Below, in pieces: positions 1 through 64,000 of a stretch of DNA of 64,000 bases. Each line of letters opens with the position of its first letter. Within the stretch, counting starts at the first letter, position 1. The position numbers were made by a program, and so were the translations under genes. Under the pieces are notes generated by a model that saw only the letters and a list, made by a program, of their open reading frames with translations, was not told where the DNA came from and did no database searches. This DNA comes from an uncultured Leifsonia sp. (GTDB lineage Bacteria; Actinomycetota; Actinomycetes; Actinomycetales; Microbacteriaceae): positions 2,400 through 66,399 of the forward strand of contig CAZZNX010000001.1 in the NCBI GenBank assembly GCA_964655795.1, read 5' to 3'.

Positions 1-57
1 CACCCGTGGAGGTTCGCCACACGCGAAACCGGGCATCCGTGCGGAGGCGGAAACGAC

Positions 58-94
58 GAAGGGAGGCCAGATTCGACGAATCTGGCCTCCCTTC
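58..94 (-). terminator. Hairpin downstream of argG, probable intrinsic terminator
   Basis: GAAGGGAGGCCAGATTCG-a-CGAATCTGGCCTCCCTTC has perfect 18-nt arms about 30 nt past the argG stop. On the minus strand it is followed by CGTCGTTTCC. Confidence 0.55.
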
Positions 95-126
95 GCGGGA
101 ATCGCCTCCCGTTACCGCTGAGGTGC

Positions 127-2144
<2,018 letters not shown>

Positions 2145-2153
2145 CCCGCCATG

Positions 2154-2194
2154 TTATCTTCCGTGGCAACTATAATAGTTTCCATGGAAGATAA
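2154..2194. promoter_or_regulatory. Inverted repeat in the marR/eamA divergent intergenic region, probable MarR operator
   Basis: TTATCTTCCgTGG (2154-2166) and CCATGGAAGATAA (2182-2194) form 13-nt arms with one mismatch around an AT-rich spacer. The right arm covers the eamA ATG at 2184. Confidence 0.55.
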
Positions 2195-3101
2195 ATGGCG
2201 ATATGTGCTCATCACGACGATCGCGCCGATCAGCTGGGGCACGACGTACTTCGTGACCCAGCAATTCCTCCCGGCCGACACCCCGCTCTGGGGCGCCGCG
2301 ATCCGGGCGCTGCCGGCCGGACTGCTCCTGTTCGCGCTCCGCCGCCGGCTCCCACAGGGATCGTGGTGGCTCAAGTCCCTCGTTCTCGGCACACTCAACA
2401 TGGGTGCATTCCTCGCGCTGGTCTACGTTGCCGCCCAGCTGCTGCCCACGAGTGTCGCCGCAACGATCATGGCCACCGGCCCGCTCGTGATGATGCTGTT
2501 GGCGTGGCCGCTCATCGGCGAGCGCCCGCGGTGGCTGTCGCTACTGGGCGCCGCACTCGGCATCGTCGGCGTCGCAGCGATGCTGTTCTCTGGCGCCGCC
2601 GCGATCAACCCCGGCGGCGTCCTCGCATCACTCGCCGCGATGGTGCTGTCATCGATCGGCTTCGTGCTCACCAAACGCTGGGGAAGCGGCGTCGATGTGC
2701 TGTCGATGACCTCGTGGCAGCTGATCGCCGGCGGTCTCAGCCTCATCCCACTCGCGGCGCTCGTCGAGGGCGCCCCGCCGGCGCTCGACACCACAGAGCT
2801 GCTCGCATTCGCTTATGTGTCGATCATCGCCACGGCGCTCGCCTACGTCGCCTGGTTCACCGGGCTCAAGCATCTAGACGCCGGCACGGTGGGCCTGATC
2901 GGGCTGCTCAACCCGATCACCGGTGTGCTCCTCGGCCTCGCCATCGCCGGCGAGAGCTTCACTCCACAACAGCTCGTCGGAGTCCTGCTCACCCTCGCCG
3001 GCATTCTGCTCGGCCAGCGCGCCGGTCGGACGGCCTCGCTGAGACGCGTGGTGAAACCGAGCCTGTCGCTGCCACGGACCGCCCCCATAGACTGCGAATG
3101 A
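2184..3101 (+). CDS. EamA/DMT-family transporter
   Basis: MEDKWRYVLITTIAPISWGTTYFVTQQFLP... is a polytopic roughly 10-TM protein with two EamA-like halves. The track ORF start at 1620 is an antisense shadow of marR. Confidence 0.85.
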   Translation: MEDKWRYVLITTIAPISWGTTYFVTQQFLPADTPLWGAAIRALPAGLLLFALRRRLPQGSWWLKSLVLGTLNMGAFLALVYVAAQLLPTSVAATIMATGPLVMMLLAWPLIGERPRWLSLLGAALGIVGVAAMLFSGAAAINPGGVLASLAAMVLSSIGFVLTKRWGSGVDVLSMTSWQLIAGGLSLIPLAALVEGAPPALDTTELLAFAYVSIIATALAYVAWFTGLKHLDAGTVGLIGLLNPITGVLLGLAIAGESFTPQQLVGVLLTLAGILLGQRAGRTASLRRVVKPSLSLPRTAPIDCE

Positions 3102-3296
3102 AGTGACAGTGGTTGAGGTGCTCGTCCGCTCGAACACCGGCGTCTCCACCCGGAGGGGCCGCGATGTGAACAACGGTCGAGCGAAGCGGGGAATTGAGGG
3201 TCGACGGCCAGCGTCGCGATGCTCAAGCAGTAACTCCACCGGCTGCTGCCCACTCCGGGCGGCGGCCGCTTTTCGCGCTCTGAAAGGGGACAGAAC

Positions 3297-5168
3297 ATGC
3301 TAGAAAAGAACGTCATTCCTACCGTGGAGGCGGCGAACCGCTCCGTGCTCGACTCGATGCCGTTCGAGGACACGGCCGACTTCGACGACGCCGATCGTGG
3401 CTTCATCGCCAAGCTCGACCCCGGCATCGTGCGCGCGGCCGACGGCCGCACGGTGTGGGACAACGACAGTTACGACTTCCTCGCCGGCGAGGCACCGACG
3501 ACCGTCAACCCCAGCCTGTGGCGGCAATCCCAGCTCGTCGCCAAACAGGGACTGTTCGAGGTCGTCGAAGGCATCTACCAGGTGCGCGGGCTCGACCTCT
3601 CCAACGTCACCTTCGTCGAGGGTGAGACCGGTGTGATCGTGATCGACCCGTTGATCTCGAGCGAGACCGCAGCAGCTGCCCTCGGCCTCTACCGCGCCCA
3701 CCGCGGCGAGCGCCCCGTCGTCGCGGTGATCTTCTCGCACAGCCACGTCGACCACTTCGGTGGTGTCTTCGGCGTCACGTCCCAGGCGGATGTCGACGCC
3801 GGGCGCGTGCAGGTCATCGCCCCGGTCGGCTTCGTCCACCACGCCGTCGAAGAGAACGTCTACGCGGGAACCGCCATGGCGCGCCGCGCCGGCTACATGT
3901 ACGGCGCCGTCCTCGACCGGGGCCCGGAAGGCGCCGTCGGTGCCGGGCTCGGCCAGACGACGTCCTCCGGTGAGGTCGGACTCATCGTCCCGACGCTGGA
4001 CATCAGCACCACGGGAGAGACCCACACCATCGACGGCGTGGAGATCGAGTTCCAGATGGCGCCGGGCACCGAGGCTCCGTCCGAGATGCACTTCTACTTC
4101 CCGCAGCACCGCGCCCTCTGCATGGCGGAGAACGCCACCCACACCCTGCACAATCTGCTCACCCTGCGCGGAGCCCTCGTGCGCGACCCGCACATCTGGT
4201 CGACGTACCTGACCGAGGCGATCGACAGCTTCGGTGACCGCAGCGACGTCGTGTTCGCCTCGCACCACTGGCCGACCTGGGGTAAGGAGAGGATCGTCGG
4301 ATTCCTCGGGGCCCAGCGCGATCTCTACGCCTACCTGCACGATCAGACCCTGCGACTGCTGAACCAGGGCTACAACGGGGCAGAGATCGCCGAGATGATC
4401 GAGTTGCCGCCGGCCCTCGCCTCTTCGTGGAACACGCACGGCTACTACGGATCGATCAGCCACAACGTCAAGGCGATCTACCAGCGCTACATGGGCTGGT
4501 TCGACGGCAACCCGGCCCGGCTCTGGCCGCACCCGCCGGCCGCACAGGCCGAGCGTTATGTGAAGGCCCTCGGAGGGATCGACCGCGTGGTCGAGCTCGC
4601 CCAGACGGCGTACGACGAGGGTGACCTGCGTTGGGCAGCGACCCTGCTCGACCACGCGGTGTTCGCCGAGACCGAGCACACCGGCGCCCGCACGCTCTAC
4701 GCCGCCACCCTCGAGCAGCTCGGCTTCGGCTCGGAGAACGGCACGTGGCGCAACTTCTTCCTCTCGGGAGCCACCGAGTTGCGTGACGGCAACTTCGGCA
4801 CCCCGACCGTGACCAGCGCACCGGCGATCCTCGACCAGCTCACGCCGGAGCAGCTCTTCGCTTCGCTGGCCATCTCGGTCGACGGCCCGAAGGCGTGGGA
4901 TCTGGATCTGAGCATCAACGTCACCTTCACCGACCTCGATGCCAACTACCGCGTCGCGCTGCGCAACGGTGTGCTCATCAGCAGGAAGAAGTCGCTCGAC
5001 CCGGATGCCACGGCAACCGTGTCACTCAGCAAGGCGCGCATGCTGGCGCTGCTCGCGGGCGACGTTGAGTCCCCCGGGATCGAGACGAGCGGCGACACCG
5101 CCGTGCTGCCTCAGCTGCTCGGCGTGTTGCAGAGCGGCGACCGGGGGTTCAACATCGTCACTCCGTAG
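3297..5168 (+). CDS. Alkyl/aryl-sulfatase, metallo-beta-lactamase fold (SdsA1/Bds1-like)
   Basis: 623 aa with the MBL motif HSHVDHFGG, followed by an alkyl-sulfatase dimerisation-like region and an SCP2-like C-terminal region. Confidence 0.8.
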   Translation: MLEKNVIPTVEAANRSVLDSMPFEDTADFDDADRGFIAKLDPGIVRAADGRTVWDNDSYDFLAGEAPTTVNPSLWRQSQLVAKQGLFEVVEGIYQVRGLDLSNVTFVEGETGVIVIDPLISSETAAAALGLYRAHRGERPVVAVIFSHSHVDHFGGVFGVTSQADVDAGRVQVIAPVGFVHHAVEENVYAGTAMARRAGYMYGAVLDRGPEGAVGAGLGQTTSSGEVGLIVPTLDISTTGETHTIDGVEIEFQMAPGTEAPSEMHFYFPQHRALCMAENATHTLHNLLTLRGALVRDPHIWSTYLTEAIDSFGDRSDVVFASHHWPTWGKERIVGFLGAQRDLYAYLHDQTLRLLNQGYNGAEIAEMIELPPALASSWNTHGYYGSISHNVKAIYQRYMGWFDGNPARLWPHPPAAQAERYVKALGGIDRVVELAQTAYDEGDLRWAATLLDHAVFAETEHTGARTLYAATLEQLGFGSENGTWRNFFLSGATELRDGNFGTPTVTSAPAILDQLTPEQLFASLAISVDGPKAWDLDLSINVTFTDLDANYRVALRNGVLISRKKSLDPDATATVSLSKARMLALLAGDVESPGIETSGDTAVLPQLLGVLQSGDRGFNIVTP

Positions 5169-6216
5169 GCTGGCTGGCCGTGCTCGCTCCCTGGTTGCGC
5201 ATGAACACGATGAGCCAACTGAACACGAGCACGGCCAGAATCAGCTCGACCGCGGTGAGGTTGTAGTACCCGGTCATGAAGAACACGACGAGCACCGCGA
5301 TCACGGCGACGAAGACGTATCCCAGCCAGAGGAACACCGTCGGCGTGGTCGGGATCAGTGTGCGCAGGCGCACCACCAGGACCGTGTAGACGATGGCCAT
5401 GCCCGTCGCCGAGAGGTTGTGCAGCGCCAGCGACACGTCGAGGGAGAACAGCCCGACACAGCCGAGCAGGATCCCGATGAGGATCAGTGAGACGCGCACG
5501 AAACGGCGGTGGCGCCGCTCCAGTTCCGTGGCGGCAGGCAGCCCGGCCGTCGCGTAGTTCGCGATCGTCGTCACGAGCACGCCGGCGATGATCAGGGTGA
5601 GGTTGAATGCGTTCCCGGAGAGATCATCCGTCATGCCGAGGGTGCTGAGGTTCTTCTGCCACCAGTGCGGGTCGGATGCGCTGAGCATGCTCGTCACGGC
5701 GCCGACCAACAGGAACACCGCGAGCACCAGCGAGAGCAGGATGGGCGTGAGGTGCACCGCCGAGAGGAACACGACGTAGGCGGTGACCGCCGTTGCCACA
5801 CCGGCCAGCACTGCGGCCGAGAGCGGGAACACGAGCGCGTCGACGAAGCTCCGCGCCATGACGTCGGCGATCGCGATCCAGCTGAGCATGGCGATGACGG
5901 CGTGTGCGAGGGCGATCGCCGCGATGTCGAACCAGTGCAGCCGCGGCCCGTCGCCCTCCCACAGGCTGCGCGAGCGCCGGAGGCTTCTGGCCCAGACCAC
6001 CACGATCGCCGCGGCAATGGCGGAGCTGATCGCCACGTACTGGCCGAGTGAGTTCGGGCCGGAGATCGGGGCGGAGCTGCCCCAGAAGACGAAGAGGCCG
6101 ATGGTGCTGCTCACCACGAAGACGGCGGCACCGAGGATCAGCGCAACCGACTCCAGCGACTGCCTGCTGTCTGCTGGATGCCGGAGCACACTCACGATCG
6201 AACTGGACTGACTCAT
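5158..6216 (-). CDS. Polytopic integral membrane protein, function unknown
   Basis: 352 aa from ATG 6216, with GAGAGGTGA upstream as the SD. It has about 10 hydrophobic segments and no family I recognise. Confidence 0.6.
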   Translation of the reverse strand: MSQSSSIVSVLRHPADSRQSLESVALILGAAVFVVSSTIGLFVFWGSSAPISGPNSLGQYVAISSAIAAAIVVVWARSLRRSRSLWEGDGPRLHWFDIAAIALAHAVIAMLSWIAIADVMARSFVDALVFPLSAAVLAGVATAVTAYVVFLSAVHLTPILLSLVLAVFLLVGAVTSMLSASDPHWWQKNLSTLGMTDDLSGNAFNLTLIIAGVLVTTIANYATAGLPAATELERRHRRFVRVSLILIGILLGCVGLFSLDVSLALHNLSATGMAIVYTVLVVRLRTLIPTTPTVFLWLGYVFVAVIAVLVVFFMTGYYNLTAVELILAVLVFSWLIVFMRNQGASTASQPTE

Positions 6217-6257
6217 TATGCGGTCACCTCTCTGCTCCAATGGATGTGTGTGTTCTG

Positions 6258-6788
6258 CTAGTGGATGATCGCCTTCATCACGATCATGGCGAGCCCGAAG
6301 GCCGCAGTGCCCAGTGCCCCGGCGATGCGAATGGGCCACGAGCTGCCCCGCACCGCGAATGCGCTGTAGCCGAGCACGGCGAGGATCACGACGCCGAGCC
6401 AGAGCGCCGTCCACATCGCCACGTAATCCGGGATCGCCTCCAGTGCGCCGAGCAGCAGGACGAACGAGGGCAGCAGCGCGGAGAGCAGGAAGCCGATCGA
6501 GCGGCGCACGGAGCGGTGGAATGCGAGCCCCAGGGTCGTGTCATCCCCCTGGACGACGCCGTGGCCCGCGACGGTTCCGGCGTAGACATGGGCGGCCCAG
6601 AACACCACGACGGTGCCGATGACGCTGAGAAAGGTCTGCCAGGAGCTGGCGCCATACGTGCCGGCGACGACGATCATGCCGCTCACAAGCACGATTCCGT
6701 AGACGGACTCCTCGGTGACGAAGCCCGTGCGCACCCGCGTCACGAGGTCGGCGTCGCTCTCCGGCGGTTCCGGAGTGTGGTCGTTCAT
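6258..6788 (-). CDS. Small integral membrane protein, function unknown
   Basis: 176 aa with about 5 TM segments. Its ATG overlaps the stop of the upstream MFS gene (ATGA). Confidence 0.6.
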   Translation of the reverse strand: MNDHTPEPPESDADLVTRVRTGFVTEESVYGIVLVSGMIVVAGTYGASSWQTFLSVIGTVVVFWAAHVYAGTVAGHGVVQGDDTTLGLAFHRSVRRSIGFLLSALLPSFVLLLGALEAIPDYVAMWTALWLGVVILAVLGYSAFAVRGSSWPIRIAGALGTAAFGLAMIVMKAIIH

Positions 6789-8395
6789 GGTGCTTGTTCC
6801 TCCTTGGTGCGCCCGGCGATTTCGGCCGGGATGCCGCGGGAGAACAATAGCGCGAAAGCCGCGATCGCGATGAGCGCGAAGAACGCCGTGCGCAGCGAAC
6901 TGATCTGAGACTCGCTGTACACGGTGGTGAGCGTCTCGGCGTCCTCCGTGCTGAGCCCGGCATCCTCGGCGATCCCCGCGACATCCGCTGCGGGGATGAT
7001 GTTCACCCCGCCCGCGGTGAGCTCGGTCACCGTGGCCTTCGTCGACTCGGGCAGGTCACTGGCTGCGATGCCCGTCGAGAATGACGTCGCCAGCGCCCCG
7101 ATCAGCACAGAGCCGATCAGTGCGGTGCCGAGGGAGGAACCGAGATTCTGGAAGACGCCCTGCAGGCCGCCGACCTCGCTCGATTCCTTGCTGCTGACGG
7201 CCGACATGTTCACATTGCCGAGCTGGGACGCGAGCAGGCCGAGCGCCGCTCCCGCACAGAACATCCCGAGCCCGAAGATCCAACTCTTCAGGTCGATGTC
7301 GACGGATGCCAGCAGCACCAGTGCGCTCAGCACGAGCACGAACTGCCCCCACTGCACGATGCGGCGCGGCGACCAGATGGCCGACAGCCTGGTGCCGATG
7401 ATCGAGAACAGGATGAGCGAGATCGAGAGCGGGAAGATCTTGATGCCCGTCTGGAGCGCATCGAGCCCCAGGGTCATCTGCAGGTAGACGGGAACCATGA
7501 AGAACAGTCCGGCCGTGATCGCGTACTGGGCTCCGAGCACGCTCAGTCCGCTGCGGAGCTGCGTGATGCTGAACATCTCCACGTGCACGAGCGGGGGCCG
7601 CCCTGCAGCAACGAGCGCCTTCTGCCTGCGCACGAAGATGTAGATCAGCACGGCGCCGGCGAGCATCAGCCATGCGGTCAGGGAGATACCGAGCGGCGCG
7701 ATCGGAACGCCGCCGATCTCCGGAGAGTGCAGGGGCGTGACCCATCCCCAGGTCTTGCTCTGCAACATTCCGAACACCACGAAGACGAGACCGACCGCCG
7801 AGAGCACGACGCTCAGCAGGTCGATGCGCGACCGTTGCGGCGGCGTCGAGTCGGTGATCGTCCGTGCGAACAGGAGGACGACGGCCATGATCACGACCTC
7901 CGCAACGAAGACGTAACGCCAGCTGAAGTAGGTGGTGACGAAACCGCCGATGAGCGGTCCTGCCGCCACCGCGGCACCGGTCACCGCGCCGATCGTCGCA
8001 TACGCGGTGATGCGGTCGCGGCCGGTGTAGTTGTCGGCAATGAGTGCGGCGATCGCCGGGATCACGAGAACGGCGCCGAGCCCCTCGATGATCGACCAGC
8101 CGAGGAAGAGGACCAGCACGTTGGGGCTGAACGCCGTGGTGAGCGAACCGATGGCGTACACGATCGATCCGATCACGAACGCTCGACGTCGCCCCCAGAC
8201 GTCACCGAGCTTCGCGCCGAGCAGCATCAGTGAGGCCATGGTCAGCGTGTAGAAGGTGATCGCCGCCTGCATCGCTGCCACGGTGGTGTCGAGGTCGGCG
8301 ACAACCTGCGAGATCGACACATTCATCACGGTGCCGTCGAGCACCATCACGAACTGGGCCGCACCGAGGATGAGAACGACTGACCACTTCTTCAT
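6785..8395 (-). CDS. MFS transporter, DHA2 (EmrB/QacA-like, 14-TMS) family
   Basis: MKKWSVVLILGAAQFVMVLDGTVMNVSISQVVADLDTT... is a typical DHA2 N-terminus, 536 aa. The track ORF extension to 8983 is non-coding-looking. Confidence 0.85.
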   Translation of the reverse strand: MKKWSVVLILGAAQFVMVLDGTVMNVSISQVVADLDTTVAAMQAAITFYTLTMASLMLLGAKLGDVWGRRRAFVIGSIVYAIGSLTTAFSPNVLVLFLGWSIIEGLGAVLVIPAIAALIADNYTGRDRITAYATIGAVTGAAVAAGPLIGGFVTTYFSWRYVFVAEVVIMAVVLLFARTITDSTPPQRSRIDLLSVVLSAVGLVFVVFGMLQSKTWGWVTPLHSPEIGGVPIAPLGISLTAWLMLAGAVLIYIFVRRQKALVAAGRPPLVHVEMFSITQLRSGLSVLGAQYAITAGLFFMVPVYLQMTLGLDALQTGIKIFPLSISLILFSIIGTRLSAIWSPRRIVQWGQFVLVLSALVLLASVDIDLKSWIFGLGMFCAGAALGLLASQLGNVNMSAVSSKESSEVGGLQGVFQNLGSSLGTALIGSVLIGALATSFSTGIAASDLPESTKATVTELTAGGVNIIPAADVAGIAEDAGLSTEDAETLTTVYSESQISSLRTAFFALIAIAAFALLFSRGIPAEIAGRTKEEQAP

Positions 8396-8572
8396 TCCAC
8401 TGCCGACTCTCTCTGACGGCTCGGGCGATTCCGGATGCCTCAGGGTCAGTATTGACCCGAATTCGCGTGAGGCGCAACGGACACGCGGGGTGGTGCTCGG
8501 CAAAAGCGCAGCGGTAGGGTGTGAGCCACTGGCGCAACCGTGGGGGTGTGCCCCGAAAGAATGGTCACAACT

Positions 8573-8944
8573 ATGGATTTCTGGGACGTAGTCGGTTTCT
8601 TCTTCTGGACATGGGTTTTCGTGTCCTACCTGATGATCCTGTTCTGGATCCTCAGCGATCTGTTCCGAGACCACACTCTCAGCGGATGGTTCAAGGCCAT
8701 CTGGATCATCTTCCTGATCTTCGTGCCATTCCTCACCGCGCTCGTCTACCTGATCGCGCGTGGTTCGTCGATGAATGAGCGGGCCGGACGCGGCGCCGGC
8801 GTCGTGCCGGAGGACTACTCCAAGCCGGCGCCGTCGACGACACCGGCAGCGGATATCGCGCAGGCCAAGGCGCTGCTGGATGCCGGCACCATCAACCAAC
8901 GTGAGTACGACGCGCTCAAGGCGAAAGCCATGGGCGAGTTCTAA
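8573..8944 (+). CDS. PLDc_N (PLD-nuclease N-terminal TM) plus SHOCT domain small membrane protein
   Basis: MDFWDVVGFFFWTWVFVSYLMILFWILSDLFRDH..WFKAIWIIFLIFVPFLTALVYLIARG is followed by a C-terminal SHOCT-like AKALLDAGTINQREYDALKAK. The start could instead be 8561 or 8540. Confidence 0.7.
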   Translation: MDFWDVVGFFFWTWVFVSYLMILFWILSDLFRDHTLSGWFKAIWIIFLIFVPFLTALVYLIARGSSMNERAGRGAGVVPEDYSKPAPSTTPAADIAQAKALLDAGTINQREYDALKAKAMGEF

Positions 8945-8961
8945 GAGACAGGACCGAGACG

Positions 8962-10395
8962 ATGGCCGAGTCGGGCGACGCAAAGAGCGGCATCAGCGAA
9001 GCATTTCGGTTGCGGGCGGCCGCCGGGCGTGACGCCCGCCGGCGCTCACCGCGCTCCGGCGCGTCCGAATGGGCTGCGGCATCCGACCGGCCAGACCCCG
9101 TCTCCCTCCTCGAGGAGCAGGCGGTCAGCCGGGCGCCAGAACTCGTGCCCATCCGTTACGGACGCATGCTGGTGTCGCCGTTCACCTTCTACCGTGGCGC
9201 GGCGCTGCTCATGGCATCCGACCTTGCCGGCACCCCGGACTCCGGCATCACCGTGCAACTCTGCGGCGATGCACACCTGTCGAACTTCGGGGTGTTCGGC
9301 ACTCCAGAGCGTTCGCTGCTCTTCGACATCAACGACTTCGACGAGACCCTGCCCGGGCCGTGGGAGTGGGATCTCAAACGCCTGGCCGCGAGCTTCGAGG
9401 TGGCCGGGCAACACCGCGGCTTCACCGAAGCCGAACGGCGCGACAGCGTACTCGCGCTGGCCCGGTCCTATCGCGAGCGGATGCGGCTGGCCGCTGACTC
9501 CCCCGTGCTCCGTTCCTGGTACGACCGTCTGAACGCCGACGACGCCCTCGCCTGGCTGCAGAACGAGCAGGCGGAGGGCCGGGCGGACAAGAGGCAGGTC
9601 AAGCGCACGACGGAGGTCTTCGCGAAGGCGCGCACCCGCGACAGTGCACGCGCCACCAAGAAACTGGTCGGCGTCGTCGACGGCGAGCTGCGGATCCTCT
9701 CTGTTCCCCCGCTCATCGTGCCCGTCGGCGAGCTCGCACCTGAGGGGCGCAGCCGCGAAGACGAGGTGGCGCAGATGCGCGAGGTGATCTCTGCGTACAT
9801 GGAGACGCTGAGCAACCCACACCACCCGGCCCACGAGTACGAGTACGTGCACATGGCGCGCAAGGTCGTGGGCGTCGGCAGTGTCGGAACGCGCGCGTGG
9901 ATCATCCTGTTGCGCGGTCGCGACGATGAGGACCTCCTGCTGCTGCAGGCGAAGGAGGCGCAGCGCTCTGTGCTCGAGCGTTTCCTGCCTGCCAGCGAAT
10001 ACGACCACCAGGGCGAACGCGTCGTACGCGGTCAACGCATGATGCAGGCGGCGAGCGACATCTTCCTCGGCTGGCAACGGACGCAGGGCTGGGATGGGCA
10101 GAACCGCGACTTCTATGTGCGCCAGATGCACGACTGGAAGGGCTCTGCCGACATCGAGCTCATGAACCCGACCGGGCTTCTGCTCTACGCCCACCTCTGC
10201 GGTGAGACGCTGGCCAGGGCGCACACCCGCGCGGGCGACCGCGTCGCGATCGCCGCCTACCTCGGCGGCTCCGATGTGTTCGACCAGGCCATCGCCGACT
10301 TCGCGAGCGCATACGCGGAACAGAACAACCGCGACTACGCGGCGTTCCAGGCAGCCGTCGAGTCCGGTCGCCTGGAGGCGGTCAGCGGGCTCTGA
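8962..10395 (+). CDS. DUF2252-family protein
   Basis: 477 aa with LCGDAHLSNFGVFGTPERSLLFDINDFDETLPGPWEWDLKRLAASF, characteristic of DUF2252. Confidence 0.75.
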   Translation: MAESGDAKSGISEAFRLRAAAGRDARRRSPRSGASEWAAASDRPDPVSLLEEQAVSRAPELVPIRYGRMLVSPFTFYRGAALLMASDLAGTPDSGITVQLCGDAHLSNFGVFGTPERSLLFDINDFDETLPGPWEWDLKRLAASFEVAGQHRGFTEAERRDSVLALARSYRERMRLAADSPVLRSWYDRLNADDALAWLQNEQAEGRADKRQVKRTTEVFAKARTRDSARATKKLVGVVDGELRILSVPPLIVPVGELAPEGRSREDEVAQMREVISAYMETLSNPHHPAHEYEYVHMARKVVGVGSVGTRAWIILLRGRDDEDLLLLQAKEAQRSVLERFLPASEYDHQGERVVRGQRMMQAASDIFLGWQRTQGWDGQNRDFYVRQMHDWKGSADIELMNPTGLLLYAHLCGETLARAHTRAGDRVAIAAYLGGSDVFDQAIADFASAYAEQNNRDYAAFQAAVESGRLEAVSGL

Positions 10396-10411
10396 GGCAG
10401 CCGGCGGCGAA

Positions 10412-10798
10412 TCAGCCGAGCAGCTCGGCGGAGCCCATCAGCTTGTCGATGGTGATCTCGATCACGACACGGCTCGGGTTGACGCGCGGCTGGCGGTAGC
10501 GCGCCGCGTAGAGCGCGACGGCGTGGGCGACGGCATCCGCATCGCGGTTGATGCTCGCCCGGCCCGCGAAGGAGATCCACTGGCCCTCGTGCACCTGGGC
10601 GACGGTCGCCGTTCCGCCGCGTTCGACGTTGCGCACCTTCTGTGTGCCGTCAGAGGTGATGATGCGCACAAGCCCGCCGTCGAGGGTGAAGCCGACGGGA
10701 ACCGCGTGGATGCCGCCCCGGTGGCCGAGTGTCGAGAGGATCGCCAGGTGCCGCTCGGTCACGAAATGCGTCGCGGCGTCGGTGAGATCAGTTGTCAT
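10412..10798 (-). CDS. PPOX-class (pyridoxamine 5'-phosphate oxidase-like, probable F420/FMN-binding) protein
   Basis: MTTDLTDAATHFVTERHLAILSTLGHRGGIHAVPVGFTLDGGLVRIITS... has a split-barrel pattern. It overlaps the histidine kinase stop by 11 nt. Confidence 0.7.
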   Translation of the reverse strand: MTTDLTDAATHFVTERHLAILSTLGHRGGIHAVPVGFTLDGGLVRIITSDGTQKVRNVERGGTATVAQVHEGQWISFAGRASINRDADAVAHAVALYAARYRQPRVNPSRVVIEITIDKLMGSAELLG

Positions 10799-11951
10799 GC
10801 CTCCATTGTTCCGCAGTCGCGGCTCGTGCACGCGCCCCCTGGAACTCCGCGAACGCCACCGTGACGATCAGGCCGCCGCCCGGCCGCGGGGTGACGACGA
10901 GATCGGCCTGATGCACATCGGCGATGCGAGCGACAAGCGCGAGGCCGAGGCCGTATCCCCTCTGCGCACCCCGTGTGCTCACCCGGCCCTCGCCGCGCAG
11001 AAACGGTTCGATGAGTCGCGCCGTGTCGCCAGGGGTGTACTCGGCGCCCGTGTTCTCGACGCGCAGAACCGAGCGGGCGGTCGCCGCATCATGCCGGCTG
11101 GAGATGTCGACGACGCCGCGCACATCGTTGTGGCGCAGGGCATTCTGGAGGAGGTTCCCCACCAGCTGCAGGAGCAGGGCGGCGTCGCCGACGAGGGTGG
11201 CCTCGGCGATGTCGCTGTGGACGGTCACGGCCAGTGCAGCCGCCTCCGCGCGGTTCTCCGCCACGACGGTTTCGACGATCGCGGCCAGGTCAAGTCGCCG
11301 TGAGTTCGCGCTCACGGCGTTGGCGTCGGCAAGGCGCAACAGCGCGTCCGTGAGACCGATCGCGCGCGCGTTCGTGATGGAGAGCCGCTCGACCAGTACC
11401 CCGTGGTCCTGACCGTCGGGGTTGCGCCGTGCGACGTCCAGCAGCGTCTCGGTGACGGCCAGCGGAGTGCGCAGCTCGTGGGAGGCGTTCGCGGCGAAAC
11501 GTTCCTGTGCGGCGAAGGCGTCGGAGAGCTGCTCGAGCATGTGATCGAAGCTGTCGGCGAGCTGGCGAAACTCGTCGTTGCGGCCCTGGAGCCGGATGCG
11601 CCGGTCGAGCCGGCCGGCTGCGGCATCCCGCGCCGCCTGATTGATGCGCTGCAGCGGGCGCAGCACCCACCCTGCCAGTACCCAGCCGCCGATCACACCG
11701 ATGACGGCCAAGGTGACGAGGATGGCGACGGAGACCCCGGTGACGGCGCCGAGTATCTCTTCGCGTGTCGCAATCGGATCGCCGAGGTCGCTGGGATTGG
11801 CCGCGGTGAGCGGGTAGTTGGGCACGTATCGCAGCACGACGTACACCCCGAACAGCGTGATCCCCCCGGCGAGGACAAGAAACGCGGCGTAGCTGAGCGC
11901 CAGGCGCAGCCGCGCGCTGACGCGCGACGTGCCGACTCGGGAGGTGCTCAA
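10788..11951 (-). CDS. Sensor histidine kinase (two TM, HAMP, HisKA, HATPase_c)
   Basis: H-box FAANASHELRTPL, N-box LLQNALRHN and G-box RGYGLGLALV are present. The TTG start at 11951 overlaps the response regulator stop (TTGA). Confidence 0.85.
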   Translation of the reverse strand: MSTSRVGTSRVSARLRLALSYAAFLVLAGGITLFGVYVVLRYVPNYPLTAANPSDLGDPIATREEILGAVTGVSVAILVTLAVIGVIGGWVLAGWVLRPLQRINQAARDAAAGRLDRRIRLQGRNDEFRQLADSFDHMLEQLSDAFAAQERFAANASHELRTPLAVTETLLDVARRNPDGQDHGVLVERLSITNARAIGLTDALLRLADANAVSANSRRLDLAAIVETVVAENRAEAAALAVTVHSDIAEATLVGDAALLLQLVGNLLQNALRHNDVRGVVDISSRHDAATARSVLRVENTGAEYTPGDTARLIEPFLRGEGRVSTRGAQRGYGLGLALVARIADVHQADLVVTPRPGGGLIVTVAFAEFQGARARAATAEQWRHDN

Positions 11952-12649
11952 CGTCGCCCGCCGTCCGTGCTGGCCCCGCCGTTGCTCCCGGGCTCGGCCA
12001 GTCGGTAGCCGACGCCTGGAACCGTGAGGATCAGCTCGGGGCCGCCCAGTGCCTTGCGCAGGGTCGACATGGTGACCCGTGGCGCGCTCGTGAAGGGGTC
12101 CGCGTTCTCGTCCCATGCCTTCTCGAGCAGTGTCTCCGCGCTGACGATGCCGCCACCCGCCTGCATCAGCAGTTCCAACACGGCGAACTGCTTGCGGGCG
12201 AGCTTCACATACCGCCCGTCGCGATACACCTGCTGCCGAAAGGTGTCCATCCGAAGGTCGGCGAACTCAAGCACCGGCGCGCTGGCAACGGTCGGTCGGC
12301 GACTCAGGGCTCGCAGCCGGACGATGAGCTCCTCCAGCGCGAATGGTTTGGTCAGGTAGTCGTCCGCGCCGAGCCGGAAGCCGTCGACCTTGTCGCGCAA
12401 TGAGGCCGCAGCGGTGAGCATCAGCACGCGGAGGTGGGCGTGTTCGCGCACAATGACGGCACACAGCTCGTCGCCATGGATTCCGGGGAGGTCGCGGTCG
12501 AGTACGACCACGTCGTACTCGTTCACGGCGATGCGTTCCAGCGCGTCGTCACCGCTGAACGCGATATCGGTGGCGATGCCCTCGTGGCTGAGCCCTGCCT
12601 GCAGCGCTTCCGCGAGGAAGACCTCATCCTCGACGACGAGCACGCGCAT
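11948..12649 (-). CDS. OmpR/PhoB-family response regulator
   Basis: MRVLVVEDEVFLAEALQAGL...VVVLDRDLPGIHGDE...KPFALEEL plus a winged-helix C-terminus (VPGVGYRL). ATG at 12649. Confidence 0.9.
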   Translation of the reverse strand: MRVLVVEDEVFLAEALQAGLSHEGIATDIAFSGDDALERIAVNEYDVVVLDRDLPGIHGDELCAVIVREHAHLRVLMLTAAASLRDKVDGFRLGADDYLTKPFALEELIVRLRALSRRPTVASAPVLEFADLRMDTFRQQVYRDGRYVKLARKQFAVLELLMQAGGGIVSAETLLEKAWDENADPFTSAPRVTMSTLRKALGGPELILTVPGVGYRLAEPGSNGGASTDGGRR

Positions 12650-12830
12650 CCGGTCAGTCCTCTCGGTTCTGCCGCAGCCCGCGACGAATCCGAGTCTAGA
12701 CAGGGCGGATGTTGCAGAAATGTGTGGTGATCGCCAGACGCTCACGCAACACGGCAGCTGATGGGCTGGGTGCCGCAATCGTTCATGGCACTCCGCACGT
12801 TATTGGAGCGCCGCAACAGGAAGAGAAGCA

Positions 12831-13400
12831 ATGCCTCAGCCACTCCCCCACACCCTGCGCGCCGCCGCATCCGCGATCGTCGTTGCATTCTGCGCGCTCA
12901 CCCTCAGCGCCTGCGGCTTCGCAGATGGCGGGCCGGCCACGGCGAGCGAAGCGGATCTCGGCGCTGAAGACGGCTACATCCCCGATGGGGAGAGCGTCTC
13001 ACCGTACGCAGACGATCTGCCGACCATCGCCAATCTCGACCTCGATCTGCGCAACGCCCTGCAGCGGGCCGCCGCCGATGCGGCGGCCGACGGGGTCGAC
13101 ATGCTCGTGACCGACGGCTGGCGCAGCGAGCGCTACCAACAGCTGCTCCTCGACAACGCGATTCGGAACTATCTCAGCGAGGACGAGGCGCGCAAGTGGG
13201 TGAAGACGCCGGAGGAGTCGACGCACGTGCAGGGTCTCGCCGTTGACATCGGGCCGACGGATGCCGACAGCTGGCTGAGCCAGCACGGCAGCGACTACGG
13301 ACTCTGTCAGACCTACGGCAACGAGATGTGGCACTTCGAGCTGGCCGTGCGGCCGGGTGAGATGTGCCCGGCCCCGTTGAATGATGCCTCGGCCGGCTGA
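12831..13400 (+). CDS. VanY-like D-Ala-D-Ala carboxypeptidase (peptidase M15B), lipoprotein
   Basis: Lipobox LTLSAC and Zn motifs STHVQGLAVD and EMWHFE. It is divergent from the two-component system. Confidence 0.8.
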   Translation: MPQPLPHTLRAAASAIVVAFCALTLSACGFADGGPATASEADLGAEDGYIPDGESVSPYADDLPTIANLDLDLRNALQRAAADAAADGVDMLVTDGWRSERYQQLLLDNAIRNYLSEDEARKWVKTPEESTHVQGLAVDIGPTDADSWLSQHGSDYGLCQTYGNEMWHFELAVRPGEMCPAPLNDASAG

Positions 13401-13413
13401 GGACCGGGTCGGG

Positions 13414-13989
13414 TCAGGACCGGGCTGCTCGTGAGGCGGCCTCGAGGAAGGCCGGGCGCACGCGGTCCCAGCCGTCGAGGTATCCGCCGACCATGGCCGC
13501 ATCGCGCAGGAGCACGAGCTGCGCGGCGGCGCCCGCGGCATCCGGAACAGCCGCCGCGTCCAACACGGACTCGAGCTCGGTGCGGAACCACGCGCGGTGC
13601 GCGCCGACCGCTTGTCGAACCGGGCTGTCGGGGTCCGGATACTCGGCCGCCGCGTTGATGAACGGGCAGCCTCGCGTGTGGTGACGGGCCACATCGTCGG
13701 CGAGGCCGGCGACCACGAGCTCGACGAGCTGCTTCGGTTCTGCACCGGATGCCTCTGCCGCGGCGAACGCGCCGCGAATCTGTGCATCCTCGACGCCGAG
13801 GTACGCCTCGACCAGATCTTCCTTGCTCGGAAAGTGACGGTAGAACGTCGCCCGCGTCACACCGGCTTCCGCCAGGATCCGGTCGACTCCGACCGAGTGG
13901 ATGCCCTCACGGTAGAAGAGTTCGGATGCCGCGCGCAGCAGTCGCTCGCGTGCTTCGGAGGCGCCGCTGGGAGTCGTTCGAGTAGCCAT
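13414..13989 (-). CDS. TetR-family transcriptional regulator
   Basis: HTH ARERLLRAASELFYREGIHSVGVDRILAEAGVTRATFYRHFPSKEDL. I chose ATG 13989; the track starts 2 codons upstream at TTG. Confidence 0.9.
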   Translation of the reverse strand: MATRTTPSGASEARERLLRAASELFYREGIHSVGVDRILAEAGVTRATFYRHFPSKEDLVEAYLGVEDAQIRGAFAAAEASGAEPKQLVELVVAGLADDVARHHTRGCPFINAAAEYPDPDSPVRQAVGAHRAWFRTELESVLDAAAVPDAAGAAAQLVLLRDAAMVGGYLDGWDRVRPAFLEAASRAARS

Positions 13990-14001
13990 AGACAAAATGA
14001 T

Positions 14002-14015
14002 AGAACGATCTTTCT
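14002..14015. promoter_or_regulatory. Near-palindrome AGAACGATCTTTCT, candidate TetR operator 1
   Basis: 6 of 7 palindromic pairs. It shares the AGAACGATC half-site with the site at 14071 and lies 13 nt upstream of the tetR ATG. Confidence 0.45.
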
Positions 14016-14023
14016 CTTTTTGC

Positions 14024-14052
14024 TTGACATCCTGTTCGGCGAGGCGTAACTT
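14024..14052 (+). promoter_or_regulatory. Sigma-70-like promoter for the alpha/beta hydrolase gene
   Basis: TTGACA (14024-14029), 17-nt spacer, TAACTT (14047-14052), about 65 nt upstream of ATG 14119. Confidence 0.5.
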
Positions 14053-14070
14053 TCATGTCAGAAGCAGAAA

Positions 14071-14082
14071 GAACGATCGTTC
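14071..14082. promoter_or_regulatory. Perfect 12-bp palindrome GAACGATCGTTC, candidate TetR operator 2
   Basis: Perfect palindrome just downstream of the predicted -10, in the hydrolase leader. Confidence 0.5.
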
Positions 14083-14118
14083 CACTTTCGGAACGACACC
14101 GACACAGGAGAAGGAATC

Positions 14119-14949
14119 ATGACAACCACCGACAACGCCCCCATCGTCCTCATCCACGGCCTGTGGATGACGCCGCGCAGCTGGGACACCTGGGCAGAGT
14201 ACTTCCGGAACCGCGGCCACGAGGTCATCATCCCGGGCTGGCCCGGCATCGATGACCGCTCGGTTGCCGATGTGCGGAACAACCCGGAGGCCCTCAAGGG
14301 CATCGGCCTGAAGCAGATCGCAGACCACTACGAGCGCATCATCCGCGCACTCCCCCGGAAGCCGATCATCATGGGCCACTCCTTCGGTGGCCTGCTCACC
14401 CAGATGCTCGCCGATCGCGACCTCGGAATCGCCTACGTCGGCGTCACCCCCGGCCAGCCGGCCGGCATCACCACCCTGCCGGCCTCGACGCTGTGGACGG
14501 GGACGCCCATCCTCGCGAACCCCTTCGGCAAGAACGGCGCGAAGCCGCTCTCCAAGTCGCACTTCCACTTCACCTTCGGCAACGACCTCGGCCGCGAAGA
14601 GTCCGATGCGCTCTGGGAGGAGTTCGCCGTCAACTCGTACAACCGCGTGTTCTTCGAGGGCGTCGCTGCAGCGTTCAACGAGAAGGGCGGCGTCAGCCAC
14701 GTGAACTTCGCGAAGGCGGACCGAGCTCCACTGCTCGTGATCACCGGTGAGATCGACCACGTCGTCCCACCTGCCATCGGCCAGGCCATCGTCAAGAAGT
14801 ACAACGCGAGCGGCAGCCCAGCGCTCGTCGAGTACAAGGAGTACGCCGGCCGCACCCACCGGATCGTCAGCCAGGACGGCTGGGAAGAGGTGGCCGAGTA
14901 CGCACTGGACTGGGCCATCGCCAAGTCCTCTGCCACCAGCGCCGCGTAG
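14119..14949 (+). CDS. Alpha/beta-fold hydrolase
   Basis: IVLIHGLWMTPRSWDTW... with nucleophile elbow GHSFGG, 276 aa. Confidence 0.85.
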   Translation: MTTTDNAPIVLIHGLWMTPRSWDTWAEYFRNRGHEVIIPGWPGIDDRSVADVRNNPEALKGIGLKQIADHYERIIRALPRKPIIMGHSFGGLLTQMLADRDLGIAYVGVTPGQPAGITTLPASTLWTGTPILANPFGKNGAKPLSKSHFHFTFGNDLGREESDALWEEFAVNSYNRVFFEGVAAAFNEKGGVSHVNFAKADRAPLLVITGEIDHVVPPAIGQAIVKKYNASGSPALVEYKEYAGRTHRIVSQDGWEEVAEYALDWAIAKSSATSAA

Positions 14950-15046
14950 CCGTCGGGCGCGGTCACGGCGCTTGCCAGCCCCGTGACCCGCTTCACTGCT
15001 CACCCTCGCCACCGTGATCGGCATCGCCCGCCACCGCACAGTCCAT

Positions 15047-15103
15047 TGAGAGCGGTCAAATGGCCGCTTGTGGGGCCCGAAAGCGGCCATTTGACCGCTC
15101 TCA
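15047..15103. repeat. Perfect 22-bp-arm inverted repeat (57-nt hairpin), either a terminator or a REP-like element
   Basis: TGAGAGCGGTCAAATGGCCGCT (15047-15068), 13-nt loop, AGCGGCCATTTGACCGCTCTCA (15082-15103). It lies between two same-strand genes and has no U-tract. Confidence 0.6.
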
Positions 15104-15136
15104 ACGGAATTGGCGGGTGGCGCCTAGGCTGATGGC

Positions 15137-15883
15137 GTGGTCAGAGCATTCTTCGGCGGGGTCGGGCTGCTGCTGCGCGGCTTCGCTTTCTGGACCCGTC
15201 GGCCGGGTCTCATGTTGCTGGGGCTGGTTCCGGCCGCGATCGTCTTCGCCCTGATCCTGGCCGGCCTCGTCGCGCTCGGGTTCAACGTGGCGCCGATCGT
15301 CGACTGGCTGACCCCCTTCGACGAGACGTGGCCAGAGCCATGGCCGAGCATCGTGAACGCGGCGATGGGCACGGTGCTGTTCGCGGTCGCGATCGTGCTG
15401 AGCGCGGTGACCTTCACTGCGCTGACCCTCGCCGTCGGCGACCCGTTCTACGAACGGATCTGGCTGGCCGCCGAGCGAGACCTCGGCGGGGAGAGCCCGA
15501 CAGAGGGCGCCGGATTCTGGCGCGGGGTGCGCAGCGCACTCTGGCTGCTCGGAGCAGGCCTGCTCACCGCCGCGTGCGTCGCACTCAGCGGTTTCATCCC
15601 CCTGATCGGCGGCGTTCTCGCTCCTGTGCTCGGCGTCGTGTTCTCCGGACGGCTGCTGGCGGTCGAGCTGAGCTCCAGGGCCTTCGAGGCGCGCGCCATC
15701 CCTGGCGCTCAGCAGCGCGTGCTCCGCCGCGGCATCCGCTGGCAACTGCTCGGCTTCGGCGTGGCGACGCAGCTGCTCTTCATGATCCCGTTCGGAGCGG
15801 TGTTCACGATGCCGGCGGCCGTGGCCGGGTCGACATTCCTCGCCCGTGCAGCGCTCAACGCCTCGCAAGCGGCGCGGCTCTAA
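15137..15883 (+). CDS. EI24/CysZ-like (DUF540) membrane protein
   Basis: 248 aa from a GTG start, with 4-5 TM segments, LLRGFAFWTRRPGL near the N-terminus and FMIPFGAVFTMPAAVAGSTF near the C-terminus. Confidence 0.65.
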   Translation: MVRAFFGGVGLLLRGFAFWTRRPGLMLLGLVPAAIVFALILAGLVALGFNVAPIVDWLTPFDETWPEPWPSIVNAAMGTVLFAVAIVLSAVTFTALTLAVGDPFYERIWLAAERDLGGESPTEGAGFWRGVRSALWLLGAGLLTAACVALSGFIPLIGGVLAPVLGVVFSGRLLAVELSSRAFEARAIPGAQQRVLRRGIRWQLLGFGVATQLLFMIPFGAVFTMPAAVAGSTFLARAALNASQAARL

Positions 15884-16324
15884 CTACGCGCCGCCCATCC
15901 GTTCCATCACATTGGTGCCGTCGGAGAGCACCGGCGAGATGAGCCCGAAGACGTTGTTGTCCGGATCGAGCAGGTAGCCGGCGCGGCCGATGCCCTCCAT
16001 GTCTTCGAGCGGAAGCGCCTCGATGGCACCGAGCGCGAGGCCCTTCGCGAAGAGGCTGTCGACGTCGTCGACGCCGACGACGAAGTTGGCCCCGTTCACC
16101 GGCGCTCCCACATCGGGACTCGGCCCCATGCGTTGCGTGAGGCCGCCGTTGATGCCGCGGCCGAGCTCAGATGTCATGTTGATCGCGCCCTCACCGGTGT
16201 CGATCGACCAATACGACATGTCGCCGTAGCGCGTGAAGGTCCAGCCGAACAACTCGGTGTAGAAGTCGATGAGCTTCTGCGGTTCGGATGCGTGGATCTC
16301 GAAGTGGACGACGAGGTTCGCCAT
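15884..16324 (-). CDS. VOC (glyoxalase/bleomycin-resistance) family protein
   Basis: MANLVVHFEIHASEPQKLIDFYTELFGWTF..., 146 aa. Confidence 0.85.
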   Translation of the reverse strand: MANLVVHFEIHASEPQKLIDFYTELFGWTFTRYGDMSYWSIDTGEGAINMTSELGRGINGGLTQRMGPSPDVGAPVNGANFVVGVDDVDSLFAKGLALGAIEALPLEDMEGIGRAGYLLDPDNNVFGLISPVLSDGTNVMERMGGA

Positions 16325-16380
16325 GATGCCTCCTTGCAGTGGTGGCAGTCATGCTACGCCGGCCGTTCGGAGACGGCCAG

Positions 16381-16427
16381 CCTCTGTCCGGAGCGGTGCG
16401 CGCTGCGCGCATCGCTCCGGACAGAGG
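16381..16427 (-). terminator. Hairpin immediately downstream of the Clp ATPase gene
   Basis: CCTCTGTCCGGAGCG (16381-16395) and CGCTCCGGACAGAGG (16413-16427) form a perfect 15-bp stem. The 17-nt loop is itself GC-palindromic. Confidence 0.6.
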
Positions 16428-16432
16428 GCCGG

Positions 16433-19018
<2,586 letters not shown>

Positions 19019-19037
19019 GAAACCTCCTTGGGTCAAA

Positions 19038-19058
19038 CTTGAGTGCCTTACGCTCAAC
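19038..19058. promoter_or_regulatory. HAIR-like inverted repeat (HspR operator consensus CTTGAGT-N7-ACTCAAG)
   Basis: The plus strand reads CTTGAGT-gccttac-GCTCAAC: one perfect half-site, one 5/7 half-site, exact N7 spacing. It lies 20-40 nt upstream of the clp GTG and abuts the SD. Confidence 0.5.
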
Positions 19059-19136
19059 TTCAACGCTGGCGGCGCCAGAGTATTCCGTTCCGCGGCCGCG
19101 CCCGGCTGTGAATGGCCTGTGTGCCGCACGGGCGAT

Positions 19137-19964
19137 TCAGCCGCGCCGCTCCTCCCCACGGCGGTGGCCCAGTGCGCGGCTGATGCCGTTGGCGGCGAGC
19201 CGCACCGCGTGCTCCCCGGCCATGTCGCGGGTGCCGGTCGTGCGGCTCACGATCGAGACGGCGGCCACGACGCGGCCGCCGCGGTCGCGGATCGGTGCGG
19301 CGACCGAGCTCGACCCCGGCGTCATCTCCTCCGACATGATCGCGAAGCCCATCGCCCGGATCTCGGCGAGCCGGGCGCGCAGCAGCTCCGGCGATGTGAC
19401 GGTGTTCGGGAGGTAGCCGGTGAGCGATGTTGAGAGATAGGAGTCGATGAGCTCGCTCGGCGCGGTCGCCAACAAGACGAGCCCGACCCCGGTCGAGTGC
19501 AGTGGCAGACGCCCACCGACCCGGGAGATCACCGGCACCGGGCTGTGCCCGGAGAGCTTCTCGACGTAGAGCGCATCGTGGCCGTCGAGGATCGCGAGGT
19601 GCACGTGCTCCTTCGACACCTCAAAGAGATCCTCGAGGTAGGGCAGCGCGACGGCGCGCAGGTCCCGTGCCGTCGGGGCCTGAACGCCGAGCTCCCACAG
19701 CCGGAGCCCCAGCGCGTAGCGGCCGTCGGGCTGACGGCTGAGACCGCCCCAGCCCACCCACTCGGCGACGAGGCGGTGCGCGGTCGAGAGCGGCAGCCCG
19801 GCCCGATCGGCGATCGCGGTGAGGCTGAGCGATGAGGAGGCCGGCGGCAGAGTGAAGGCGTCCAGAATCGCGAACAGGCGCGCGGCCACCGAGCGCTCAT
19901 CCGTCGCACCAGTGCCGTTCACCACACTGCCGTTCGCCCTCGAACTCGCTGGTCTGCCTGCCAT
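19137..19964 (-). CDS. IclR-family transcriptional regulator
   Basis: ARLFAILDAFTL...SLTAIADRAGLPLSTAHRLVAEWV (HTH) plus an IclR effector domain. I chose ATG 19964. Confidence 0.85.
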   Translation of the reverse strand: MAGRPASSRANGSVVNGTGATDERSVAARLFAILDAFTLPPASSSLSLTAIADRAGLPLSTAHRLVAEWVGWGGLSRQPDGRYALGLRLWELGVQAPTARDLRAVALPYLEDLFEVSKEHVHLAILDGHDALYVEKLSGHSPVPVISRVGGRLPLHSTGVGLVLLATAPSELIDSYLSTSLTGYLPNTVTSPELLRARLAEIRAMGFAIMSEEMTPGSSSVAAPIRDRGGRVVAAVSIVSRTTGTRDMAGEHAVRLAANGISRALGHRRGEERRG

Positions 19965-20080
19965 GATTGCCAACGATACCCACTGCCGAGCGCATTGCCT
20001 CGACCGCGCGACGGTGGCAGAGTGGTCACCGGGGTTCGAGAAGAGGAGACCATGTCCATTCTCGCGATGCGATCGAACAC

Positions 20081-20695
20081 ATGACGCCCGCCGCCGAGCC
20101 CGCACCCGCCCTCGTCGGGGACGACGAACTGGAGGAGCTCGAGCGCGAGTTCATCTCGCGGCTGCGGGGCCGCGTGCTCGAGATCGGAGCGGGTGAGGGC
20201 GTCAACTTCGGCGCCCTGCACCCCGATGTGCTCTGGATCGGCCTCGAACCGGATGCCGCGCGCCGCCGCGAACTCACCACCCGCGCCAAGGAGTGGGGCC
20301 ACTCCGCAGTGCCGCTCGACGCGCGCTGCGAGTCGATACCCCTGCCGGACGATTCGGTGGATGCCGTCGTCGGCACCTTCGTGCTCTGCTCGGTCAGCGA
20401 TCCGGCACTCGCCCTCGCCGAGGTGCGACGTGTGCTCGTTCCCGGCGGCCGGGTCATCTTCATCGACCATGTCGCCGCCCCGCCCGGCACGCTGAAGCGT
20501 GCGGTGCAGCGAGTTGCGACACCGTTCTCTGCCCGGTTCTGCCATGGCTGCCATGGCTGCCACTGGGATCGCGACACGGCGGAGCTCCTTGCGGCCGCGG
20601 GCTTCGAGCCCGATGATCGGCGGCAACTGCGGGTGCGCTCCGCCCCGTTCGGCCCGGTGCCCACCCACCTCTTCGACGGCCACGCGCCCGACTAG
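20081..20695 (+). CDS. Class I SAM-dependent methyltransferase
   Basis: Motif I VLEIGAGEGVN, then PDDSVDAVVGTFVLCSV and RVLVPGGRVIFIDH. I chose ATG 20081. Confidence 0.8.
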   Translation: MTPAAEPAPALVGDDELEELEREFISRLRGRVLEIGAGEGVNFGALHPDVLWIGLEPDAARRRELTTRAKEWGHSAVPLDARCESIPLPDDSVDAVVGTFVLCSVSDPALALAEVRRVLVPGGRVIFIDHVAAPPGTLKRAVQRVATPFSARFCHGCHGCHWDRDTAELLAAAGFEPDDRRQLRVRSAPFGPVPTHLFDGHAPD

Positions 20696-20703
20696 CGGCA
20701 GGC

Positions 20704-21282
20704 TTGGCCATGGCGATCGAGGTGCGCGCGGCGACCGTGTTCGACGACGTCCGAGCGATGGTCGGTCCGAAGCGCCCCGATGCGAATGTGTGCTGGTGCC
20801 TCAGCTATCGGATTCCGTCCACCGAGAACCTGGCGCTGCACGGCCCTGCCCGCGGCGAGCGCGTGCGGGAGCTGTGCCGGGAGGATCCACCGCCAGGAGT
20901 GCTCGCCTATGACGGCGACGAGGTCGTCGGCTGGGCTGGTGTGCACCCACGAGCCGACACGGGATTCGCCCGCAACCGCAAGATTCCGCACATCGACGAG
21001 CTCGACGTCTGGTCGATCTGGTGCGTGCGTGTGCGGCCGGGGCACCGCGGAACGGGCATCTCCCACGAGCTCGTGGCGGGCGCCGTCGCATTCGCCAGGG
21101 AACACGGGGCTCCGGCGGTCGAGGCCTACCCCGTCGACAACCGGGGCGAGAAGGTCGACCTGACGATGGCCTACGTCGGCACGCGGGCGCTGTTCGAGCG
21201 GGCCGGTTTCACGAAGGCCGCGGACACCGACTCCGTGCTCAATGGCTTTCCTCGCGTTCTGATGCGGCTCGACCTCCGCTGA
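20704..21282 (+). CDS. GNAT-family N-acetyltransferase
   Basis: 192 aa with acetyl-CoA motif A-like VRPGHRGTGISHELVAGAVAFAREHG. Confidence 0.75.
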   Translation: MAMAIEVRAATVFDDVRAMVGPKRPDANVCWCLSYRIPSTENLALHGPARGERVRELCREDPPPGVLAYDGDEVVGWAGVHPRADTGFARNRKIPHIDELDVWSIWCVRVRPGHRGTGISHELVAGAVAFAREHGAPAVEAYPVDNRGEKVDLTMAYVGTRALFERAGFTKAADTDSVLNGFPRVLMRLDLR

Positions 21283-22174
21283 GAGGAGGCGCACCGAGCC
21301 GTGCGATCCGGGCACGCGCGTTCTGTTCACTCGGCGAGACCGGGCCGAGCACCCGCCGGCCCAGCACGAGGAACGCCCTGGTCATCGTGATCGCCGGCCA
21401 CCACGGCCGGCGCAGGCCGAGCAGCACTCGACTGTCGGCATCGAGCGAGGCGACGGCGCCGCCGAAGAGCACAGGGTAGAGCCGACCGGTGAGCCCGGGC
21501 AGCCCGGGCTTGCGGAGGAAGCGGACGGCCTCCGCCACCCGCGCGTCCGGCTTCGCATCGACCAGGAACCCGGCCATCTCGGCGCGCAACCCGGCGACGC
21601 TCTGCGGCGGTTGCCGCACACCCATGAGCCTGCCCGCCTGGGCCCACTCGCGCACATAGGCATCGCCGCCACCCGGAATCGGCCCACCCCAGATCAGGTG
21701 GGCGCCGAGGAACGCCTCAGTGAATGCGTCGTGCACCCAGCGCAGCAGCTCCTCATCGTTCGCCGCATACGGCCGTTCGAGGCCGTGGGCGTCCACGTAG
21801 CTGCCGGTGACGTGCTCGTGCAGACGGGAGACGAACGCGGATGCCGCCGTTGCACTCCGGGTGTCACCGAATGTCACGGTCGCCACCCAGCGCACGGTGC
21901 CGTCGAGCCGCCCGAGCGGGTCGTCGTGGTAGCGCGACCAGTCGTGCACGCCGGCCATCGCACCGGGGTGCAAGGTCTGCAGGAGCAGGGCGCGGATGCC
22001 GGCGACCAAGGTGGTCAGGGAGCCGTTGACCGCCCACACGGCGCTGCCGGGGCCGAAGAAGCCGGCATCCTCACCCTCGGCGAGGGCATGCGTCCACGCG
22101 GGAGGCTGCCGCCGACCGCTCCGCCCTGGCCGCCAGCGCGTGCCGGCGCCGTCGGCTCGTTGCTCGCCGTTCAT
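21239..22174 (-). CDS. MpaB/DUF2236-family oxygenase-like protein
   Basis: FFGPGSAVWAVNGSLTTLVAGIRALLLQTLHPGAMAGV... is typical of DUF2236. Its 3' end overlaps the convergent GNAT gene. Confidence 0.7.
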   Translation of the reverse strand: MNGEQRADGAGTRWRPGRSGRRQPPAWTHALAEGEDAGFFGPGSAVWAVNGSLTTLVAGIRALLLQTLHPGAMAGVHDWSRYHDDPLGRLDGTVRWVATVTFGDTRSATAASAFVSRLHEHVTGSYVDAHGLERPYAANDEELLRWVHDAFTEAFLGAHLIWGGPIPGGGDAYVREWAQAGRLMGVRQPPQSVAGLRAEMAGFLVDAKPDARVAEAVRFLRKPGLPGLTGRLYPVLFGGAVASLDADSRVLLGLRRPWWPAITMTRAFLVLGRRVLGPVSPSEQNARARIARLGAPPLSGGRAASEREESH

Positions 22175-22219
22175 AGCTCGACGGTACGCCCGAGGAATCT
22201 GCCACGCCAGATGCGGTGC

Positions 22220-23233
22220 CTACTGCACCGACCAGCCGCCGTCGGACGGCAGCGTCGCACCGTTGATGTTCACGCCGTCGTCGCTGAGCAGGAAGGTGAT
22301 CGATGCGGCCAGCTGCTCGGCCGTCGCCAGCGACGGGATCGCCGACTGGAACGGCTGCAGGCGTGCCTGGCCGGCCTCCGACACGTGCGGGGGGAACGGG
22401 ATGCCGGTGGCGACGCCGCCGGGCGCGACCGCGTTGACGCGGATGCCGTGCGGGCCGTACATGAAGGCGGCGCTGCGGGTGAGCCCGATGACCGCGTGCT
22501 TCGAGGCCGTGTACGCGTTGCCGGAGGCGTTGCCGCGTAGGCCGGCCTCGCTGGAGACGTTCACGACGGAGCCGGCTCCTGCTGCCATCATCGCGGGCAG
22601 CACGCCGCGCGTGAGCTTGAAGGTTCCGGTGACGTTGACGCCGATCACGCGGTCCCACATCGCGTCGCTCGTCTCGTGCAGCGGCGAGAAGTCGTCGTTG
22701 ATGCCGGCCACGTTGGCGAGGCCGTCGATGCGCTCGCCGGCGGCGGCGATGATCGCGTCGACCGACTCCTGCTTCGTGATGTCGCCTGCAACGGTCACGA
22801 TCTCGGCACCGGGGATCGATGTGGCGAACTCGGCGAGCTTCTCGGCCGAGATGTCGACGGCCACGACACGGCCGCCTTCCCGAGCGATGCGGCTCGCGGT
22901 GGCCCGGCCGATGCCGGAGGCCGCGCCGGTGACGACGACGGTCTTGCCGGAGAAGCGGCCAGAGGTGACCGTCTCCTGCCAGCCGGTGGCCTCGGTCTCG
23001 GGGATCACGCCGCCGTTGACGGACTTCACCAGGTCGTCGATGACCGATTGCGGCATCTGTCCCTGGCTGAGCGCGACGAGCTGCTGCAGCGGCAGGCCGA
23101 GCACCGGCGCGAGCGACTCCTCGGTGGCTCCGGATGCGGCCAGCAGGCCCTTCACTGCCGGACCACCCGCGGGGTGGGCGAGCCATTCGCCGATGGTGCT
23201 GTTGCCGGTGAGCGGCTTCGGATCCGTTGCCAT
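22220..23233 (-). CDS. SDR-family oxidoreductase with an unrecognised ~90-aa N-terminal extension
   Basis: TVVVTGAASGIGRA, NVAGI and the YTASKHAV catalytic motif. ATG 23233 is preceded by AAAGGAC. Confidence 0.85.
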   Translation of the reverse strand: MATDPKPLTGNSTIGEWLAHPAGGPAVKGLLAASGATEESLAPVLGLPLQQLVALSQGQMPQSVIDDLVKSVNGGVIPETEATGWQETVTSGRFSGKTVVVTGAASGIGRATASRIAREGGRVVAVDISAEKLAEFATSIPGAEIVTVAGDITKQESVDAIIAAAGERIDGLANVAGINDDFSPLHETSDAMWDRVIGVNVTGTFKLTRGVLPAMMAAGAGSVVNVSSEAGLRGNASGNAYTASKHAVIGLTRSAAFMYGPHGIRVNAVAPGGVATGIPFPPHVSEAGQARLQPFQSAIPSLATAEQLAASITFLLSDDGVNINGATLPSDGGWSVQ

Positions 23234-23298
23234 CTGAGAGTCCTTTCGTACGCTCCGGCCATCGTGGACGGAGCTCTGGGTTTGTGCCGCCAGAGTAT

Positions 23299-23330
23299 CC
23301 GACTTTTGTCGGAAATCCGACAAATGTCGG
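23299..23330. promoter_or_regulatory. Two tandem palindromes, candidate TetR operators
   Basis: CCGACTTTTGTCGG (23299-23312) and CCGACAAATGTCGG (23317-23330) lie between the divergent SDR and tetR genes. Confidence 0.55.
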
Positions 23331-23373
23331 CAAACTAGCAGCGGGGCGACCGGATCGCTGCCAGACTGGGGGT

Positions 23374-23931
23374 ATGGACACCCGGGTCGAGCGCACACGC
23401 AGGAGCCTGCAGCAGGCGCTGCTCGAGCTCGCCCGCGAGAGCGCACTCGACGACATCACGATCGGCGACATCGCCCTGCGTGCCGGCGTGAACCGCAGCA
23501 GCTTCTACCAGCACTACTCCGACAAGGAGACCCTGCTGGCCGATGCCCTCGACGCCGCCGAGCTGGAGGCCGGAGCCCCCATCCCCGCCTTCACCGGCGC
23601 GCTGCCCTTCCACGCCCCAGCCGACTTCGTGGCCTATCTGGCGCACTTCGAGACGAATGCCGAGCTCTACCGGATCGTGCTCGGCGAGCGCGGCTCCTCC
23701 GTTGCGTCCGCCCGACTCCGGGCACGGTTCGCCAGCGTCGCCAGCGCCGGCGTGCTCAGGTCGGGATCCAGGGCGTTCGACGGCGTTCCCCTCGACGTGG
23801 TGGGTGCCGGCATCGCCGGGTCCGTGCTCGCCGTGATCGAGGCGTGGCTGTCCAGCGATCCGCGCCCATCGGTCGAGACCGCGGCCGAATGGATGTGGCG
23901 CGTGCTCGTCGGCCCCGGCCAGCTGGACTGA
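23374..23931 (+). CDS. TetR-family transcriptional regulator
   Basis: MDTRVERTRRSLQQALLELARESALDDITIGDIALRAGVNRSSFYQHYSDKETLL. Confidence 0.85.
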   Translation: MDTRVERTRRSLQQALLELARESALDDITIGDIALRAGVNRSSFYQHYSDKETLLADALDAAELEAGAPIPAFTGALPFHAPADFVAYLAHFETNAELYRIVLGERGSSVASARLRARFASVASAGVLRSGSRAFDGVPLDVVGAGIAGSVLAVIEAWLSSDPRPSVETAAEWMWRVLVGPGQLD

Positions 23932-23944
23932 ATCACCGGGCGGT

Positions 23945-24223
23945 TCACTCCGCGAATCGATGCTCGCCCTCGAAATCATTCACGAGCGACCCCGTGATTC
24001 CCCGCCAATCCGAACCGAAGTGCGAGAACGTCTCGTGCCCGACGAGATACCCGTTGTAGACGGGGTCGTGGTCGGCACCGTGCCGCGTGATCACCTCGAT
24101 CCACCCGTAGTGGGTGCCAGCGGCATCCGTGATCTGCCAGTGCCCCGACTCATCCTTGTCCAGCGTGAACTCGCGACCTCTGTGCTCGAGCTTCTCGTGC
24201 TTGCCTGGCTTCGCGTACGGCAT
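23945..24223 (-). CDS. Hypothetical small protein (92 aa)
   Basis: The ORF has coding-like composition (His/Gly/Asp/Glu rich, not Arg/Pro shadow-like). I recognise no family. Confidence 0.45.
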   Translation of the reverse strand: MPYAKPGKHEKLEHRGREFTLDKDESGHWQITDAAGTHYGWIEVITRHGADHDPVYNGYLVGHETFSHFGSDWRGITGSLVNDFEGEHRFAE

Positions 24224-24412
24224 GGCCTGCCCCTTTCTCGGCGGTCCAATGTGTTCCCACCAGACTGCGCCAGCTTCGGGGCGCGCGCAATCACTTCTGC
24301 GGCCACGCCTCGCGCCACACCGGAAGCACAGCCACGACTCGTTAGGCTTATCGGGCAGACCAGCATGAGCACGATACGACCGGCGACCAACCGATCCACA
24401 GGAAGTGAAGCT

Positions 24413-25678
24413 ATGAGCGACCTCGACATTTTCGACCGCATCGAATCAGAGGTGCGCGGTTACATCCGCTCCTTCCCCGTGGTCTTCGACTCCGCGCGCG
24501 GTTCGGTGCTCACCACGGCGGACGGGCGGGAGTACCTCGACTTCTTCGCCGGCGCCGGTGTGCTCAACTACGGCCACAACAACCCGATCTTCACGCAGGC
24601 CCTGATCGAGTACCTGCAGCGGGACGGCATCATCCACGGCCTCGACATGGCCACGAGCGCCAAGAAGGCGTTCCTCGAGGCCTTCGAGGCCCGCATCCTC
24701 GCGCCCCGCGGGCTCGACTACAAGATCCAGTTCACCGGGCCGACCGGCGCCAACGCCGTCGAGGCCGCGCTCAAGGTGGCCCGTCAGGCGACCGGCCGCA
24801 GCAACGTCGTCGCGTTCACCAACGGCTTCCACGGCCTGAGCATGGGCGCCCTCGCGGCGACCGGCAACAAGAAGTACCGGGACGCCGCCGGCACCTCGCT
24901 CGACAACGTGACCCGTCTGCCCTACGACGGCTACCTCGGAGCCGACATCGACACCCTCGATCTGTTCGAGAAGATGCTGGATGACACCGGCAGCGGTCTC
25001 GACCTGCCCGCCGCCGTCATCGTCGAGGCCGTGCAGGGCGAGGGCGGCATCAATGTGGCGAGCGCCGCGTGGCTGCAGCGCCTCCGCGCGATCACGCACG
25101 AGCGCGGCATCCTGCTCATCGTCGACGACATCCAGGCCGGAACCGGCCGCACCGGCGCATTCTTCAGCTTCGAGGATGCCGGCATCGTTCCGGACATCGT
25201 CACGGTGTCGAAGTCGATCTCGGCGTCCGGCCTGCCCATGTCGCTCGTGCTGATGCGGCGCGAGGTCGACGTCTGGCAGCCGGGTGCACACACCGGAACC
25301 TTCCGCGGCAACAACCTCGCCTTCATCACCGCGCGGGCCGCGCTCGACGCCTACTGGGCCGACACGGTGTTCACCGATGAGGTCACCCGCAAGTCGGAGC
25401 TGCTGCAGAGCGAGCTGCTGGCCATCGCCGCCGAGAACCCCGAGATCGACTTCGAGGTGCGCGGTCGTGGCCTGATGTACGGCATCGCCGCGCCGGCACA
25501 CCCCGAGCTCGCCGGCGCGGTCTCCGCAGCCGCTTTCGAGCGCGGACTCGTGATCGAGACCTCCGGCGCCCGCGACGAGGTGCTGAAGTTCCTGCCGGCA
25601 CTCACCATCAGCGATGACGAGCTGCTGCGCGGCCTGGCCATCGTGCGCGAGAGCCTCGCGGCGGTGCGCGCCCGCTAG
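24413..25678 (+). CDS. Diaminobutyrate--2-oxoglutarate aminotransferase (EctB/Dat-like, class III PLP)
   Basis: MSDLDIFDRIESEVRGYIRSFPVVFDSARG..., YLDFFAGAGVLNYGHNNP, IVDDIQAGTGRTG and PLP-Lys region VTVSKSIS. ATG 24413 follows GGAAGTGAAG. Confidence 0.88.
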   Translation: MSDLDIFDRIESEVRGYIRSFPVVFDSARGSVLTTADGREYLDFFAGAGVLNYGHNNPIFTQALIEYLQRDGIIHGLDMATSAKKAFLEAFEARILAPRGLDYKIQFTGPTGANAVEAALKVARQATGRSNVVAFTNGFHGLSMGALAATGNKKYRDAAGTSLDNVTRLPYDGYLGADIDTLDLFEKMLDDTGSGLDLPAAVIVEAVQGEGGINVASAAWLQRLRAITHERGILLIVDDIQAGTGRTGAFFSFEDAGIVPDIVTVSKSISASGLPMSLVLMRREVDVWQPGAHTGTFRGNNLAFITARAALDAYWADTVFTDEVTRKSELLQSELLAIAAENPEIDFEVRGRGLMYGIAAPAHPELAGAVSAAAFERGLVIETSGARDEVLKFLPALTISDDELLRGLAIVRESLAAVRAR

Positions 25679-26322
25679 TCGCGGTGCAGCACCGCGCCGA
25701 GTTCGGCGATGGCGGTGTGGAAGCTCTGCTCGGAGATCTGCAGCTCGCCGTCGGCGCTGGCCCACTCCTCGATCAGGACCTCGGCGGCGGTGCCGGCGAT
25801 GCCGACGAGCAGCAGCGCCTCGCGCTGCACGGCGATGTCCGGCAGCGCACGTCGCTCCGGTCGCGCGCCCAGCCATTCGACGGTCAACGCGAGCAGCGCG
25901 GTGCGCAGGTCCCCGAGCGTAGCGTGCTGCAGCCTGGCGGCGTCCGGCTGCTCGATCGCGAGGCGCCGGCGGCCGGCGGCAACGGGGGCATTGACTCCGC
26001 TGTGCCCGATCGAGGCCACGGTGATGCGCAGCAGGCCGAGTGGAACGTTGCTCTCTGCGCCGTCCAGCAGCGCGAACGCCAGCTCGCGCGGCACAAGCGC
26101 GATCGGCCGGCCCATGATCGCAGCGTCGCGGTTGGGCATGTAGTTGAAGAAGGTGCTGCGTGAGATCTTGGCCCGCTCGCAGATCTCGGCGACGGTGACC
26201 TCGGCGAAGCCCTTCTCGATGGCCAGTTCGACCGCCGCGAGTTCGATCGCGTTCTCGGTCGCTCGCCGCTTGCGCTCCCTGAGCCCTTCCGGGCGTGCGG
26301 CAGGAGGCTGTTGCATTGACAT
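25675..26322 (-). CDS. TetR-family transcriptional regulator
   Basis: RKRRATENAIELAAVELAIEKGFAEVTVAEICERAKISRSTFFNYMPNRD. Confidence 0.85.
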   Translation of the reverse strand: MSMQQPPAARPEGLRERKRRATENAIELAAVELAIEKGFAEVTVAEICERAKISRSTFFNYMPNRDAAIMGRPIALVPRELAFALLDGAESNVPLGLLRITVASIGHSGVNAPVAAGRRRLAIEQPDAARLQHATLGDLRTALLALTVEWLGARPERRALPDIAVQREALLLVGIAGTAAEVLIEEWASADGELQISEQSFHTAIAELGAVLHRD

Positions 26323-26509
26323 AGCTTCATCTTCTCAGCATCCGGGGCACCCGTCACGACGGCGGGCCGCAAAAGTGACGCAAAATCATGTAGTTGGCAC
26401 GGGCTGTCAAGCCCCTTGATGGGTCGGTGCGACGTTGTGAGGCTCGAAGGAGAGCAACGATCGTCGATGCGCATTCGGGCGCACTCGACGTCAATGGGAG
26501 GAGTCGGCG

Positions 26510-26689
26510 ATGGCCGAGGACAACAAGATCAAGAACGCTGCCGAAGAAACCGTTGGCAAGGTGAAGGAGGGGGTCGGAGAGGCAACCGGCAATGAGTCGC
26601 TGGCCAACGAGGGCCGGGTGGATCAAGCCAAGGCCAACGTCAAGCAGGCCGGCGAGAAGATCAAGGATGCCGTGACGGACGACGACTGA
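26510..26689 (+). CDS. CsbD-family stress-response protein (59 aa, not in the ORF track)
   Basis: My own translation gives MAEDNKIKNAAEETVGKVKEGVGEATGNESLANEGRVDQAKANVKQAGEKIKDAVTDDD. GGGAGGAG sits 7 nt upstream and a strong terminator follows. Confidence 0.8.
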   Translation: MAEDNKIKNAAEETVGKVKEGVGEATGNESLANEGRVDQAKANVKQAGEKIKDAVTDDD

Positions 26690-26706
26690 GTCGATTCCGC
26701 TGCATC

Positions 26707-26740
26707 CACAGGCGCCCTGCCTTCCGGCAGGGCGCCTGTG
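26707..26740. terminator. Bidirectional hairpin terminator between csbD and the convergent SDR gene
   Basis: CACAGGCGCCCTGCC-ttcc-GGCAGGGCGCCTGTG, a perfect 15-bp stem with a 4-nt loop. Confidence 0.7.
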
Positions 26741-26783
26741 CCTGTCCTCAATGGGCCCTAACCTTCTCCTGATCTGGTCGCTG

Positions 26784-27680
26784 CTACGGGGTGGGGATTC
26801 CACCATTGGCGTTCAGCGTCTCGCCGAGCACGTAGCTCGACTCCGCCGACGCCAGGAAGACATATGCCGGCGCCATCTCCGCTGGCTGGGCGGCGCGGCC
26901 GAGCGGGGTGTTCTTCCCGAACTTCACGATCTTTTCCGGCGGCTGGCCATCGGTCACCTGCAGCACGGTCCACACCGGCCCCGGCGCCACGGCATTCACG
27001 CGGATTCCGCGTTCGGCCAACTGGCCGGCGAGCGCTTTGGTGAATGCGTTGATCGCGGCCTTGGTTGTCGCGTAGTCGATGAGGATCGGAGAGGGCTTGT
27101 ACGCCTGAACCGAGGTCGAGTTGATGATGGCCGCCCCGGCGGGCAGGTACTTCAGCGCCGCCTTGGATATCCAGAATGTCGCGTAGACGTTGGTGCGCAT
27201 GGTCTCGTCGAAGGCTTGATCCGAGAGTTGTTCCAGCTGCTCGCAGTAGACCTGTTTCCCGGCATTGTTCACCACGATGTCGAGCCCGCCGAGTCCGGCC
27301 GCGGCCGCATCGACGAGCCGCGTGCACTCCTCCGAGATCGAGACATCGACCGGGAGGAGCAGCGCGATTCGCCCGGCGAGCCGCACGAGCTCCGCGATGC
27401 GTTCGGCGTCGCTCTGCTCGCTCGGCAGGTACGCGAGGGCGACATCCGCACCCTCCCGGGCGAACGCAATGGCGACGGCGGCGCCGATGCCCGAGTCGGC
27501 CCCGGTGATGAGGGCGCGCCGGCCTGCAAGCCGTTCGGTGCCCCGATAGCTCGACTCCCCGAGATCCGGCGTCGGGACGAGTTCGCTGTCCAGCCCGGGC
27601 TCGTCCTGATGCTGAACGGGCGGCGAGATGCTCTCGTAGCGGGTTCTGGGATTGTCGAAGGTGTACTGGTCTCTGGGCAT
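26784..27680 (-). CDS. SDR oxidoreductase of the YdaD/YhxC 'general stress protein 39' type
   Basis: N-terminal PPVQHQDEPGLDSELVPTPD, then RALITGADSGIGAAVA, NNAG, DYATTKAAI and IRVNAVAPGPVWT. Confidence 0.88.
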   Translation of the reverse strand: MPRDQYTFDNPRTRYESISPPVQHQDEPGLDSELVPTPDLGESSYRGTERLAGRRALITGADSGIGAAVAIAFAREGADVALAYLPSEQSDAERIAELVRLAGRIALLLPVDVSISEECTRLVDAAAAGLGGLDIVVNNAGKQVYCEQLEQLSDQAFDETMRTNVYATFWISKAALKYLPAGAAIINSTSVQAYKPSPILIDYATTKAAINAFTKALAGQLAERGIRVNAVAPGPVWTVLQVTDGQPPEKIVKFGKNTPLGRAAQPAEMAPAYVFLASAESSYVLGETLNANGGIPTP

Positions 27681-27746
27681 CGTGATCCTCTCTCGGCGCC
27701 GAGCCTAAGAGCGGCCGGGCAGGGCATGCAGGGGCTTGACAACCAC

Positions 27747-28268
27747 TCACTCGCCGTCGGATTCCGCATGCTCGGCACGGTCGGCGGCACGCACACGCAC
27801 CGGTACGACCACCCAGACGGCGATGAGAACAATGGCGATCACCGCGGCGGCCGCGATGCCCCAGAAACGGCCGAGCACGAAGTCGAAGATGAGCATTCCG
27901 ATGCCGACGACGGTGATGGCAACGCCGATGAGCGTCAGCTGGGCGAAGCGGTCGGCCCGGGCGAGCACCTTGTCTTTCGCCCGCTTCCTGAAGAGGTAGC
28001 GGTGCAGGCTCACGGGCGCGAGACTGACAATCGTCGTCATGATCGATGTCACGACGAGCAGAAGGTAGGTGACGAGCTGGAACGTGTCCAGCTCCTCGAA
28101 CCGCGACTGGAACACGGCGGTCAGCAGGAAACCGGTGATGATCTGCGTTCCGGTCTGCACGACCCGGAGCTCCTGGAGCAGCTCGTTCCAGTTTCGGTCG
28201 AGCCGTTCCTTCTCGCTCTCCCCTGATCCGGCGGCATCCGCGGCCCTGGCCTCGGACGACTCGCTCAT
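27747..28268 (-). CDS. DUF6328-family membrane protein
   Basis: ERLDRNWNELLQELRVVQTGTQIITGFLLTAVFQSRF followed by 3-4 TM segments. Confidence 0.7.
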   Translation of the reverse strand: MSESSEARAADAAGSGESEKERLDRNWNELLQELRVVQTGTQIITGFLLTAVFQSRFEELDTFQLVTYLLLVVTSIMTTIVSLAPVSLHRYLFRKRAKDKVLARADRFAQLTLIGVAITVVGIGMLIFDFVLGRFWGIAAAAVIAIVLIAVWVVVPVRVRAADRAEHAESDGE

Positions 28269-28316
28269 CTGACCTCCCCTGGGGCTGAGCGCGCCACATC
28301 GGTGCGCCCGTGCCGA

Positions 28317-28481
28317 CTATGCCGGCGGGTTGTCGGGGTCGACCGTCTCGATTGTGTCCTGCTCGACCTCGTTGTCGGCGTCGAGCTGATTGATCTCGGC
28401 ACCCTCACGTTCCTCCGTGTCACGTCTGCGTGACTCGGACTGCTCGGCCGCCTGCTGCGACCGGGCGCGCTCATCACTCAC
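28317..28481 (-). CDS. Candidate small acidic protein (54 aa, not in the ORF track)
   Basis: My own translation gives VSDERARSQQAAEQSESRRRDTEEREGAEINQLDADNEVEQDTIETVDPDNPPA. The GTG overlaps the upstream stop (GTGA). Codon usage (GAG/GAC/GCC) looks better than the Arg-rich track frame 28265-28477. Confidence 0.4.
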   Translation of the reverse strand: MSDERARSQQAAEQSESRRRDTEEREGAEINQLDADNEVEQDTIETVDPDNPPA

Positions 28482-29023
28482 GATGCTGCTCCCTCACTCG
28501 ATTCGCGGCCCGTTTCGCCCGGGGTACCCGGCACCGTTCCGCTACCCACTCTCTGCAGCAGCGTCTTGAGCTCGCCGTGGGCGCGCCGCGCATCCGCGAG
28601 CAGACCCTCCACCTTCACCCTGGCCATCGGGTGCACATCCCCGGGCAGGGCGTCGAAGAGGATGGTGTACGCCGCAAGCCTGACGCCGTCGAGCATCATC
28701 GCGGATGCCACGGCGGCGGCCTCGCGCAGTTCGGGTGCGCATTTGCCGAGGAACGCCGATTCCGACCGCACCAGCGCGCTCGATGCCGGTGACGGATACT
28801 GCGCCGGCGCAAGGTCCAGCATCTCGAACAAGCCGTTGAGTTCCGCAATCTGGTGGCGGGTTTGCGCCGTGCGGAACTCGAAGAAGTCCTCGACGTCATC
28901 GGAGCGGGCGGAGTCGATCAGCAGGGGCAGCATTCCAAGCCAGTCATGCTCCATCGTGAGTGTGGCGCCCAGCCGGTATCCGTACACGTCGCGCGGGCTC
29001 TCAAAACGCTCGAACATCATCAT
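28478..29023 (-). CDS. Ferritin-like DUF892 (YciE/YciF-type) stress protein
   Basis: 181 aa. FEFRTAQTRHQIAELNGLFEMLDLAP matches the H..eT..qi..L..vFe.lg pattern of DUF892. Confidence 0.7.
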   Translation of the reverse strand: MMMFERFESPRDVYGYRLGATLTMEHDWLGMLPLLIDSARSDDVEDFFEFRTAQTRHQIAELNGLFEMLDLAPAQYPSPASSALVRSESAFLGKCAPELREAAAVASAMMLDGVRLAAYTILFDALPGDVHPMARVKVEGLLADARRAHGELKTLLQRVGSGTVPGTPGETGRESSEGAAS

Positions 29024-29427
29024 CCACCCCGATTCTCTCGCTCATCGCCCGAGCCACGGCGGCTCGGCCATTGCCCTATCGCCGCGGAGTACGGGCGGCC
29101 CCTCCGATGGGACGCATGATTCGAGGGGGCCGCCGCACGGGAGCCGACACCGAAATGCCCACCGGAAACCCGGCCACGCTTCCTCGCCTCGGAAATGGCG
29201 GCACCGAGGCGTGACAGCACGCTACCGGGGGGCCCGGGCCGGAGCGAGGGGGTTGACAGCCGAAATTCTCCGTGTGCGCAACGCCGCCAGCGCGATCGAC
29301 GTGCCGGTGCCGCGCGCCGGTGCCGTGCGGCTACCACAAGCGCGCGCGGGGGTTCAAGCCCGTGCCGCTCCCGCCTCCTCAGAATTAGCGTGGAACTGTC
29401 TGGCCACGGGAGGGCAGTGTCTGGAGA

Positions 29428-29886
29428 ATGATGAAGAGCCGGGTGTCGACGACCATCGACGTGGATGCCAGCGTCGAGAACACCGTCGAGTTCTGGCGGC
29501 GTGCCGGCGCGGCCGATGGCGCGAGCCTTCCGCCCACCGTCGAGATGGTGTCGACTCAGTGGACCGTGTTGGTCAACGGCGTCCCGAGCACTCGCGAGGT
29601 TTCTGGCGCTGCCGCCGAGCTCTCCCGCGTGATCCCGCTCTCGAGTATGGATGGCGACGCAGCTCGAGGCGAGGTGACATTCGATGCGTTGGGAGAGCAG
29701 CGCACGAGAGTCGCGATCTCGGTGGAGTGGCAACGCGAAGACTCGGCCGAGAGCTACGTTCCGCTGGTTCTGCTCGACGGCATTCAGGTGAATTCCGACC
29801 TCAGGGACTTCAAACGCCAGGTGGAGCGGGGGGTGCGCAGTTCGCGAGAGTGGAAGGCGACCGTCGACAAGTTTGAGGCCTTCTAG
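29428..29886 (+). CDS. SRPBCC (cyclase/dehydrase-like) family protein
   Basis: 152 aa starting MMKSRVSTTIDVDASVENTVEFW. The assignment rests on pattern only and is moderate. Confidence 0.6.
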   Translation: MMKSRVSTTIDVDASVENTVEFWRRAGAADGASLPPTVEMVSTQWTVLVNGVPSTREVSGAAAELSRVIPLSSMDGDAARGEVTFDALGEQRTRVAISVEWQREDSAESYVPLVLLDGIQVNSDLRDFKRQVERGVRSSREWKATVDKFEAF

Positions 29887-30206
29887 GCGTGCTGTCGCAC
29901 GTAGTCCTCTGCGGCGTCCTCATCGATCACGAGCATGCCGCTTTCGCCCATCGCCGACAGTTCCATGGCATGAATCCACACCCGGTTGATGTCGCCTGGC
30001 GTGGTGCTCCGAAAGCGGAACTGCAGCGGAATTGACGGAGAGAGCCAGATCGCGATTCGCCCGGAGCCCTTCGCGCTCGGAACCGTCCAGCCGAGATAGA
30101 ACGACTCCTTGCGGCGCAGCTTGGCCCCGACCACGATCTTCACGTGGGAGAGCACCCGGTCGTCGAAGTCGAAAGGCGGCGAGACTGCGTAAACGAATTG
30201 CCCCAT
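29883..30206 (-). CDS. Uncharacterised small protein, paralogue 1 of 3 (107 aa)
   Basis: MGQFVYAVSPPFDFDDRVLSHVKIVVGAKLRRKESFYLGW...GRIAIWLSPSIPLQFRF... aligns without gaps to the two neighbouring ORFs. Confidence 0.75.
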   Translation of the reverse strand: MGQFVYAVSPPFDFDDRVLSHVKIVVGAKLRRKESFYLGWTVPSAKGSGRIAIWLSPSIPLQFRFRSTTPGDINRVWIHAMELSAMGESGMLVIDEDAAEDYVRQHA

Positions 30207-30272
30207 GATCCCAGCATGCGCCCGCGGTGTGCAGAACACCAGCGCCTGCGGAGATGTGAGGGGCCGCGCATC

Positions 30273-30307
30273 TTGCGAAGTCCATCCGGCTATCGCATGC
30301 TGTGTGC
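30273..30307 (+). promoter_or_regulatory. Predicted promoter of paralogue 2 giving a leaderless mRNA
   Basis: TTGCGA (30273-30278), 17 nt, CATGCT (30296-30301), 6 nt, ATG 30308. Confidence 0.45.
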
Positions 30308-30643
30308 ATGGGCGAACTGATCTATGGCGCAGAGACGTCATACCCGATGGAGGACCGCACGCTTTCCCATGTGAAGGCTGCGGTCGGCGGCAAGCTCAGG
30401 CGCCAGGAATCCTTCTACCTGAGCTGGATCGTGCCGGCCTCGAGCGGGTCAGGGCGGGTGAGCCTGTGGCTGTCTCCGGCGATTCCACTGCAGTTCCACT
30501 TCCTCGGCAACACCTCGCCGACGCTGAACCCCGTCTGGATTCGCGCGCTCGAGCTCACCTCGGTGAGCGACCGCGGCATGATCGTGCTGCCGGAGGCGGA
30601 GGCGGAGGCCTATGTGCGCGAGCACCCGAGCTCGCTCAGCTGA
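30308..30643 (+). CDS. Uncharacterised small protein, paralogue 2 of 3 (111 aa)
   Basis: MGELIYGAETSYPMEDRTLSHVKAAVGGKLRRQESFYLSW...GRVSLWLSPAIPLQFHF... I chose ATG 30308 to match the MG start of the paralogues. Confidence 0.75.
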   Translation: MGELIYGAETSYPMEDRTLSHVKAAVGGKLRRQESFYLSWIVPASSGSGRVSLWLSPAIPLQFHFLGNTSPTLNPVWIRALELTSVSDRGMIVLPEAEAEAYVREHPSSLS

Positions 30644-30681
30644 CTCCCGCAGCGCTCAGATGTCGCCCGCGCCGGAGCGGC

Positions 30682-30990
30682 TCAGGCGACCGCCACGACC
30701 GGCTCATCTTCGATGCGCAGGTCGCCGGAGGCATTCGCGCTCACCATCAGACTCGTCAGCCACTCGCGGTTGAGCTCATGGCGATCGGCGGTGTCGAACT
30801 CGAACTGGAGTGGAATCGAGGGATGAATCCAGAGCGAGATCCGGCTCGCTGGTTCGCCCGGCACCTGCAGGCACGACAGTGTGAAGGATTCCTGCCGTCG
30901 CAGCTTGGTCACGACCACCGATTTGACGTGGGCCAAGGTGCGATCGTCGACGGGGATCCGACGCTCTGCTCCGTAGACAATGGCTCCCAT
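30682..30990 (-). CDS. Uncharacterised small protein, paralogue 3 of 3 (102 aa)
   Basis: MGAIVYGAERRIPVDDRTLAHVKSVVVTKLRRQESFTLSC...SRISLWIHPSIPLQFEF... Confidence 0.75.
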   Translation of the reverse strand: MGAIVYGAERRIPVDDRTLAHVKSVVVTKLRRQESFTLSCLQVPGEPASRISLWIHPSIPLQFEFDTADRHELNREWLTSLMVSANASGDLRIEDEPVVAVA

Positions 30991-31128
30991 TGTGCACTTC
31001 CCATTCAGCTCAACACCATGCCGCCTGGCATTGGAGAAGTCGAACAGCGGCCTCGCTCATTAGCTGATTGTCCCGCGGGGTCTGGGCTGGTCAACCTGAG
31101 CCAAGTGTACGCTCGTTCAGTTCTCTGA

Positions 31129-31150
31129 GCACTGCTCATTTGAGCAGTGC
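31129..31150 (-). terminator. Short hairpin downstream of ku
   Basis: GCACTGCTCA-tt-TGAGCAGTGC lies about 30 nt after the ku stop and has no U-tract. Confidence 0.4.
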
Positions 31151-31180
31151 GGCGGCTCTCTCTCGGACGGAACGGCCTGA

Positions 31181-32038
31181 TCACGCGCCCTTCTGTGCCT
31201 TCTTGCGGCCGCTGCGTGCCGGCACCTTCGCTCCGGTTTCCTTGGCCCGCCCCGCGGCCGATTTGTTCTTCTCGATGCTGCGCCGCAGCGCGTCCATCAG
31301 GTCGATGACGTCGCCGCCCGATTCGGGCACTTCGCCGAAGGTGACGGCGGTGTTGACGACCTTGCCGGTCTTCAGTTTCTCGTCGATGAGTTTGCGCAGC
31401 TGCGCCTGGTACTCGTCGTGGTACTGCGACGGATCGAAGTCGGCGGCGAAGGAGCTGACGAGTGCTGAAGACATCTCGAGCTCCTTGCTCGCGATGTTCA
31501 CCCGTGTCTCGAGGGAGGCGAACTCCGGGGCGCGGATCTCGTCGTCCCACAGCAGAGACTGCAGCATGAGCGCCTTGCCGCGCACGCGCAGCGCGCCGAG
31601 ACGGGTCTTCTGGCGCAGCGCGAAGTGCACGATGGCCGTCAGATCCGTGGACTCCAGGGTGCGCCGCAGCAGCACATAGGCCTTGGGCGACGTGGAGTCC
31701 GGTTCCAGGTAGTAGCTGCGGTCGAGCATGATCGGGTCCAGCTGTGCGCTCGGCACGAACTCGACGATCTCGATCTCGCGGCTGCGCTCCTCCGGCAGCC
31801 CGCGCAGCTCCTTGTCGCTGAGCACCACGGTGTGCTCGTCATCCGCGTACGCCTTGTCGATGTGCTCGTACTCGACGATGCGCCCGCACACCTCGCACTT
31901 GCGTTGGTAGCGGATCCGGCCGCCGTCCTTGTCGTGCACCTGATGGAGTGGGATGTCGTGGTCTTCGGTCGCGCTGTACAGCTTGACCGGCACGTTCACC
32001 AATCCGAATGCAACAGAGCCTTTCCAGATCGCCCTCAT
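31181..32038 (-). CDS. ku: Ku protein (bacterial NHEJ DNA-end-binding protein)
   Basis: MRAIWKGSVAFGLVNVPVKLYSATEDHDIPLHQVH... with a Lys/Arg-rich C-terminal tail. It is divergent from ligD. Confidence 0.95.
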   Translation of the reverse strand: MRAIWKGSVAFGLVNVPVKLYSATEDHDIPLHQVHDKDGGRIRYQRKCEVCGRIVEYEHIDKAYADDEHTVVLSDKELRGLPEERSREIEIVEFVPSAQLDPIMLDRSYYLEPDSTSPKAYVLLRRTLESTDLTAIVHFALRQKTRLGALRVRGKALMLQSLLWDDEIRAPEFASLETRVNIASKELEMSSALVSSFAADFDPSQYHDEYQAQLRKLIDEKLKTGKVVNTAVTFGEVPESGGDVIDLMDALRRSIEKNKSAAGRAKETGAKVPARSGRKKAQKGA

Positions 32039-32056
32039 GGCTCCAGTACACACCCC

Positions 32057-32091
32057 TTGCGGGCGAGCGTCTAGAGACGCATGCTCGGGAC
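32057..32091 (+). promoter_or_regulatory. Predicted ligD promoter giving a leaderless mRNA
   Basis: TTGCGG (32057-32062), 17 nt, CATGCT (32080-32085), 6 nt, ATG 32092. No SD is present. The geometry and hexamers match those upstream of paralogue 2. Confidence 0.45.
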
Positions 32092-34521
32092 ATGGCATCG
32101 AAGCAGCAGCCCGTTGTCTCCGTCGGTGGGCGCACGATCAAGCTGACGAACCTCGACAAGGTTCTCTACCCGGAGACGGGGACGACCAAAGCGGACGTGA
32201 TCGACTACTACGTGACCGTGGCCGACGTCATGCTCCCCCACGTGAAGGATCGGCCGGCGACGCGCAAGCGCTGGGTGCACGGAGTGGGCACCGCAGAGGA
32301 GCCCGGCGCCGTGTTCTTCCAGAAGGACCTCGGCGATTCCGCACCGGAATGGGTCGCCCGCGGTGTCATCGAGCACTCCGACCACTCCAACACCTACCCG
32401 CTCGTGAACGACGTGGCCACCCTCACCTGGCTGGGGCAGATCGCCGCACTCGAGATCCACGTGCCGCAGTGGCGCTTCGACGCCCAGGGGCGCAAGCAGA
32501 ACCCCGACCGCTTCGTCCTGGACCTCGACCCCGGCGACGGTGTTCCACTCGCCGACTGCGCGGAGGTCGCCGTGTTGGCCCGCGGAATCCTCCGCGACAT
32601 GGGGCTCGACCCGATCCCGGTCACGAGCGGGAGCAAGGGAATCCACCTCTACGCGGCGCTCGACGGGAGCCAGTCCTCCGACGACGTCACCGAGGTGGCA
32701 CACGAGCTGGCCAGGGCGCTGGAGGCCGAGCACCCGGACGACATCGTGAGCTCGATGTCGCGTGCCCTCCGGCCGGGCAAGGTGTTCATCGACTGGAGCC
32801 AGAACCGCGCGGCCAAGACGACGGTCGCCCCCTACTCTCTGCGGGGCAAGCTGCGCCCGATGGTCGCCGCACCCCGCACCTGGCGCGAGTTGATGTCGAA
32901 AGACCTCCGCCAACTCGACTACCGGGAGACCATCCGGCGCGTCAAGGATCGGGGCGACCCGATGGCGGCGTTGGCCGGCGCTCCCGCCAGCGGCGATCGT
33001 CTTGCGCACTACCGCGAGCGCCGCGACGCCTCCAAGACCCCGGAACCGATGCCGGATTCGTACCGGGGCGGGCACGGTCGGCAATTCGTCATCCAGGAAC
33101 ACCGCGCGCGGGCCCACCACTTCGACTTCCGGCTCGAACACGACGGCGTGCTTGTCTCCTGGGCGCTGCCGAGGGGCATGCCCAGCGATGCGCAACACAA
33201 TCGGCTCGCGGTGCAGACCGAGGACCACCCGATCGAATACGCCGCATTCGAGGGGGTGATCCCCCGCGGGGAGTACGGCGCGGGAACGGTGGAGATCTGG
33301 GATGCCGGCGACTACGAGCTCGAGAAGTGGCGGGAAGACGAGGTGATCGTCTCCCTGCACGGACGAGCGGACGGCGGGCTGGGAACGCCAACCCGGGTGG
33401 CACTCATCCGCACCACCCCGGCCGTCGATGGCAAGGGAGCCTCCTGGCTCCTGCACCGCATGAAGGCACAGACGCCCGACCCCGAATGGAGCAGGCAGAG
33501 CGCCGAGGACTCCGGCGCGGTCGCGAACGAGATGAGGCAACGCGGCGAGCTGGCGCCGATGCTCGCGACGCTGGCGGAGCGCGAGGGACTCGACGACGAA
33601 GACGAGTGGGCCATCGAAATGAAGTGGGACGGCATCCGTGCCATCGCCGTCGTCGACGCCAATGCCGGCACCGCTGATCTGTCGAGTCGGAACGGACTCG
33701 ATCTCAGCCGAAGCTATCCCGAGCTGATCGCGGCGTTGCTGCGGGCCGCGGCACACACGGGGCACGCCGTTCTCGACGGTGAGATCGTCGCGCCCGACAG
33801 CGCGGGGCGTCCGGACTTCGGGCGGCTCCAGACCCGCATGGGGCTCACCGCGGAGCGCGAGGTCGAACGCGCCGCGCAGAGCGTGCCCGTGCAGTTCATC
33901 GTTTTCGACGTGCTCGAGCTCGACGGAGTCTCGCTCATCGACCGCAGCTACGACGAGCGCCGCCGCCGCCTCGAATACGCGCTCGCACCGACGCCGAAGG
34001 TTGTGCTGCCCGCCGCGATCACGGTGGGGCTGGATGCCGCACTGGACATCAGCGAGGATCTCGGCCTGGAGGGCGTCGTGGCGAAACGGCGCGATGGCAG
34101 CTACAAGTCGGGGCGGCGCTCAACCGACTGGCTCAAGTTCAAACACCTCCGCACGCAGGAGGTCGTCATCGGCGGCTGGCGGCCCGGCAACGGCGCCAGG
34201 CACGACAGCATCGGCTCCCTCCTGCTCGGAGTGCCGACGGATGACGGCCTCCGCTACGTCGGCCGCGTCGGCACCGGCTTCAGCGCGAAGGCACTGGACG
34301 CCGCCCGCGCGCGCATGGCCGGCCGCGCCAGCACGAGCAGCCCGTTCATCGACGTGCCCACGTCGGTCGCCAAGGACGCCCACTGGGTCAGCCCCGATCT
34401 GGTCGCGGAAGTCGAGTTCTTCGAATGGACCTCGACCGGTCAGCTGCGGCAGCCGTCCTGGCGCGGCTGGCGACCGGACAAGGCAGTGACCGACGTTGCG
34501 ATGGAGGAGGGGAAACGATGA
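32092..34521 (+). CDS. ligD: Multidomain ATP-dependent DNA ligase LigD (Pol/primase - phosphoesterase - ligase order)
   Basis: N-terminal Pol domain (IKLTNLDKVLYPETGTTKADVIDYY, RPATRKRW), PE domain (FVIQEHRARAHHFDFRLE...WALPRG) and ligase KxDG motif (EMKWDGIRA). ATG 32092. Confidence 0.95.
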   Translation: MASKQQPVVSVGGRTIKLTNLDKVLYPETGTTKADVIDYYVTVADVMLPHVKDRPATRKRWVHGVGTAEEPGAVFFQKDLGDSAPEWVARGVIEHSDHSNTYPLVNDVATLTWLGQIAALEIHVPQWRFDAQGRKQNPDRFVLDLDPGDGVPLADCAEVAVLARGILRDMGLDPIPVTSGSKGIHLYAALDGSQSSDDVTEVAHELARALEAEHPDDIVSSMSRALRPGKVFIDWSQNRAAKTTVAPYSLRGKLRPMVAAPRTWRELMSKDLRQLDYRETIRRVKDRGDPMAALAGAPASGDRLAHYRERRDASKTPEPMPDSYRGGHGRQFVIQEHRARAHHFDFRLEHDGVLVSWALPRGMPSDAQHNRLAVQTEDHPIEYAAFEGVIPRGEYGAGTVEIWDAGDYELEKWREDEVIVSLHGRADGGLGTPTRVALIRTTPAVDGKGASWLLHRMKAQTPDPEWSRQSAEDSGAVANEMRQRGELAPMLATLAEREGLDDEDEWAIEMKWDGIRAIAVVDANAGTADLSSRNGLDLSRSYPELIAALLRAAAHTGHAVLDGEIVAPDSAGRPDFGRLQTRMGLTAEREVERAAQSVPVQFIVFDVLELDGVSLIDRSYDERRRRLEYALAPTPKVVLPAAITVGLDAALDISEDLGLEGVVAKRRDGSYKSGRRSTDWLKFKHLRTQEVVIGGWRPGNGARHDSIGSLLLGVPTDDGLRYVGRVGTGFSAKALDAARARMAGRASTSSPFIDVPTSVAKDAHWVSPDLVAEVEFFEWTSTGQLRQPSWRGWRPDKAVTDVAMEEGKR

Positions 34522-35258
34522 CCGGAGCCGCGGACCGCGAGCCGACGGTCGACAAGAAGACCGACCTGAATATCGAGCGCGAGGCCCGCGCTGAGCCGCG
34601 CTGGCCTGCGGTGCTGGCGCTGCTCATCGCGCTCTCGCTGTACACCCTCCTGCCGACCGATGTCACGCCGACTCCCGTTCGGATCATCGTCGTCGTGGCC
34701 GGCATCGCCATGCTGATTCCGGTGCTCATCCTGAACCCCGTCCGCCTCAGCAAACAGAACTCATGGTCGCGGAGGCTCTCCGTCGGGCAGGCGCTCCTGC
34801 TCGTCGTTGCCAACTACGCCGCACTCATCCAGGTGATCTTTCTGCTCGTGACGACAACCGCGGAGGACGCGCCATCGATCTTGGTGACCGCGGCACAGGT
34901 CTGGATCACGAATGTGATCGCGTTCACGCTCGTGTACTGGGAGATGGACCGTGGCGGCCCCGTTGCCCGTCGCGTCGACCGACGCGACGAACTACCCATG
35001 GCCGACTACCGCTTCCCGCAGGACGAGGACCGGGACGCGGTCGCGGAGGTGGCGAAGCGGTCGTCGGAGGCGATCGACTGGACCCCATCGTTCATCGACT
35101 ACCTCTACGAGGCAGGGGTGAGCGCGATGGCCTTCAGCCCGGGTTCCGGAGTGCCCCTGTCGCCACGGATGAAGTTCTTGATGCTCGCACAATCGGCCGC
35201 ATCCTTCGTGATGCTCGCCCTCGTGATCGCGCACGCCGTCGGCCAGATCGGGGCCTGA
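34518..35258 (+). CDS. DUF1345-family membrane protein
   Basis: 246 aa with 4-5 TM segments and WITNVIAFTLVYWEMDRGGP. Its ATG overlaps the ligD stop (ATGA). Confidence 0.7.
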   Translation: MTGAADREPTVDKKTDLNIEREARAEPRWPAVLALLIALSLYTLLPTDVTPTPVRIIVVVAGIAMLIPVLILNPVRLSKQNSWSRRLSVGQALLLVVANYAALIQVIFLLVTTTAEDAPSILVTAAQVWITNVIAFTLVYWEMDRGGPVARRVDRRDELPMADYRFPQDEDRDAVAEVAKRSSEAIDWTPSFIDYLYEAGVSAMAFSPGSGVPLSPRMKFLMLAQSAASFVMLALVIAHAVGQIGA

Positions 35259-35345
35259 CTTTCATCCGGACGCTCCGAAGTCAAGCCATTTCATCGCGCG
35301 GGGCGTCGACCTAGCGTTGGATACCGAGCGGAAGGAGCACTGCCG

Positions 35346-35600
35346 ATGGACCAATCAAGCGAGATGCCCGACGACGACTCCGTCGGAACGCAGGACGAAC
35401 CGATCATGGATGTCGACGAGGTCTCTGACCGGGACAAGCTCGATGGCATCATCGCCCAGACGGTCTCCGATCTCGGAGCCCAGCATCCGCGCACCGACAT
35501 CGAGGCCGTGGTGGTCGAACGCAGCAGAGAATCGGGGCTGCACATCTCACGCACCGACATCTCCACAGCGGTCGGATCCGCCATCGAGGGCGGGCGCTGA
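35346..35600 (+). CDS. Small acidic hypothetical protein (84 aa)
   Basis: GGAAGGAG SD and coding-like codon usage. It ends 6 nt before the topoisomerase IB start. Confidence 0.55.
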   Translation: MDQSSEMPDDDSVGTQDEPIMDVDEVSDRDKLDGIIAQTVSDLGAQHPRTDIEAVVVERSRESGLHISRTDISTAVGSAIEGGR

Positions 35601-35606
35601 CACCCG

Positions 35607-36581
35607 ATGGTGCGGCTGCGAACGGCCGACCCGTCGGCGCCCGGTTGGACCCTGCGCCGAAACGGCACCGGCATCAGGGTGCTCGACGAACGTGGCCGCG
35701 TGATCACCGACGAGGAGCGACGTGAGCGGGTGACCGCGCTGAGCATCCCACCGGCGTGGAGCATGGTCTGGATCGCGCCGCAGCCGAACGCTCACATCCA
35801 GGCGGTCGGAACCGATTCACAGGGCCGCAGGCAGTACATCTACCACGAGCAGTGGAGCCGGGCCCGCGCGCGTCAGAAGTACGACAGGGCACTGGAGCTG
35901 GCGGTGAGCCTGCCGAGCGCCAGAGCGGTGGTCACCCGCGACCTCCGCGGGGCGGCCGGCACCCGTGAGCGCGCGCTGGCCGTGGCGTTCCGGCTCCTGG
36001 ACAGCGCGCTGCTCCGCGTCGGGAGTGAGCGTTACGAACGCGCGCACGGCAGCAGGGGTCTCACGACGCTGCTCGGCTCCGATGCCCACGTGCATGGCGA
36101 CACCGTGCTGCTGGAGTTCGTCGGCAAGGGCGCCGTCGACTGGTCGTCGGAGACGAGCGACCCCGACCTCGCCGCGGCCGTGCGCTCGCTGAAGCGCCGC
36201 GGCCCAGACGCCCGCCTTCTCGCGTGGAAGGACGACGCGGAGTGGCGGCCGCTTCACGCCACCGAGGTGAACGAGTACGTGCGTGCCCGCACCCACGGCG
36301 ACTTCACCGCCAAGGACTTCCGCACCCTGCACGGCACCGTCCTCGCGGCTCAGGCACTCGCGGCTGAGGGGCCACAGGACGACGCCCGTGCCAGAAAGCA
36401 GGCGATCGTCCGCGCAACGGCGGTCACGGCACTCGCCCTCGGCAACACCCCGGCGATCGCACGCGCGAACTACATCGACCCCCGCGTGTTCGATCGATAC
36501 CGGGACGGGCGCGTTCTCGCGACCGGGTCGATCGCGGCGGAGCGGGCCGTCCGCGCGCTCATCCTCGGCGACCCGGGCTGA
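35607..36581 (+). CDS. Type IB DNA topoisomerase (poxvirus-like bacterial TopIB)
   Basis: 324 aa with IPPAWSMVWIAPQPNAHIQAVGTDSQGRRQYIYH, FVGKG, FTAKDFRTLHGT and a catalytic-Tyr context ARANYIDPRV. Confidence 0.85.
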   Translation: MVRLRTADPSAPGWTLRRNGTGIRVLDERGRVITDEERRERVTALSIPPAWSMVWIAPQPNAHIQAVGTDSQGRRQYIYHEQWSRARARQKYDRALELAVSLPSARAVVTRDLRGAAGTRERALAVAFRLLDSALLRVGSERYERAHGSRGLTTLLGSDAHVHGDTVLLEFVGKGAVDWSSETSDPDLAAAVRSLKRRGPDARLLAWKDDAEWRPLHATEVNEYVRARTHGDFTAKDFRTLHGTVLAAQALAAEGPQDDARARKQAIVRATAVTALALGNTPAIARANYIDPRVFDRYRDGRVLATGSIAAERAVRALILGDPG

Positions 36582-36593
36582 GCCCTGCGGCCG

Positions 36594-37925
36594 CTAGGGC
36601 GTCCACCACGGCCGCAGCGGCAGCTCGTCGCTCGGCCCGCCGGGCTTGGCCATCAGCACCTGGTGCAACTGGATCCCGTTGTTCTCGAAACCGAGCCGCG
36701 AACCGGCCATGTAGAGGCCCCAGACCTTCGCGGTCGGCAGCCCGACCTCGGCGACGGCCTCGTCCCAGTGCTCGACCAGATTGGCGCACCAGTCGCGCAG
36801 CGTGAGCGCATAGTGCCTCCGCAGATTCTCTTCGTGCAACACCTCGAGGCCGGCATCCTGCGCGTCGGTGATGATGCGCCCGGAACCGGTCAGCTCACCG
36901 TCGGGGAACACGTAGCGGTCGATGAAGCCGCGGGCCGCCGGTGCGGTGCGGTTCTCGGGCCGGGTGATGCAGTGGTTCAGCAGCAGCCCGCCCGGCCGCA
37001 GCCTGGACTGCAGGAACTCGAAGTAGGCGGGGTAGTTGCGCACGCCGATGTGCTCGAGCAGGCCGATCGATGAGACCGCATCGAAGCGACCCTCGACGAT
37101 GTCGCGGTAGTCGCCGTAGCGCACCTCGGCCAGCTCGCCGAGTCCCTCATCGACGATGGCCCGCTTCGCCCACGCGGTCTGTTCGCGGGACAGCGTGACG
37201 CCGGTGGCCCGGACGCCGCGGCGCGCCGCGTACCGCACCATGCCGCCCCAGCCGCAGCCGACATCGAGCAGGCGGTCGCCTGGCTTCAGGCGCAGCTTCT
37301 CGAACACGAGCCGGTACTTGTTCTCCTGCGCCGCATCGAGGCCGGCCGTCTCGTCCGGGTAGCACGCGCAGGTGTACGTCATCGACGGGCCGAGCACCCA
37401 CTCGTAGAACGTGTTCGACACGTCGTAGTGGTGGTGGATCGCCTCGGCGTCACGGGCCTTGCTGTGCCGCATGCCCTCGGCGACGCGACGCCAGCGGGGC
37501 GGTGCCTCGCCGGGCGGCGGGGCGATCGGGCGGAGGTGCTCAATGCCGATGGAGCGCACGATCTCCAGCATCGTCCGTGCCGGCGGGCGCGTGAAGACGA
37601 GGCTGTCGGCGAGCGTCTTCAGCAGCTCGTACGGGTCGCCCGGGTGCACACCGCGGATCTCGAGGTCGCCGGCGATGTAGGCACGGGCCAGGCCGAGGTC
37701 GCCGCCGCCCGTTGCGAGGTAGCTCGTGCCGCGCGGCGTCTTCAGATCCAACCCGAACGGTGCGTCCGGCGGTCCCGCCGAACTGCCGTCGTACGCGGTG
37801 AAGCGCAGCGGGAGCCGGCCGCCGGCGAGGATCTCCAGCACGGCGGCGAGGCTGAGTTTGCCGTCGGGCTCAGTGGCGTCCGGCATCCGTTGGCTCGTTG
37901 ATGCCTTGCCCTTGGTTGTCGTCAT
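36594..37925 (-). CDS. Cyclopropane-fatty-acyl-phospholipid synthase family SAM methyltransferase (BfaB/TmsB/UfaA1-like)
   Basis: HYDVSNTFYEWVLGPSMTYTCACY and LLDVGCGWGGM, 443 aa. Its ATG overlaps the stop of the FAD protein gene. Confidence 0.88.
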   Translation of the reverse strand: MTTTKGKASTSQRMPDATEPDGKLSLAAVLEILAGGRLPLRFTAYDGSSAGPPDAPFGLDLKTPRGTSYLATGGGDLGLARAYIAGDLEIRGVHPGDPYELLKTLADSLVFTRPPARTMLEIVRSIGIEHLRPIAPPPGEAPPRWRRVAEGMRHSKARDAEAIHHHYDVSNTFYEWVLGPSMTYTCACYPDETAGLDAAQENKYRLVFEKLRLKPGDRLLDVGCGWGGMVRYAARRGVRATGVTLSREQTAWAKRAIVDEGLGELAEVRYGDYRDIVEGRFDAVSSIGLLEHIGVRNYPAYFEFLQSRLRPGGLLLNHCITRPENRTAPAARGFIDRYVFPDGELTGSGRIITDAQDAGLEVLHEENLRRHYALTLRDWCANLVEHWDEAVAEVGLPTAKVWGLYMAGSRLGFENNGIQLHQVLMAKPGGPSDELPLRPWWTP

Positions 37926-39316
37926 CGTCGTTGCACCGCCTTCGCGTAGAGGTCGAGCAGGCGGGAATCAGGGTCGTAGCGCCGCTTCACCGCCCGGTAG
38001 GCCTCCCCGCCGTAGAGCTCGTCGAATTCCTGCGGGGAGTAGTAGGAGTCGGAGTACAGCGACTTGTGCCCGTCGAGCGCGCCGACCTCGCGCTCGATCA
38101 GCCGGTTCGTCGCCCCGAAGTTCACGGCCCCGGGGCTCGAGCTGATCGGCACCGTCGACCAGAAGCCGACGTTGACGTAGTTCCGCTTCGGCTGGAGCGG
38201 GTACAGCGGCCACGCCTCGTCACCGCGCAGTCGCAGCGGGCAGAGCCACACGGGCGTAATGGGAACCGTCGCGAGGAACCAATCCAGGAACTCCGCGCAC
38301 CGCTCGATCGGCACCTCGACGTCTTGCACAACGCGCTCCCGCGGCGGCAGGCCTTTGAGTTTCTCGATGCGGTCGCCGATGTGGAAGCGCTGTTCGTACA
38401 CCATCAGCTTCGAGTAGACGCTGCTGCGCCGGTAGCGGCTCGGCCAGAGCCGGCGGATGCTCGGGTTCTGCGCGCCGAACGCCTCCGAGCACCAGAACCA
38501 GTCCGCGTCCCAGCGCCACAGGTAGTCGGCGATGCTCAGGCGATCCTCCGTCACCCCGTGCGCGTGCTGGATCGAGCGGTAGTAGATGCCCTGTCCGGTG
38601 TAGTCGCTGACGGGGCCGGATGCCGCGCTCGCCGCGCCCAGGCAGAGGTAGCCCTCGTCCGCGCTGAACACGACGCCGTCGAGGTAGTCGACGGCGACGC
38701 CCTCGAACTCGCCCGTCTCCATGATCCCGGCCATCGCCCGCAGCAGCGCGTCGATGACGTGGAACCGCACATGCCGGAGCGCGACGAACGGTGCGACCGG
38801 CTCGAGCTCGATGCGGAGGCGCACCGCATAGCCGAGCGTTCCGTATGAGTTGGGGAATGCCCGGAAGAGTTCGGGGTTCTCGGTGGGCGAGGCGGTGAGC
38901 ACCTCGCCGGCGCCGGTGAGGATGTCCATCTCCAGCACCGACTCGTGCGGCAGTCCGCTGCGGAAGGAGGTGGACTCGATGCCGAGGCCGGTGACCGCGC
39001 CGCCGAGGGTGATCGTCTTCAGTTGCGGGACAACCAACGGTGCCAGGCCGTGCGGGAGCGTCGCGGCCACGAGGTCTTCGTAGCTGCACATGCCTGCGAC
39101 ATCCGCGGTCCGTCCGTCGACGTCGACCGCGATCACGCCGGTGAGCCCGGAGGTGTCGAGCCCGGGGGCACTGGCCTTGCTGCGGGTGCGGAACAGATTC
39201 GAGGTGCGCTTGGCGAGGCGCACGGGCGCCGCCTCCGGCACGGCGCGATAGCTCGCCAGAAGGCGCTCCACGCCGGCGGCGTGAGCGCTCCGCGCGGCAA
39301 CCACAGGAGCGGGCAC
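37922..39316 (-). CDS. FAD-binding (FAD_binding_4) oxidoreductase (BfaA/TmsA-like)
   Basis: 464 aa with the FAD-binding PCMH-type region GLTGVIAVDVDGRTADVAGMCSYEDLV...TLGGAVTGLGIESTSF. It is translationally coupled to the methyltransferase. Confidence 0.82.
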   Translation of the reverse strand: MPAPVVAARSAHAAGVERLLASYRAVPEAAPVRLAKRTSNLFRTRSKASAPGLDTSGLTGVIAVDVDGRTADVAGMCSYEDLVAATLPHGLAPLVVPQLKTITLGGAVTGLGIESTSFRSGLPHESVLEMDILTGAGEVLTASPTENPELFRAFPNSYGTLGYAVRLRIELEPVAPFVALRHVRFHVIDALLRAMAGIMETGEFEGVAVDYLDGVVFSADEGYLCLGAASAASGPVSDYTGQGIYYRSIQHAHGVTEDRLSIADYLWRWDADWFWCSEAFGAQNPSIRRLWPSRYRRSSVYSKLMVYEQRFHIGDRIEKLKGLPPRERVVQDVEVPIERCAEFLDWFLATVPITPVWLCPLRLRGDEAWPLYPLQPKRNYVNVGFWSTVPISSSPGAVNFGATNRLIEREVGALDGHKSLYSDSYYSPQEFDELYGGEAYRAVKRRYDPDSRLLDLYAKAVQRR

Positions 39317-39368
39317 GCGTCCACGCTATCCCTCGGGCGCTCTCAGCGCGAGGGTCAGCTCAGCGAGC

Positions 39369-40010
39369 TCAGCTGGCCGCGCCGAAGATCCGGAATCTCA
39401 GTGCCAGCAGATCATCCAGCCTGGAGGGCTCGGCATATGCAGCGAGAAGGACGTCCCACAGCTCGCCGACGCGCATCTTCAGATCGCCCATATTGGTGAG
39501 CACATCGGAGAGCAACTGCACGCCGGTGAACGACGGAATGATGAAATGGGCGAGCCGGGCGGGGTCGGCGCTGTGGCGGAGCTCCCCCGCGGCAACGGCA
39601 CGGCGCACGAGGTCTTCGAAGGTCGCCAGCCAGTCGTCGTATGGCGCCCTGGTCGGCGGGTCGAAGATGGCACCACCGGTGGTCAATCGGATGCCGGCTC
39701 GCACGACGACGTCGCTCACGAGCCACCCGGCGAGGTCGGCGCACATGAGCATCATCGTCTCGGCCGGGCTGGCGGTCGCCTCGAAGATCTCCGCCGCCGA
39801 AACCGTCACACGGCGGTGCTGCTCGTCGATGACGGCGCGCGCGATCTCTTCCTTGGAGTTGAAGTGGAAGTACAGCGCGCCCTTGGTGACTCCGGCGGTC
39901 TCGGCGATGGCCGCGATCGACGCATCCGCGTAGCCGACACGGTAGAAGGCGGCAGCGGCGCCGGCGACGATGCGCTCCCGCGTCTGAACCGCCCGGTCCT
40001 GCTGTGCCAT
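39369..40010 (-). CDS. TetR-family regulator of the ScbR/ArpA (gamma-butyrolactone-receptor-like) subfamily
   Basis: MAQQDRAVQTRERIVAGAAAAFYRVGYADASIAAIAETAGVTKGALYFHFNSKEEIA closely parallels the ScbR N-terminus as I remember it. VRAGIRL and a Trp in PYDDWLATF sit at the receptor-Trp position. ATG 40010. Confidence 0.8.
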   Translation of the reverse strand: MAQQDRAVQTRERIVAGAAAAFYRVGYADASIAAIAETAGVTKGALYFHFNSKEEIARAVIDEQHRRVTVSAAEIFEATASPAETMMLMCADLAGWLVSDVVVRAGIRLTTGGAIFDPPTRAPYDDWLATFEDLVRRAVAAGELRHSADPARLAHFIIPSFTGVQLLSDVLTNMGDLKMRVGELWDVLLAAYAEPSRLDDLLALRFRIFGAAS

Positions 40011-40127
40011 CGCTCTCCCACTTCTGCCGAGAGCAATCTTATCCAGCGAGCTCGAGAGCCCGATGGTGACGGGCAGCCCCCAATTCTGCCCGTCACTGCA
40101 GGCGTCGCGAACGACGCCTACACCCGC

Positions 40128-40153
40128 AAACATACCAACCGGACGGTTCTTTG
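40128..40153. promoter_or_regulatory. ARE-like box (autoregulatory element consensus TNANAWACNNACYNNNCGGTTTKTTT, recalled from memory)
   Basis: AAACATACCAACCGGACGGTTCTTTG matches 15 of 18 defined consensus positions. It lies in the divergent region between the ScbR-like gene and ydeI-like gene. Confidence 0.4.
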
Positions 40154-40227
40154 TATAGCTTTTTCTTGGACCTGATTCAGAATTGGCACGCTCGCGGCTT
40201 GTCGGCGCCGTCTGGCAGACTCGTGCC

Positions 40228-40908
40228 ATGAGCACTCCAGGTGGAACGCCGGGCGGCACGCCAGAGCAGCCGGCCATCTTCTTCGACGGTCCAGAGGAGT
40301 TCCGCGCCTGGCTGGAGACCAACCACGCCACCGCGACGGAACTCTGGATGGGGCTGTACAAGAAGCACGTACCTGAGCGCGGCCTGACCTGGGAACAGGC
40401 GGTGCCGGAGGCCCTCTGCTTCGGCTGGATCGACTCGATCGCGCAGCGGATCGACGACGACGCCAGGCGCCAACGCTGGACGCCGCGCAAGAGCACGAGC
40501 ACCTGGTCCAGCGTCAACATCGCCCTCGTCGAGAAGCTCAGCGCGGAGGGGCGGATGCACCCCGCCGGCATCGCGGCGTTCGAGCGCAGGCGCGAAGACC
40601 GCTCGGGCATCTACTCCCACGAGAACCCCGGGCAGGAGCTGCCGGCCGAGGCGGCGGCCCGGCTGGCCGCGAGCCCGGCGGCATCTGCGTTCTGGCAGGC
40701 GGCCACGGCGACGTATCGGCGCGCCGTCACCCACTGGGTGCTCTCCGCCAAACAGGAGGCCACCCGCGAGCGCCGGCTGACGCAGCTCATCGACGACAGC
40801 GCGGCCGGGCTGCTCGTTCCGTTCCAGCGCTACGGCGAGGTTCCGAAGTGGGTGGAGCGGGCCGCGGATGCCGCCCGAGCGGCCGGTGGAGAGCCCGCTC
40901 AGCCCTGA
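40228..40908 (+). CDS. YdeI/OmpD-associated family protein
   Basis: FFDGPEEFRAWLETNHATATELWMGLYKKH...EALCFGWIDS... Confidence 0.7.
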   Translation: MSTPGGTPGGTPEQPAIFFDGPEEFRAWLETNHATATELWMGLYKKHVPERGLTWEQAVPEALCFGWIDSIAQRIDDDARRQRWTPRKSTSTWSSVNIALVEKLSAEGRMHPAGIAAFERRREDRSGIYSHENPGQELPAEAAARLAASPAASAFWQAATATYRRAVTHWVLSAKQEATRERRLTQLIDDSAAGLLVPFQRYGEVPKWVERAADAARAAGGEPAQP

Positions 40909-41396
40909 AAATCCTCGGGGTCCACGTCATCCAGGAACTTCTTGAACTCGTCGAGCGCGTCTTCTTCGGCGCTGACCGTCTCCACCAGCTCGGCGGGGAT
41001 CCCCGCCTCCTCCAACACCTCGTCGGCGACGAAGAGCGGGGCCTCCGTCCGCACGGCGAGGGCCACGGAATCCGATGGCCTGGCGTCGAGGATGAGTGGG
41101 CCGCGCGGGGTCACGAGTGTGATCTCCGCGTAGAAGGTTCCATCGGAGATCCTGGTCACATCCACCCGCTCGATGTGAGCCCCCAGGGATTCGACCAAGG
41201 TCTTCATCAGATCGTGTGTCAGCGGCCGCGGCGGCGTGTCGCCGCCGAGCGCGAACAACGTCGACGTCGCCTCCTGCTCGCCGATCCAGATCGGCAGCAC
41301 ACGACCGGCGCCCGGCGCATCGCGCACCGGTTTCAGCAGGATGATGTGCTGACCCTCGGCGTCGAGGGCGACTCCGAGAACGTGAACCTTGACCAT
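40899..41396 (-). CDS. Bifunctional nuclease (DUF151/BFN) family protein
   Basis: MVKVHVLGVALDAEGQHIILLKPV...LPIWIGEQEATSTLFAL...RPLTHDLM. ATG 41396. Confidence 0.8.
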   Translation of the reverse strand: MVKVHVLGVALDAEGQHIILLKPVRDAPGAGRVLPIWIGEQEATSTLFALGGDTPPRPLTHDLMKTLVESLGAHIERVDVTRISDGTFYAEITLVTPRGPLILDARPSDSVALAVRTEAPLFVADEVLEEAGIPAELVETVSAEEDALDEFKKFLDDVDPEDFQG

Positions 41397-41496
41397 GGCG
41401 ACTCCCGTCGAGACGTCGGGCGAGACACCGCCATCGTACGTCCGCTGCCTGCCTGACGGCCCACAGAATTCACACGATGCCGTGTGAGGGCCCGGC

Positions 41497-42318
41497 TCAG
41501 TCCCCCGCGCCGAAGAACTCGAGCGCCGCTTCGCGGAACACGCGGGAGCCCGGAGCGTTGAAGTGGTGCCGCCGTGGCAGCTCGACGAAGGAACCGTGCG
41601 GTGTTGCGGCCGCCAGCGCCCGCGACTGCTCGAGGATCGCGTCGTCACTGCCGGTGGCGACGAGGATCGGCTGCATCGGCGGGTTCGTGACATCCGGGTC
41701 GGCATCACCCAACCGCATGCCCTCGGCGAGCGCCACGAGTGCGTGCAGGTCGTTGCCGACGACGCGCTCGGAGAGGGTCACATAGTTCTGCGTCACCGGA
41801 TCCTCGATCGGTGTGCCGTGCTCGGCGAAGGCACGCGCCTGATCGATCTGCAACCGGGCGAGCGGTCGACCGTCCGGGATGCCGCCGAGCACCGCCCGCT
41901 CCACCAACTCCGGGTGTGCGACGGCGAGCTGCCAGCCGACGCGCGCACCGAGCGAGTAGCCGGCGTAGAGCACGCTCTCCAGCATGTAGGTGTCGAGCAC
42001 GATGACGAGGTCGTCGACGAAGGCGTCCATGCTGAACCCCTCCGCCTCGTGCGGCTTGTCGCTCGCACCGTGGCCACGCTGGTCGACGCCGAGCACGCGG
42101 TATCCGGCCCGGGTCAGGTCGCGCACCCACCCGGTGTTCACCCAGTTGTCGCGGCAGCTCGAGGCGAAGCCATGCACGCAGAGCACGGTGGGCGCGTCAT
42201 CATCGCCCCACAGATAGGTGGCGATGCGGCGTCCGTCGGCCGCCATCACGAACTGTGGGCTCGGCATCTCGGTGAGGGCGGGGAAGGCGGGGCTCATGCC
42301 TGCCATTCTCCCGCGCAA
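41497..42318 (-). CDS. Alpha/beta-fold hydrolase
   Basis: VLCVHGFASS and nucleophile elbow GYSLGA. The start is ambiguous (42318, 42306 or 42297). Confidence 0.8.
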   Translation of the reverse strand: MRGRMAGMSPAFPALTEMPSPQFVMAADGRRIATYLWGDDDAPTVLCVHGFASSCRDNWVNTGWVRDLTRAGYRVLGVDQRGHGASDKPHEAEGFSMDAFVDDLVIVLDTYMLESVLYAGYSLGARVGWQLAVAHPELVERAVLGGIPDGRPLARLQIDQARAFAEHGTPIEDPVTQNYVTLSERVVGNDLHALVALAEGMRLGDADPDVTNPPMQPILVATGSDDAILEQSRALAAATPHGSFVELPRRHHFNAPGSRVFREAALEFFGAGD

Positions 42319-42373
42319 ACGGAAGAGTCGGTGAAAAGCCCCGCCGTCCGCGCCGAGCGAACGCCGAGGAAGG

Positions 42374-43825
42374 CTAGTCGTTCGACGCTCCGACGCTGGA
42401 AACGGCGTCCGTGGGCACAGGGCCGCCGATGCCTGTCTGTGACGGTGTGCGAATCGCCCAGATCACACCCCCGACTGCCACGATGACGAGCGGTGCCATC
42501 AGGGCCCAATTCACCCAGTCGTTCCGGCCGGTGAGCAGATCCAGGTTCGTGAGCATCAGGTACAGGCCGACGAGGAGTCCGATGACGCCGAGCAGAGGGG
42601 CAATGATCACCCGGAATACTCCGTGGCCGCGTCGATCGCGACGGAAGAAACTGATCACGCTGACCATGCAGAGCGCCTGCAGCGCAACGATGCCGACAAT
42701 GCCGACACCATTCGTCCAGAGCAGCAACTGCAGGTAGGGATCACCGTTGAACACAACCGTGACGAGGATCAGCACCAGCGAGGCGATGGTCGTGATCACG
42801 CTGGCCTTGGCCGGCGATCGAAAGCGCGCGTGTGCGACGCCGAGCCGTGCCGGAAGGATACCGTCGCGGCCGAGCGCGAACATGTATCGCGTGGTGGCAT
42901 TGTGGAAGGCGATCGTGGCCGCAAGGATGCTCGTGATGATCAGAAGCCCCATGGTCAGGCTTGCCCAGCCGCCGAGGTAGGACTCAGCGAGCATGAAGTA
43001 CAGGGCTTGGAAGGCATCCGAGAGTGTGTACTCCCTCAAGCCGTCCACACTCATCGCCGCGACGGCGATCCACGCGATGAAGCCATAGAAGAGGGCCAAG
43101 AATCCCACGGCGAAGTATGTAGCCCGCGGTACCGTGCGCTTGGGATCGCGAGCCTCTTCGGCGTAGATCGCCGTGCCTTCGAAGCCGATGAACGCCCCCA
43201 GGGCGAGCACGAACATGCCGCCGCTGCCGGCGTTGAACACGTTGCCGGGGGAGAAGGGCTCGAGCGAGAAGTTCGATGTGCCCTCCGCCATCAGCACCGC
43301 GACCGCGAGCACCACGAGGATCAACACCTCCAGTGTCATCAGCACGGCCAGCACGCGGGCGCCGATATCGATCTGCCGGTACCCGAGGAATGCAACGATG
43401 GCGACGGCGATCAGCGCGTACACCGACCAGTGCAGCTCGATGCCGAAGGCATCGGAGAAGGTGGTGGCGGCGTAGAAACCGAAGAATCCGTAGAAGCCCG
43501 CACAGATGAGGGCGTACGAGAGCAATGCGACGAATGCGGAGCCGACGCCGGCCGGGCGGCCCAGCCCCCGACCGATGAAGGCGTAGAACGCCCCCGCATT
43601 GCGCACGTACAGCGCGAAGGCCGTGAACCCCGCGGCGCACAAGATGTAGACGACGCCGCTGAACACGTAGGCACCGGCCGCGCCGATGCCTCCGAGGCGG
43701 AACGCCAGCGGCGCCGCCCCCGCCATCACCGCGAGCGGGGCGGCCGCCGCGACCACGAAGAAGAAGATGTCGAACGTGCCCAGCTTGCCGCGGGCCAGGC
43801 CTTGTACGTCGTTGGTCGTGGTCAT
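42374..43825 (-). CDS. APC-superfamily amino acid/amine permease
   Basis: 483 aa with 12 TM segments. ATG 43825 is preceded by GAAGGAG. It lies downstream of the amidase gene. Confidence 0.85.
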   Translation of the reverse strand: MTTTNDVQGLARGKLGTFDIFFFVVAAAAPLAVMAGAAPLAFRLGGIGAAGAYVFSGVVYILCAAGFTAFALYVRNAGAFYAFIGRGLGRPAGVGSAFVALLSYALICAGFYGFFGFYAATTFSDAFGIELHWSVYALIAVAIVAFLGYRQIDIGARVLAVLMTLEVLILVVLAVAVLMAEGTSNFSLEPFSPGNVFNAGSGGMFVLALGAFIGFEGTAIYAEEARDPKRTVPRATYFAVGFLALFYGFIAWIAVAAMSVDGLREYTLSDAFQALYFMLAESYLGGWASLTMGLLIITSILAATIAFHNATTRYMFALGRDGILPARLGVAHARFRSPAKASVITTIASLVLILVTVVFNGDPYLQLLLWTNGVGIVGIVALQALCMVSVISFFRRDRRGHGVFRVIIAPLLGVIGLLVGLYLMLTNLDLLTGRNDWVNWALMAPLVIVAVGGVIWAIRTPSQTGIGGPVPTDAVSSVGASND

Positions 43826-43892
43826 GATGCTCCTTCTGGTTGTCAGCGGGGGGAATGACAGCGGTGATGCGAAGCGGTTCGGTGCGAATGCG

Positions 43893-45287
43893 TTACAGCG
43901 CCGGCCACCACGCCGGGTCGGTCCAGAGGGCGAGCTCCTGTTCGAGCGCAGCACCCACGCGGAACACCGTGGTGTCGTCGTAGCTGCGGCCAACGATCTG
44001 CACACCGGTCGGCACGCCATTCGGCGCAATGCCCGAGGGAACCGAGAGCACGGGCACCCGCCCGATCACGTTGAACGGCAGGGTCATCAGCTTCGAGAAC
44101 ACGGTGTCGCTGTCGGTGCACGGCTCGTCGGCGGCGAGCCCCGTCGTGGCGACGGTCGGGCAGATCAGCACGTCGTAGCCGGTCATCAGCTCGGCGAATG
44201 GACGGTAGAACGCCGATTCGGCGACGAGCCCCTCCACATAGTCGCCCCCGGCGGCGGCCCTCGCGGCGAAGGCCCGGGTGTACGGCATCAACTGCGCCGC
44301 GCGCTCCGGGTCGCCGTCGGCGATGCTCTCGATGAACGGCCCCATCACGGCGCCGAAGTGCGGCCAGGCCGTCGCCGCCGTGCGCTCCGGGCTCCAGGGC
44401 AGTGAGACCTCGACGACGACAGCGCCGGCAGCGGTCAGCGCGGCGGCCACCGAGCGGGTGTTCGCCTCCACCGCGGGGTCGACGTCGTAGCCTCCGAGCG
44501 TGATGCAGAGCGCGATGCGGATGCCGCGCAGGGGGCCGGCAACACCGGAGACAGCCGCGATGTCGCGCAGAGACGCGGCGTCGCCGACCCAGGGGCCGGA
44601 GATCACGTTCTGCAGCAATGCGACATCCGCGACGCTGCGACCCATCGGTCCGTCGGCGCAGTAGGTGTCGGAGTTGAACGGGGCCATGCCCGGCACGCGG
44701 CCGAACGGCGGCTTGAATCCGACCACGCCGCAGAACGACGCGGGGATGCGGATCGAGCCACCGATGTCGGAACCGGTTGCGAGCACCGTGGACCCGGCCG
44801 CAAGCACGGCGCCGGAGCCACCGGAGGAACCACCGGGCGTGAAGTCGGTGTTCCAGGGGTTGCGCGTGATCCCCCACAGTTTCGAGTGCGTCACCGGTGC
44901 GCAGCAGTACTCGGGCGTCGTGGTGCGGCCGTGGATGACCGCGCCCGCCTGCTGGATGCGCTCCACGATCGGGTGCGTCTCCTCGGCGAGGTTGCCTTTC
45001 TCCAGCAGACATCCGTCTTCAAGCAGGTGGCCGGCGATGGGGTGTTCGTCCTTCAACATCAGCGGGATGCCCTCGAGCGCACCGACCGGCTCACCCGCGG
45101 CGAACCGCGCCTCGGAGCTGAGGGCTGCGGCGCGGGCATCGTCGATCCACTGCTCGGTGACCGCGTTGATCAGCGGCTCGGTTGCCGCGGTGCGGGCGAT
45201 CACCGATTCGAGCAGTTCGACGGGCGAGAGCTCGCGACGATGGAACTGCTCGGATGCTTCGGTGGCCGTGAGCCGGTAGAGATCCAT
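43893..45287 (-). CDS. Amidase (amidase-signature family)
   Basis: The AS signature GGSSGGSGAVLAAG and the catalytic Lys context LMLKDE are present. ATG 45287. Confidence 0.9.
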   Translation of the reverse strand: MDLYRLTATEASEQFHRRELSPVELLESVIARTAATEPLINAVTEQWIDDARAAALSSEARFAAGEPVGALEGIPLMLKDEHPIAGHLLEDGCLLEKGNLAEETHPIVERIQQAGAVIHGRTTTPEYCCAPVTHSKLWGITRNPWNTDFTPGGSSGGSGAVLAAGSTVLATGSDIGGSIRIPASFCGVVGFKPPFGRVPGMAPFNSDTYCADGPMGRSVADVALLQNVISGPWVGDAASLRDIAAVSGVAGPLRGIRIALCITLGGYDVDPAVEANTRSVAAALTAAGAVVVEVSLPWSPERTAATAWPHFGAVMGPFIESIADGDPERAAQLMPYTRAFAARAAAGGDYVEGLVAESAFYRPFAELMTGYDVLICPTVATTGLAADEPCTDSDTVFSKLMTLPFNVIGRVPVLSVPSGIAPNGVPTGVQIVGRSYDDTTVFRVGAALEQELALWTDPAWWPAL

Positions 45288-45308
45288 GGAGATGGTGCCT
45301 TTCGCTTG

Positions 45309-45325
45309 TCCGTACACTGTACGGA
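45309..45325. promoter_or_regulatory. 17-bp perfect palindrome, candidate TetR operator
   Basis: TCCGTACA-C-TGTACGGA lies between the divergent amidase and tetR starts. Confidence 0.5.
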
Positions 45326-45341
45326 CGATACTGTTGCCACC

Positions 45342-45980
45342 ATGGCGCCACGTCAAGAGCTTTCACAAAAGACCCGGCAGAATCTGACCAGGCGCGAGCT
45401 CACGACGGCCGCGATCACGCTGATCGAACGGGATGGTCTCGATGCCCTGAGCATGCGGCGCTTGGCCGGTGAACTCGCCTGCGCCCCGATGAGTCTCTAC
45501 ACCCACGTGCGCAATCGGGACGACCTGATCGACGCGATCGTCGAGCACCTCATCGACCAACTCGCCCTGCCGGCGCAGAGCGACGAGTCCTGGCAGCAGC
45601 TCACCCGGCAGACCCTCGGCGCCTACCGCGACCTGGCCGTTCGGTTGCCGAACAGCTTCGAGCTCCTCGCCCTCGCCCCGTACGACTCCTCGCCCGTCGC
45701 GCCGCACCTCGCCCAATTCCTGTCGAGCCTCGAACGGGCCGGGCTCTCTCCGGATCAGGCGGGACAGATCCTCGGCATCGTCGACGCCTACGCCACCGGC
45801 TTCCTCGTCGTCTGGGCCCGCAGCAGCACACGGCGCCCCGCGACCGGCGCCGTCGCGACAGCGCCCGACATCGCCGGCCTGCGCGACCTCGACATGTTCG
45901 ATCGGGGTCTGGAGGCCATGATCGCCGGCCTCGAGGCGACGCTCGTGCGCGGCATCCACAACGGAAAGGCACCCCAATGA
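45342..45980 (+). CDS. TetR-family transcriptional regulator
   Basis: LTRRELTTAAITLIERDGLDALSMRRLAGELACAPMSLYTHVRNRDDL. Confidence 0.85.
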   Translation: MAPRQELSQKTRQNLTRRELTTAAITLIERDGLDALSMRRLAGELACAPMSLYTHVRNRDDLIDAIVEHLIDQLALPAQSDESWQQLTRQTLGAYRDLAVRLPNSFELLALAPYDSSPVAPHLAQFLSSLERAGLSPDQAGQILGIVDAYATGFLVVWARSSTRRPATGAVATAPDIAGLRDLDMFDRGLEAMIAGLEATLVRGIHNGKAPQ

Positions 45981-46441
45981 ATCATCCTCTCGAACCGAGC
46001 CTCGAATTCGCCTTCGAGCTGCGGGTCGAGGTCGGCGCCGAGCTCGACATCGGCCGCGGCGAATCCGAGCAGCTGGGATTCACCCCGATCACGGGCGGCA
46101 CCGTCACCGGCCCGCGACTGGCGGGTCGGGTACTGCCGGGCGGCGGCGACTGGTGGGTCGCGCGCGGTGACGTCACCCAACTCGACGCGCGCTACCTCAT
46201 CGAAGCGGATGACGGCACGGTCATCGACGTCGTGAATCGCGGCTACTACGTGGCCGGCGAAGATCTCGAGCGCCGGCTCGCGGCGGGCGAAGCGGTCTCG
46301 GAGGAGGAGCTGTACTACCGGACAGCGCCGGTGTTCCAGACGGACGCCCCCGCACACCGCTGGCTCGCCGAACGCCAGTTCATCGGCATGGCCAGGCCGG
46401 AGCCGGGCTTCGTCTGTATCCGCATCTTCGAGCTGCGCTGA
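45977..46441 (+). CDS. DUF3237-family protein
   Basis: FTPITGGTVTGPRLAGRVLPGGGDWWVARGDVTQLDARYLIEADDGTVI. ATGA overlap with tetR. Confidence 0.72.
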   Translation: MNHPLEPSLEFAFELRVEVGAELDIGRGESEQLGFTPITGGTVTGPRLAGRVLPGGGDWWVARGDVTQLDARYLIEADDGTVIDVVNRGYYVAGEDLERRLAAGEAVSEEELYYRTAPVFQTDAPAHRWLAERQFIGMARPEPGFVCIRIFELR

Positions 46442-46604
46442 CTCGCGTCGCCACCCGGACGCGGCCTCACATGAGCTCGCCGGGGCCGAGAGGTGACGGA
46501 AACGAACGGAGACCATCAGGGACACGGGACTGAAACGGTGCGCGAATAGTGTCGGCCACAGCCCGCCACGCGCGGCCCCACGCACCGACCTTGAAGGGAA
46601 TCCC

Positions 46605-47489
46605 ATGTCCTATGTGAAGCCGGCCGATCTCGTCTCGACGTTGATCGATGCGGGAGAGTCGAAGATTTTCATGTCCACCCGCGACACGCTCGTGCGCGCC
46701 ACCATGGGCGGTGCGATGCTGACCATCGCCGCCGCGTTCGCGATCACGGTCAGTGTGACGACCGGCATCCCGCTGCTCGGCGCTGTGCTCTTCCCCGTTG
46801 GGTTCATCATGCTCTACCTGCTCGGCTACGACCTGCTGACCGGGGTGTTCGTGCTTGGCCCGCTCGCGTGGATGGACAAACGCCCGGGCGTCACCCTCGG
46901 CGGGGTCCTCCGCAACTGGGGTCTCGTCTTCGTGGGCAACTTCATCGGCGCCTTCACCGTCGCCGTGCTGATGGCGATCGTGGTCACCTACGGCTTCTCG
47001 GTTCCGCCCAACGCGGTCGGCGAGGCGATCGGGCACATCGGTGAGGGCCGTACCGTCGGCTACGCCGAACACGGTGCCGGCGGCATGCTCACCCTGTTCA
47101 TCCGCGGCGTGCTCTGCAACTGGATGGTCTCCACCGGTGTGGTGCTGGCGCTGATCGCCAAGGACGTTCCCGGCAAGATCATGGCGATGTGGATGCCCAT
47201 CATGCTCTTCTTCTTCATGGGCTTCGAGCACTCGATCGTCAACATGTTCCTCTTCCCCTCCGGCCTGCTGCTCGGCGGCGACTTCACGATCATGGACTAC
47301 CTGGTCTGGAACGAGATCCCCACCGTGGTCGGCAACCTCGTCGGCGGCCTCGTCTTCACGGCCATCCCCCTGTACCTGACGCACTCTCGCACGAAGGCGC
47401 CACGGGTCATCACTCCCCGTCGAACGCCTACCCTCCGCAGCGAGGCGACGAGCGCCGAGCGCGAGCTCCAGGGCGCCGCCTCGGCGTGA
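46605..47489 (+). CDS. Formate/nitrite transporter (FNT) family channel
   Basis: 294 aa with 6 TM segments and FNT-type motifs (LLGYDLLTG, GFEHSIVNMF, GNLVGG). Confidence 0.88.
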   Translation: MSYVKPADLVSTLIDAGESKIFMSTRDTLVRATMGGAMLTIAAAFAITVSVTTGIPLLGAVLFPVGFIMLYLLGYDLLTGVFVLGPLAWMDKRPGVTLGGVLRNWGLVFVGNFIGAFTVAVLMAIVVTYGFSVPPNAVGEAIGHIGEGRTVGYAEHGAGGMLTLFIRGVLCNWMVSTGVVLALIAKDVPGKIMAMWMPIMLFFFMGFEHSIVNMFLFPSGLLLGGDFTIMDYLVWNEIPTVVGNLVGGLVFTAIPLYLTHSRTKAPRVITPRRTPTLRSEATSAERELQGAASA

Positions 47490-47523
47490 TGTCCTGCCGG
47501 TGAGCTCTGCCAGTGAGCTTCTG

Positions 47524-47561
47524 CCGGTGCTGCGTCGGGCGGATGCCGGACGCAGCACCGG
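47524..47561. terminator. Bidirectional hairpin between the FNT and deoR genes
   Basis: CCGGTGCTGCGTC (47524-47536) and GACGCAGCACCGG (47549-47561) form a perfect 13-bp stem. Confidence 0.6.
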
Positions 47562-47568
47562 CTCTGCG

Positions 47569-48333
47569 TTAGCGGGCCGTCGCGTAGGTGATCGGCAACC
47601 CGGCATCGGCGAGCAGCGCCAGTGCCGGCGAGCTGCGCGGCGCATCGGTGATCAGGCCGGCGATCTCGGGGGCGCGGAGCACGACGAAACGGGACGCCGT
47701 TCCGATCTTGTCGGCGTCGGCGAGCACGTAGGTGTCGGCGGAATGACGTGCGAGCGTGCGTTTCATCGCGGCCTCGTCGGCGTCATCCGTCGTGAACCCG
47801 GTCTCGGGGTGCACCCCGGTCACACCGACGAAGAACAGATCGGCGTTGACCTGCGCGGCTGCTTCGACGGCTGCGGCACCACAGGTGACGGCGGAGTGTT
47901 TGAAGAGCCTGCCGCCCAGCATGAACACCTCGATGTTCGGATGCCCGAGGAGAGCGACGGCGATGGTCGGACTGTGCGTGACGACCGTCAGCGCGAGCTC
48001 GCGGTCGAGCTCGCGAACGAGCTCCAGCGTCGTGGTTCCCCCGTCGAGGATGACGGTCTGCCCCGGCTCGATCAGCGCGGCGGCGGCCCGGGCGACCGAC
48101 TGCTTGCCGCCGACGTTCAGAGAGGTGCGGGTGCCGTAGTCGGCGATCGCGGCAGAGATCGGCAGGGCTCCGCCGTACACGCGCTGACATTTCCCGGCCG
48201 CGGCGAGCTCGCGCAGATCGCGCCGGATGCTGTCCTCAGAGAGTCGGAGCTCCACTGCGACATCCTTGGCAACCACCTTGCCCTCTGAACGAAGCTTCTC
48301 CAGCAGGAACTCGTGCCGTTGCGCAGCAAGCAT
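47569..48333 (-). CDS. DeoR-family transcriptional regulator
   Basis: MLAAQRHEFLLEKLRSEGKVVAKDVAVELRLSEDSIRRDLRELA plus a DeoR C-terminal sensor domain. ATG 48333 is preceded by AAGGAGA. Confidence 0.9.
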   Translation of the reverse strand: MLAAQRHEFLLEKLRSEGKVVAKDVAVELRLSEDSIRRDLRELAAAGKCQRVYGGALPISAAIADYGTRTSLNVGGKQSVARAAAALIEPGQTVILDGGTTTLELVRELDRELALTVVTHSPTIAVALLGHPNIEVFMLGGRLFKHSAVTCGAAAVEAAAQVNADLFFVGVTGVHPETGFTTDDADEAAMKRTLARHSADTYVLADADKIGTASRFVVLRAPEIAGLITDAPRSSPALALLADAGLPITYATAR

Positions 48334-48381
48334 TCGCGTTTCTCCTTGTTCTTTAACGTTTATGCACGTTACCATGCGAGC

Positions 48382-48762
48382 ATGACGACACCTCTTCTCA
48401 TTCTTATCGCAGGCCCGTATCGCTCGGGGACCGGGGACGATCCCGAGCTGCTGGCCGCCAACCTGGCGCGGCTCGAACAGGCGGCCTGGCCCATCTTCCA
48501 GGCCGGCCACATCCCGATGATCGGCGAGTGGGTGGCCCTGCCCGTGCTCCGCGGCGCCGGCGGGACGAGCGTGGCCGACCCGATCGCCGCCGACATCATG
48601 TACCCGACCGCCGAACGCCTCCTCCAGCACTGCGACGCCGTGCTGCGCCTCCCCGGCGCCTCGGCCGGCGCGGATCAGGATGTCGCGATCGCGGAGCGTC
48701 GCGGCATCCCCGTGTACTTCTCGCTCGAGGAGGTGCCGGGCCACCGGCCCCCGCAGGCGTAG
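48382..48762 (+). CDS. Hypothetical protein, possibly DUF4406/nucleoside deoxyribosyltransferase-like fold
   Basis: 126 aa starting MTTPLLILIAGPYRSGTGDD, ...DAVLRLPGAS.GADQDVAIAERRGIPVY. The function call is weak. Confidence 0.5.
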   Translation: MTTPLLILIAGPYRSGTGDDPELLAANLARLEQAAWPIFQAGHIPMIGEWVALPVLRGAGGTSVADPIAADIMYPTAERLLQHCDAVLRLPGASAGADQDVAIAERRGIPVYFSLEEVPGHRPPQA

Positions 48763-48767
48763 CCCAG

Positions 48768-48795
48768 TGGTGCCGACGGCCGGCCGTCGGCACCA
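48768..48795 (+). terminator. 28-bp perfect palindrome hairpin
   Basis: TGGTGCCGACGGCCGGCCGTCGGCACCA begins 6 nt after the stop at 48762. Confidence 0.65.
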
Positions 48796-48798
48796 GCT

Positions 48799-48820
48799 GT
48801 TCACGCTCCGTTTCATTCGC
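48799..48820 (+). promoter_or_regulatory. PHO-box-like pair of 11-nt direct repeat units upstream of phnD
   Basis: GTTCACGCTCC|GTTTCATTCGC compared with the actinomycete PhoP unit G(G/T)TCAYYYR(G/C)G. The first unit fits well (GTTCAC core), the second is weaker. It lies about 95 nt upstream of the ATG. Confidence 0.3.
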
Positions 48821-48914
48821 AGTACGGCGGTCTCGTAATTCCCGATTACCTTCGCGGGTTTGGATACCGGTGTTCTCGAAAATCCTCGAGACCCCCGCAC
48901 TCCGAAAGGTCGCC

Positions 48915-49814
48915 ATGCGTCGCCTCACCCTGCCCGTCGTGGGCATTCTCGCCGTCTCCGCCCTCGCGCTCACCGGCTGCCAGGCAGCCGAAACCGTCGG
49001 CGCCTCTGCGCCGGATGCCCGCATCACCATCGCCACGATTCCCGTCTCCGACGACCCAACGGTGGAGAACCCGGTCGAGGCGCTGGCGCGCCTGCTTGAG
49101 GAGGAGACCGGTCGCACGGTCGAGATCACCGACGTCCCGGACTACCTCAGCGTCGTCGAGGCGATCCGCTCCGACCACGTCGACATCGGCATCATGAGCG
49201 GTTTCCCCTCCGCGCTCGCCGTCAACACCGGCGAGGTCGACGCCCTCCTCGCGTGGAAGGGCAATGACGAGCCCGTCTCCACCTGCGTCGTGCTGGAGGA
49301 CTCGCCGATCAAGACCGTCGAGGACCTTGCAGGCAAGACGGTCGCCTTCGCCGATCAGGCATCGAGCTCGGGCTACTTCATGCCGGTGTACATGATGCAC
49401 GAGGCCGGCCTGGAGCAGGGAACCGACTACGAGGCGATCTTCGCCGGTGGCCACGAGGGCAGCTTCGCGGCCCTGCAGCAGGGCCAGGTGGATGCCGCGT
49501 GCACTGCGTTCATGCTCACCGAGCTGGGCGCGCCCATGTTCCCCTTCGCCGATGGCGAGTGGCGGGCTGTCGGCGAGAGCCCGGCCATGGACGTCATGGG
49601 CACCGTTCTCGCGCGCCAGTCGCTCGATGACGAGACCCGCGCACTGCTCGAAGAGGCACTGCCGAAGGTGTTCTCCGAGGCGAACGCCGAGGCCCTCGCC
49701 GGCTACAGCTCCTTCATCGGCCTTGACGTCGAGATCGCGCCGGAGCCGAGCATCTTCGCGTCCTTCGCCGAGATCGCCGCCGTCGCCGGAGTGAAGCTCG
49801 AGGACCTCGGTTGA
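48915..49814 (+). CDS. phnD: Phosphonate/phosphite ABC transporter substrate-binding lipoprotein
   Basis: Lipobox LALTGC and PhnD-like core (ASSSGYFMPVYMM). ATG 48915. Confidence 0.82.
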   Translation: MRRLTLPVVGILAVSALALTGCQAAETVGASAPDARITIATIPVSDDPTVENPVEALARLLEEETGRTVEITDVPDYLSVVEAIRSDHVDIGIMSGFPSALAVNTGEVDALLAWKGNDEPVSTCVVLEDSPIKTVEDLAGKTVAFADQASSSGYFMPVYMMHEAGLEQGTDYEAIFAGGHEGSFAALQQGQVDAACTAFMLTELGAPMFPFADGEWRAVGESPAMDVMGTVLARQSLDDETRALLEEALPKVFSEANAEALAGYSSFIGLDVEIAPEPSIFASFAEIAAVAGVKLEDLG

Positions 49815-50659
49815 GCACGCCCGTCAGCACCGCCGCACGGGCTGTCGCCACGGCATCCACCGCCGGCCCGAGCACCGCCGAGCTCCGTCAGGTGCTCCCC
49901 CTCGTCACCGTGCGCGACCTCCGCGTCGCCTACGACGATCAGCTCGTGCTGAACGGGGTCGACCTCGACCTCTTCCCCGGCGAGATGGTCGCCCTGCTCG
50001 GCGCGTCCGGCTCCGGCAAGTCCACGCTCATGAAGAGCCTCACCGGATTCGCACCGGTGTCCGGTGGCAGTGTGCGCGTCGCCGGGCACGACGTGACGAA
50101 CCTCGCTCGCGGCGAACTGCGCACCCTCCGCTCCCACGTCGGGCAGGTGTTCCAACAGTTCAATCTCATCCCCCGTATGAGCGTGCTCACGAACGTGCTC
50201 ACCGGTGCGCTGCACGGCGCAGGCGCCATCAACCTCGTCGGCGGTTTCGGGAGCGCGGATCGGGCTCGGGCCATGCACCTGCTCGACCGAGTCGGCATCG
50301 CCCACAAGGCGAAGGACGCGGCGCGCTCACTCAGCGGCGGTCAGCAGCAGCGGGTCGCCATCGCGCGGGCGCTCATGCAGCAGCCACGGGTGATCCTCGC
50401 GGATGAGCCGGTCGCCTCGCTCGACCCGAAGCTCGCCCATTCCGTGCTCGAGCTGTTGCGCGAGATCGCGACGGATGACGGCATCCCGGTGCTCGTGAGC
50501 CTGCACGTGCTCCCGCTGGCCCTCGCGCACAGCGACCGCATCGTCGGCCTGCGCCACGGCGAGATGCTGCTCTCCGGCCGCACCGCCGAACTCGACGCCT
50601 CGCGACTCGCGGCCCTCTACGACGACGAGGACGAGGCGGGCGATGAGCACGACCGCTGA
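49811..50659 (+). CDS. phnC: Phosphonate ABC transporter ATP-binding protein
   Basis: Walker A GASGSGKST, signature LSGGQQQRVAIARAL, Walker B ILADEP. The TTG start overlaps the phnD stop. Confidence 0.88.
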   Translation: MSTPVSTAARAVATASTAGPSTAELRQVLPLVTVRDLRVAYDDQLVLNGVDLDLFPGEMVALLGASGSGKSTLMKSLTGFAPVSGGSVRVAGHDVTNLARGELRTLRSHVGQVFQQFNLIPRMSVLTNVLTGALHGAGAINLVGGFGSADRARAMHLLDRVGIAHKAKDAARSLSGGQQQRVAIARALMQQPRVILADEPVASLDPKLAHSVLELLREIATDDGIPVLVSLHVLPLALAHSDRIVGLRHGEMLLSGRTAELDASRLAALYDDEDEAGDEHDR

Positions 50660-51509
50660 GCGCTCCCCCGCGAGCCGCGCCACGTCCGCCCGCCAGAGCA
50701 CGGCCCCGGCCGAACTCCCTGCGGCTGAGCGCGCACGCCTCGAACGGGCCTTCTCCGTGCCCCGCACCCGCTTCCTCGTCGCCATCCCGCTCGCGATCCT
50801 GTTGCTGCTCTGGTCGTTCAACGGTGCGGAGTTCAACTTCGCGAAGCTGGGCGAGGGCACCGTGAACATGGGCGAGTTCCTCTCCCGGCTGTTCCCGCCC
50901 GATTTCAGCAAGTTCGGCACCATCGCGGCGCTGCTCGTCGAGACGTTCCAGATGGCGATCGTCGGCACCGTGCTCGGTGCGGTGCTCTCGCTGTTCGTCG
51001 CCTTCACCGCGGCATCCAACGTCGCCCCGAAGTGGCTGTACTACCCGGCCAGATGGGTGATGAACGTCATCCGCTCCGTGCCGGACCTGGTCTTCGCGCT
51101 CATGTTCGTCTCCGCCGTCGGACTCGGCCCCTTCGCCGGCATCCTGGCCATGACGCTCGGCTCCCTCGGGTCGATCGGCAAGATCTTCGCCGAGGCGATG
51201 GAGTCCGTCGATCACGGGCCGATGAACGCGATGCAGGCCGTCGGCGCCTCCAAGCGCCAGGTCATCCAGTACGGGGTGCTCCCGCAGGCGGCACCGCTGC
51301 TCGTCTCGTACACACTGCTGCTCTTCGAGGGCAATGTGCGCGGGGCGACGATCCTCGGCCTCGTCGGCGCCGGTGGCATCGGGCTCGAACTCACAACGGC
51401 CATGCGCATGTACGACTACGGCCACCTCAGCGCGATCATCATCTGCATCATCGTGCTCGTCACGGTGATCGACCAGGGCAGCGCCCTCATCAGAAAGAGA
51501 ATCACATGA
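50643..51509 (+). CDS. phnE: Phosphonate ABC transporter permease
   Basis: 288 aa with PhnE-type EAMESVDHGPMNAMQAVGASKRQVIQYGVLPQ. It overlaps phnC by 17 nt. Confidence 0.88.
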   Translation: MSTTAERSPASRATSARQSTAPAELPAAERARLERAFSVPRTRFLVAIPLAILLLLWSFNGAEFNFAKLGEGTVNMGEFLSRLFPPDFSKFGTIAALLVETFQMAIVGTVLGAVLSLFVAFTAASNVAPKWLYYPARWVMNVIRSVPDLVFALMFVSAVGLGPFAGILAMTLGSLGSIGKIFAEAMESVDHGPMNAMQAVGASKRQVIQYGVLPQAAPLLVSYTLLLFEGNVRGATILGLVGAGGIGLELTTAMRMYDYGHLSAIIICIIVLVTVIDQGSALIRKRIT

Positions 51510-52294
51510 CCAACTCCACCCTGGCCGCCGACGTCTCGGCGCCCATCGACATCGTGCTCAGCGCCCCAGTGAACCTGCGCGATCTCGGCGGCATCCCGAT
51601 CGCGGGCGGAGTGCTGCGGTCCGGCTTAGCCATCCGCACGGACGACCTCTCGACGGCGTCGACCGAGGCCGTCACCGCCCTGGTCGAGCGCGGCCTCGCC
51701 GCCGTGATCGACCTGCGCACCCCGCTCGAGGTGGCTCTGACCGGCCGCGGGCCGCTCGCTGGGCATGCCGTCGCGTACCACCACCTGCCGCTGATGGCGA
51801 GCATCGGCGAGGCCATGCCGAAGGAGAAGCCGAGCCTCGATCCGGCTGCCATGGGCGCGATGTACGTCAGCATGGCCGAGAATGCGGCGCCGCAACTGGT
51901 GACCGCCCTCAACGTGATCGCCTACGCCCCGGGCGCGACCGCATTCCACTGTGCGGCCGGGCGCGACCGCACCGGTGTGCTTGCGGCGTTCCTGCTGCTG
52001 ATCCTCGGCGCCAGCGATGACGACATCGTCACCGACTACGCGCGCACCGGCCCGAACATGGTGGCGATCATGGAACGCACCCGGCCCGTGATCGGCACCA
52101 TGATGGCGCGCCTCGGCATCGAGTTCGACGGCGCCAGCGCGGCCGCACTCACCGATGAACCGATGGATGCGTCGATGCGCATCCTGCTCGCCCGCCTGCG
52201 CGAGCGCGACGGCGATGCGCTCGCACCGCTCCGCGCGGCCGGGCTCAGCGACGACACCATCATTCGCCTGAAGGCGCGGGCCCTCGGCGCATGA
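51506..52294 (+). CDS. Tyrosine-phosphatase-like protein (Y_phosphatase3-type, CX5R active site)
   Basis: NLRDLGG near the N-terminus and the active-site loop HCAAGRDRTG. ATGA overlap with phnE. Confidence 0.8.
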   Translation: MTNSTLAADVSAPIDIVLSAPVNLRDLGGIPIAGGVLRSGLAIRTDDLSTASTEAVTALVERGLAAVIDLRTPLEVALTGRGPLAGHAVAYHHLPLMASIGEAMPKEKPSLDPAAMGAMYVSMAENAAPQLVTALNVIAYAPGATAFHCAAGRDRTGVLAAFLLLILGASDDDIVTDYARTGPNMVAIMERTRPVIGTMMARLGIEFDGASAAALTDEPMDASMRILLARLRERDGDALAPLRAAGLSDDTIIRLKARALGA

Positions 52295-52914
52295 CGCCGT
52301 CCACTCTCCCGGATGCCGGGGCCACGGTTCGCCGCGGCCCCGGCCGTCCGCGTGACGATGAGCTCGACGCCCAGATCATCGAGGCAGCGCTCGCGCTGAT
52401 CGACGCCGAGGAGGAGGTCACGGTCGCCCGGATCGTCGCGCGCGGCAGCGTGAGCCGGGCGGCGCTCTACCGCCGCTGGCCGTCACTCACCGCACTCATC
52501 GCCGCGGCGCTGGACGTCGGGCGCACGATGCCGGCCGACATCCCGATCGAGGGCGATCTGCGCGAGGCGGTGTTCGCCGCACTGATCGGAGACCCGGCCC
52601 TGGCGGGCACCGGCGGCTTCATCGAGGCGCGTTTCCGACAGCGTATCCGGCTCGTGATGGCGGATCGCCAGCTGCAGAAGGCGTACTGGAGCTCGCACGT
52701 CGCGCGGCGGCGCAAGCCGGTGGAGCGGGCGTTCCAGTCCGGGGTCAACCGCGGCATCCTGCGCGCCGATCTCGACGTCGAGGCCTGCTTCGACGCCATC
52801 GCCGGCGCCTGCTACTACCAGATCGTCGTGCGTGGCGACAGCTTCAGCGAGCCCGCGACCCGCGCGCGAGTGCACGCGGCCCTCGAGGTCGTGTGGCGGG
52901 GAATGCTCGCCTGA
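52291..52914 (+). CDS. TetR-family transcriptional regulator
   Basis: GRPRDDELDAQIIEAALALIDAEEEVTVARIVARGSVSRAALYRRWPS. ATGA overlap with the phosphatase gene. Confidence 0.85.
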   Translation: MTPSTLPDAGATVRRGPGRPRDDELDAQIIEAALALIDAEEEVTVARIVARGSVSRAALYRRWPSLTALIAAALDVGRTMPADIPIEGDLREAVFAALIGDPALAGTGGFIEARFRQRIRLVMADRQLQKAYWSSHVARRRKPVERAFQSGVNRGILRADLDVEACFDAIAGACYYQIVVRGDSFSEPATRARVHAALEVVWRGMLA

Positions 52915-52956
52915 GACAGACCGTGGTGGCGCTGACATACTGAGCGCCAGCGTCGA

Positions 52957-53709
52957 CTACCCCACCGATTCACGAGCGCCCCGGGGCCGCTCGTCGGCGA
53001 GCGCTTCAATGATCGCTCTGAGCGCGACGATCTCTGCAGTGAGCCCGTCGATTTCGCTCTGCGTCGCCGATTGCACCAGCGTGTCCTTCTTCTCAGCATT
53101 CTGTTCAACCTTCTCGACGATCCAGGAGGCGAGGGTGGCGGTAACCACGCCGATGAGGGTGATGCCGCCGATCATGACGCCAACGGCAACCAGCTGTCCA
53201 GTGCCGGTGACTGGGGAGTAGTCGCCGTACCCGACCGTGGTGATGGTGACAAATGCCCACCACAACCCCTCATGGAATGACTGGATGGAACCGTCGCCGC
53301 CGCGCTCAGCATCGACGACCGCGAGCGCGGCGACGTACACCAAGAGCGCGGCTGCCCCCGCGGCATAAATAATGACGCGCCCTCTGAACGCCGCACCGGC
53401 GGTCTTGTTCAAGATTGCCAAGAGGGTCACGAGGCGGAGGAGCCGCAACGGGCGCAGGATGGGCAGCACCACGATCAGCAGATCGAATAGGTGCGTGTAA
53501 AACCACCGCCACCGCTGGGGAGCGAGAACCAGGTTGACGAAGTAATCGGCAAGGAACACCACCCACGTGATTCCGATCATCAGCTCAAGCCACGCGGTCA
53601 CATCCGCCGGCGGTTGGACGATCACCTCGATTGAGTACGCGATCAGGAATACGACGGCGGCCGCCGCCAATGGCCACTCAGTCGCCGTCTGCCAACGCTC
53701 CTGTGTCAC
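52957..53709 (-). CDS. Voltage-gated (6-TM) potassium channel
   Basis: S4-like LRPLRLLRLVTLLAILNK, selectivity filter TTVGYGD and a C-terminal coiled coil. I chose GTG 53709; the start is uncertain and the track extension overlaps the opposite-strand GNAT gene. Confidence 0.78.
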   Translation of the reverse strand: MTQERWQTATEWPLAAAAVVFLIAYSIEVIVQPPADVTAWLELMIGITWVVFLADYFVNLVLAPQRWRWFYTHLFDLLIVVLPILRPLRLLRLVTLLAILNKTAGAAFRGRVIIYAAGAAALLVYVAALAVVDAERGGDGSIQSFHEGLWWAFVTITTVGYGDYSPVTGTGQLVAVGVMIGGITLIGVVTATLASWIVEKVEQNAEKKDTLVQSATQSEIDGLTAEIVALRAIIEALADERPRGARESVG

Positions 53710-53907
53710 TCTGCTGCCCTCACTATGCGCGGGGTAGTCCGTGTTTCGCTGGCTGCGAGACCCCCCAGATCGAGGCAAGCCTACCGAGGGTCCGCCCAGC
53801 TGACGGCACGCCTCCTCCGCGGCAAGTACTTGGCCGGTAGACCGCCTGGCAATTGCGAGCCGGCCGAACCGCGCCATAGAAGAATTCGGCCGAAATAGGA
53901 TGGCCAG

Positions 53908-54435
53908 ATGGATTCTGCCGCCACTCTGCGCCGAGCCGTTCCGGACGATGCCCCCGCTGTGCTTCGGCTGTTCGACGAAGCGATCGCGTGGTTCGTGGCG
54001 ATCGGGAACACCGGCCAGTGGGGCACCGAACCGTTTTCGGGCCAGACGCTGTGGCAGGAGAGAATCTCGGAGTGGTGCGCCTGGCCGGAGAGCTGGGTGG
54101 CGACGCACCCCGAGCTCGGAGTCTGCGGCGCGCTCGTGCTCGGCGACGCCGGCAGCAACGTGCCAGCCGCCACCGAGCCAGAGCTCTACGTGCGCTCTCT
54201 CATCGGCTCGCGTGACCCACGCGCGAAAGGCACCGGTCGCCGCTTGCTCGCCCTTGCGGACGAACGAGCCGCGGCTGCCGGCGTGAGCCTGCTGCGCGTG
54301 GATTGCTACGCGGGCGGCACTGGCGATCTCATCGCTTTCTATGAGTCGTGTGGGTACACCCGCACCGAGACATTCACGGTCGAAAGGCAGCCTCAGGACT
54401 GGCCGGGGCAGGTGCTCGCTCGCCGGCTCGGCTGA
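53908..54435 (+). CDS. GNAT-family N-acetyltransferase
   Basis: 175 aa with LRRAVPDDAPAVLRLFDEAI and RDPRAKGTGRRLLALADERA. Confidence 0.78.
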   Translation: MDSAATLRRAVPDDAPAVLRLFDEAIAWFVAIGNTGQWGTEPFSGQTLWQERISEWCAWPESWVATHPELGVCGALVLGDAGSNVPAATEPELYVRSLIGSRDPRAKGTGRRLLALADERAAAAGVSLLRVDCYAGGTGDLIAFYESCGYTRTETFTVERQPQDWPGQVLARRLG

Positions 54436-54459
54436 GCATCGGGATCAGCTCAGCTCAGC

Positions 54460-54795
54460 TCACGCAACGTCGACGAATGCCGAGTCCGGCGCCGCGACAC
54501 CCCAGGCGTTCATCGCGTCCAGCACCGCGCGCAGCTCATGGCCGAGCGGCGTCAGCTCGTAGACAACCCTGGGCGGGATCTCCGCGAAGACCGTGCGCGT
54601 GACGATGCCGTGCTCCTCGAAGCGCCGCAGCCGACTGGTCAGCGTGTGCGCGCTGATGCCGGGGAGCGCGCTGCGGAGCTCGGTGAAGCGATGCGGGCCA
54701 TGCAGGAGCTCACGAACGATGAGCGTTGCCCAGGCTCCGTCGAAGAGCGTCAGGAAGCGGGCGACACCGCATTCCGGCACGAGATCGTTCTCCAC
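54460..54795 (-). CDS. HxlR-family transcriptional regulator
   Basis: CGVARFLTLFDGAWATLIVRELLHGPHRFTELRSALPGISAHTLTSRLRRFEEHGIVTR. GTG 54795 is preceded by GGAGGAAA. Confidence 0.85.
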   Translation of the reverse strand: MENDLVPECGVARFLTLFDGAWATLIVRELLHGPHRFTELRSALPGISAHTLTSRLRRFEEHGIVTRTVFAEIPPRVVYELTPLGHELRAVLDAMNAWGVAAPDSAFVDVA

Positions 54796-54815
54796 GACTT
54801 TCCTCCGAGTTCCCG

Positions 54816-54854
54816 TTAGTGCATTTGACGTAACCAGTGCATCATATGCACTAA
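54816..54854. promoter_or_regulatory. Nested inverted repeats, candidate HxlR operator
   Basis: TTAGTGCAT (54816-54824), then AGTGCAT-cat-ATGCACTAA (54836-54854). The outer and inner arms share the AGTGCAT half-site. Confidence 0.5.
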
Positions 54855-54861
54855 TGGACGA

Positions 54862-55728
54862 ATGGTTTACATCGTTCATGGCGCCACAGGCGCTCAAGGT
54901 TCCCCCGTTCTCGCTCAACTGCTTGCCGCTGGCAAGGACGCGACCGCCGCGGTCCGCACCCCCGCTGGCCTGCCGGCCGGCGCCGGAGCGGTGACGGTCG
55001 ACTTCGCCGACGCCGCGTCGCTCGCGGACGCGTACCGCGGCGCGGAGGGCGTGTTCATCCACCTCCCACTCGGTGCCCCCGATCAGCTGGCCCGCTTCGC
55101 CGCGTCCGTCGTCGAGGCCGTCGGTCAGGCGCGCCCCGCCCGCGTCGTCATCTCCACCAGCGGTCAGATCGTCGATGACCCGGAGTCGCCCCTGCAGGCC
55201 GCCGACGACAGCGCCATCATGACGCTCATTCGCGGCGTCGAAGCCACCGGCGTCCCCTTCGCGGTCGTGGCCCCGCGCCTGTACCTCGAGAACCTGCTGC
55301 TGCCGATGGTCGCCGGTCCGGCTGCCGAGGAGGGCGTGCTGCGCTACCCGCTGCGCGCCGACTACCCCGTGTCGTGGAGCTCCCACCTGGATGTCGCGGC
55401 CACGGTCGTGCGCCTCCTCACCGACCCCTCCCTCGAGGGCACCATCGCCGTCGGCCACCGCCCGGCGCTGACCGGCCCCGACCTCGCCGCCGGTTTCGCC
55501 GCCCACATGGGCCGCGACGTCCGCTTCGAGTCGGTCACCCCGGCCGAGTTCGGTGTGCTCATCACGCCGCTGTTCGGTGCGGATGCCTCGGCGCCGGTCG
55601 TCGGCCTCTACGAGGCGCTCGGCACCCAGGACGGCAACACGATCGCCGCAGCCAACAGCGCCCAGAAGCTCCTCGAGCTGCACCCGCGCTCGGTCTCGGT
55701 GTGGCTGGCCGAGGTCAGCGCCGCGTAG
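54862..55728 (+). CDS. NmrA-family NAD(P)-binding protein
   Basis: MVYIVHGATGAQGSPVLAQLLAAG Rossmann start, 288 aa, divergent from hxlR. Confidence 0.82.
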   Translation: MVYIVHGATGAQGSPVLAQLLAAGKDATAAVRTPAGLPAGAGAVTVDFADAASLADAYRGAEGVFIHLPLGAPDQLARFAASVVEAVGQARPARVVISTSGQIVDDPESPLQAADDSAIMTLIRGVEATGVPFAVVAPRLYLENLLLPMVAGPAAEEGVLRYPLRADYPVSWSSHLDVAATVVRLLTDPSLEGTIAVGHRPALTGPDLAAGFAAHMGRDVRFESVTPAEFGVLITPLFGADASAPVVGLYEALGTQDGNTIAAANSAQKLLELHPRSVSVWLAEVSAA

Positions 55729-55775
55729 AGCGCAACACAGTGCGAGTGCCCCGGGTCATACCCCGGGGCACTCGG

Positions 55776-57362
55776 CTACGTCACCCCCACCTGCACCGTG
55801 TGCCAGCCCTCCGCCCCGTCGGGTATCGGAGGAACGTTGGTGCCGCTCTGCGTCGCACCGGTGGCATCCGTCGCCCGCACCTGGATGGTGTGGTTGCCGC
55901 GCGTCGCCTGCCACTCGTAGACCCACTGCACCCAGGTGTCGGTGGAGATCGCGGTGGCGAGCCGAGCCTCCGACCAGGCGCCGTCGTCCACACGCACCTC
56001 GACGCGGTCAATGCCGGTGTGCTGCGCCCAGGCGACCCCGGCAATGGCGACCGTGCCGGCCTTGACCTGCGAGCCACCAGTCGGCACGTCGATGCGCGAC
56101 TGGGTCTTCACTGGCCCCATCGGCGACCAGCCGCGGTTGGTCCAGTAAGCGTTGGCGTCTGCGAATCGGGTGACGTTCAACTCCACCACCCATTTGGTGG
56201 CGGAGACGTAGCCGTAGAGGCCGGGCACCACCATCCGCACCGGGAATCCGTGCTCGAGTGGAAGCGCCGTGCCGTTCATGCCGACGGCAAGCAGGCTGCT
56301 GCGGTCGGTCTCGAGCAGGACGGCAAGCGGCGTGCCGGCGGTGAACCCGTCCACGCTCCTCGACAACACCATGTCGGCACCGGCGACCGGCTTGGCCCGA
56401 GCCAACAGGTCTCGGATCGGGTAGCCGAGCCACACCGCGTTGCCGGCGAGGTTGCCGCCGACCTCGTTCGAGACGCACATCAGCGTGACCGTCTTTTCGA
56501 TCAGCGGCAGGGCGAGGAGCTCGTCGAAGCCGATCTCGATTTCGTTCTCGACCATTCCGGTGATCTTGAGCCGCCAGGTCGAGGAGTCGACGCTCGGCAC
56601 CTGCAGCGCGGTGTCGATGCGGTAGAAGTCGGAATTGGGGGTGACCAGGGGTGTGATCCCAGGGACATCGAGCTGCGCCCCGGCCGGGATCGGCGGCGCT
56701 GCGACCGCAGGCTTCGGCAGCATGACTGCGTCGCGCACGGCCTTCACCGCCACCGTTCCGGCGTTCAACACTCGCGCGCCGATTCCGATGATGAGGGCGG
56801 CGGCCCCGGTTCCCCCGACGAAAACGAGGAAACGGCGGCGCGAGACGGCGGCGCCCGGCGCGGGAACGCCCGTGTGTTGCACCGCGGTACCCGCGGCCGC
56901 AGGCGCGGTGCGCTCGGTGCCGACCCAGTCCCGCAGCCAGATGGCGCCGAAGCGCAGCACGAGCACACCGCCGATCACCCCGAGCACGGTGGGCACCGCC
57001 CAGCCGACGGTCGCCTGGGCTCTCGTCGCGACCGCGATGGTCGCGACCCCGCCGACCAGAACCAGACCGACTGTCCCCCACGGCGGTCGGCGGTACTCGA
57101 GCACGCCAAGCACGCTGGCGAGCACCGCCACCAGGATGCCGAGGCAGATGATGAGCACCAGCTTGTCGTTGGTGCCGAACAGAGAAATCACGAGGTCTTT
57201 GATCCACCCGGGAACCAGGTCGATCACGAGGGACCCGACCGCCAGCAGCGGGCTGGCCCCTGGGTCGACGAACAGGGCGACGACTTCGGCGATTGCGAGC
57301 GTGACCACGGCGCTGGCGAGGCCCACCAGGACAGCCCAGGCATTCTGCCGCGCTCTGCTCAT
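55776..57362 (-). CDS. Membrane-anchored molybdopterin-dependent oxidoreductase (sulfite-oxidase family)
   Basis: About 5 N-terminal TM segments, then a SUOX-type Moco domain (LMCVSNEVGG, GFPVRMVVPGLYGYVSATKWV) and an Ig-like C-terminal domain. Confidence 0.82.
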   Translation of the reverse strand: MSRARQNAWAVLVGLASAVVTLAIAEVVALFVDPGASPLLAVGSLVIDLVPGWIKDLVISLFGTNDKLVLIICLGILVAVLASVLGVLEYRRPPWGTVGLVLVGGVATIAVATRAQATVGWAVPTVLGVIGGVLVLRFGAIWLRDWVGTERTAPAAAGTAVQHTGVPAPGAAVSRRRFLVFVGGTGAAALIIGIGARVLNAGTVAVKAVRDAVMLPKPAVAAPPIPAGAQLDVPGITPLVTPNSDFYRIDTALQVPSVDSSTWRLKITGMVENEIEIGFDELLALPLIEKTVTLMCVSNEVGGNLAGNAVWLGYPIRDLLARAKPVAGADMVLSRSVDGFTAGTPLAVLLETDRSSLLAVGMNGTALPLEHGFPVRMVVPGLYGYVSATKWVVELNVTRFADANAYWTNRGWSPMGPVKTQSRIDVPTGGSQVKAGTVAIAGVAWAQHTGIDRVEVRVDDGAWSEARLATAISTDTWVQWVYEWQATRGNHTIQVRATDATGATQSGTNVPPIPDGAEGWHTVQVGVT

Positions 57363-57439
57363 AGCTCATGTCTACTCTCGGCCGGCAGCTCCCGCCATGG
57401 AATTTCGGTGGCGGGCCGGGGCACGTTCGTGCGCGACGG

Positions 57440-58270
57440 TCATTTCTTGGTCAGCGCAACCAGCTCTGATCGCGACGACGCCCCCACCTTGCGCAGCAGG
57501 TTGGAGACGTGAAATTTCACCGTGTTCTCGCTCACGTTCAAACGCTCGGCGATGCCGCGATTCCGGGCGCCGGATGCGACGAGCCGGAGCACCTCGCGTT
57601 CGCGAGGGCTCAGCTGCACGGTGTCCTCGACGAACTCCGACTCCATCGGGGCGTCCAGGGGGATCTTCACCGACAGCGACGAGCCCCACCCGGGCGTCGC
57701 CGAGATGCTGAACTCCCCGTTCAGCGCGGAGACCCGCTCGACGATCGGCCGCAACGAATCGTCGTGCGCTGCGGTCTCCCCCGCGCCGTTGTCGCGGATC
57801 CCGATCAGCAGGTTCAGACCGTCGCAGTCCCACTGGATCCGAACGCGCCGGGCCTCCCCCGCATCGACGATGGCCAGCACCGCGCTGCGCACGATCGCCC
57901 GTGCGGCGTAGGCCACTTCGCCGGGAAGGGCGCGGCCCGTTGCGGGCGGCTCGACGAACTGCACATCGAGGCCGCCGAACCGCACGAACGGGCGGAGGTC
58001 GCTCTGCAGCCGCGCGAACGCCCCGACCACCGGCTCAATCATGCTGCTGCGCTGCTGGTCGGTCTCCGTCCGCAACTCCACGAGCGCGGTCGTCGCCGCT
58101 TCGATCGCAATGACCCGGGCGGCACGGTCATCGACCCGGTCCGACCGCAGCACGGCCAGAATCGACTCCAGCGTGACGGCATGCCGATCCGCCAACTCGG
58201 CGACCGTTCTGGCGTGTTCAAGAACTCCTTGTCGCGAAGCCGGCGACGGGATCACAGTGGTGCTGTCCAT
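57440..58270 (-). CDS. LuxR-type HTH regulator fused to a degenerate histidine-kinase-like (HisKA_3/HATPase_c-like) module
   Basis: C-terminal LSPREREVLRLVASGARNRGIAERLNVSENTVKFHVSNLLRKV. The N-terminus keeps the G1 box IRDNGAG and GWGSSLSVKIP, but I find no H-box His or N-box Asn by eye. Confidence 0.78.
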   Translation of the reverse strand: MDSTTVIPSPASRQGVLEHARTVAELADRHAVTLESILAVLRSDRVDDRAARVIAIEAATTALVELRTETDQQRSSMIEPVVGAFARLQSDLRPFVRFGGLDVQFVEPPATGRALPGEVAYAARAIVRSAVLAIVDAGEARRVRIQWDCDGLNLLIGIRDNGAGETAAHDDSLRPIVERVSALNGEFSISATPGWGSSLSVKIPLDAPMESEFVEDTVQLSPREREVLRLVASGARNRGIAERLNVSENTVKFHVSNLLRKVGASSRSELVALTKK

Positions 58271-58368
58271 CCATGGAACCTACTCGATAATGCAGGCCCA
58301 TCCTTTCGGGTAGCCTCCCCCGCCCTCCGGTGGGTGTGCTGGAACGCGTTTTCTCCGACGATGAGAGC

Positions 58369-58953
58369 ATGCATGCACACACGGCCTCCGTCGCGACGTC
58401 CCTCACGCTGATTGGAGAGGAACTCTCCGGTGTCACCGAGCGCCTCTTCGGAGACCTGGACAGCGTCCAGACGCTGGACGATCTGGCCGAGTGCGTCGCG
58501 CGCGCAGACCGCGTGTTCGTCGTCGGCGCCGGTCGTTCGGGGCTCGCGCTCAGAATGACCGCAATGCGCCTGATGCACCTCGGCCTCACCGTGCACGTCG
58601 TCGGCGACGTCACGACCCCTGCCATCCGGGCGGGCGACCTCCTCCTCACCGCGAGCGGATCCGGCACGACCGGGGGCATCGTGCGGGCGGCACAGTCCGC
58701 CGTGCACGCCGGCGCCACCGTGGCCGCGATCACCACCGCGCCGAACTCCCCGCTCGCCGCGCTCGCCTCGACGCTCCTCGTCGTGCCGGCTGCCGGCAAG
58801 CTCGACCGCTCGGGCTCCGCATCGGCCCAGTACTCCGGCAGCCTGTTCGAGCAGCTCGTCGTGCTCATCGGCGACGCCCTCTTCCACACGCTCTGGCAGC
58901 ACGGCGGAGCGAGCGCGGATGAACTCTGGACCCTCCACGCAAACCTCGAATGA
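58369..58953 (+). CDS. hxlB: 6-phospho-3-hexuloisomerase (SIS domain)
   Basis: VFVVGAGRSGLALRMTAMRLMHLG, ASGSG, SLFEQL and the C-terminal HANLE. The start could be GTG 58330. Confidence 0.85.
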   Translation: MHAHTASVATSLTLIGEELSGVTERLFGDLDSVQTLDDLAECVARADRVFVVGAGRSGLALRMTAMRLMHLGLTVHVVGDVTTPAIRAGDLLLTASGSGTTGGIVRAAQSAVHAGATVAAITTAPNSPLAALASTLLVVPAAGKLDRSGSASAQYSGSLFEQLVVLIGDALFHTLWQHGGASADELWTLHANLE

Positions 58954-58985
58954 CCATCACACCGAACCGAACACGAAGGAACACA

Positions 58986-59609
58986 ATGAAACTGCAGTTC
59001 GCCATGGACACCCTGACCACCGAGAACGCGCTGGCCCTCGCCGCGGCGGCCGCGCCGCACGTCGACATCCTCGAGCTCGGCACTCCCCTCATCAAGAGCG
59101 AGGGCCTCTCGGCCATCACGGCGATCAAGAACGCCCACCCCGACAAGATCGTCTTCGCCGACCTGAAGACCATGGATGCCGGCGAGCTTGAGGCCGACAT
59201 TGCATTCGCCGCAGGGGCGGACCTGGTCACCGTCCTCGGCTCGGCGGGCGACAGCACCATCGCCGGTGCCGTCAAGGCGGCCAAGAAGCATGGCAAGGGC
59301 ATCGTCGTCGACCTCATCGGAGTCGCGGACAAGCCTGCGCGCGCGAAGGAGGTCGTGGCCCTCGGCGTCGACTTCGTGGAGATGCACGCGGGGCTGGACG
59401 AGCAGGCCGAGGCCGGCTTCGCCTTCGGCAACCTGCTGCGCGACGGCAAGGACTCTGGCGTCATGTTCTCGGTCGCCGGAGGCATCAACGCGGCCACCAT
59501 CGCCTCTGTCCAGGCATCCGGTGCTGCGGTCGCGGTGGCCGGCGGCGCAATTTACGGTGCGTCCGACGTTGGAGCGGCCGCGGCCGAGCTGCGGGCCGCC
59601 ATCGCCTAG
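58986..59609 (+). CDS. hxlA: 3-hexulose-6-phosphate synthase
   Basis: MKLQFAMDTLTTENALALA...ILELGTPLIKSEG...FADLKTMDAG. GAAGGAA SD. Confidence 0.9.
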   Translation: MKLQFAMDTLTTENALALAAAAAPHVDILELGTPLIKSEGLSAITAIKNAHPDKIVFADLKTMDAGELEADIAFAAGADLVTVLGSAGDSTIAGAVKAAKKHGKGIVVDLIGVADKPARAKEVVALGVDFVEMHAGLDEQAEAGFAFGNLLRDGKDSGVMFSVAGGINAATIASVQASGAAVAVAGGAIYGASDVGAAAAELRAAIA

Positions 59610-59625
59610 GCGGAATGGGAATCGA

Positions 59626-59653
59626 GAGCACCTGGGCAGCCGCCCAGGTGCTC
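59626..59653 (+). terminator. Hairpin after hxlA
   Basis: GAGCACCTGGGC-agcc-GCCCAGGTGCTC, a perfect 12-bp stem. Confidence 0.62.
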
Positions 59654-59730
59654 CGGGCGAACCGACCGCTGCCGCCTGCGCGACAATGATCACACGCAGC
59701 GACAACTCACCTCAGAGAGACGGACGTCCC

Positions 59731-60036
59731 ATGATCACCATCCACCTCCGCTACGAGATCGACGCCGACAAGCTCGACGACTTCCGCGCATACGGCCAGG
59801 AATGGATCCGTCTCGTCAACAGGCTCGGCGGCACGCACCACGGGTACTTCCTCCCGAGCGAGGGCGACAGCGACGAAGCGTTCGCGCTCTTCAGCTTCGA
59901 CTCGTTTGCCAGCTATGAGCAGTACCGCATTGCGGCGGCATCCGACCCGGAGTGCATCGCCGCGTTCGACTTCGCCAAAAAGACGCAGTGCATCCGCCGC
60001 TACGAACGTCGCTTCCTCACCCCGGTGTTCGAATAG
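59731..60036 (+). CDS. NIPSNAP-family protein
   Basis: 101 aa: MITIHLRYEIDADKLDDFRAYGQEWIRLVNRLGGTHHGYFLPSEGDSDEAFALFSF.SFASYEQY. Confidence 0.68.
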   Translation: MITIHLRYEIDADKLDDFRAYGQEWIRLVNRLGGTHHGYFLPSEGDSDEAFALFSFDSFASYEQYRIAAASDPECIAAFDFAKKTQCIRRYERRFLTPVFE

Positions 60037-60048
60037 GGCCGCCGCACG

Positions 60049-60076
60049 AAGGGCGGATGCCGCAGCATCCGCCCTT
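60049..60076. terminator. Bidirectional hairpin between the NIPSNAP and dcu genes
   Basis: AAGGGCGGATGC-cgca-GCATCCGCCCTT, a perfect 12-bp stem. Confidence 0.65.
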
Positions 60077-60090
60077 GTGTCTCAACCGTT

Positions 60091-61551
60091 TCAGCGGGCG
60101 AAGAAGAAGATCGCGCCGATCGCGGACCCCACCAGCACGGTCGTGAGCGACAGCACGAGCATGGGTACGAAGTAGCTGTGGTCGAACAGCTTGGAGCCCA
60201 GCTTCGTCGTGCCTGAGAGGTCGAAGTTGGCACCGGCGATCTGGGGGCCGCCGGTGGGGAACGAGTAGACGCCGCCAATGGCACCCGCCCACATGCCAAC
60301 CGCCAGCTCGGGTGGGAGGCCGGCTGCGAGCCCGATCGGAACGATTGTCCGCGTCGCGGTAGACTGGCTCGTCGTCATCGCGGCGACGATGAAGACCGCG
60401 ATCGCGAACACGAACACGTAGCTGGTCACCCATGCTCCGACCGTCTCAACGATGAGCTCTTCATGTGCCTCGATGAAGGTTGCCGTCATCCAGGCGATTC
60501 CGAAGAGCGCGATGGCCGAGACCATGCCCGCTTTGAAGACCGACTGGTCGGACACCGTCTTGACGTTGGGTCGCCCGACGAACAGGATCGCCACACCGAC
60601 GACCAGCATCACGATGACGATGGTGCTGGTCATGTCGAGCGGGACCGGGCCGTCCACCCCGGGCACGACAGGGCGCAGGCCGGGGAAGAGACCGAGGATG
60701 ACGATCACCAGCACTCCGCCGAGGAAGGCCAGGGCGGCGTTCCTCCCTTCCTTGGTCGCGGTGAGCTTGGCCGAAGCTCGCTCCTGCTCGACCACGACGC
60801 CCGGGGCCGCACTCTGAGACCCATCCGCGGAGACTGCCGCGGCGGGCTGAGCCTTCTTGCCGCGGCGGGCACGCGGCGCAACGGGTCTGGCCGTGATCGG
60901 GGGAAGGACCCCCGTCCGGATCTTCTCCTGCACCTCGGGGTCGTCTGCGAGTTCCTTCCCCATGCGGCCGACGACCAGGGACGTCACGATGATCCCGATG
61001 ACACACGCCGGGAAGGTGATTGCGAGAATCTCGATCAGGCCGAGGTCGTATGGGGAGACGTCCGTCAACGTCAGCATGGCCGCCATCGCCGCTGAAACGG
61101 GCGAGGCCGCGAGCGCGACGCCCGACTGCACGACGCTCACGCTCATGGGCCGGGAGGGTCGAATCCCGTTGCGATAGGACACGTCGTAGATCACGGGGAG
61201 CAACGGGTAGAGGATGTTGCTGGTGCCGGCACCGACCGAGAACAGGAACGCCGTGAGCGGGGCGATGAGGGTGATCTGTCTCGGGCGGCTCTCGATCACC
61301 CCGGCGGCCACCTTCACCATCCAGTCGATGCCTCCCGCGGCCTGCATCATCGCTGCGGCCGTCACCACCGCGATGATGATGGCGACGGCGGCCGACGGCG
61401 GTTCGCCTGGTACCTCGCCGAAGACGAAGACGAGGATGGCGACGCCGACCCCGCCCCAGAGGCCCACGCCGACGCCGCTCACGCGGGTGCCCATGATGAT
61501 GCACCCCACGACGACAAGCGCCTCGAGGATGAGAACTATGCCTTCTTGCAT
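60091..61551 (-). CDS. Anaerobic C4-dicarboxylate transporter (DcuA/DcuB family)
   Basis: The N-terminus parallels E. coli DcuA (ILEALVVVGCIIMGTRVSG.GVGLWGG.GV..., SVGAGTSNILYPLLPVI, ASPVSAAM), with a hydrophilic central insert. Confidence 0.85.
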   Translation of the reverse strand: MQEGIVLILEALVVVGCIIMGTRVSGVGVGLWGGVGVAILVFVFGEVPGEPPSAAVAIIIAVVTAAAMMQAAGGIDWMVKVAAGVIESRPRQITLIAPLTAFLFSVGAGTSNILYPLLPVIYDVSYRNGIRPSRPMSVSVVQSGVALAASPVSAAMAAMLTLTDVSPYDLGLIEILAITFPACVIGIIVTSLVVGRMGKELADDPEVQEKIRTGVLPPITARPVAPRARRGKKAQPAAAVSADGSQSAAPGVVVEQERASAKLTATKEGRNAALAFLGGVLVIVILGLFPGLRPVVPGVDGPVPLDMTSTIVIVMLVVGVAILFVGRPNVKTVSDQSVFKAGMVSAIALFGIAWMTATFIEAHEELIVETVGAWVTSYVFVFAIAVFIVAAMTTSQSTATRTIVPIGLAAGLPPELAVGMWAGAIGGVYSFPTGGPQIAGANFDLSGTTKLGSKLFDHSYFVPMLVLSLTTVLVGSAIGAIFFFAR

Positions 61552-61584
61552 TTCGCTACCTCCTGCTCGCAGGCCGGTCGGTGG

Positions 61585-62232
61585 TTAGTGGACGGCTCCT
61601 CCGACGGTGTGTTCGTCTGGCTTGCCGGTGTACGCCACAACCGCCTCGAGCCCGGCCTCCAGCGCCGTGGTCATGTCGTCGATGCCCATCGAGGGCTGCG
61701 GCGGCTGGTTGACCACCTGTTGTGGCGAGTAGGGAACGTGGATGAACCCGCCTCGCTTGCCGGGGAATTCATTGGCGATCAGGTACAGGATCTGGTACAT
61801 GATGTGGTTGCAGACGTAGGTGCCCGCGGTGTTGGACACCTGGGCCGGGATGCCGGCCTTCCGCATCGCGGTCACCATCGCCTTGACGGGGAGGGAGCTG
61901 AAGTACGCCGCGGGCCCGTCCTCGCGGATGGGTGTGTCGATGGGCTGGTTGCCATCGTTGTCGGGGATGCGGCCGTCATCCACGTTGATCGCGATGCGCT
62001 CGGGGCTGACCGCGAACCGGCCGCCGGCCTGGCCGACACTGATGACCACGTCCGGGTCGTGCTCGATGATCGCGTCGCGAACGATGTCTGCGGACCGACC
62101 GAACACAACGGGAATCATCAGCTTGATGACCTCGGCGCCCGAGACCGCATCCGGCAGTGTTCTCACTGCCTCCCACGAGGGGTTGATCGCTTCGCCGCCG
62201 AAGGGCTCGAAGCCGGTGATGAGGATTTTCAT
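61585..62232 (-). CDS. pcp: Pyroglutamyl-peptidase I
   Basis: MKILITGFEPFGGEAINPSWEA..., catalytic Cys context GTYVCNHIMY, 215 aa. Confidence 0.93.
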   Translation of the reverse strand: MKILITGFEPFGGEAINPSWEAVRTLPDAVSGAEVIKLMIPVVFGRSADIVRDAIIEHDPDVVISVGQAGGRFAVSPERIAINVDDGRIPDNDGNQPIDTPIREDGPAAYFSSLPVKAMVTAMRKAGIPAQVSNTAGTYVCNHIMYQILYLIANEFPGKRGGFIHVPYSPQQVVNQPPQPSMGIDDMTTALEAGLEAVVAYTGKPDEHTVGGAVH

Positions 62233-62252
62233 GTGAACTCTCCCTACTCTGG

Positions 62253-63185
62253 TCAGAATGCCCAGAAGTACATAAGTGCGACCTGGATGACGAACAGCAC
62301 CGCAGCCAGCGGGGCCTGCGCCTTGATGACCCCGTAGGGCTTCTTCATCTCGAGCAGCGCCACCGGCAGGGCGTTGAAGTTGGCGGCCATCGGCGTCACC
62401 AGGGTGCCGCAGAACCCGGCCGTCATGGCCAGGGCTCCGACGACGACCGGGTCACCGCCGAGCGCGATCACGAATGGGATGCCGATTCCGGCTGTGATCA
62501 CCGTGAACGCGGCAAAGGTGTTGCCGACGATGATGGTGAAGAGGGCCATGCCGACGCAGTAGGCGATGACGCCGGCCAGCGGGCTCTCGTCCGGAACGAT
62601 TCCGGCGATGCCGTTGGAGACGACCTCGCCGACCCCGGCGGTGGTGAAGACGACACCGAGCATCGCGAGGAACTGGGGCAGCATTCCGATCGGGCCAACC
62701 TGCTGCACCATGCGGTCCCCCTGCGCGACGACGACGCCAGCGGGGGCGCGGGTCATCGCCCACGCGATGCCGAGTGCCGCGACCGATGCGACACCGATGC
62801 TGAGCGTTCCCGACACCTCCCCGAAGGGAGCCAGGGTCGAAATCAGGACGGCGATCGCCGCCAGGGAGAGAGCGGGCAGGAACACCCAGCTCCCCAGGCG
62901 ACGGGCGCCGGCTGCGCGCTCCTCAGGAGTTCCTTCGTCCAGCTTGCCGGTCTTGACTCCGCGCGCCAGGGACAGCGCCCCGATCGCCAGGATCAGCACG
63001 CCGGTGACCCAATAGGGGAGAACGGCGCCGAACGCGAAGGTGATGGCAAGGAGCAGCCAGAATGCGGCGGTCGTGAATCGACGCGGGTTGGTCTTGTTGA
63101 GCAGGGACCTCACGCCGGTGATCCCGAGGAGCACCCCGACGAGCACGAATGTGGCTTCGAGGAGCTGCGGGCCGATCTCACTCAT
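62253..63185 (-). CDS. DUF979-family membrane protein
   Basis: 310 aa polytopic protein. It forms the typical DUF969-DUF979-pcp gene triplet. Confidence 0.8.
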   Translation of the reverse strand: MSEIGPQLLEATFVLVGVLLGITGVRSLLNKTNPRRFTTAAFWLLLAITFAFGAVLPYWVTGVLILAIGALSLARGVKTGKLDEGTPEERAAGARRLGSWVFLPALSLAAIAVLISTLAPFGEVSGTLSIGVASVAALGIAWAMTRAPAGVVVAQGDRMVQQVGPIGMLPQFLAMLGVVFTTAGVGEVVSNGIAGIVPDESPLAGVIAYCVGMALFTIIVGNTFAAFTVITAGIGIPFVIALGGDPVVVGALAMTAGFCGTLVTPMAANFNALPVALLEMKKPYGVIKAQAPLAAVLFVIQVALMYFWAF

Positions 63186-63910
63186 GAGTGGCCCCCCTCG
63201 TTGCTGGGCGTGCCCGGGTCGCTCGCCACCGGTTGTATGGGCGGGCCCCCTCGGCGCAGTTTGCGGTCAAGCAGCCAGAAGTGGATGCCGGCCACGACAG
63301 CCGCGATGCCGATCATCGGGAGCGAGGCGAAAGCCACCTGTTCCGGACTTACGGGGTAGCCGAGGGAGTCGAGTGTTCCGACGATCAGCAGGACGCCGGA
63401 GGCCGCCACGAACCCGTTCTGCCCGAAGAAGTTGCCGATGTTCTCCGAGAGGGCGCTTTCGGCCTTGATCTTCTCCTCGTTCTCCGGCGATACCTCGGCC
63501 TGTCGGGCCGCCGCCGCCGCCGACATCGGATGGACGATGGGGCGCACGAACTGCACCATGCCGCTGATGCGGATGCCGAAGATGCCCGTCAGCTGACGGA
63601 GCACTGTGTACATCGTGAGGAACCGGCCGGGAGTGAGTGCTTGCAGGCGGTTGATGAGCACGATCGCCTGCTCCTTCAACCCGTAGCGCTCCGAGAGGGC
63701 GATCATCGGCAAAGTGAGCAGGAAGAGCGAGACCGCGCGGTTATCTGTCCACGCCTTGCCGATCAGGTCCAGGATCTCTACGAATGTAAGCCCGGAGACA
63801 AGGGCTGTTGCTATTGCCGCCACGATGACGACGGCAATGACGTCGAGTTTCAACAGGAATCCGACAACGATGATCACGACACCGATCAGGACGAGCCAAT
63901 CAGGACCCAT
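63182..63910 (-). CDS. DUF969-family membrane protein
   Basis: 242 aa with LTLPMIALSERYGLKEQA. Its stop overlaps the DUF979 start. Confidence 0.8.
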   Translation of the reverse strand: MGPDWLVLIGVVIIVVGFLLKLDVIAVVIVAAIATALVSGLTFVEILDLIGKAWTDNRAVSLFLLTLPMIALSERYGLKEQAIVLINRLQALTPGRFLTMYTVLRQLTGIFGIRISGMVQFVRPIVHPMSAAAAARQAEVSPENEEKIKAESALSENIGNFFGQNGFVAASGVLLIVGTLDSLGYPVSPEQVAFASLPMIGIAAVVAGIHFWLLDRKLRRGGPPIQPVASDPGTPSNEGGHS

Positions 63911-64000
63911 TTCGCGTCTCCCTCCAGCAGGTGGCAGTCGAACCGACCGCCACTCTGGGATCAGATTGGCGCTTGGACAGATGACGCCGCATCACCTCGT

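Follow-up and report, generated by a model that had tools for sequence, protein, structure and literature searches.

Bacterial NHEJ is, to our knowledge, usually described as a two-protein system consisting of Ku and LigD, and we know of almost no accessory factors. Proteins that interact with Ku or LigD include Sir2 and UvrD1 of mycobacteria, and the C-terminal arm of Ku reportedly recruits LigD (PMC9638933). A DUF7882 protein would be comparable to these in being a non-core protein that acts on Ku-LigD and is encoded near ku and ligD, but it has no relationship to them in sequence or fold, and its linkage to ku is partial.

The DUF7882 family (Pfam PF25355) was deposited in 2025 by the authors of the CryoRhodopsin study (PMC12227055). 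Members from Cryobacterium, Subtercola and Glaciihabitans are referred to there as 'putative CryoRhodopsin cytoplasmic transducers', and on the basis of AF3 prediction and gene context a pentameric "transducer" ring was proposed that binds the C-terminal strand of the rhodopsin. The predicted pentamer forms inter-subunit beta-blades by beta-augmentation, like the rings of bacterial pleckstrin-homology (bPH) proteins (PMC12227055). The three proteins described here (P1, P2 and P3) were taken by the original prediction for an undescribed family; they belong to PF25355, for which a hypothesis has been published in which the partner is a rhodopsin. They share with the CryoRhodopsin transducers a full-length HMM match, their size, an invariant N-terminal MG, a conserved core, a variable tail, and occurrence in Microbacteriaceae. 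They differ from them in having no adjacent or overlapping rhodopsin gene and in being present as three copies beside ku, ligD and stress-type genes.

The locus and its genes

The window, that is the whole 64-kb stretch of DNA analysed, comes from an uncultured Leifsonia sp. and contains the following features around the trio.

26784-27680, minus strand: SDR (Pfam)
27747-28268, minus strand: DUF6328 (Pfam)
28478-29023, minus strand: DUF892 (Pfam)
29428-29886, plus strand: 152-aa soluble protein with no significant Pfam match, left flank
29883..30206, minus strand: P1, DUF7882 paralogue of 107 aa (PF25355, 106.6 bits, residues 1-96)
30207..30307: divergent P1/P2 intergenic region, 101 bp, in which each ATG is preceded by CATGCT at a distance of 6 nt
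30308..30643, plus strand: P2, DUF7882 paralogue of 111 aa (PF25355, 106.3 bits)
30644..30681: convergent P2/P3 gap, 38 bp; shuffled sequence folds just as well (z about 0)
30682..30990, minus strand: P3, DUF7882 paralogue of 102 aa (PF25355, 111.8 bits)
31067..31094, minus strand: sigma-70-like promoter match upstream of P3, TTGACC-16-GACAAT (consensus match only)
31129..31150, minus strand: perfect 9-bp hairpin directly past the ku stop codon; it lacks a U-tract and is a candidate terminator of ku
31181..32038, minus strand: ku (PF02735, 160 bits; 86% identity to the Ku of Root4)
32092..34521, plus strand: ligD, with PrimPol, phosphoesterase and ligase domains (PF21686, PF13298, PF01068, PF04679)
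34425..36581, plus strand: right flank as a whole, with a DUF1345-like membrane protein (weak), an 84-aa ORF and topoisomerase IB (Pfam)
35607-36581, plus strand: bacterial topoisomerase IB (Pfam)

The three ORFs have the coordinates and strands first given for them, and Pfam confirms that Ku and a three-domain LigD adjoin the trio. The ku and ligD genes are divergent, with a spacer of 53 bp between them. Stress-type genes make up the left flank (26784..29886), and SDR, DUF6328 and the 152-aa protein recur close to DUF7882 or ku in other genomes. The stop codon of P1 overlaps that of the convergent 29428-29886 gene within CTAG. Where a rhodopsin gene adjoins the CryoRhodopsin transducers, the neighbours of P1, P2 and P3 are the gene for this 152-aa soluble protein, one another, and ku; a crude TM count yielded no rhodopsin candidate near the trio. 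No gene for DUF7218, Dps or a sigma factor is present in the 64-kb window.

The alignment of P1, P2 and P3 by MAFFT has no gaps through column 100, as had been claimed for the first ~96 residues, and the other two paralogues are 52% and 40% identical to P1. Ungapped counts reproduce the earlier hand counts exactly (56/107 for P1/P2 and 41/96 for P2/P3) and give 39/96 for P1/P3. This similarity is far above chance, since each protein matches PF25355 at E ~1e-31. The shared motifs picked out in the original prediction coincide with columns that are invariant in both 3-way and 40-way alignments: M1, G2, Y6, D16, R17, H21, K/R-L-R-R, E34, S35 and F36 in the first half, and R50, W54, P57, I59, P60, F63, F65, N74, W77 and E96 in the second. 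The short MG... starts are right, because MG stands at residue 1 in every homologue of the 40-sequence alignment; a longer, 152-aa version of P1 would overrun the start of P2. A crude hydropathy scan bears out the absence of TM segments from the three proteins.

Orthologues in Leifsonia sp. Root4 are 74% (P1; locus L001, 10001-10324), 93% (P2) and 92% (P3) identical at the amino acid level, with dN/dS of 0.21, 0.10 and 0.05, respectively, P1 being the fastest evolving of the three. Judged by these ratios (0.05-0.21 against Root4), P1, P2 and P3 are real genes under purifying selection. P3, the copy nearest ku, is of a short divergent type in which C40 replaces W40, and a lookup of its exact sequence in public assemblies found no record. 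The trio had been described as a local triplication; a recent event of this kind is rejected because P1, P2 and P3 fall in three different old subclades.

Family size, composition and fold

All three proteins pass the PF25355 gathering threshold of 27 bits and cover positions 1-97 (P1 and P2) or 1-96 (P3) of the 97-position model. Clustered at 50% identity, the family has 1063 representatives, of which 757 reach E<=1e-10, and its named relatives are all Microbacteriaceae. Most representatives are 100-160 aa long, and the 40-sequence alignment shows a single domain of ~100 aa with MG at its start, followed by a short variable tail. These C-terminal tails are often acidic and probably disordered. 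Domain fusions were sought in the ten longest family members, which contain only DUF7882 with low-complexity tails or mis-called starts. DUF7882 proteins are mildly acidic (median pI 6.0, net charge -2), and no nucleic-acid-binding signature was found in them. The 'end-binding' role suggested for the trio is unlikely for these two reasons, of which the pI argues weakly. Also expected was a mis-transferred 'ATP-dependent DNA ligase' label, which is absent among the named proteins of the 120 matches listed and the listed members of 10 clusters, where each name is 'hypothetical' or 'DUF7882'.

The AF2 monomer of P1 is modelled with confidence (pLDDT 94.4, pTM 0.85) and is predicted to have the order beta-beta-alpha-beta-beta-beta-alpha-alpha. 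Foldseek with this model found no significant analogue in the PDB (best E 0.63, TM<=0.34), and a sequence-profile search of the PDB gave no match at E<=1. The bPH rings (e.g. PDB 3DCX) resemble the predicted DUF7882 pentamer in assembly by beta-augmentation (PMC12227055). However, no bPH family is matched by P1, P2 or P3 in Pfam, 3DCX is not among the 50 Foldseek PDB matches listed, and no chain reached E<0.6 or TM>0.35. The resemblance is thus not reproduced at the monomer level, and the likeness is at most one of assembly mode, not homology. A viral, unnamed BFVD entry (A0A345KS05) was matched by Foldseek at a marginal E of 0.063 (TM 0.47 over 69 columns) and was set aside as uninformative. 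Scans against NCBIfam and the PADLOC anti-phage defence models gave no match, and the sole match in PHROGs had an E of 0.32. P1-P3 are thus three old paralogues within a Microbacteriaceae family of soluble alpha/beta proteins of ~100 aa.

Regulatory sequences

In the P1/P2 intergenic region the CATGCT of P2 is itself preceded, at 17 nt, by TTGCGA, and the orthologues in Root4 and Microterricola preserve the elements of this region. They are putative promoters, and the P1 and P2 mRNAs are perhaps leaderless. P3 has a Shine-Dalgarno-like GGGAAG 6 nt before its ATG, and the match at 31067..31094 is the sole promoter-like site within 29300-32300. The 76-nt stretch with the ku hairpin has a folding energy of -29.6 kcal/mol (z = -3.7; none of 200 shuffles equally stable), and the left arm of the hairpin is not conserved in Root4. 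The promoter sharing with ligD once assumed does not hold: P3 lies downstream of ku, behind the hairpin, with its own sigma-70-like site, and the 53-bp ku/ligD spacer is used by none of P1, P2 and P3.

Gapped-dyad enrichment upstream of 119 DUF7882 copies found no shared promoter. The k-mers GTGTCAATCCCCC and CACTATG, considered as shared signals, were rejected; their enrichment, confined to orthologues from close Leifsonia relatives, is probably phylogenetic. The canonical SigF/SigB motif GTTT-N13-18-GGGTA has 0 matches in the window, nor do looser versions of it match anywhere in 25-37.5 kb. In the absence of a shared promoter or SigF/SigB-type motif, a 'stress regulon' is suggested by gene content only. 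No RNA family was found by an Rfam scan of 29300-32300.

Linkage to ku and ligD

The two genes ku and ligD occur together within 10 kb at 10 of 79 DUF7882-anchored genome loci, and the other 69 (~87% of copies) have no ku/ligD within that distance. Conversely, DUF7882 is present at 7 and absent from 22 of 29 Ku-anchored metagenome loci of at least 10 kb. After collapsing by lineage, the ten positive genome loci represent about three lineages, and the Ku-anchored count becomes 4 of 17-19, compared with ~3% expected by chance (a rough estimate). Recurrent synteny with ku/ligD, as had been supposed, therefore exists and exceeds chance, but most copies of the family lie elsewhere. The link is real and well above chance, yet it concerns a minority of cases and is shared with other stress-type genes.

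At least five different gene orders are represented, among them the same-strand orders ku→DUF7882 and ligD→DUF7882. In Humibacter DUF7882 follows ku with gaps of 27-99 bp; the order is ku>DUF>DUF in locus L107; DUF7882 lies 51 bp past ligD in L121 and L143; and in the window, L001 and L083 ku is followed, after 165-194 bp, by a copy of the P3 type. The linked copies come from different subfamilies, so that gene order varies and proximity persists. The short same-strand gaps (27-99 bp) suggest co-transcription with ku or ligD in some lineages.

Two or more DUF7882 copies, at the least, are found in 32 of 80 loci. Adjacent pairs comprise 16 real tandem (gaps of 2-53 bp), 4 convergent and 4 divergent pairs, and the second genes of many tandem pairs group in a deep clade of their own. 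Convergent pairing as in P2/P3 is also found in L003, L019 and L042 (gaps 13-38 bp) and in L080-L082 (33 bp). P2 orthologues with no ku nearby occur in Microterricola, Agromyces and Rhodoglobus. Beyond the Root4 lineage, the closest orthologous locus is that of Microterricola (L019), in which the P2/P3 pair is retained together with the genes flanking it on both sides, and which has no room for ku-ligD.

Other neighbours

Across the same 79 loci, DUF7218 (25/79) and SDR (22/79) are commoner neighbours than ku/ligD, followed by TopIB (10/79), DUF1345-like genes (9/79), GAF-ANTAR (9/79), Dps (7/79) and SigB/F-type sigma factors (6/79); at least one marker gene is present at 54 loci. DUF6328 also recurs near DUF7882. 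Of the 29 long Ku loci, 14 contain DUF7218 and 10 contain DUF6328. No neighbour is shared by ku and DUF7882 more frequently than DUF7218 (PF23855; Rho_N/SAP small proteins), which is often found between the two, as in the order ku>DUF7218>DUF7882 of Humibacter. Like DUF7882, DUF7218 is a small uncharacterised actinobacterial protein, but its sequence is unrelated, basic, and has a motif of the SAP/Rho_N type.

Alternative explanations

An incidental link to ku is possible, though rather unlikely. DUF7882 genes would then be small, fast-duplicating genes unrelated to NHEJ that pile up in variable, island-like regions of stress genes, and proximity to ku would reflect region sharing and common descent. 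Such an origin would fit the location of most copies elsewhere, their heterogeneous neighbours with no dominant partner, the small number of lineages behind the ten positive loci, the failure to find a shared promoter motif, and the Microterricola locus, relative to which ku-ligD behaves like an insertion or deletion. It accords poorly with an enrichment that survives lineage collapsing, with at least five architectures drawn from different subfamilies, and with same-strand gaps to ku/ligD short enough to suggest co-transcription. Enrichment in both directions (DUF7882-anchored and Ku-anchored), short-gap same-strand order after ku or ligD in several lineages and subfamilies, and proximity that outlasts changes of gene order would instead favour a dedicated NHEJ accessory, binding DNA ends or Ku/LigD and needed for efficient joining, with the trio as a specialised expansion. 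We consider this unlikely: too many DUF7882 loci have no ku/ligD and too many long Ku loci no DUF7882 (69/79 and 22/29), Microterricola holds the P2/P3 pair and its flanks without ku-ligD, one member of the family is tied to rhodopsin instead, DUF7218 and SDR are commoner neighbours, and the proteins, besides being mildly acidic, have no DNA-binding motif.

Membership of the same Pfam family and the same bacterial family, Microbacteriaceae, would allow P1-P3 to be cytoplasmic transducers of CryoR rhodopsins, the role put forward for the first members of DUF7882. This is very improbable, as no membrane-protein gene adjoins the trio and DUF7882, a multi-copy family, has a much wider distribution than CryoR; tblastn also found no rhodopsin-like sequence in the window or the 79 loci, a weak test given the approximate bacteriorhodopsin query.

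Proposed role

Our preferred, still tentative, explanation is that P1-P3 are oligomeric protein-binding adaptors and that the genes around them, those for NHEJ included, form a stress-survival neighbourhood. Following the AF3 predictions for other family members (PMC12227055), they may form rings that capture the exposed tail or beta-strand of a partner by beta-sheet augmentation. The lack of fused domains, the low-complexity tails and the mild acidity are adaptor-like features. Each paralogue may have its own partner, and adjacent paralogues probably co-assemble, possibly into hetero-oligomers. The trio would belong to a set of neighbouring genes for stationary phase and stress survival that changes from locus to locus and is perhaps co-regulated under stress. 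Here the set is represented by ku-ligD, SDR, DUF6328, DUF892 and topoisomerase IB; elsewhere DUF7218, Dps and a sigma factor of the SigB/F type join it. If one of the copies is a facultative modulator of Ku/LigD, the best candidate would be the P3 type next to ku, with Ku or LigD as its presumed partner; it would be neither a core NHEJ component nor a DNA-end binder.

A more specific model, which we regard as quite doubtful, makes DUF7882 proteins 'tail-capturing' ring adaptors throughout Microbacteriaceae and the ku-linked subtypes (the P3, Humibacter, L107 and L121 types) a third component of NHEJ. The ring, docked on the extended C-terminal arm of Ku or else on LigD or DUF7218, would gate end joining when cells are not growing; a sister paralogue would do the equivalent on the C-terminus of CryoRhodopsin, and adjacent paralogues would form hetero-rings.

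Significance

The enrichment of DUF7882 beside ku/ligD is about ten-fold and extends over several independent gene orders within one actinobacterial family, which makes DUF7882 a concrete and cheap-to-test candidate regulator. Should the ku link be merely shared residence in a stress island, the result would be ordinary DUF annotation. The rhodopsin-transducer idea is the sole published idea on DUF7882, and most of the family is apparently unrelated to rhodopsins. Since the family is large, multi-copy per genome and for the most part of this unrelated kind, any function assigned to it must be more general, for example that of a modular adaptor. The DUF7882 trio beside ku and ligD is a lead, a candidate repair factor.

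Three DUF7882 genes beside ku and ligD

The original prediction of three paralogous genes beside ku and ligD was confirmed in its reading frames, its alignment and its neighbouring genes:

29883-30206, minus strand: P1, 107-aa product
30308-30643, plus strand: P2, 111-aa product
30682-30990, minus strand: P3, 102-aa product
31181-32038, minus strand: ku, encoding Ku (PF02735)
32092-34521, plus strand: ligD, encoding LigD with three domains

The proteins match Pfam PF25355 (DUF7882) over their full length with 106-112 bits (gathering cut-off 27 bits), which makes their earlier description as an undescribed family out of date; NCBIfam, PADLOC and PHROGs gave no match for the trio. The alignment is gap-free to column 100, with P2 and P3 52% and 40% identical to P1, and an ungapped recount returned exactly the 56/107 (P1/P2) and 41/96 (P2/P3) identities counted by hand. 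The motifs claimed as shared correspond to columns that are invariant, or nearly so, in an alignment of 40 family sequences. Since every homologue in that alignment carries MG at residue 1, the short starts are right; a 152-aa alternative form of P1 would run over the start of P2. Comparison with the orthologues of Leifsonia sp. Root4 (locus L001), the closest genome found, gives dN/dS of 0.21 for P1, 0.10 for P2 and 0.05 for P3. Purifying selection thus acts on all three, which marks them as real protein-coding genes.

Convergent with P1 lies a gene (29428-29886, plus strand) whose 152-aa product has no significant match in Pfam, the two stop codons overlapping in a palindromic CTAG. For its orthologue in Microterricola the only match was a weak one to SRPBCC/Polyketide_cyc2 (E 0.0035). 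The gene accompanies DUF7882 in Root4 and Microterricola, and in two loci of Leucobacter.

Family distribution and predicted structure

A profile search gave 1063 representatives at 50% identity, of which 757 reach E<=1e-10. Almost all have 100-160 aa; the longest members contain no second domain, just low-complexity tails or mis-called starts. Named relatives all belong to Microbacteriaceae, with the one exception of a Rarobacter locus. The 'ATP-dependent DNA ligase' label said to be mis-transferred to such proteins occurs in none of the 120 matches listed or the listed members of 10 clusters, all of which are named 'hypothetical protein' or 'DUF7882'.

The sole literature mention of DUF7882 found is the 2025 CryoRhodopsin (CryoR) study, whose authors deposited the family (PMC12227055). 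In every CryoR genome a gene for a small soluble protein adjoins or overlaps the rhodopsin gene. The AF3 prediction for this protein is a pentameric ring (ipTM 0.9) in which inter-subunit beta-blades would take up a short beta-strand of the rhodopsin C-terminus, while the C-terminal tail of the small protein was predicted to be disordered; the authors compared the ring to bacterial PH-domain rings (PDB 3DCX) (PMC12227055). Experimental work following this proposal was not found in the literature, and DUF7882 is a catalogued family with a putative function only.

The AF2 model of P1, built from 40 homologues, is confident (pLDDT 94.4, pTM 0.85), with the order beta-beta-alpha-beta-beta-beta-alpha-alpha. 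No significant PDB analogue was identified (best Foldseek match E 0.63, TM<=0.34), and a PDB sequence-profile search was empty. A BFVD search with the model gave a single marginal match, the unnamed viral protein A0A345KS05 (E 0.063, Foldseek probability 0.99, TM 0.47 over 69 columns). DUF7882 proteins are mildly acidic (family median pI 6.0, net charge -2; P1 6.8, P2 5.9, P3 5.5), which speaks weakly against the DNA-end binding suggested for them.

Paralogue history

HMM searches identified 119 DUF7882 copies in 79 DUF7882-anchored genome loci plus the window, at least two copies being present in 32 of these 80. Tandem order prevails among adjacent pairs (16 real pairs, gaps 2-53 bp), the others being convergent (4) or divergent (4). 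In many tandem pairs the second gene falls into a separate deep clade of shorter proteins, pointing to an ancient A/B pair whose members may co-assemble. P1, P2 and P3 sit in three separate old clades, which rules out the proposed triplication as a recent local event. The convergent P2/P3 arrangement also occurs in Microterricola and metagenomic contigs, and a divergent pair with P1/P2-like spacing in Rhodoglobus. In Root4 (L001, 7376-8905), about 1.5 kb with GAF-ANTAR-type gene(s) separates the P3 and P2 orthologues, against a 38-bp gap in the window.

Local transcription signals

The divergent start codons of ku and ligD are merely 53 bp apart (32039-32091), so their promoters must overlap or sit within coding regions. 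P1, P2 and P3 all lie outside this control region, and promoter sharing with ligD can be discarded. P3 follows ku on the same strand at a distance of 190 bp, with two features in between:

31129-31150, between ku and P3: perfect 9-bp hairpin (z = -3.7; 0/200 shuffles as stable)
31094-31067, minus strand: promoter-like site TTGACC-16-GACAAT, the sole sigma-70-like match in the region

The left arm of the hairpin is not kept in Root4. A ribosome-binding-like GGGAAG precedes the P3 ATG by 6 nt. P1 and P2 diverge, 101 bp apart (30207-30307), both with CATGCT 6 nt before the ATG, and in P2 TTGCGA follows 17 nt further upstream. This layout is kept in orthologues (L001, L003 and the Microterricola locus L019) as CATGCT or CATTCT; as no Shine-Dalgarno sequence precedes P1- and P2-type genes in these loci or the window, it suggests that their mRNAs may be leaderless. 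Neither a motif common to DUF7882 and other neighbourhood genes nor a canonical SigF/SigB-type promoter was found, so co-regulation of the neighbourhood is unproven. The trio/ku region contains no Rfam family.

Linkage to ku and ligD

Both ku and ligD lie within 10 kb in 10 of the 79 DUF7882-anchored loci, which reduce to about three lineages: the window with Root4; eight loci of Humibacter type that form a monophyletic group, ordered ku > (DUF7218) > DUF7882 on a single strand with gaps of 27-700 bp; and a MAG locus (L042) with five copies around ku. In the opposite direction, a metagenome scan with the window Ku as query returned 80 loci, 10 with DUF7882. The fraction is 7/29 for Ku loci of at least 10 kb, 7/23 for those with adequate flanks, and 4/17-19 informative lineages once loci with Ku at least 90-95% identical were merged. 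Compared with a chance expectation of ~3%, our own estimate, which assumes some five copies in a genome of 3.5-4 Mb and a span of 20 kb, the link is enriched roughly ten-fold.

Gene orders in Ku-anchored metagenome loci
L107: ligD< ku> DUF7882> DUF7882>
L121, L134, L143, L151, L153: sigma> DUF7882< ligD< ku> DUF7218>, DUF7882 51 bp past ligD
L125: DUF6328> ku> SDR> DUF7218> x> DUF7882> DUF7882<, without ligD
L129, L161: three to five scattered DUF7882 copies around ku-ligD

Different DUF7882 subfamilies take part in these differing orders, and genes that stay close while their order changes are classically taken to be coupled in function or regulation. The anticipated recurrent synteny is thus real in both directions and in several gene orders, but confined to a minority of loci (10/79, 7/29). 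In L107 (7585-10025) LigD is spread over two neighbouring ORFs of 318 and 495 aa with a 4-bp overlap, which may reflect a frameshift, faulty assembly or a LigD that is truly split.

Wider neighbourhood

DUF7882 has neighbours that are commoner than ku, and at least one of the following markers occurs in 54/79 loci.

Recurrent neighbours in the 79 DUF7882 loci
DUF7218 (with Rho_N/SAP motif): 25
SDR like that at window 26784-27680: 22
c4, a small unknown protein: 18
TopIB: 10
GAF-ANTAR: about 9
DUF1345-like: 9
Dps: 7
SigB/F-type sigma factor: 6

Genes recurrent around DUF7882 also surround ku: the 29 long Ku loci include DUF7218 in 14, DUF6328 in 10 and a sigma factor in 5. The window flanks fit this pattern: to the left lie genes for an SDR, DUF6328 and DUF892, to the right a DUF1345-like gene and TopIB.

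The DUF7218 protein (~90 aa, basic) is the commonest common neighbour of ku and DUF7882, its gene often lying between them (examples: L125 11888-12154; L121 7802-8071; L028 9636-9908; L163 4870-5130). It is absent from the window, no literature mention of it was found, and its linkage to ku may be tighter than that of DUF7882. The window TopIB gene (35607-36581, plus strand), for a bacterial topoisomerase of type IB, is 1 kb away from ligD; TopIB occurs in only 1/29 long Ku loci, compared with its 10 DUF7882 loci. Group-3 (SigB/F/G-type) sigma factor genes lie a few kb from ku-ligD or DUF7882 in several lineages (L121 2843-3799; L143 5823-6779; L161 4918-5865; L033 10728-11573); a promoter motif to match them could not be derived. 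The c4 protein (~100 aa, no Pfam match) adjoins ligD in Humibacter-type loci, and a short stretch at window 23975-24184 (minus strand) is 30% identical to it (E 4e-11).

Possible roles of DUF7882

Microterricola pindariensis (L019), the closest orthologous locus beyond the Root4 lineage, retains P2 and P3 as a pair together with the 29428-29886 orthologue and the DUF1345-like gene, with just ~460 bp at the position of ku-ligD, so that ku-ligD represents an insertion or deletion inside an otherwise conserved DUF7882 locus. This arrangement, together with the 69/79 DUF7882 loci lacking ku/ligD within 10 kb, the 22/29 long Ku loci lacking DUF7882, and the greater numbers of DUF7218 and SDR among DUF7882 neighbours, means that the dedicated NHEJ factor originally proposed is not upheld on present evidence; for all the enriched linkage, such an accessory is unlikely. 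The boldest reading, in which DUF7882 would be a genuine third part of NHEJ that works on the C-terminal arm of Ku, is more doubtful again. Incidental co-residence in variable islands, against which the persistence of proximity through changed gene orders counts, lies on the unlikely side. A rhodopsin transducer role, the published context of the family, is very improbable for P1, P2 and P3 in particular; a search for rhodopsin in the window and the 79 loci, itself a weak test, found none.

The most economical reading of the neighbourhood is a shifting set of stress/dormancy genes in which NHEJ is one tenant. We tentatively favour, at somewhat less than even confidence, a role for DUF7882 proteins as oligomeric adaptors that would capture partner tails by beta-augmentation, the paralogue setting the choice of partner. 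The pentamer and this binding mode come from the published AF3 predictions (PMC12227055). Hetero-rings of adjacent paralogues are conceivable, Ku or LigD is a putative partner that the P3-type copy would be a candidate to modulate, and regulation by stress is suggested by gene content.

The trio thus comprises new members of a known, uncharacterised family, and the original prediction is confirmed as an observation and partly supported as an interpretation. What is new is a quantified, reciprocal association of DUF7882 with ku/ligD, in multiple gene architectures, and with DUF7218, and a family whose breadth goes well beyond the rhodopsin context published for it.

What the first reader, a model, noticed from the sequence alone, without database searches (positions are those of the whole stretch)
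30213..32094. ligD and the small paralogues share an identical predicted leaderless-promoter geometry
ligD is preceded by TTGCGG (32057-62), 17 nt, CATGCT (32080-85), 6 nt, then ATG 32092. Paralogue 2 is preceded by TTGCGA (30273-78), 17 nt, CATGCT (30296-301), 6 nt, then ATG 30308. The full 8-mer CGCATGCT sits exactly 6 nt from the start codon in three genes: ligD 32078-85, P2 30294-301, and P1 on the minus strand at 30213-220 with ATG 30206. None of the three has an SD. The P1 and P2 copies form a mirror pair in their 101-bp divergent region. The P1/P2 similarity could be a duplication relic, but ligD is not a paralogue. With a per-site probability of roughly 2e-5 at this GC content (my estimate), a same-offset match is unlikely by chance. 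A -10-like hexamer 6 nt from ATG is the classic layout of actinobacterial leaderless mRNAs. The GCATGC core is also a palindrome and could be an operator. A weaker observation: ku has TAGACG-N17-TGTACT-N6-ATG on the other strand of the same 53-bp spacer.
Basis: seen in the sequence. Interest (0 to 1): 0.7.

Follow-up and report, generated by a model that had tools for sequence, protein, structure and literature searches.

The report
Shared leaderless promoters of ligD neighbours
The DNA-repair gene ligD and two neighbouring small genes of unknown function most likely each start transcription at their own start codon from near-identical promoters, a well-known actinobacterial layout; the exact shared 8-mer is only loosely conserved in relatives.

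Summary
CGCATGCT lies exactly 6 nt before the ATG of ligD (32092), P2 (30308) and P1 (30206, minus strand). ligD and P2 also share TTGCGR 17 nt upstream.

The 8-mer is not over-represented in the window (7 seen, 4.6 expected), but its placement is far from random.

P1 and P2 are two of three DUF7882 paralogues. The third, P3, lacks the motif and appears to have a leader.

Comparative data support a −10 element of leaderless mRNAs.
- An ANNNT hexamer sits exactly 6 nt before the start in 51 of 81 actinobacterial ligD genes and 55 of 116 DUF7882 genes.
- Control offsets give 0–8.

In close relatives the hexamer drifts (CAAGCT, GATGCT, CATCCT, CAGTAT). Only A(−11) and T(−7) stay fixed, so the GCATGC palindrome is not an operator.

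The three-way 8-mer identity is partly specific to this lineage. It is still selected and is not a duplication relic, because P1/P2 third-codon identity is only 47%.

One residue is unexplained. These genes, and ligC, keep C or G rather than T at −12, unlike the local TAGSCT consensus. That could mean deliberately weak promoters or shared control.

No start sites were mapped. Verdict: a real, ordinary new example of a known kind.

The parts
32078..32085 (+). ligD 8-mer CGCATGCT. The predicted -10 hexamer CATGCT is 32080-32085, with A at -11 and T at -7 relative to the A of ATG 32092.
   Evidence: The hexamer position is conserved in 51 of 81 ligD orthologues. Variants are AGCATGCT in L081 and GGATGCT in L082.
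32057..32062 (+). ligD predicted -35 TTGCGG, 17 bp upstream of the -10. CTTGCG is shared at the same offset with P2.
   Evidence: Identical in L081.
32092..34521 (+). ligD coding sequence (809 aa; primase-polymerase, phosphoesterase and ligase domains). Predicted leaderless start at 32092.
   Evidence: Pfam hits PF21686, PF13298, PF01068, PF04679.
30294..30301 (+). P2 8-mer CGCATGCT. The predicted -10 hexamer is 30296-30301.
   Evidence: The footprint TCGCAWGCTG is invariant between this window, L081 and the 57-60% identical orthologues L091/L092.
30273..30278 (+). P2 predicted -35 TTGCGA.
   Evidence: The footprint TCTTGCGAA is conserved in L091/L092. Variants are TTGCAA in L081/L082 and TTGCTT in L085.
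30308..30643 (+). P2, DUF7882 protein (111 aa).
   Evidence: PF25355, E = 8e-31. The MGELIYG N-terminus is conserved.
30213..30220 (-). P1 8-mer CGCATGCT. The hexamer runs 30218->30213, and the ATG is at 30206. There is no convincing -35.
   Evidence: Identical in L081. The orthologue in L091 has GGCGCAGTAT. In L082-84 P1 has lost its own promoter.
29883..30206 (-). P1, DUF7882 protein (107 aa).
   Evidence: PF25355, E = 6.5e-31.
30682..30990 (-). P3, the third DUF7882 paralogue (102 aa). It does not share the layout.
   Evidence: PF25355, E = 1.5e-32. Its upstream region ends ...aatgggaagtgcaca-ATG, with a GGGAAG Shine-Dalgarno-like box.
31067..31094 (-). Promoter-like site TTGACC-16-GACAAT, about 70 nt upstream of P3. 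This predicts a leadered transcript.
   Evidence: TTGACA/GGACAAT is conserved in L081.
31181..32038 (-). ku coding sequence (285 aa), divergent from ligD. Start is MRAIWKG.
   Evidence: PF02735. The M. smegmatis orthologue has its mapped start site on the A of the equivalent ATG.
32045..32050 (-). ku TGTACT, 6 nt before the ATG. It belongs to the conserved GGTG-TNYACT-G motif and has no A at -11.
   Evidence: Found in 28 of 73 ku genes against 0 of 774 background genes.
32068..32073 (-). ku TAGACG, 17 nt upstream of TGTACT. It lies inside the ligD promoter spacer, so the ku and ligD promoters overlap.
   Evidence: TAGNCN lies 17-18 nt upstream in 13 of the 28 TNYACT ku genes.

Best explanation
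CATGCT is the -10 element and TTGCGR the -35 element of sigma-70-family promoters. The sigma factor is most likely the housekeeping sigma A or a close group-2 relative.

These promoters start transcription on the A of the ATG. ligD, P1 and P2 are therefore made as leaderless mRNAs, translated without a Shine-Dalgarno sequence.

The hexamer belongs to the weaker VANNNT subclass, with C instead of T at -12.

The three-way identity of the 8-mer arises from two things:
- The genes are kept on the same off-consensus promoter variant by selection.
- Some lineage-specific coincidence adds to this, because in relatives only A(-11) and T(-7) are invariant.

Shown: the geometry, its conservation and the substitution pattern. 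Inferred: the start site, the sigma factor and the promoter strength.
For: Geometry and context:
- The geometry is exact in all three genes, and there is no Shine-Dalgarno sequence.
- The 53-bp divergent ku-ligD spacer leaves room for only a very short leader.

Conservation of position:
- ANNNT lies exactly 6 nt before the start in 51 of 81 ligD genes, plus 6 at 7 nt.
- It does so in 55 of 116 DUF7882 genes, plus 8 at 7 nt.
- Control offsets give 0-8.

Local background:
- In 378 crude gene calls from Microbacteriaceae loci, A peaks at -11, T at -7 and -12, and C at -8.
- 54 genes have A(-11)/T(-7), against 9-14 at control offsets.

Substitutions in relatives keep A2 and T6 only: CAAGCT, GATGCT, CATCCT, CAGTAT.

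Footprinting:
- The -35 and -10 blocks are invariant between this window and L091/L092 while the rest of the spacer has diverged.
- P1/P2 third-codon identity is 47%.

Literature:
- In M. smegmatis, 79% of promoters have ANNNT at -6 to -13, and 63% of those are TANNNT.
- VANNNT promoters are weaker.
- 24% of transcripts are leaderless, and the DNA-metabolism category is enriched among them (PMC6448022).
- M. smegmatis ku has leader length 0 at the same N-terminus.
Against: - No start-site data exist for this organism or any Microbacteriaceae locus used here.
- CATGCT departs from the local leaderless consensus TAGCCT/TAGGCT at positions 1 and 3.
- Hexamers with non-T at position 1 and T at position 3 make up 20 of 57 in ligD and 28 of 63 in DUF7882. 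In the background they are 6 of 98, which is about chance level. Something beyond a generic -10 may therefore be constrained.
- P1 has no recognisable -35 and no TG extension.
- Gene calls and start codons in the background set are crude.
- Orthologous promoters are not independent samples.
Confidence: 0.74

Rival explanations
1. The shared off-consensus promoter marks common control of end-joining ligases and DUF7882. The control would come from a dedicated sigma factor or an activator, for example one acting in stationary phase or desiccation. Its features would be C/G at -12, T at -10 and often CGG after the hexamer.
For: - 'SATNNT' hexamers are enriched in ligD (20 of 57) and DUF7882 (28 of 63) against about chance level in 774 background genes.
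- ligC has [CG]ANGAT or CAGAAT 6 nt before the ATG in 10 of 10 genomes, never T at position 1.
- ligC of L002 reads CATGATCGGGAC-ATG, against CATGCTCGGGAC-ATG for ligD in this window.
- P2 and ligD share both CTTGCG and CGCATGCT at identical offsets.
- In Curtobacterium, the end-joining ligase and Ku are induced about 8-12 fold by desiccation (PMC12029717 supplement).
- End-joining genes are under sigma G in B. subtilis and RpoE2 in S. meliloti.
- The locus sits among CsbD, DUF892 and DUF6328 genes.
Against: - Stand-alone PrimPol genes next to ligC have canonical TAGSTT.
- Microbacterium ligD has TACGCT.
- ku uses a different motif.
- The variant is therefore gene-specific, not pathway-wide.
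- VANNNT is 37% of ANNNT promoters in M. smegmatis, so it needs no special factor.
- No sigma factor gene was found among the roughly 60 window proteins scanned.
- The counts are inflated by shared descent.
Confidence: 0.16
2. The motif is (also) an operator for a dimeric repressor that overlaps the promoter. The site would be either the GCATGC palindrome or the longer dyad CTTGCG-N16-CGCAWG, which spans the -35 and -10.
For: - GCATGC is a perfect palindrome in all three promoters.
- In P2 orthologues the -35 block CTTGCGA is the reverse complement of the -10 block TCGCAAG. The match is 7 of 7 in L091-93 and 6 of 7 in this window and L081.
- ligD shows 5 of 7.
- This would explain why 'CGCA' is conserved upstream of the A at -11.
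Against: - The GCATGC symmetry is broken in the closest relatives (CAAGCT, GATGCT, CATCCT, CAGTAT) while the promoter position is kept.
- P1 lacks the CTTGCG half-site.
- The dyad is absent in L085 and L087.
- There is no compensatory change between half-sites.
- No regulator gene is consistently adjacent.
- GCATGC frequency is about what base composition predicts: 21 seen, about 22 estimated.
Confidence: 0.07
3. The match is a coincidence combined with a relic of the P1/P2 duplication, and has no functional meaning.
For: - The 8-mer count in the window is not elevated.
- In L081 the three 8-mers differ from one another.
- Four other gene pairs in the window share same-offset matches of 8 nt or more.
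Against: - Three of seven copies lie at the same offset from start codons. My estimate of the expected number is about 0.004.
- The composite pattern is expected 0.00 times.
- P1/P2 synonymous sites are saturated, yet a 9-mer is retained.
- The footprints persist in orthologues of 57-60% identity.
Confidence: 0.03

Closest known systems
Leaderless mRNA promoters of Actinobacteria (M. tuberculosis and M. smegmatis start-site maps; ANNNT/TANNNT -10 about 7 nt upstream of a start site that coincides with the start codon)
   Same: - A at -11 and T at -7 relative to the start codon.
- No Shine-Dalgarno sequence.
- A weak or variable -35.
- DNA-metabolism genes are enriched among leaderless transcripts (PMC6448022).
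- The ku orthologue is experimentally leaderless.
   Different: - Position -12 is C, placing it in the VANNNT subclass, and position -10 is T.
- The local Microbacteriaceae consensus is TAGSCT.
- No start sites have been mapped here.
Extended -10 (TGn) promoters
   Same: Many DUF7882 orthologues carry TG[CA]-GATGAT-N6-ATG with no conserved -35. This is the classical trade-off between a TG extension and a -35.
   Different: The three window promoters have CG, not TG, at the corresponding positions. P2 and ligD instead have a 17-bp-spaced -35.
Sigma-factor control of bacterial end-joining genes (B. subtilis sigma G/SpoVT for ykoVU; S. meliloti RpoE2/EcfG for ku3-ku4 and ligD4)
   Same: End-joining genes share a recognisable promoter type within a genome and are stress-induced (PMC3656841, PMC6379672).
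   Different: - The motif here looks like a housekeeping-type -35/-10, not an ECF or sigma G consensus.
- ku has a different motif.
- No sigma factor has been identified.
DUF7882 (PF25355), described as putative cytoplasmic transducers of CryoRhodopsins
   Same: P1, P2 and P3 match the family at E = 1e-31 to 1e-33. They are small soluble proteins.
   Different: - Here, and in many other loci, they sit beside ku, ligD or ligC rather than a rhodopsin.
- No rhodopsin domain was found among the roughly 60 window genes scanned.

Membership tests
Actinobacterial leaderless-mRNA promoter | ANNNT hexamer with A at -11 and T at -7 relative to the first base of the start codon | tested here: met
   CATGCT lies at -12..-7 in ligD, P1 and P2.
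Actinobacterial leaderless-mRNA promoter | No Shine-Dalgarno sequence and no room for a functional leader | tested here: met
   No GGAG, GAGG or AGGA in -17..-5. The ku-ligD spacer is 53 bp and the P1-P2 spacer is 101 bp.
Actinobacterial leaderless-mRNA promoter | Hexamer position conserved relative to the start codon in orthologues | tested here: met
   ligD 51 of 81 and DUF7882 55 of 116 at exactly 6 nt, against 0-8 at control offsets. Close relatives are shown.
Actinobacterial leaderless-mRNA promoter | Transcription start mapped on the start codon | not testable with these tools
   The only indirect evidence is that M. smegmatis ku (MSMEG_5580) has leader length 0.
Actinobacterial leaderless-mRNA promoter | T at -12 (full TANNNT) | tested here: not met
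   The base is C at -12. This is the VANNNT subclass, 37% of ANNNT promoters in M. smegmatis, and it does not exclude membership.
Palindromic repressor operator (GCATGC) | Dyad symmetry conserved in orthologous sites | tested here: not met
   CAAGCT, GATGCT, CATCCT and CAGTAT occur at the same position in relatives.
Palindromic repressor operator (GCATGC) | Regulator gene consistently linked to the sites | tested here: not met
   Neighbours differ between loci. L082-84 have GAF-ANTAR inserts, and the window has only a TetR gene 4 kb away.
Alternative-sigma end-joining regulon (sigma G / EcfG type) | Distinct consensus shared by regulon members and rare elsewhere | tested here: inconclusive
   SATNNT is enriched in ligD, ligC and DUF7882. 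However, PrimPol, ku and Microbacterium ligD differ.
Alternative-sigma end-joining regulon (sigma G / EcfG type) | Dependence on a specific sigma factor, and co-induction | not testable with these tools
   The only support is literature on a related genus, where desiccation induces Ku and the end-joining ligase.
Extended -10 promoter | TG at -15/-14 | tested here: not met
   The window has tCG, gCG and aCG before the hexamer. Many DUF7882 orthologues do have TGC or TGA.

The most novel reading that the evidence does not exclude
A conserved off-consensus leaderless -10 marks a co-regulated end-joining or desiccation module in Actinobacteria.

- Its features would be C/G at -12, usually T at -10, and often CGG downstream.
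- The module would include ligD, ligC and the DUF7882 genes.
- Control would come from an unidentified sigma factor or activator.
- DUF7882 would then be an end-joining accessory factor rather than, or as well as, a rhodopsin transducer.
Probability: 0.18. Interest if true: 0.55.

Novelty: new member of a known kind. Interest (0 to 1): 0.3.

Why it matters
Outside B. subtilis and alpha-proteobacteria, little is known about how bacterial end-joining genes are transcribed (PMC6379672).

This locus gives a concrete, testable promoter model for ligD in Microbacteriaceae.
- ligD is predicted to be leaderless, with a weak VANNNT -10.
- Its promoter overlaps a divergent ku promoter of a different type.

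The locus also ties a recently named protein family, DUF7882, to the ku/ligD neighbourhood. DUF7882 shares the ligD promoter layout.

If the shared variant reflects common control, it would offer a way into the stress regulation of end-joining in non-sporulating actinobacteria. If it does not, this is simply a clean textbook example of leaderless gene organisation.

Tried and rejected
- **Rfam scan of 29000-33000:** only a chance lncRNA hit at E = 0.24. No known RNA element.
- **Generic promoter scan:** it finds only the P3 site, because CATGCT fails its 4-of-6 rule.
- **SigF/SigB-type G[TGA]TT-N13-18-GGGTA search in the window:** two matches (11795 and 28500, plus strand). From their flanking sequence I judged neither to be a promoter; I did not check this against the gene calls.
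- **ku-type GT[GCT][TC]ACTG elsewhere in the window:** eight matches, of which only the ku copy lies directly before a start codon.
- **Duplication-relic explanation:** rejected on saturation of synonymous sites.
- **Palindrome over-representation:** rejected. GCATGC is seen 21 times against about 22 expected from composition.
- **Upstream ATG inside CATGCT as an alternative start:** out of frame (11 nt) in all three genes.
- **MAFFT three-way alignment with ligD:** it misaligned to a coincidental GCATGCTCG inside the P1/P2 coding sequence, so I used same-offset comparison instead.
- **DUF7882 structure:** confident model (pLDDT 91.7), but no PDB fold match at E < 1.
- **Rv0938 plus 'leaderless' literature search:** no papers.
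- **M. smegmatis ligD (MSMEG_5570):** not present in the held part of the supplement.

Full report
**What is in the sequence.** The finding is accurate to the base.
- ligD (32092-34521, plus strand; polymerase, phosphoesterase and ligase domains) is preceded by TTGCGG (32057-62), 17 nt, CATGCT (32080-85), 6 nt, then ATG.
- P2 (30308-30643, plus strand) is preceded by TTGCGA (30273-78), 17 nt, CATGCT (30296-301), 6 nt, then ATG.
- P1 (29883-30206, minus strand) has CGCATGCT at 30220->30213, 6 nt before its ATG.
- P3 lacks the motif. It has a TTGACC-16-GACAAT site about 70 nt upstream and a GGGAAG box before its ATG, so it appears to have a leader.
- ku (31181-32038, minus strand) diverges from ligD across 53 bp.
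- The organism is a relative of Microterricola in the Microbacteriaceae.

**Is it more than chance?**
- The 8-mer itself is not over-represented: 7 copies against 4.56 +/- 2.14 in dinucleotide shuffles.
- GCATGC occurs 21 times. My composition-based estimate is about 22.
- What is non-random is position. The four other copies have no start codon 3-11 nt downstream and appear to lie within coding sequence, which I did not verify against gene calls. All three copies with a start codon downstream sit at the same offset from it.
- The composite TTGCGR-N17-CATGCT-N6-ATG occurs twice against 0.00 expected.
- Among 2145 pairs of crudely called window genes, only 7 share a same-offset exact match of 8 nt or more in -40..-1. 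Three of those are this trio.
- P1 and P2 are 63.5% identical in coding DNA but only 47% at third codon positions, and the rest of their upstream regions is unrelated. The retained 9-mer CGCATGCTG is therefore selected and is not a neutral relic.

**What it is.** Comparative data identify the hexamer as a -10 element placed for leaderless transcription.
- I collected 80 ligD loci from genomes, 80 DUF7882 loci from metagenomes and 8 loci around close relatives of P2.
- With curated starts, an ANNNT hexamer lies exactly 6 nt before the start codon in 51 of 81 ligD genes (6 more at 7 nt).
- The same holds for 55 of 116 DUF7882 genes (8 more at 7 nt). Control offsets give 0-8.
- In 378 crude gene calls from Microbacteriaceae loci, genes without a Shine-Dalgarno-like sequence show A enriched at -11, T at -7 and -12, C at -8 and G at -6.
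- This is the geometry reported from start-site maps in mycobacteria (PMC6448022):
  - 79% of promoters have ANNNT at -6 to -13.
  - 63% of those are TANNNT.
  - VANNNT promoters are weaker.
  - 24% of transcripts are leaderless.
  - The DNA-metabolism category is enriched among leaderless transcripts.
- In that study's Table S5, M. smegmatis ku (MSMEG_5580) was re-annotated with leader length 0 at the ATG of MRSIWKG. That is the same N-terminus as ku here.

**Promoter rather than operator.** In close relatives the motif drifts in a way that keeps only the two bases a -10 element needs.

| Gene | This window | Relatives |
|---|---|---|
| P2 | CGCATGCT (also L082-84) | CGCAAGCT (L081, L091-93); CATCCT (M. 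viridarii, L085); CTCATGCT (L087) |
| ligD | CGCATGCT | AGCATGCT (L081); GGATGCT (L082) |
| P1 | CGCATGCT (also L081) | CGCAGTAT (L091/92) |

- The GCATGC palindrome is thus repeatedly broken while the position is kept.
- In the 97%-identical relative L081 the three 8-mers are all different, so the perfect three-way identity is partly specific to this genome.
- An alignment of the P1-P2 spacer with orthologues of 57-60% protein identity shows clean footprints in an otherwise diverged spacer. These are TCTTGCGAA (-35) and TCGCAWGCTG (-10) for P2, and GGCGCA...T for P1.
- In L082-84 an FMN reductase gene has been inserted. P1 now sits 17 nt behind it and has lost the motif, as expected for a promoter.

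**What remains unexplained.**
- The local leaderless consensus is TAGCCT/TAGGCT. Among 774 background genes, 98 have A(-11)/T(-7) (about 25 by chance), 63 of them with T at position 1. Only 6 combine a non-T at position 1 with T at position 3, which is about chance level.
- In ligD that class is 20 of 57, and in DUF7882 it is 28 of 63.
- As an independent test I fetched ligC loci. In 10 of 10 genomes ligC has GG-[CG]ANGAT (once CAGAAT) 6 nt before its ATG, and never T at position 1. ligC of L002 reads CATGATCGGGAC-ATG, against CATGCTCGGGAC-ATG for ligD in this window.
- The pattern is not pathway-wide, however:
  - The stand-alone PrimPol genes beside ligC have canonical TAGCTT, TAGGTT or TACGGT.
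  - Microbacterium ligD has TACGCT.
  - ku uses a different motif.
- I read this as gene-specific retention of a weak -10 variant. Shared control remains a minority possibility.
- Context favours stress expression:
  - The locus lies among CsbD, an SDR-family gene, DUF6328, DUF892 and Top1B genes.
  - In Curtobacterium, desiccation raises Ku and the end-joining ligase by log2 3.0-3.6 (PMC12029717 supplement).
  - Elsewhere, end-joining genes are under sigma G or RpoE2.
- No sigma factor gene was found among the roughly 60 window proteins scanned.

**ku.**
- TGTACT lacks the A at -11. It belongs to GGTG-TNYACT-G, found 6 nt before the ATG in 28 of 73 ku genes (Microterricola, Leifsonia, Leucobacter, Microbacterium) and in 0 of 774 background genes.
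- 13 of those 28 also have TAGNCN 17-18 nt upstream.
- In this window each of the ku and ligD -35 boxes lies inside the other promoter's spacer. The two promoters therefore overlap by 17 bp and probably cannot be occupied at the same time; this is an inference.

**Verdict.**
- The leaderless-promoter reading is supported, at about 0.74 confidence.
- The operator reading is not supported.
- The regulon reading is untested, with a modest hint in its favour.
- This is a new instance of a well-known actinobacterial arrangement, with some unexplained sequence specificity.
- No transcription start sites have been mapped for this organism, so the start site, the sigma factor and the promoter strength remain inferences.
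- Interest is low to moderate.

Noticed in passing
It lacks the CGCATGCT layout. It has TTGACC-16-GACAAT about 70 nt upstream and a GGGAAG box before its ATG, so it appears to have a leader. This is conserved in L081 and L082.
   Followed up: partly
window 29883-34521; loci L002, L004, L011, L019-21, L081-83, L095, L098, L100, L101, L107-109, L112, L113, L119: DUF7882 genes are recurrent neighbours of ku, ligD and ligC. 10 of 80 metagenome DUF7882 loci hold Ku or LigD (5 of the 25 loci of 5 kb or more), and 6 of 80 ligD loci hold DUF7882. The family was published only as putative CryoRhodopsin transducers (PMC12227055). No rhodopsin domain was found among the roughly 60 window genes scanned.
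   Followed up: partly
window 32039-32073 (-); ku upstream regions in L001, L017-L030, L037, L041, L045, L057-L074, L081-82, L108-109, L119: ku has a strongly conserved non-canonical motif, GGTG-T[GCT][TC]ACT-G, 6 nt before its ATG. It occurs in 28 of 73 ku genes against 0 of 774 background genes. It has no A at -11. 13 of the 28 have TAGNCN 17-18 nt upstream. What recognises it is unknown.
   Followed up: partly
L002 13224, L004 ~13310, L011 13469, L169-L175 position 3001: ligC genes in 10 of 10 genomes (9 Microbacteriaceae or related actinomycete loci plus one Arthrobacter) carry GG-[CG]A[ATG]GAT (once CAGAAT), usually followed by CG, 6 nt before the ATG. None has T at hexamer position 1. 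9 of 10 contain GATC. The convergent stand-alone PrimPol genes have canonical TAGCTT, TAGGTT or TACGGT.
   Followed up: yes
window 32038-32092: The divergent ku and ligD promoters overlap by 17 bp. Each predicted -35 lies inside the other's spacer, which suggests mutually exclusive occupancy by RNA polymerase.
   Followed up: no
window 30272-30300; L091-L093 P2 upstream regions: The P2 -35 block CTTGCGA is the reverse complement of the -10 block TCGCAAG, with a 14-nt gap. The match is perfect in L091-93 and 6 of 7 in this window and L081. ligD shows 5 of 7. It may be coincidence or a dyad operator.
   Followed up: partly
L082-L084 (relatives with P2 92% identical): The locus has been remodelled. 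An FMN reductase gene is inserted between P1 and P2, and P1 now sits 17 nt behind it without its own promoter. Two GAF-ANTAR genes are inserted between P2 and P3. The ku-ligD spacer has grown to 112 bp.
   Followed up: partly
window 26510-36581: The ku/ligD/DUF7882 cluster sits in a block typical of general-stress genes. These are CsbD (26510-26689), an SDR-family gene (26784-27680), DUF6328 (27747-28268), DUF892 (28478-29023), a weak DUF1345-like membrane protein overlapping the ligD stop (34518-35258) and a type IB topoisomerase (35607-36581).
   Followed up: partly
window 29428-29886 (+): A 152-aa ORF with no Pfam match converges on P1. It is conserved beside the DUF7882 genes in L081, L082 and M. 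viridarii (L085).
   Followed up: no
window 30308-30643 (P2 protein): The AlphaFold model of P2 is confident (pLDDT 91.7, pTM 0.83; mixed beta-sheet with three helices). It has no Foldseek match in the PDB at E < 1.
   Followed up: yes
window 32060-32087: An imperfect inverted repeat, CGGGCGAGCGTCT / AGACGCATGCTCG with core GCGTCT-ag-AGACGC, lies between the ligD -35 and -10. The right arm is not conserved in L081.
   Followed up: partly
window 23374, 40228, 13989, 26322, 15137, 48382: Other likely leaderless genes in the window. Three are TetR regulators with CAGACT (start 23374), TATCAT (13989) and GAAGAT (26322). The others are an OmdA/YdeI gene (CAGACT, 40228), a CysZ-like gene (TAGGCT, 15137) and an unassigned gene (TACCAT, 48382). 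C at hexamer position 1 is therefore not unique to the trio.
   Followed up: partly
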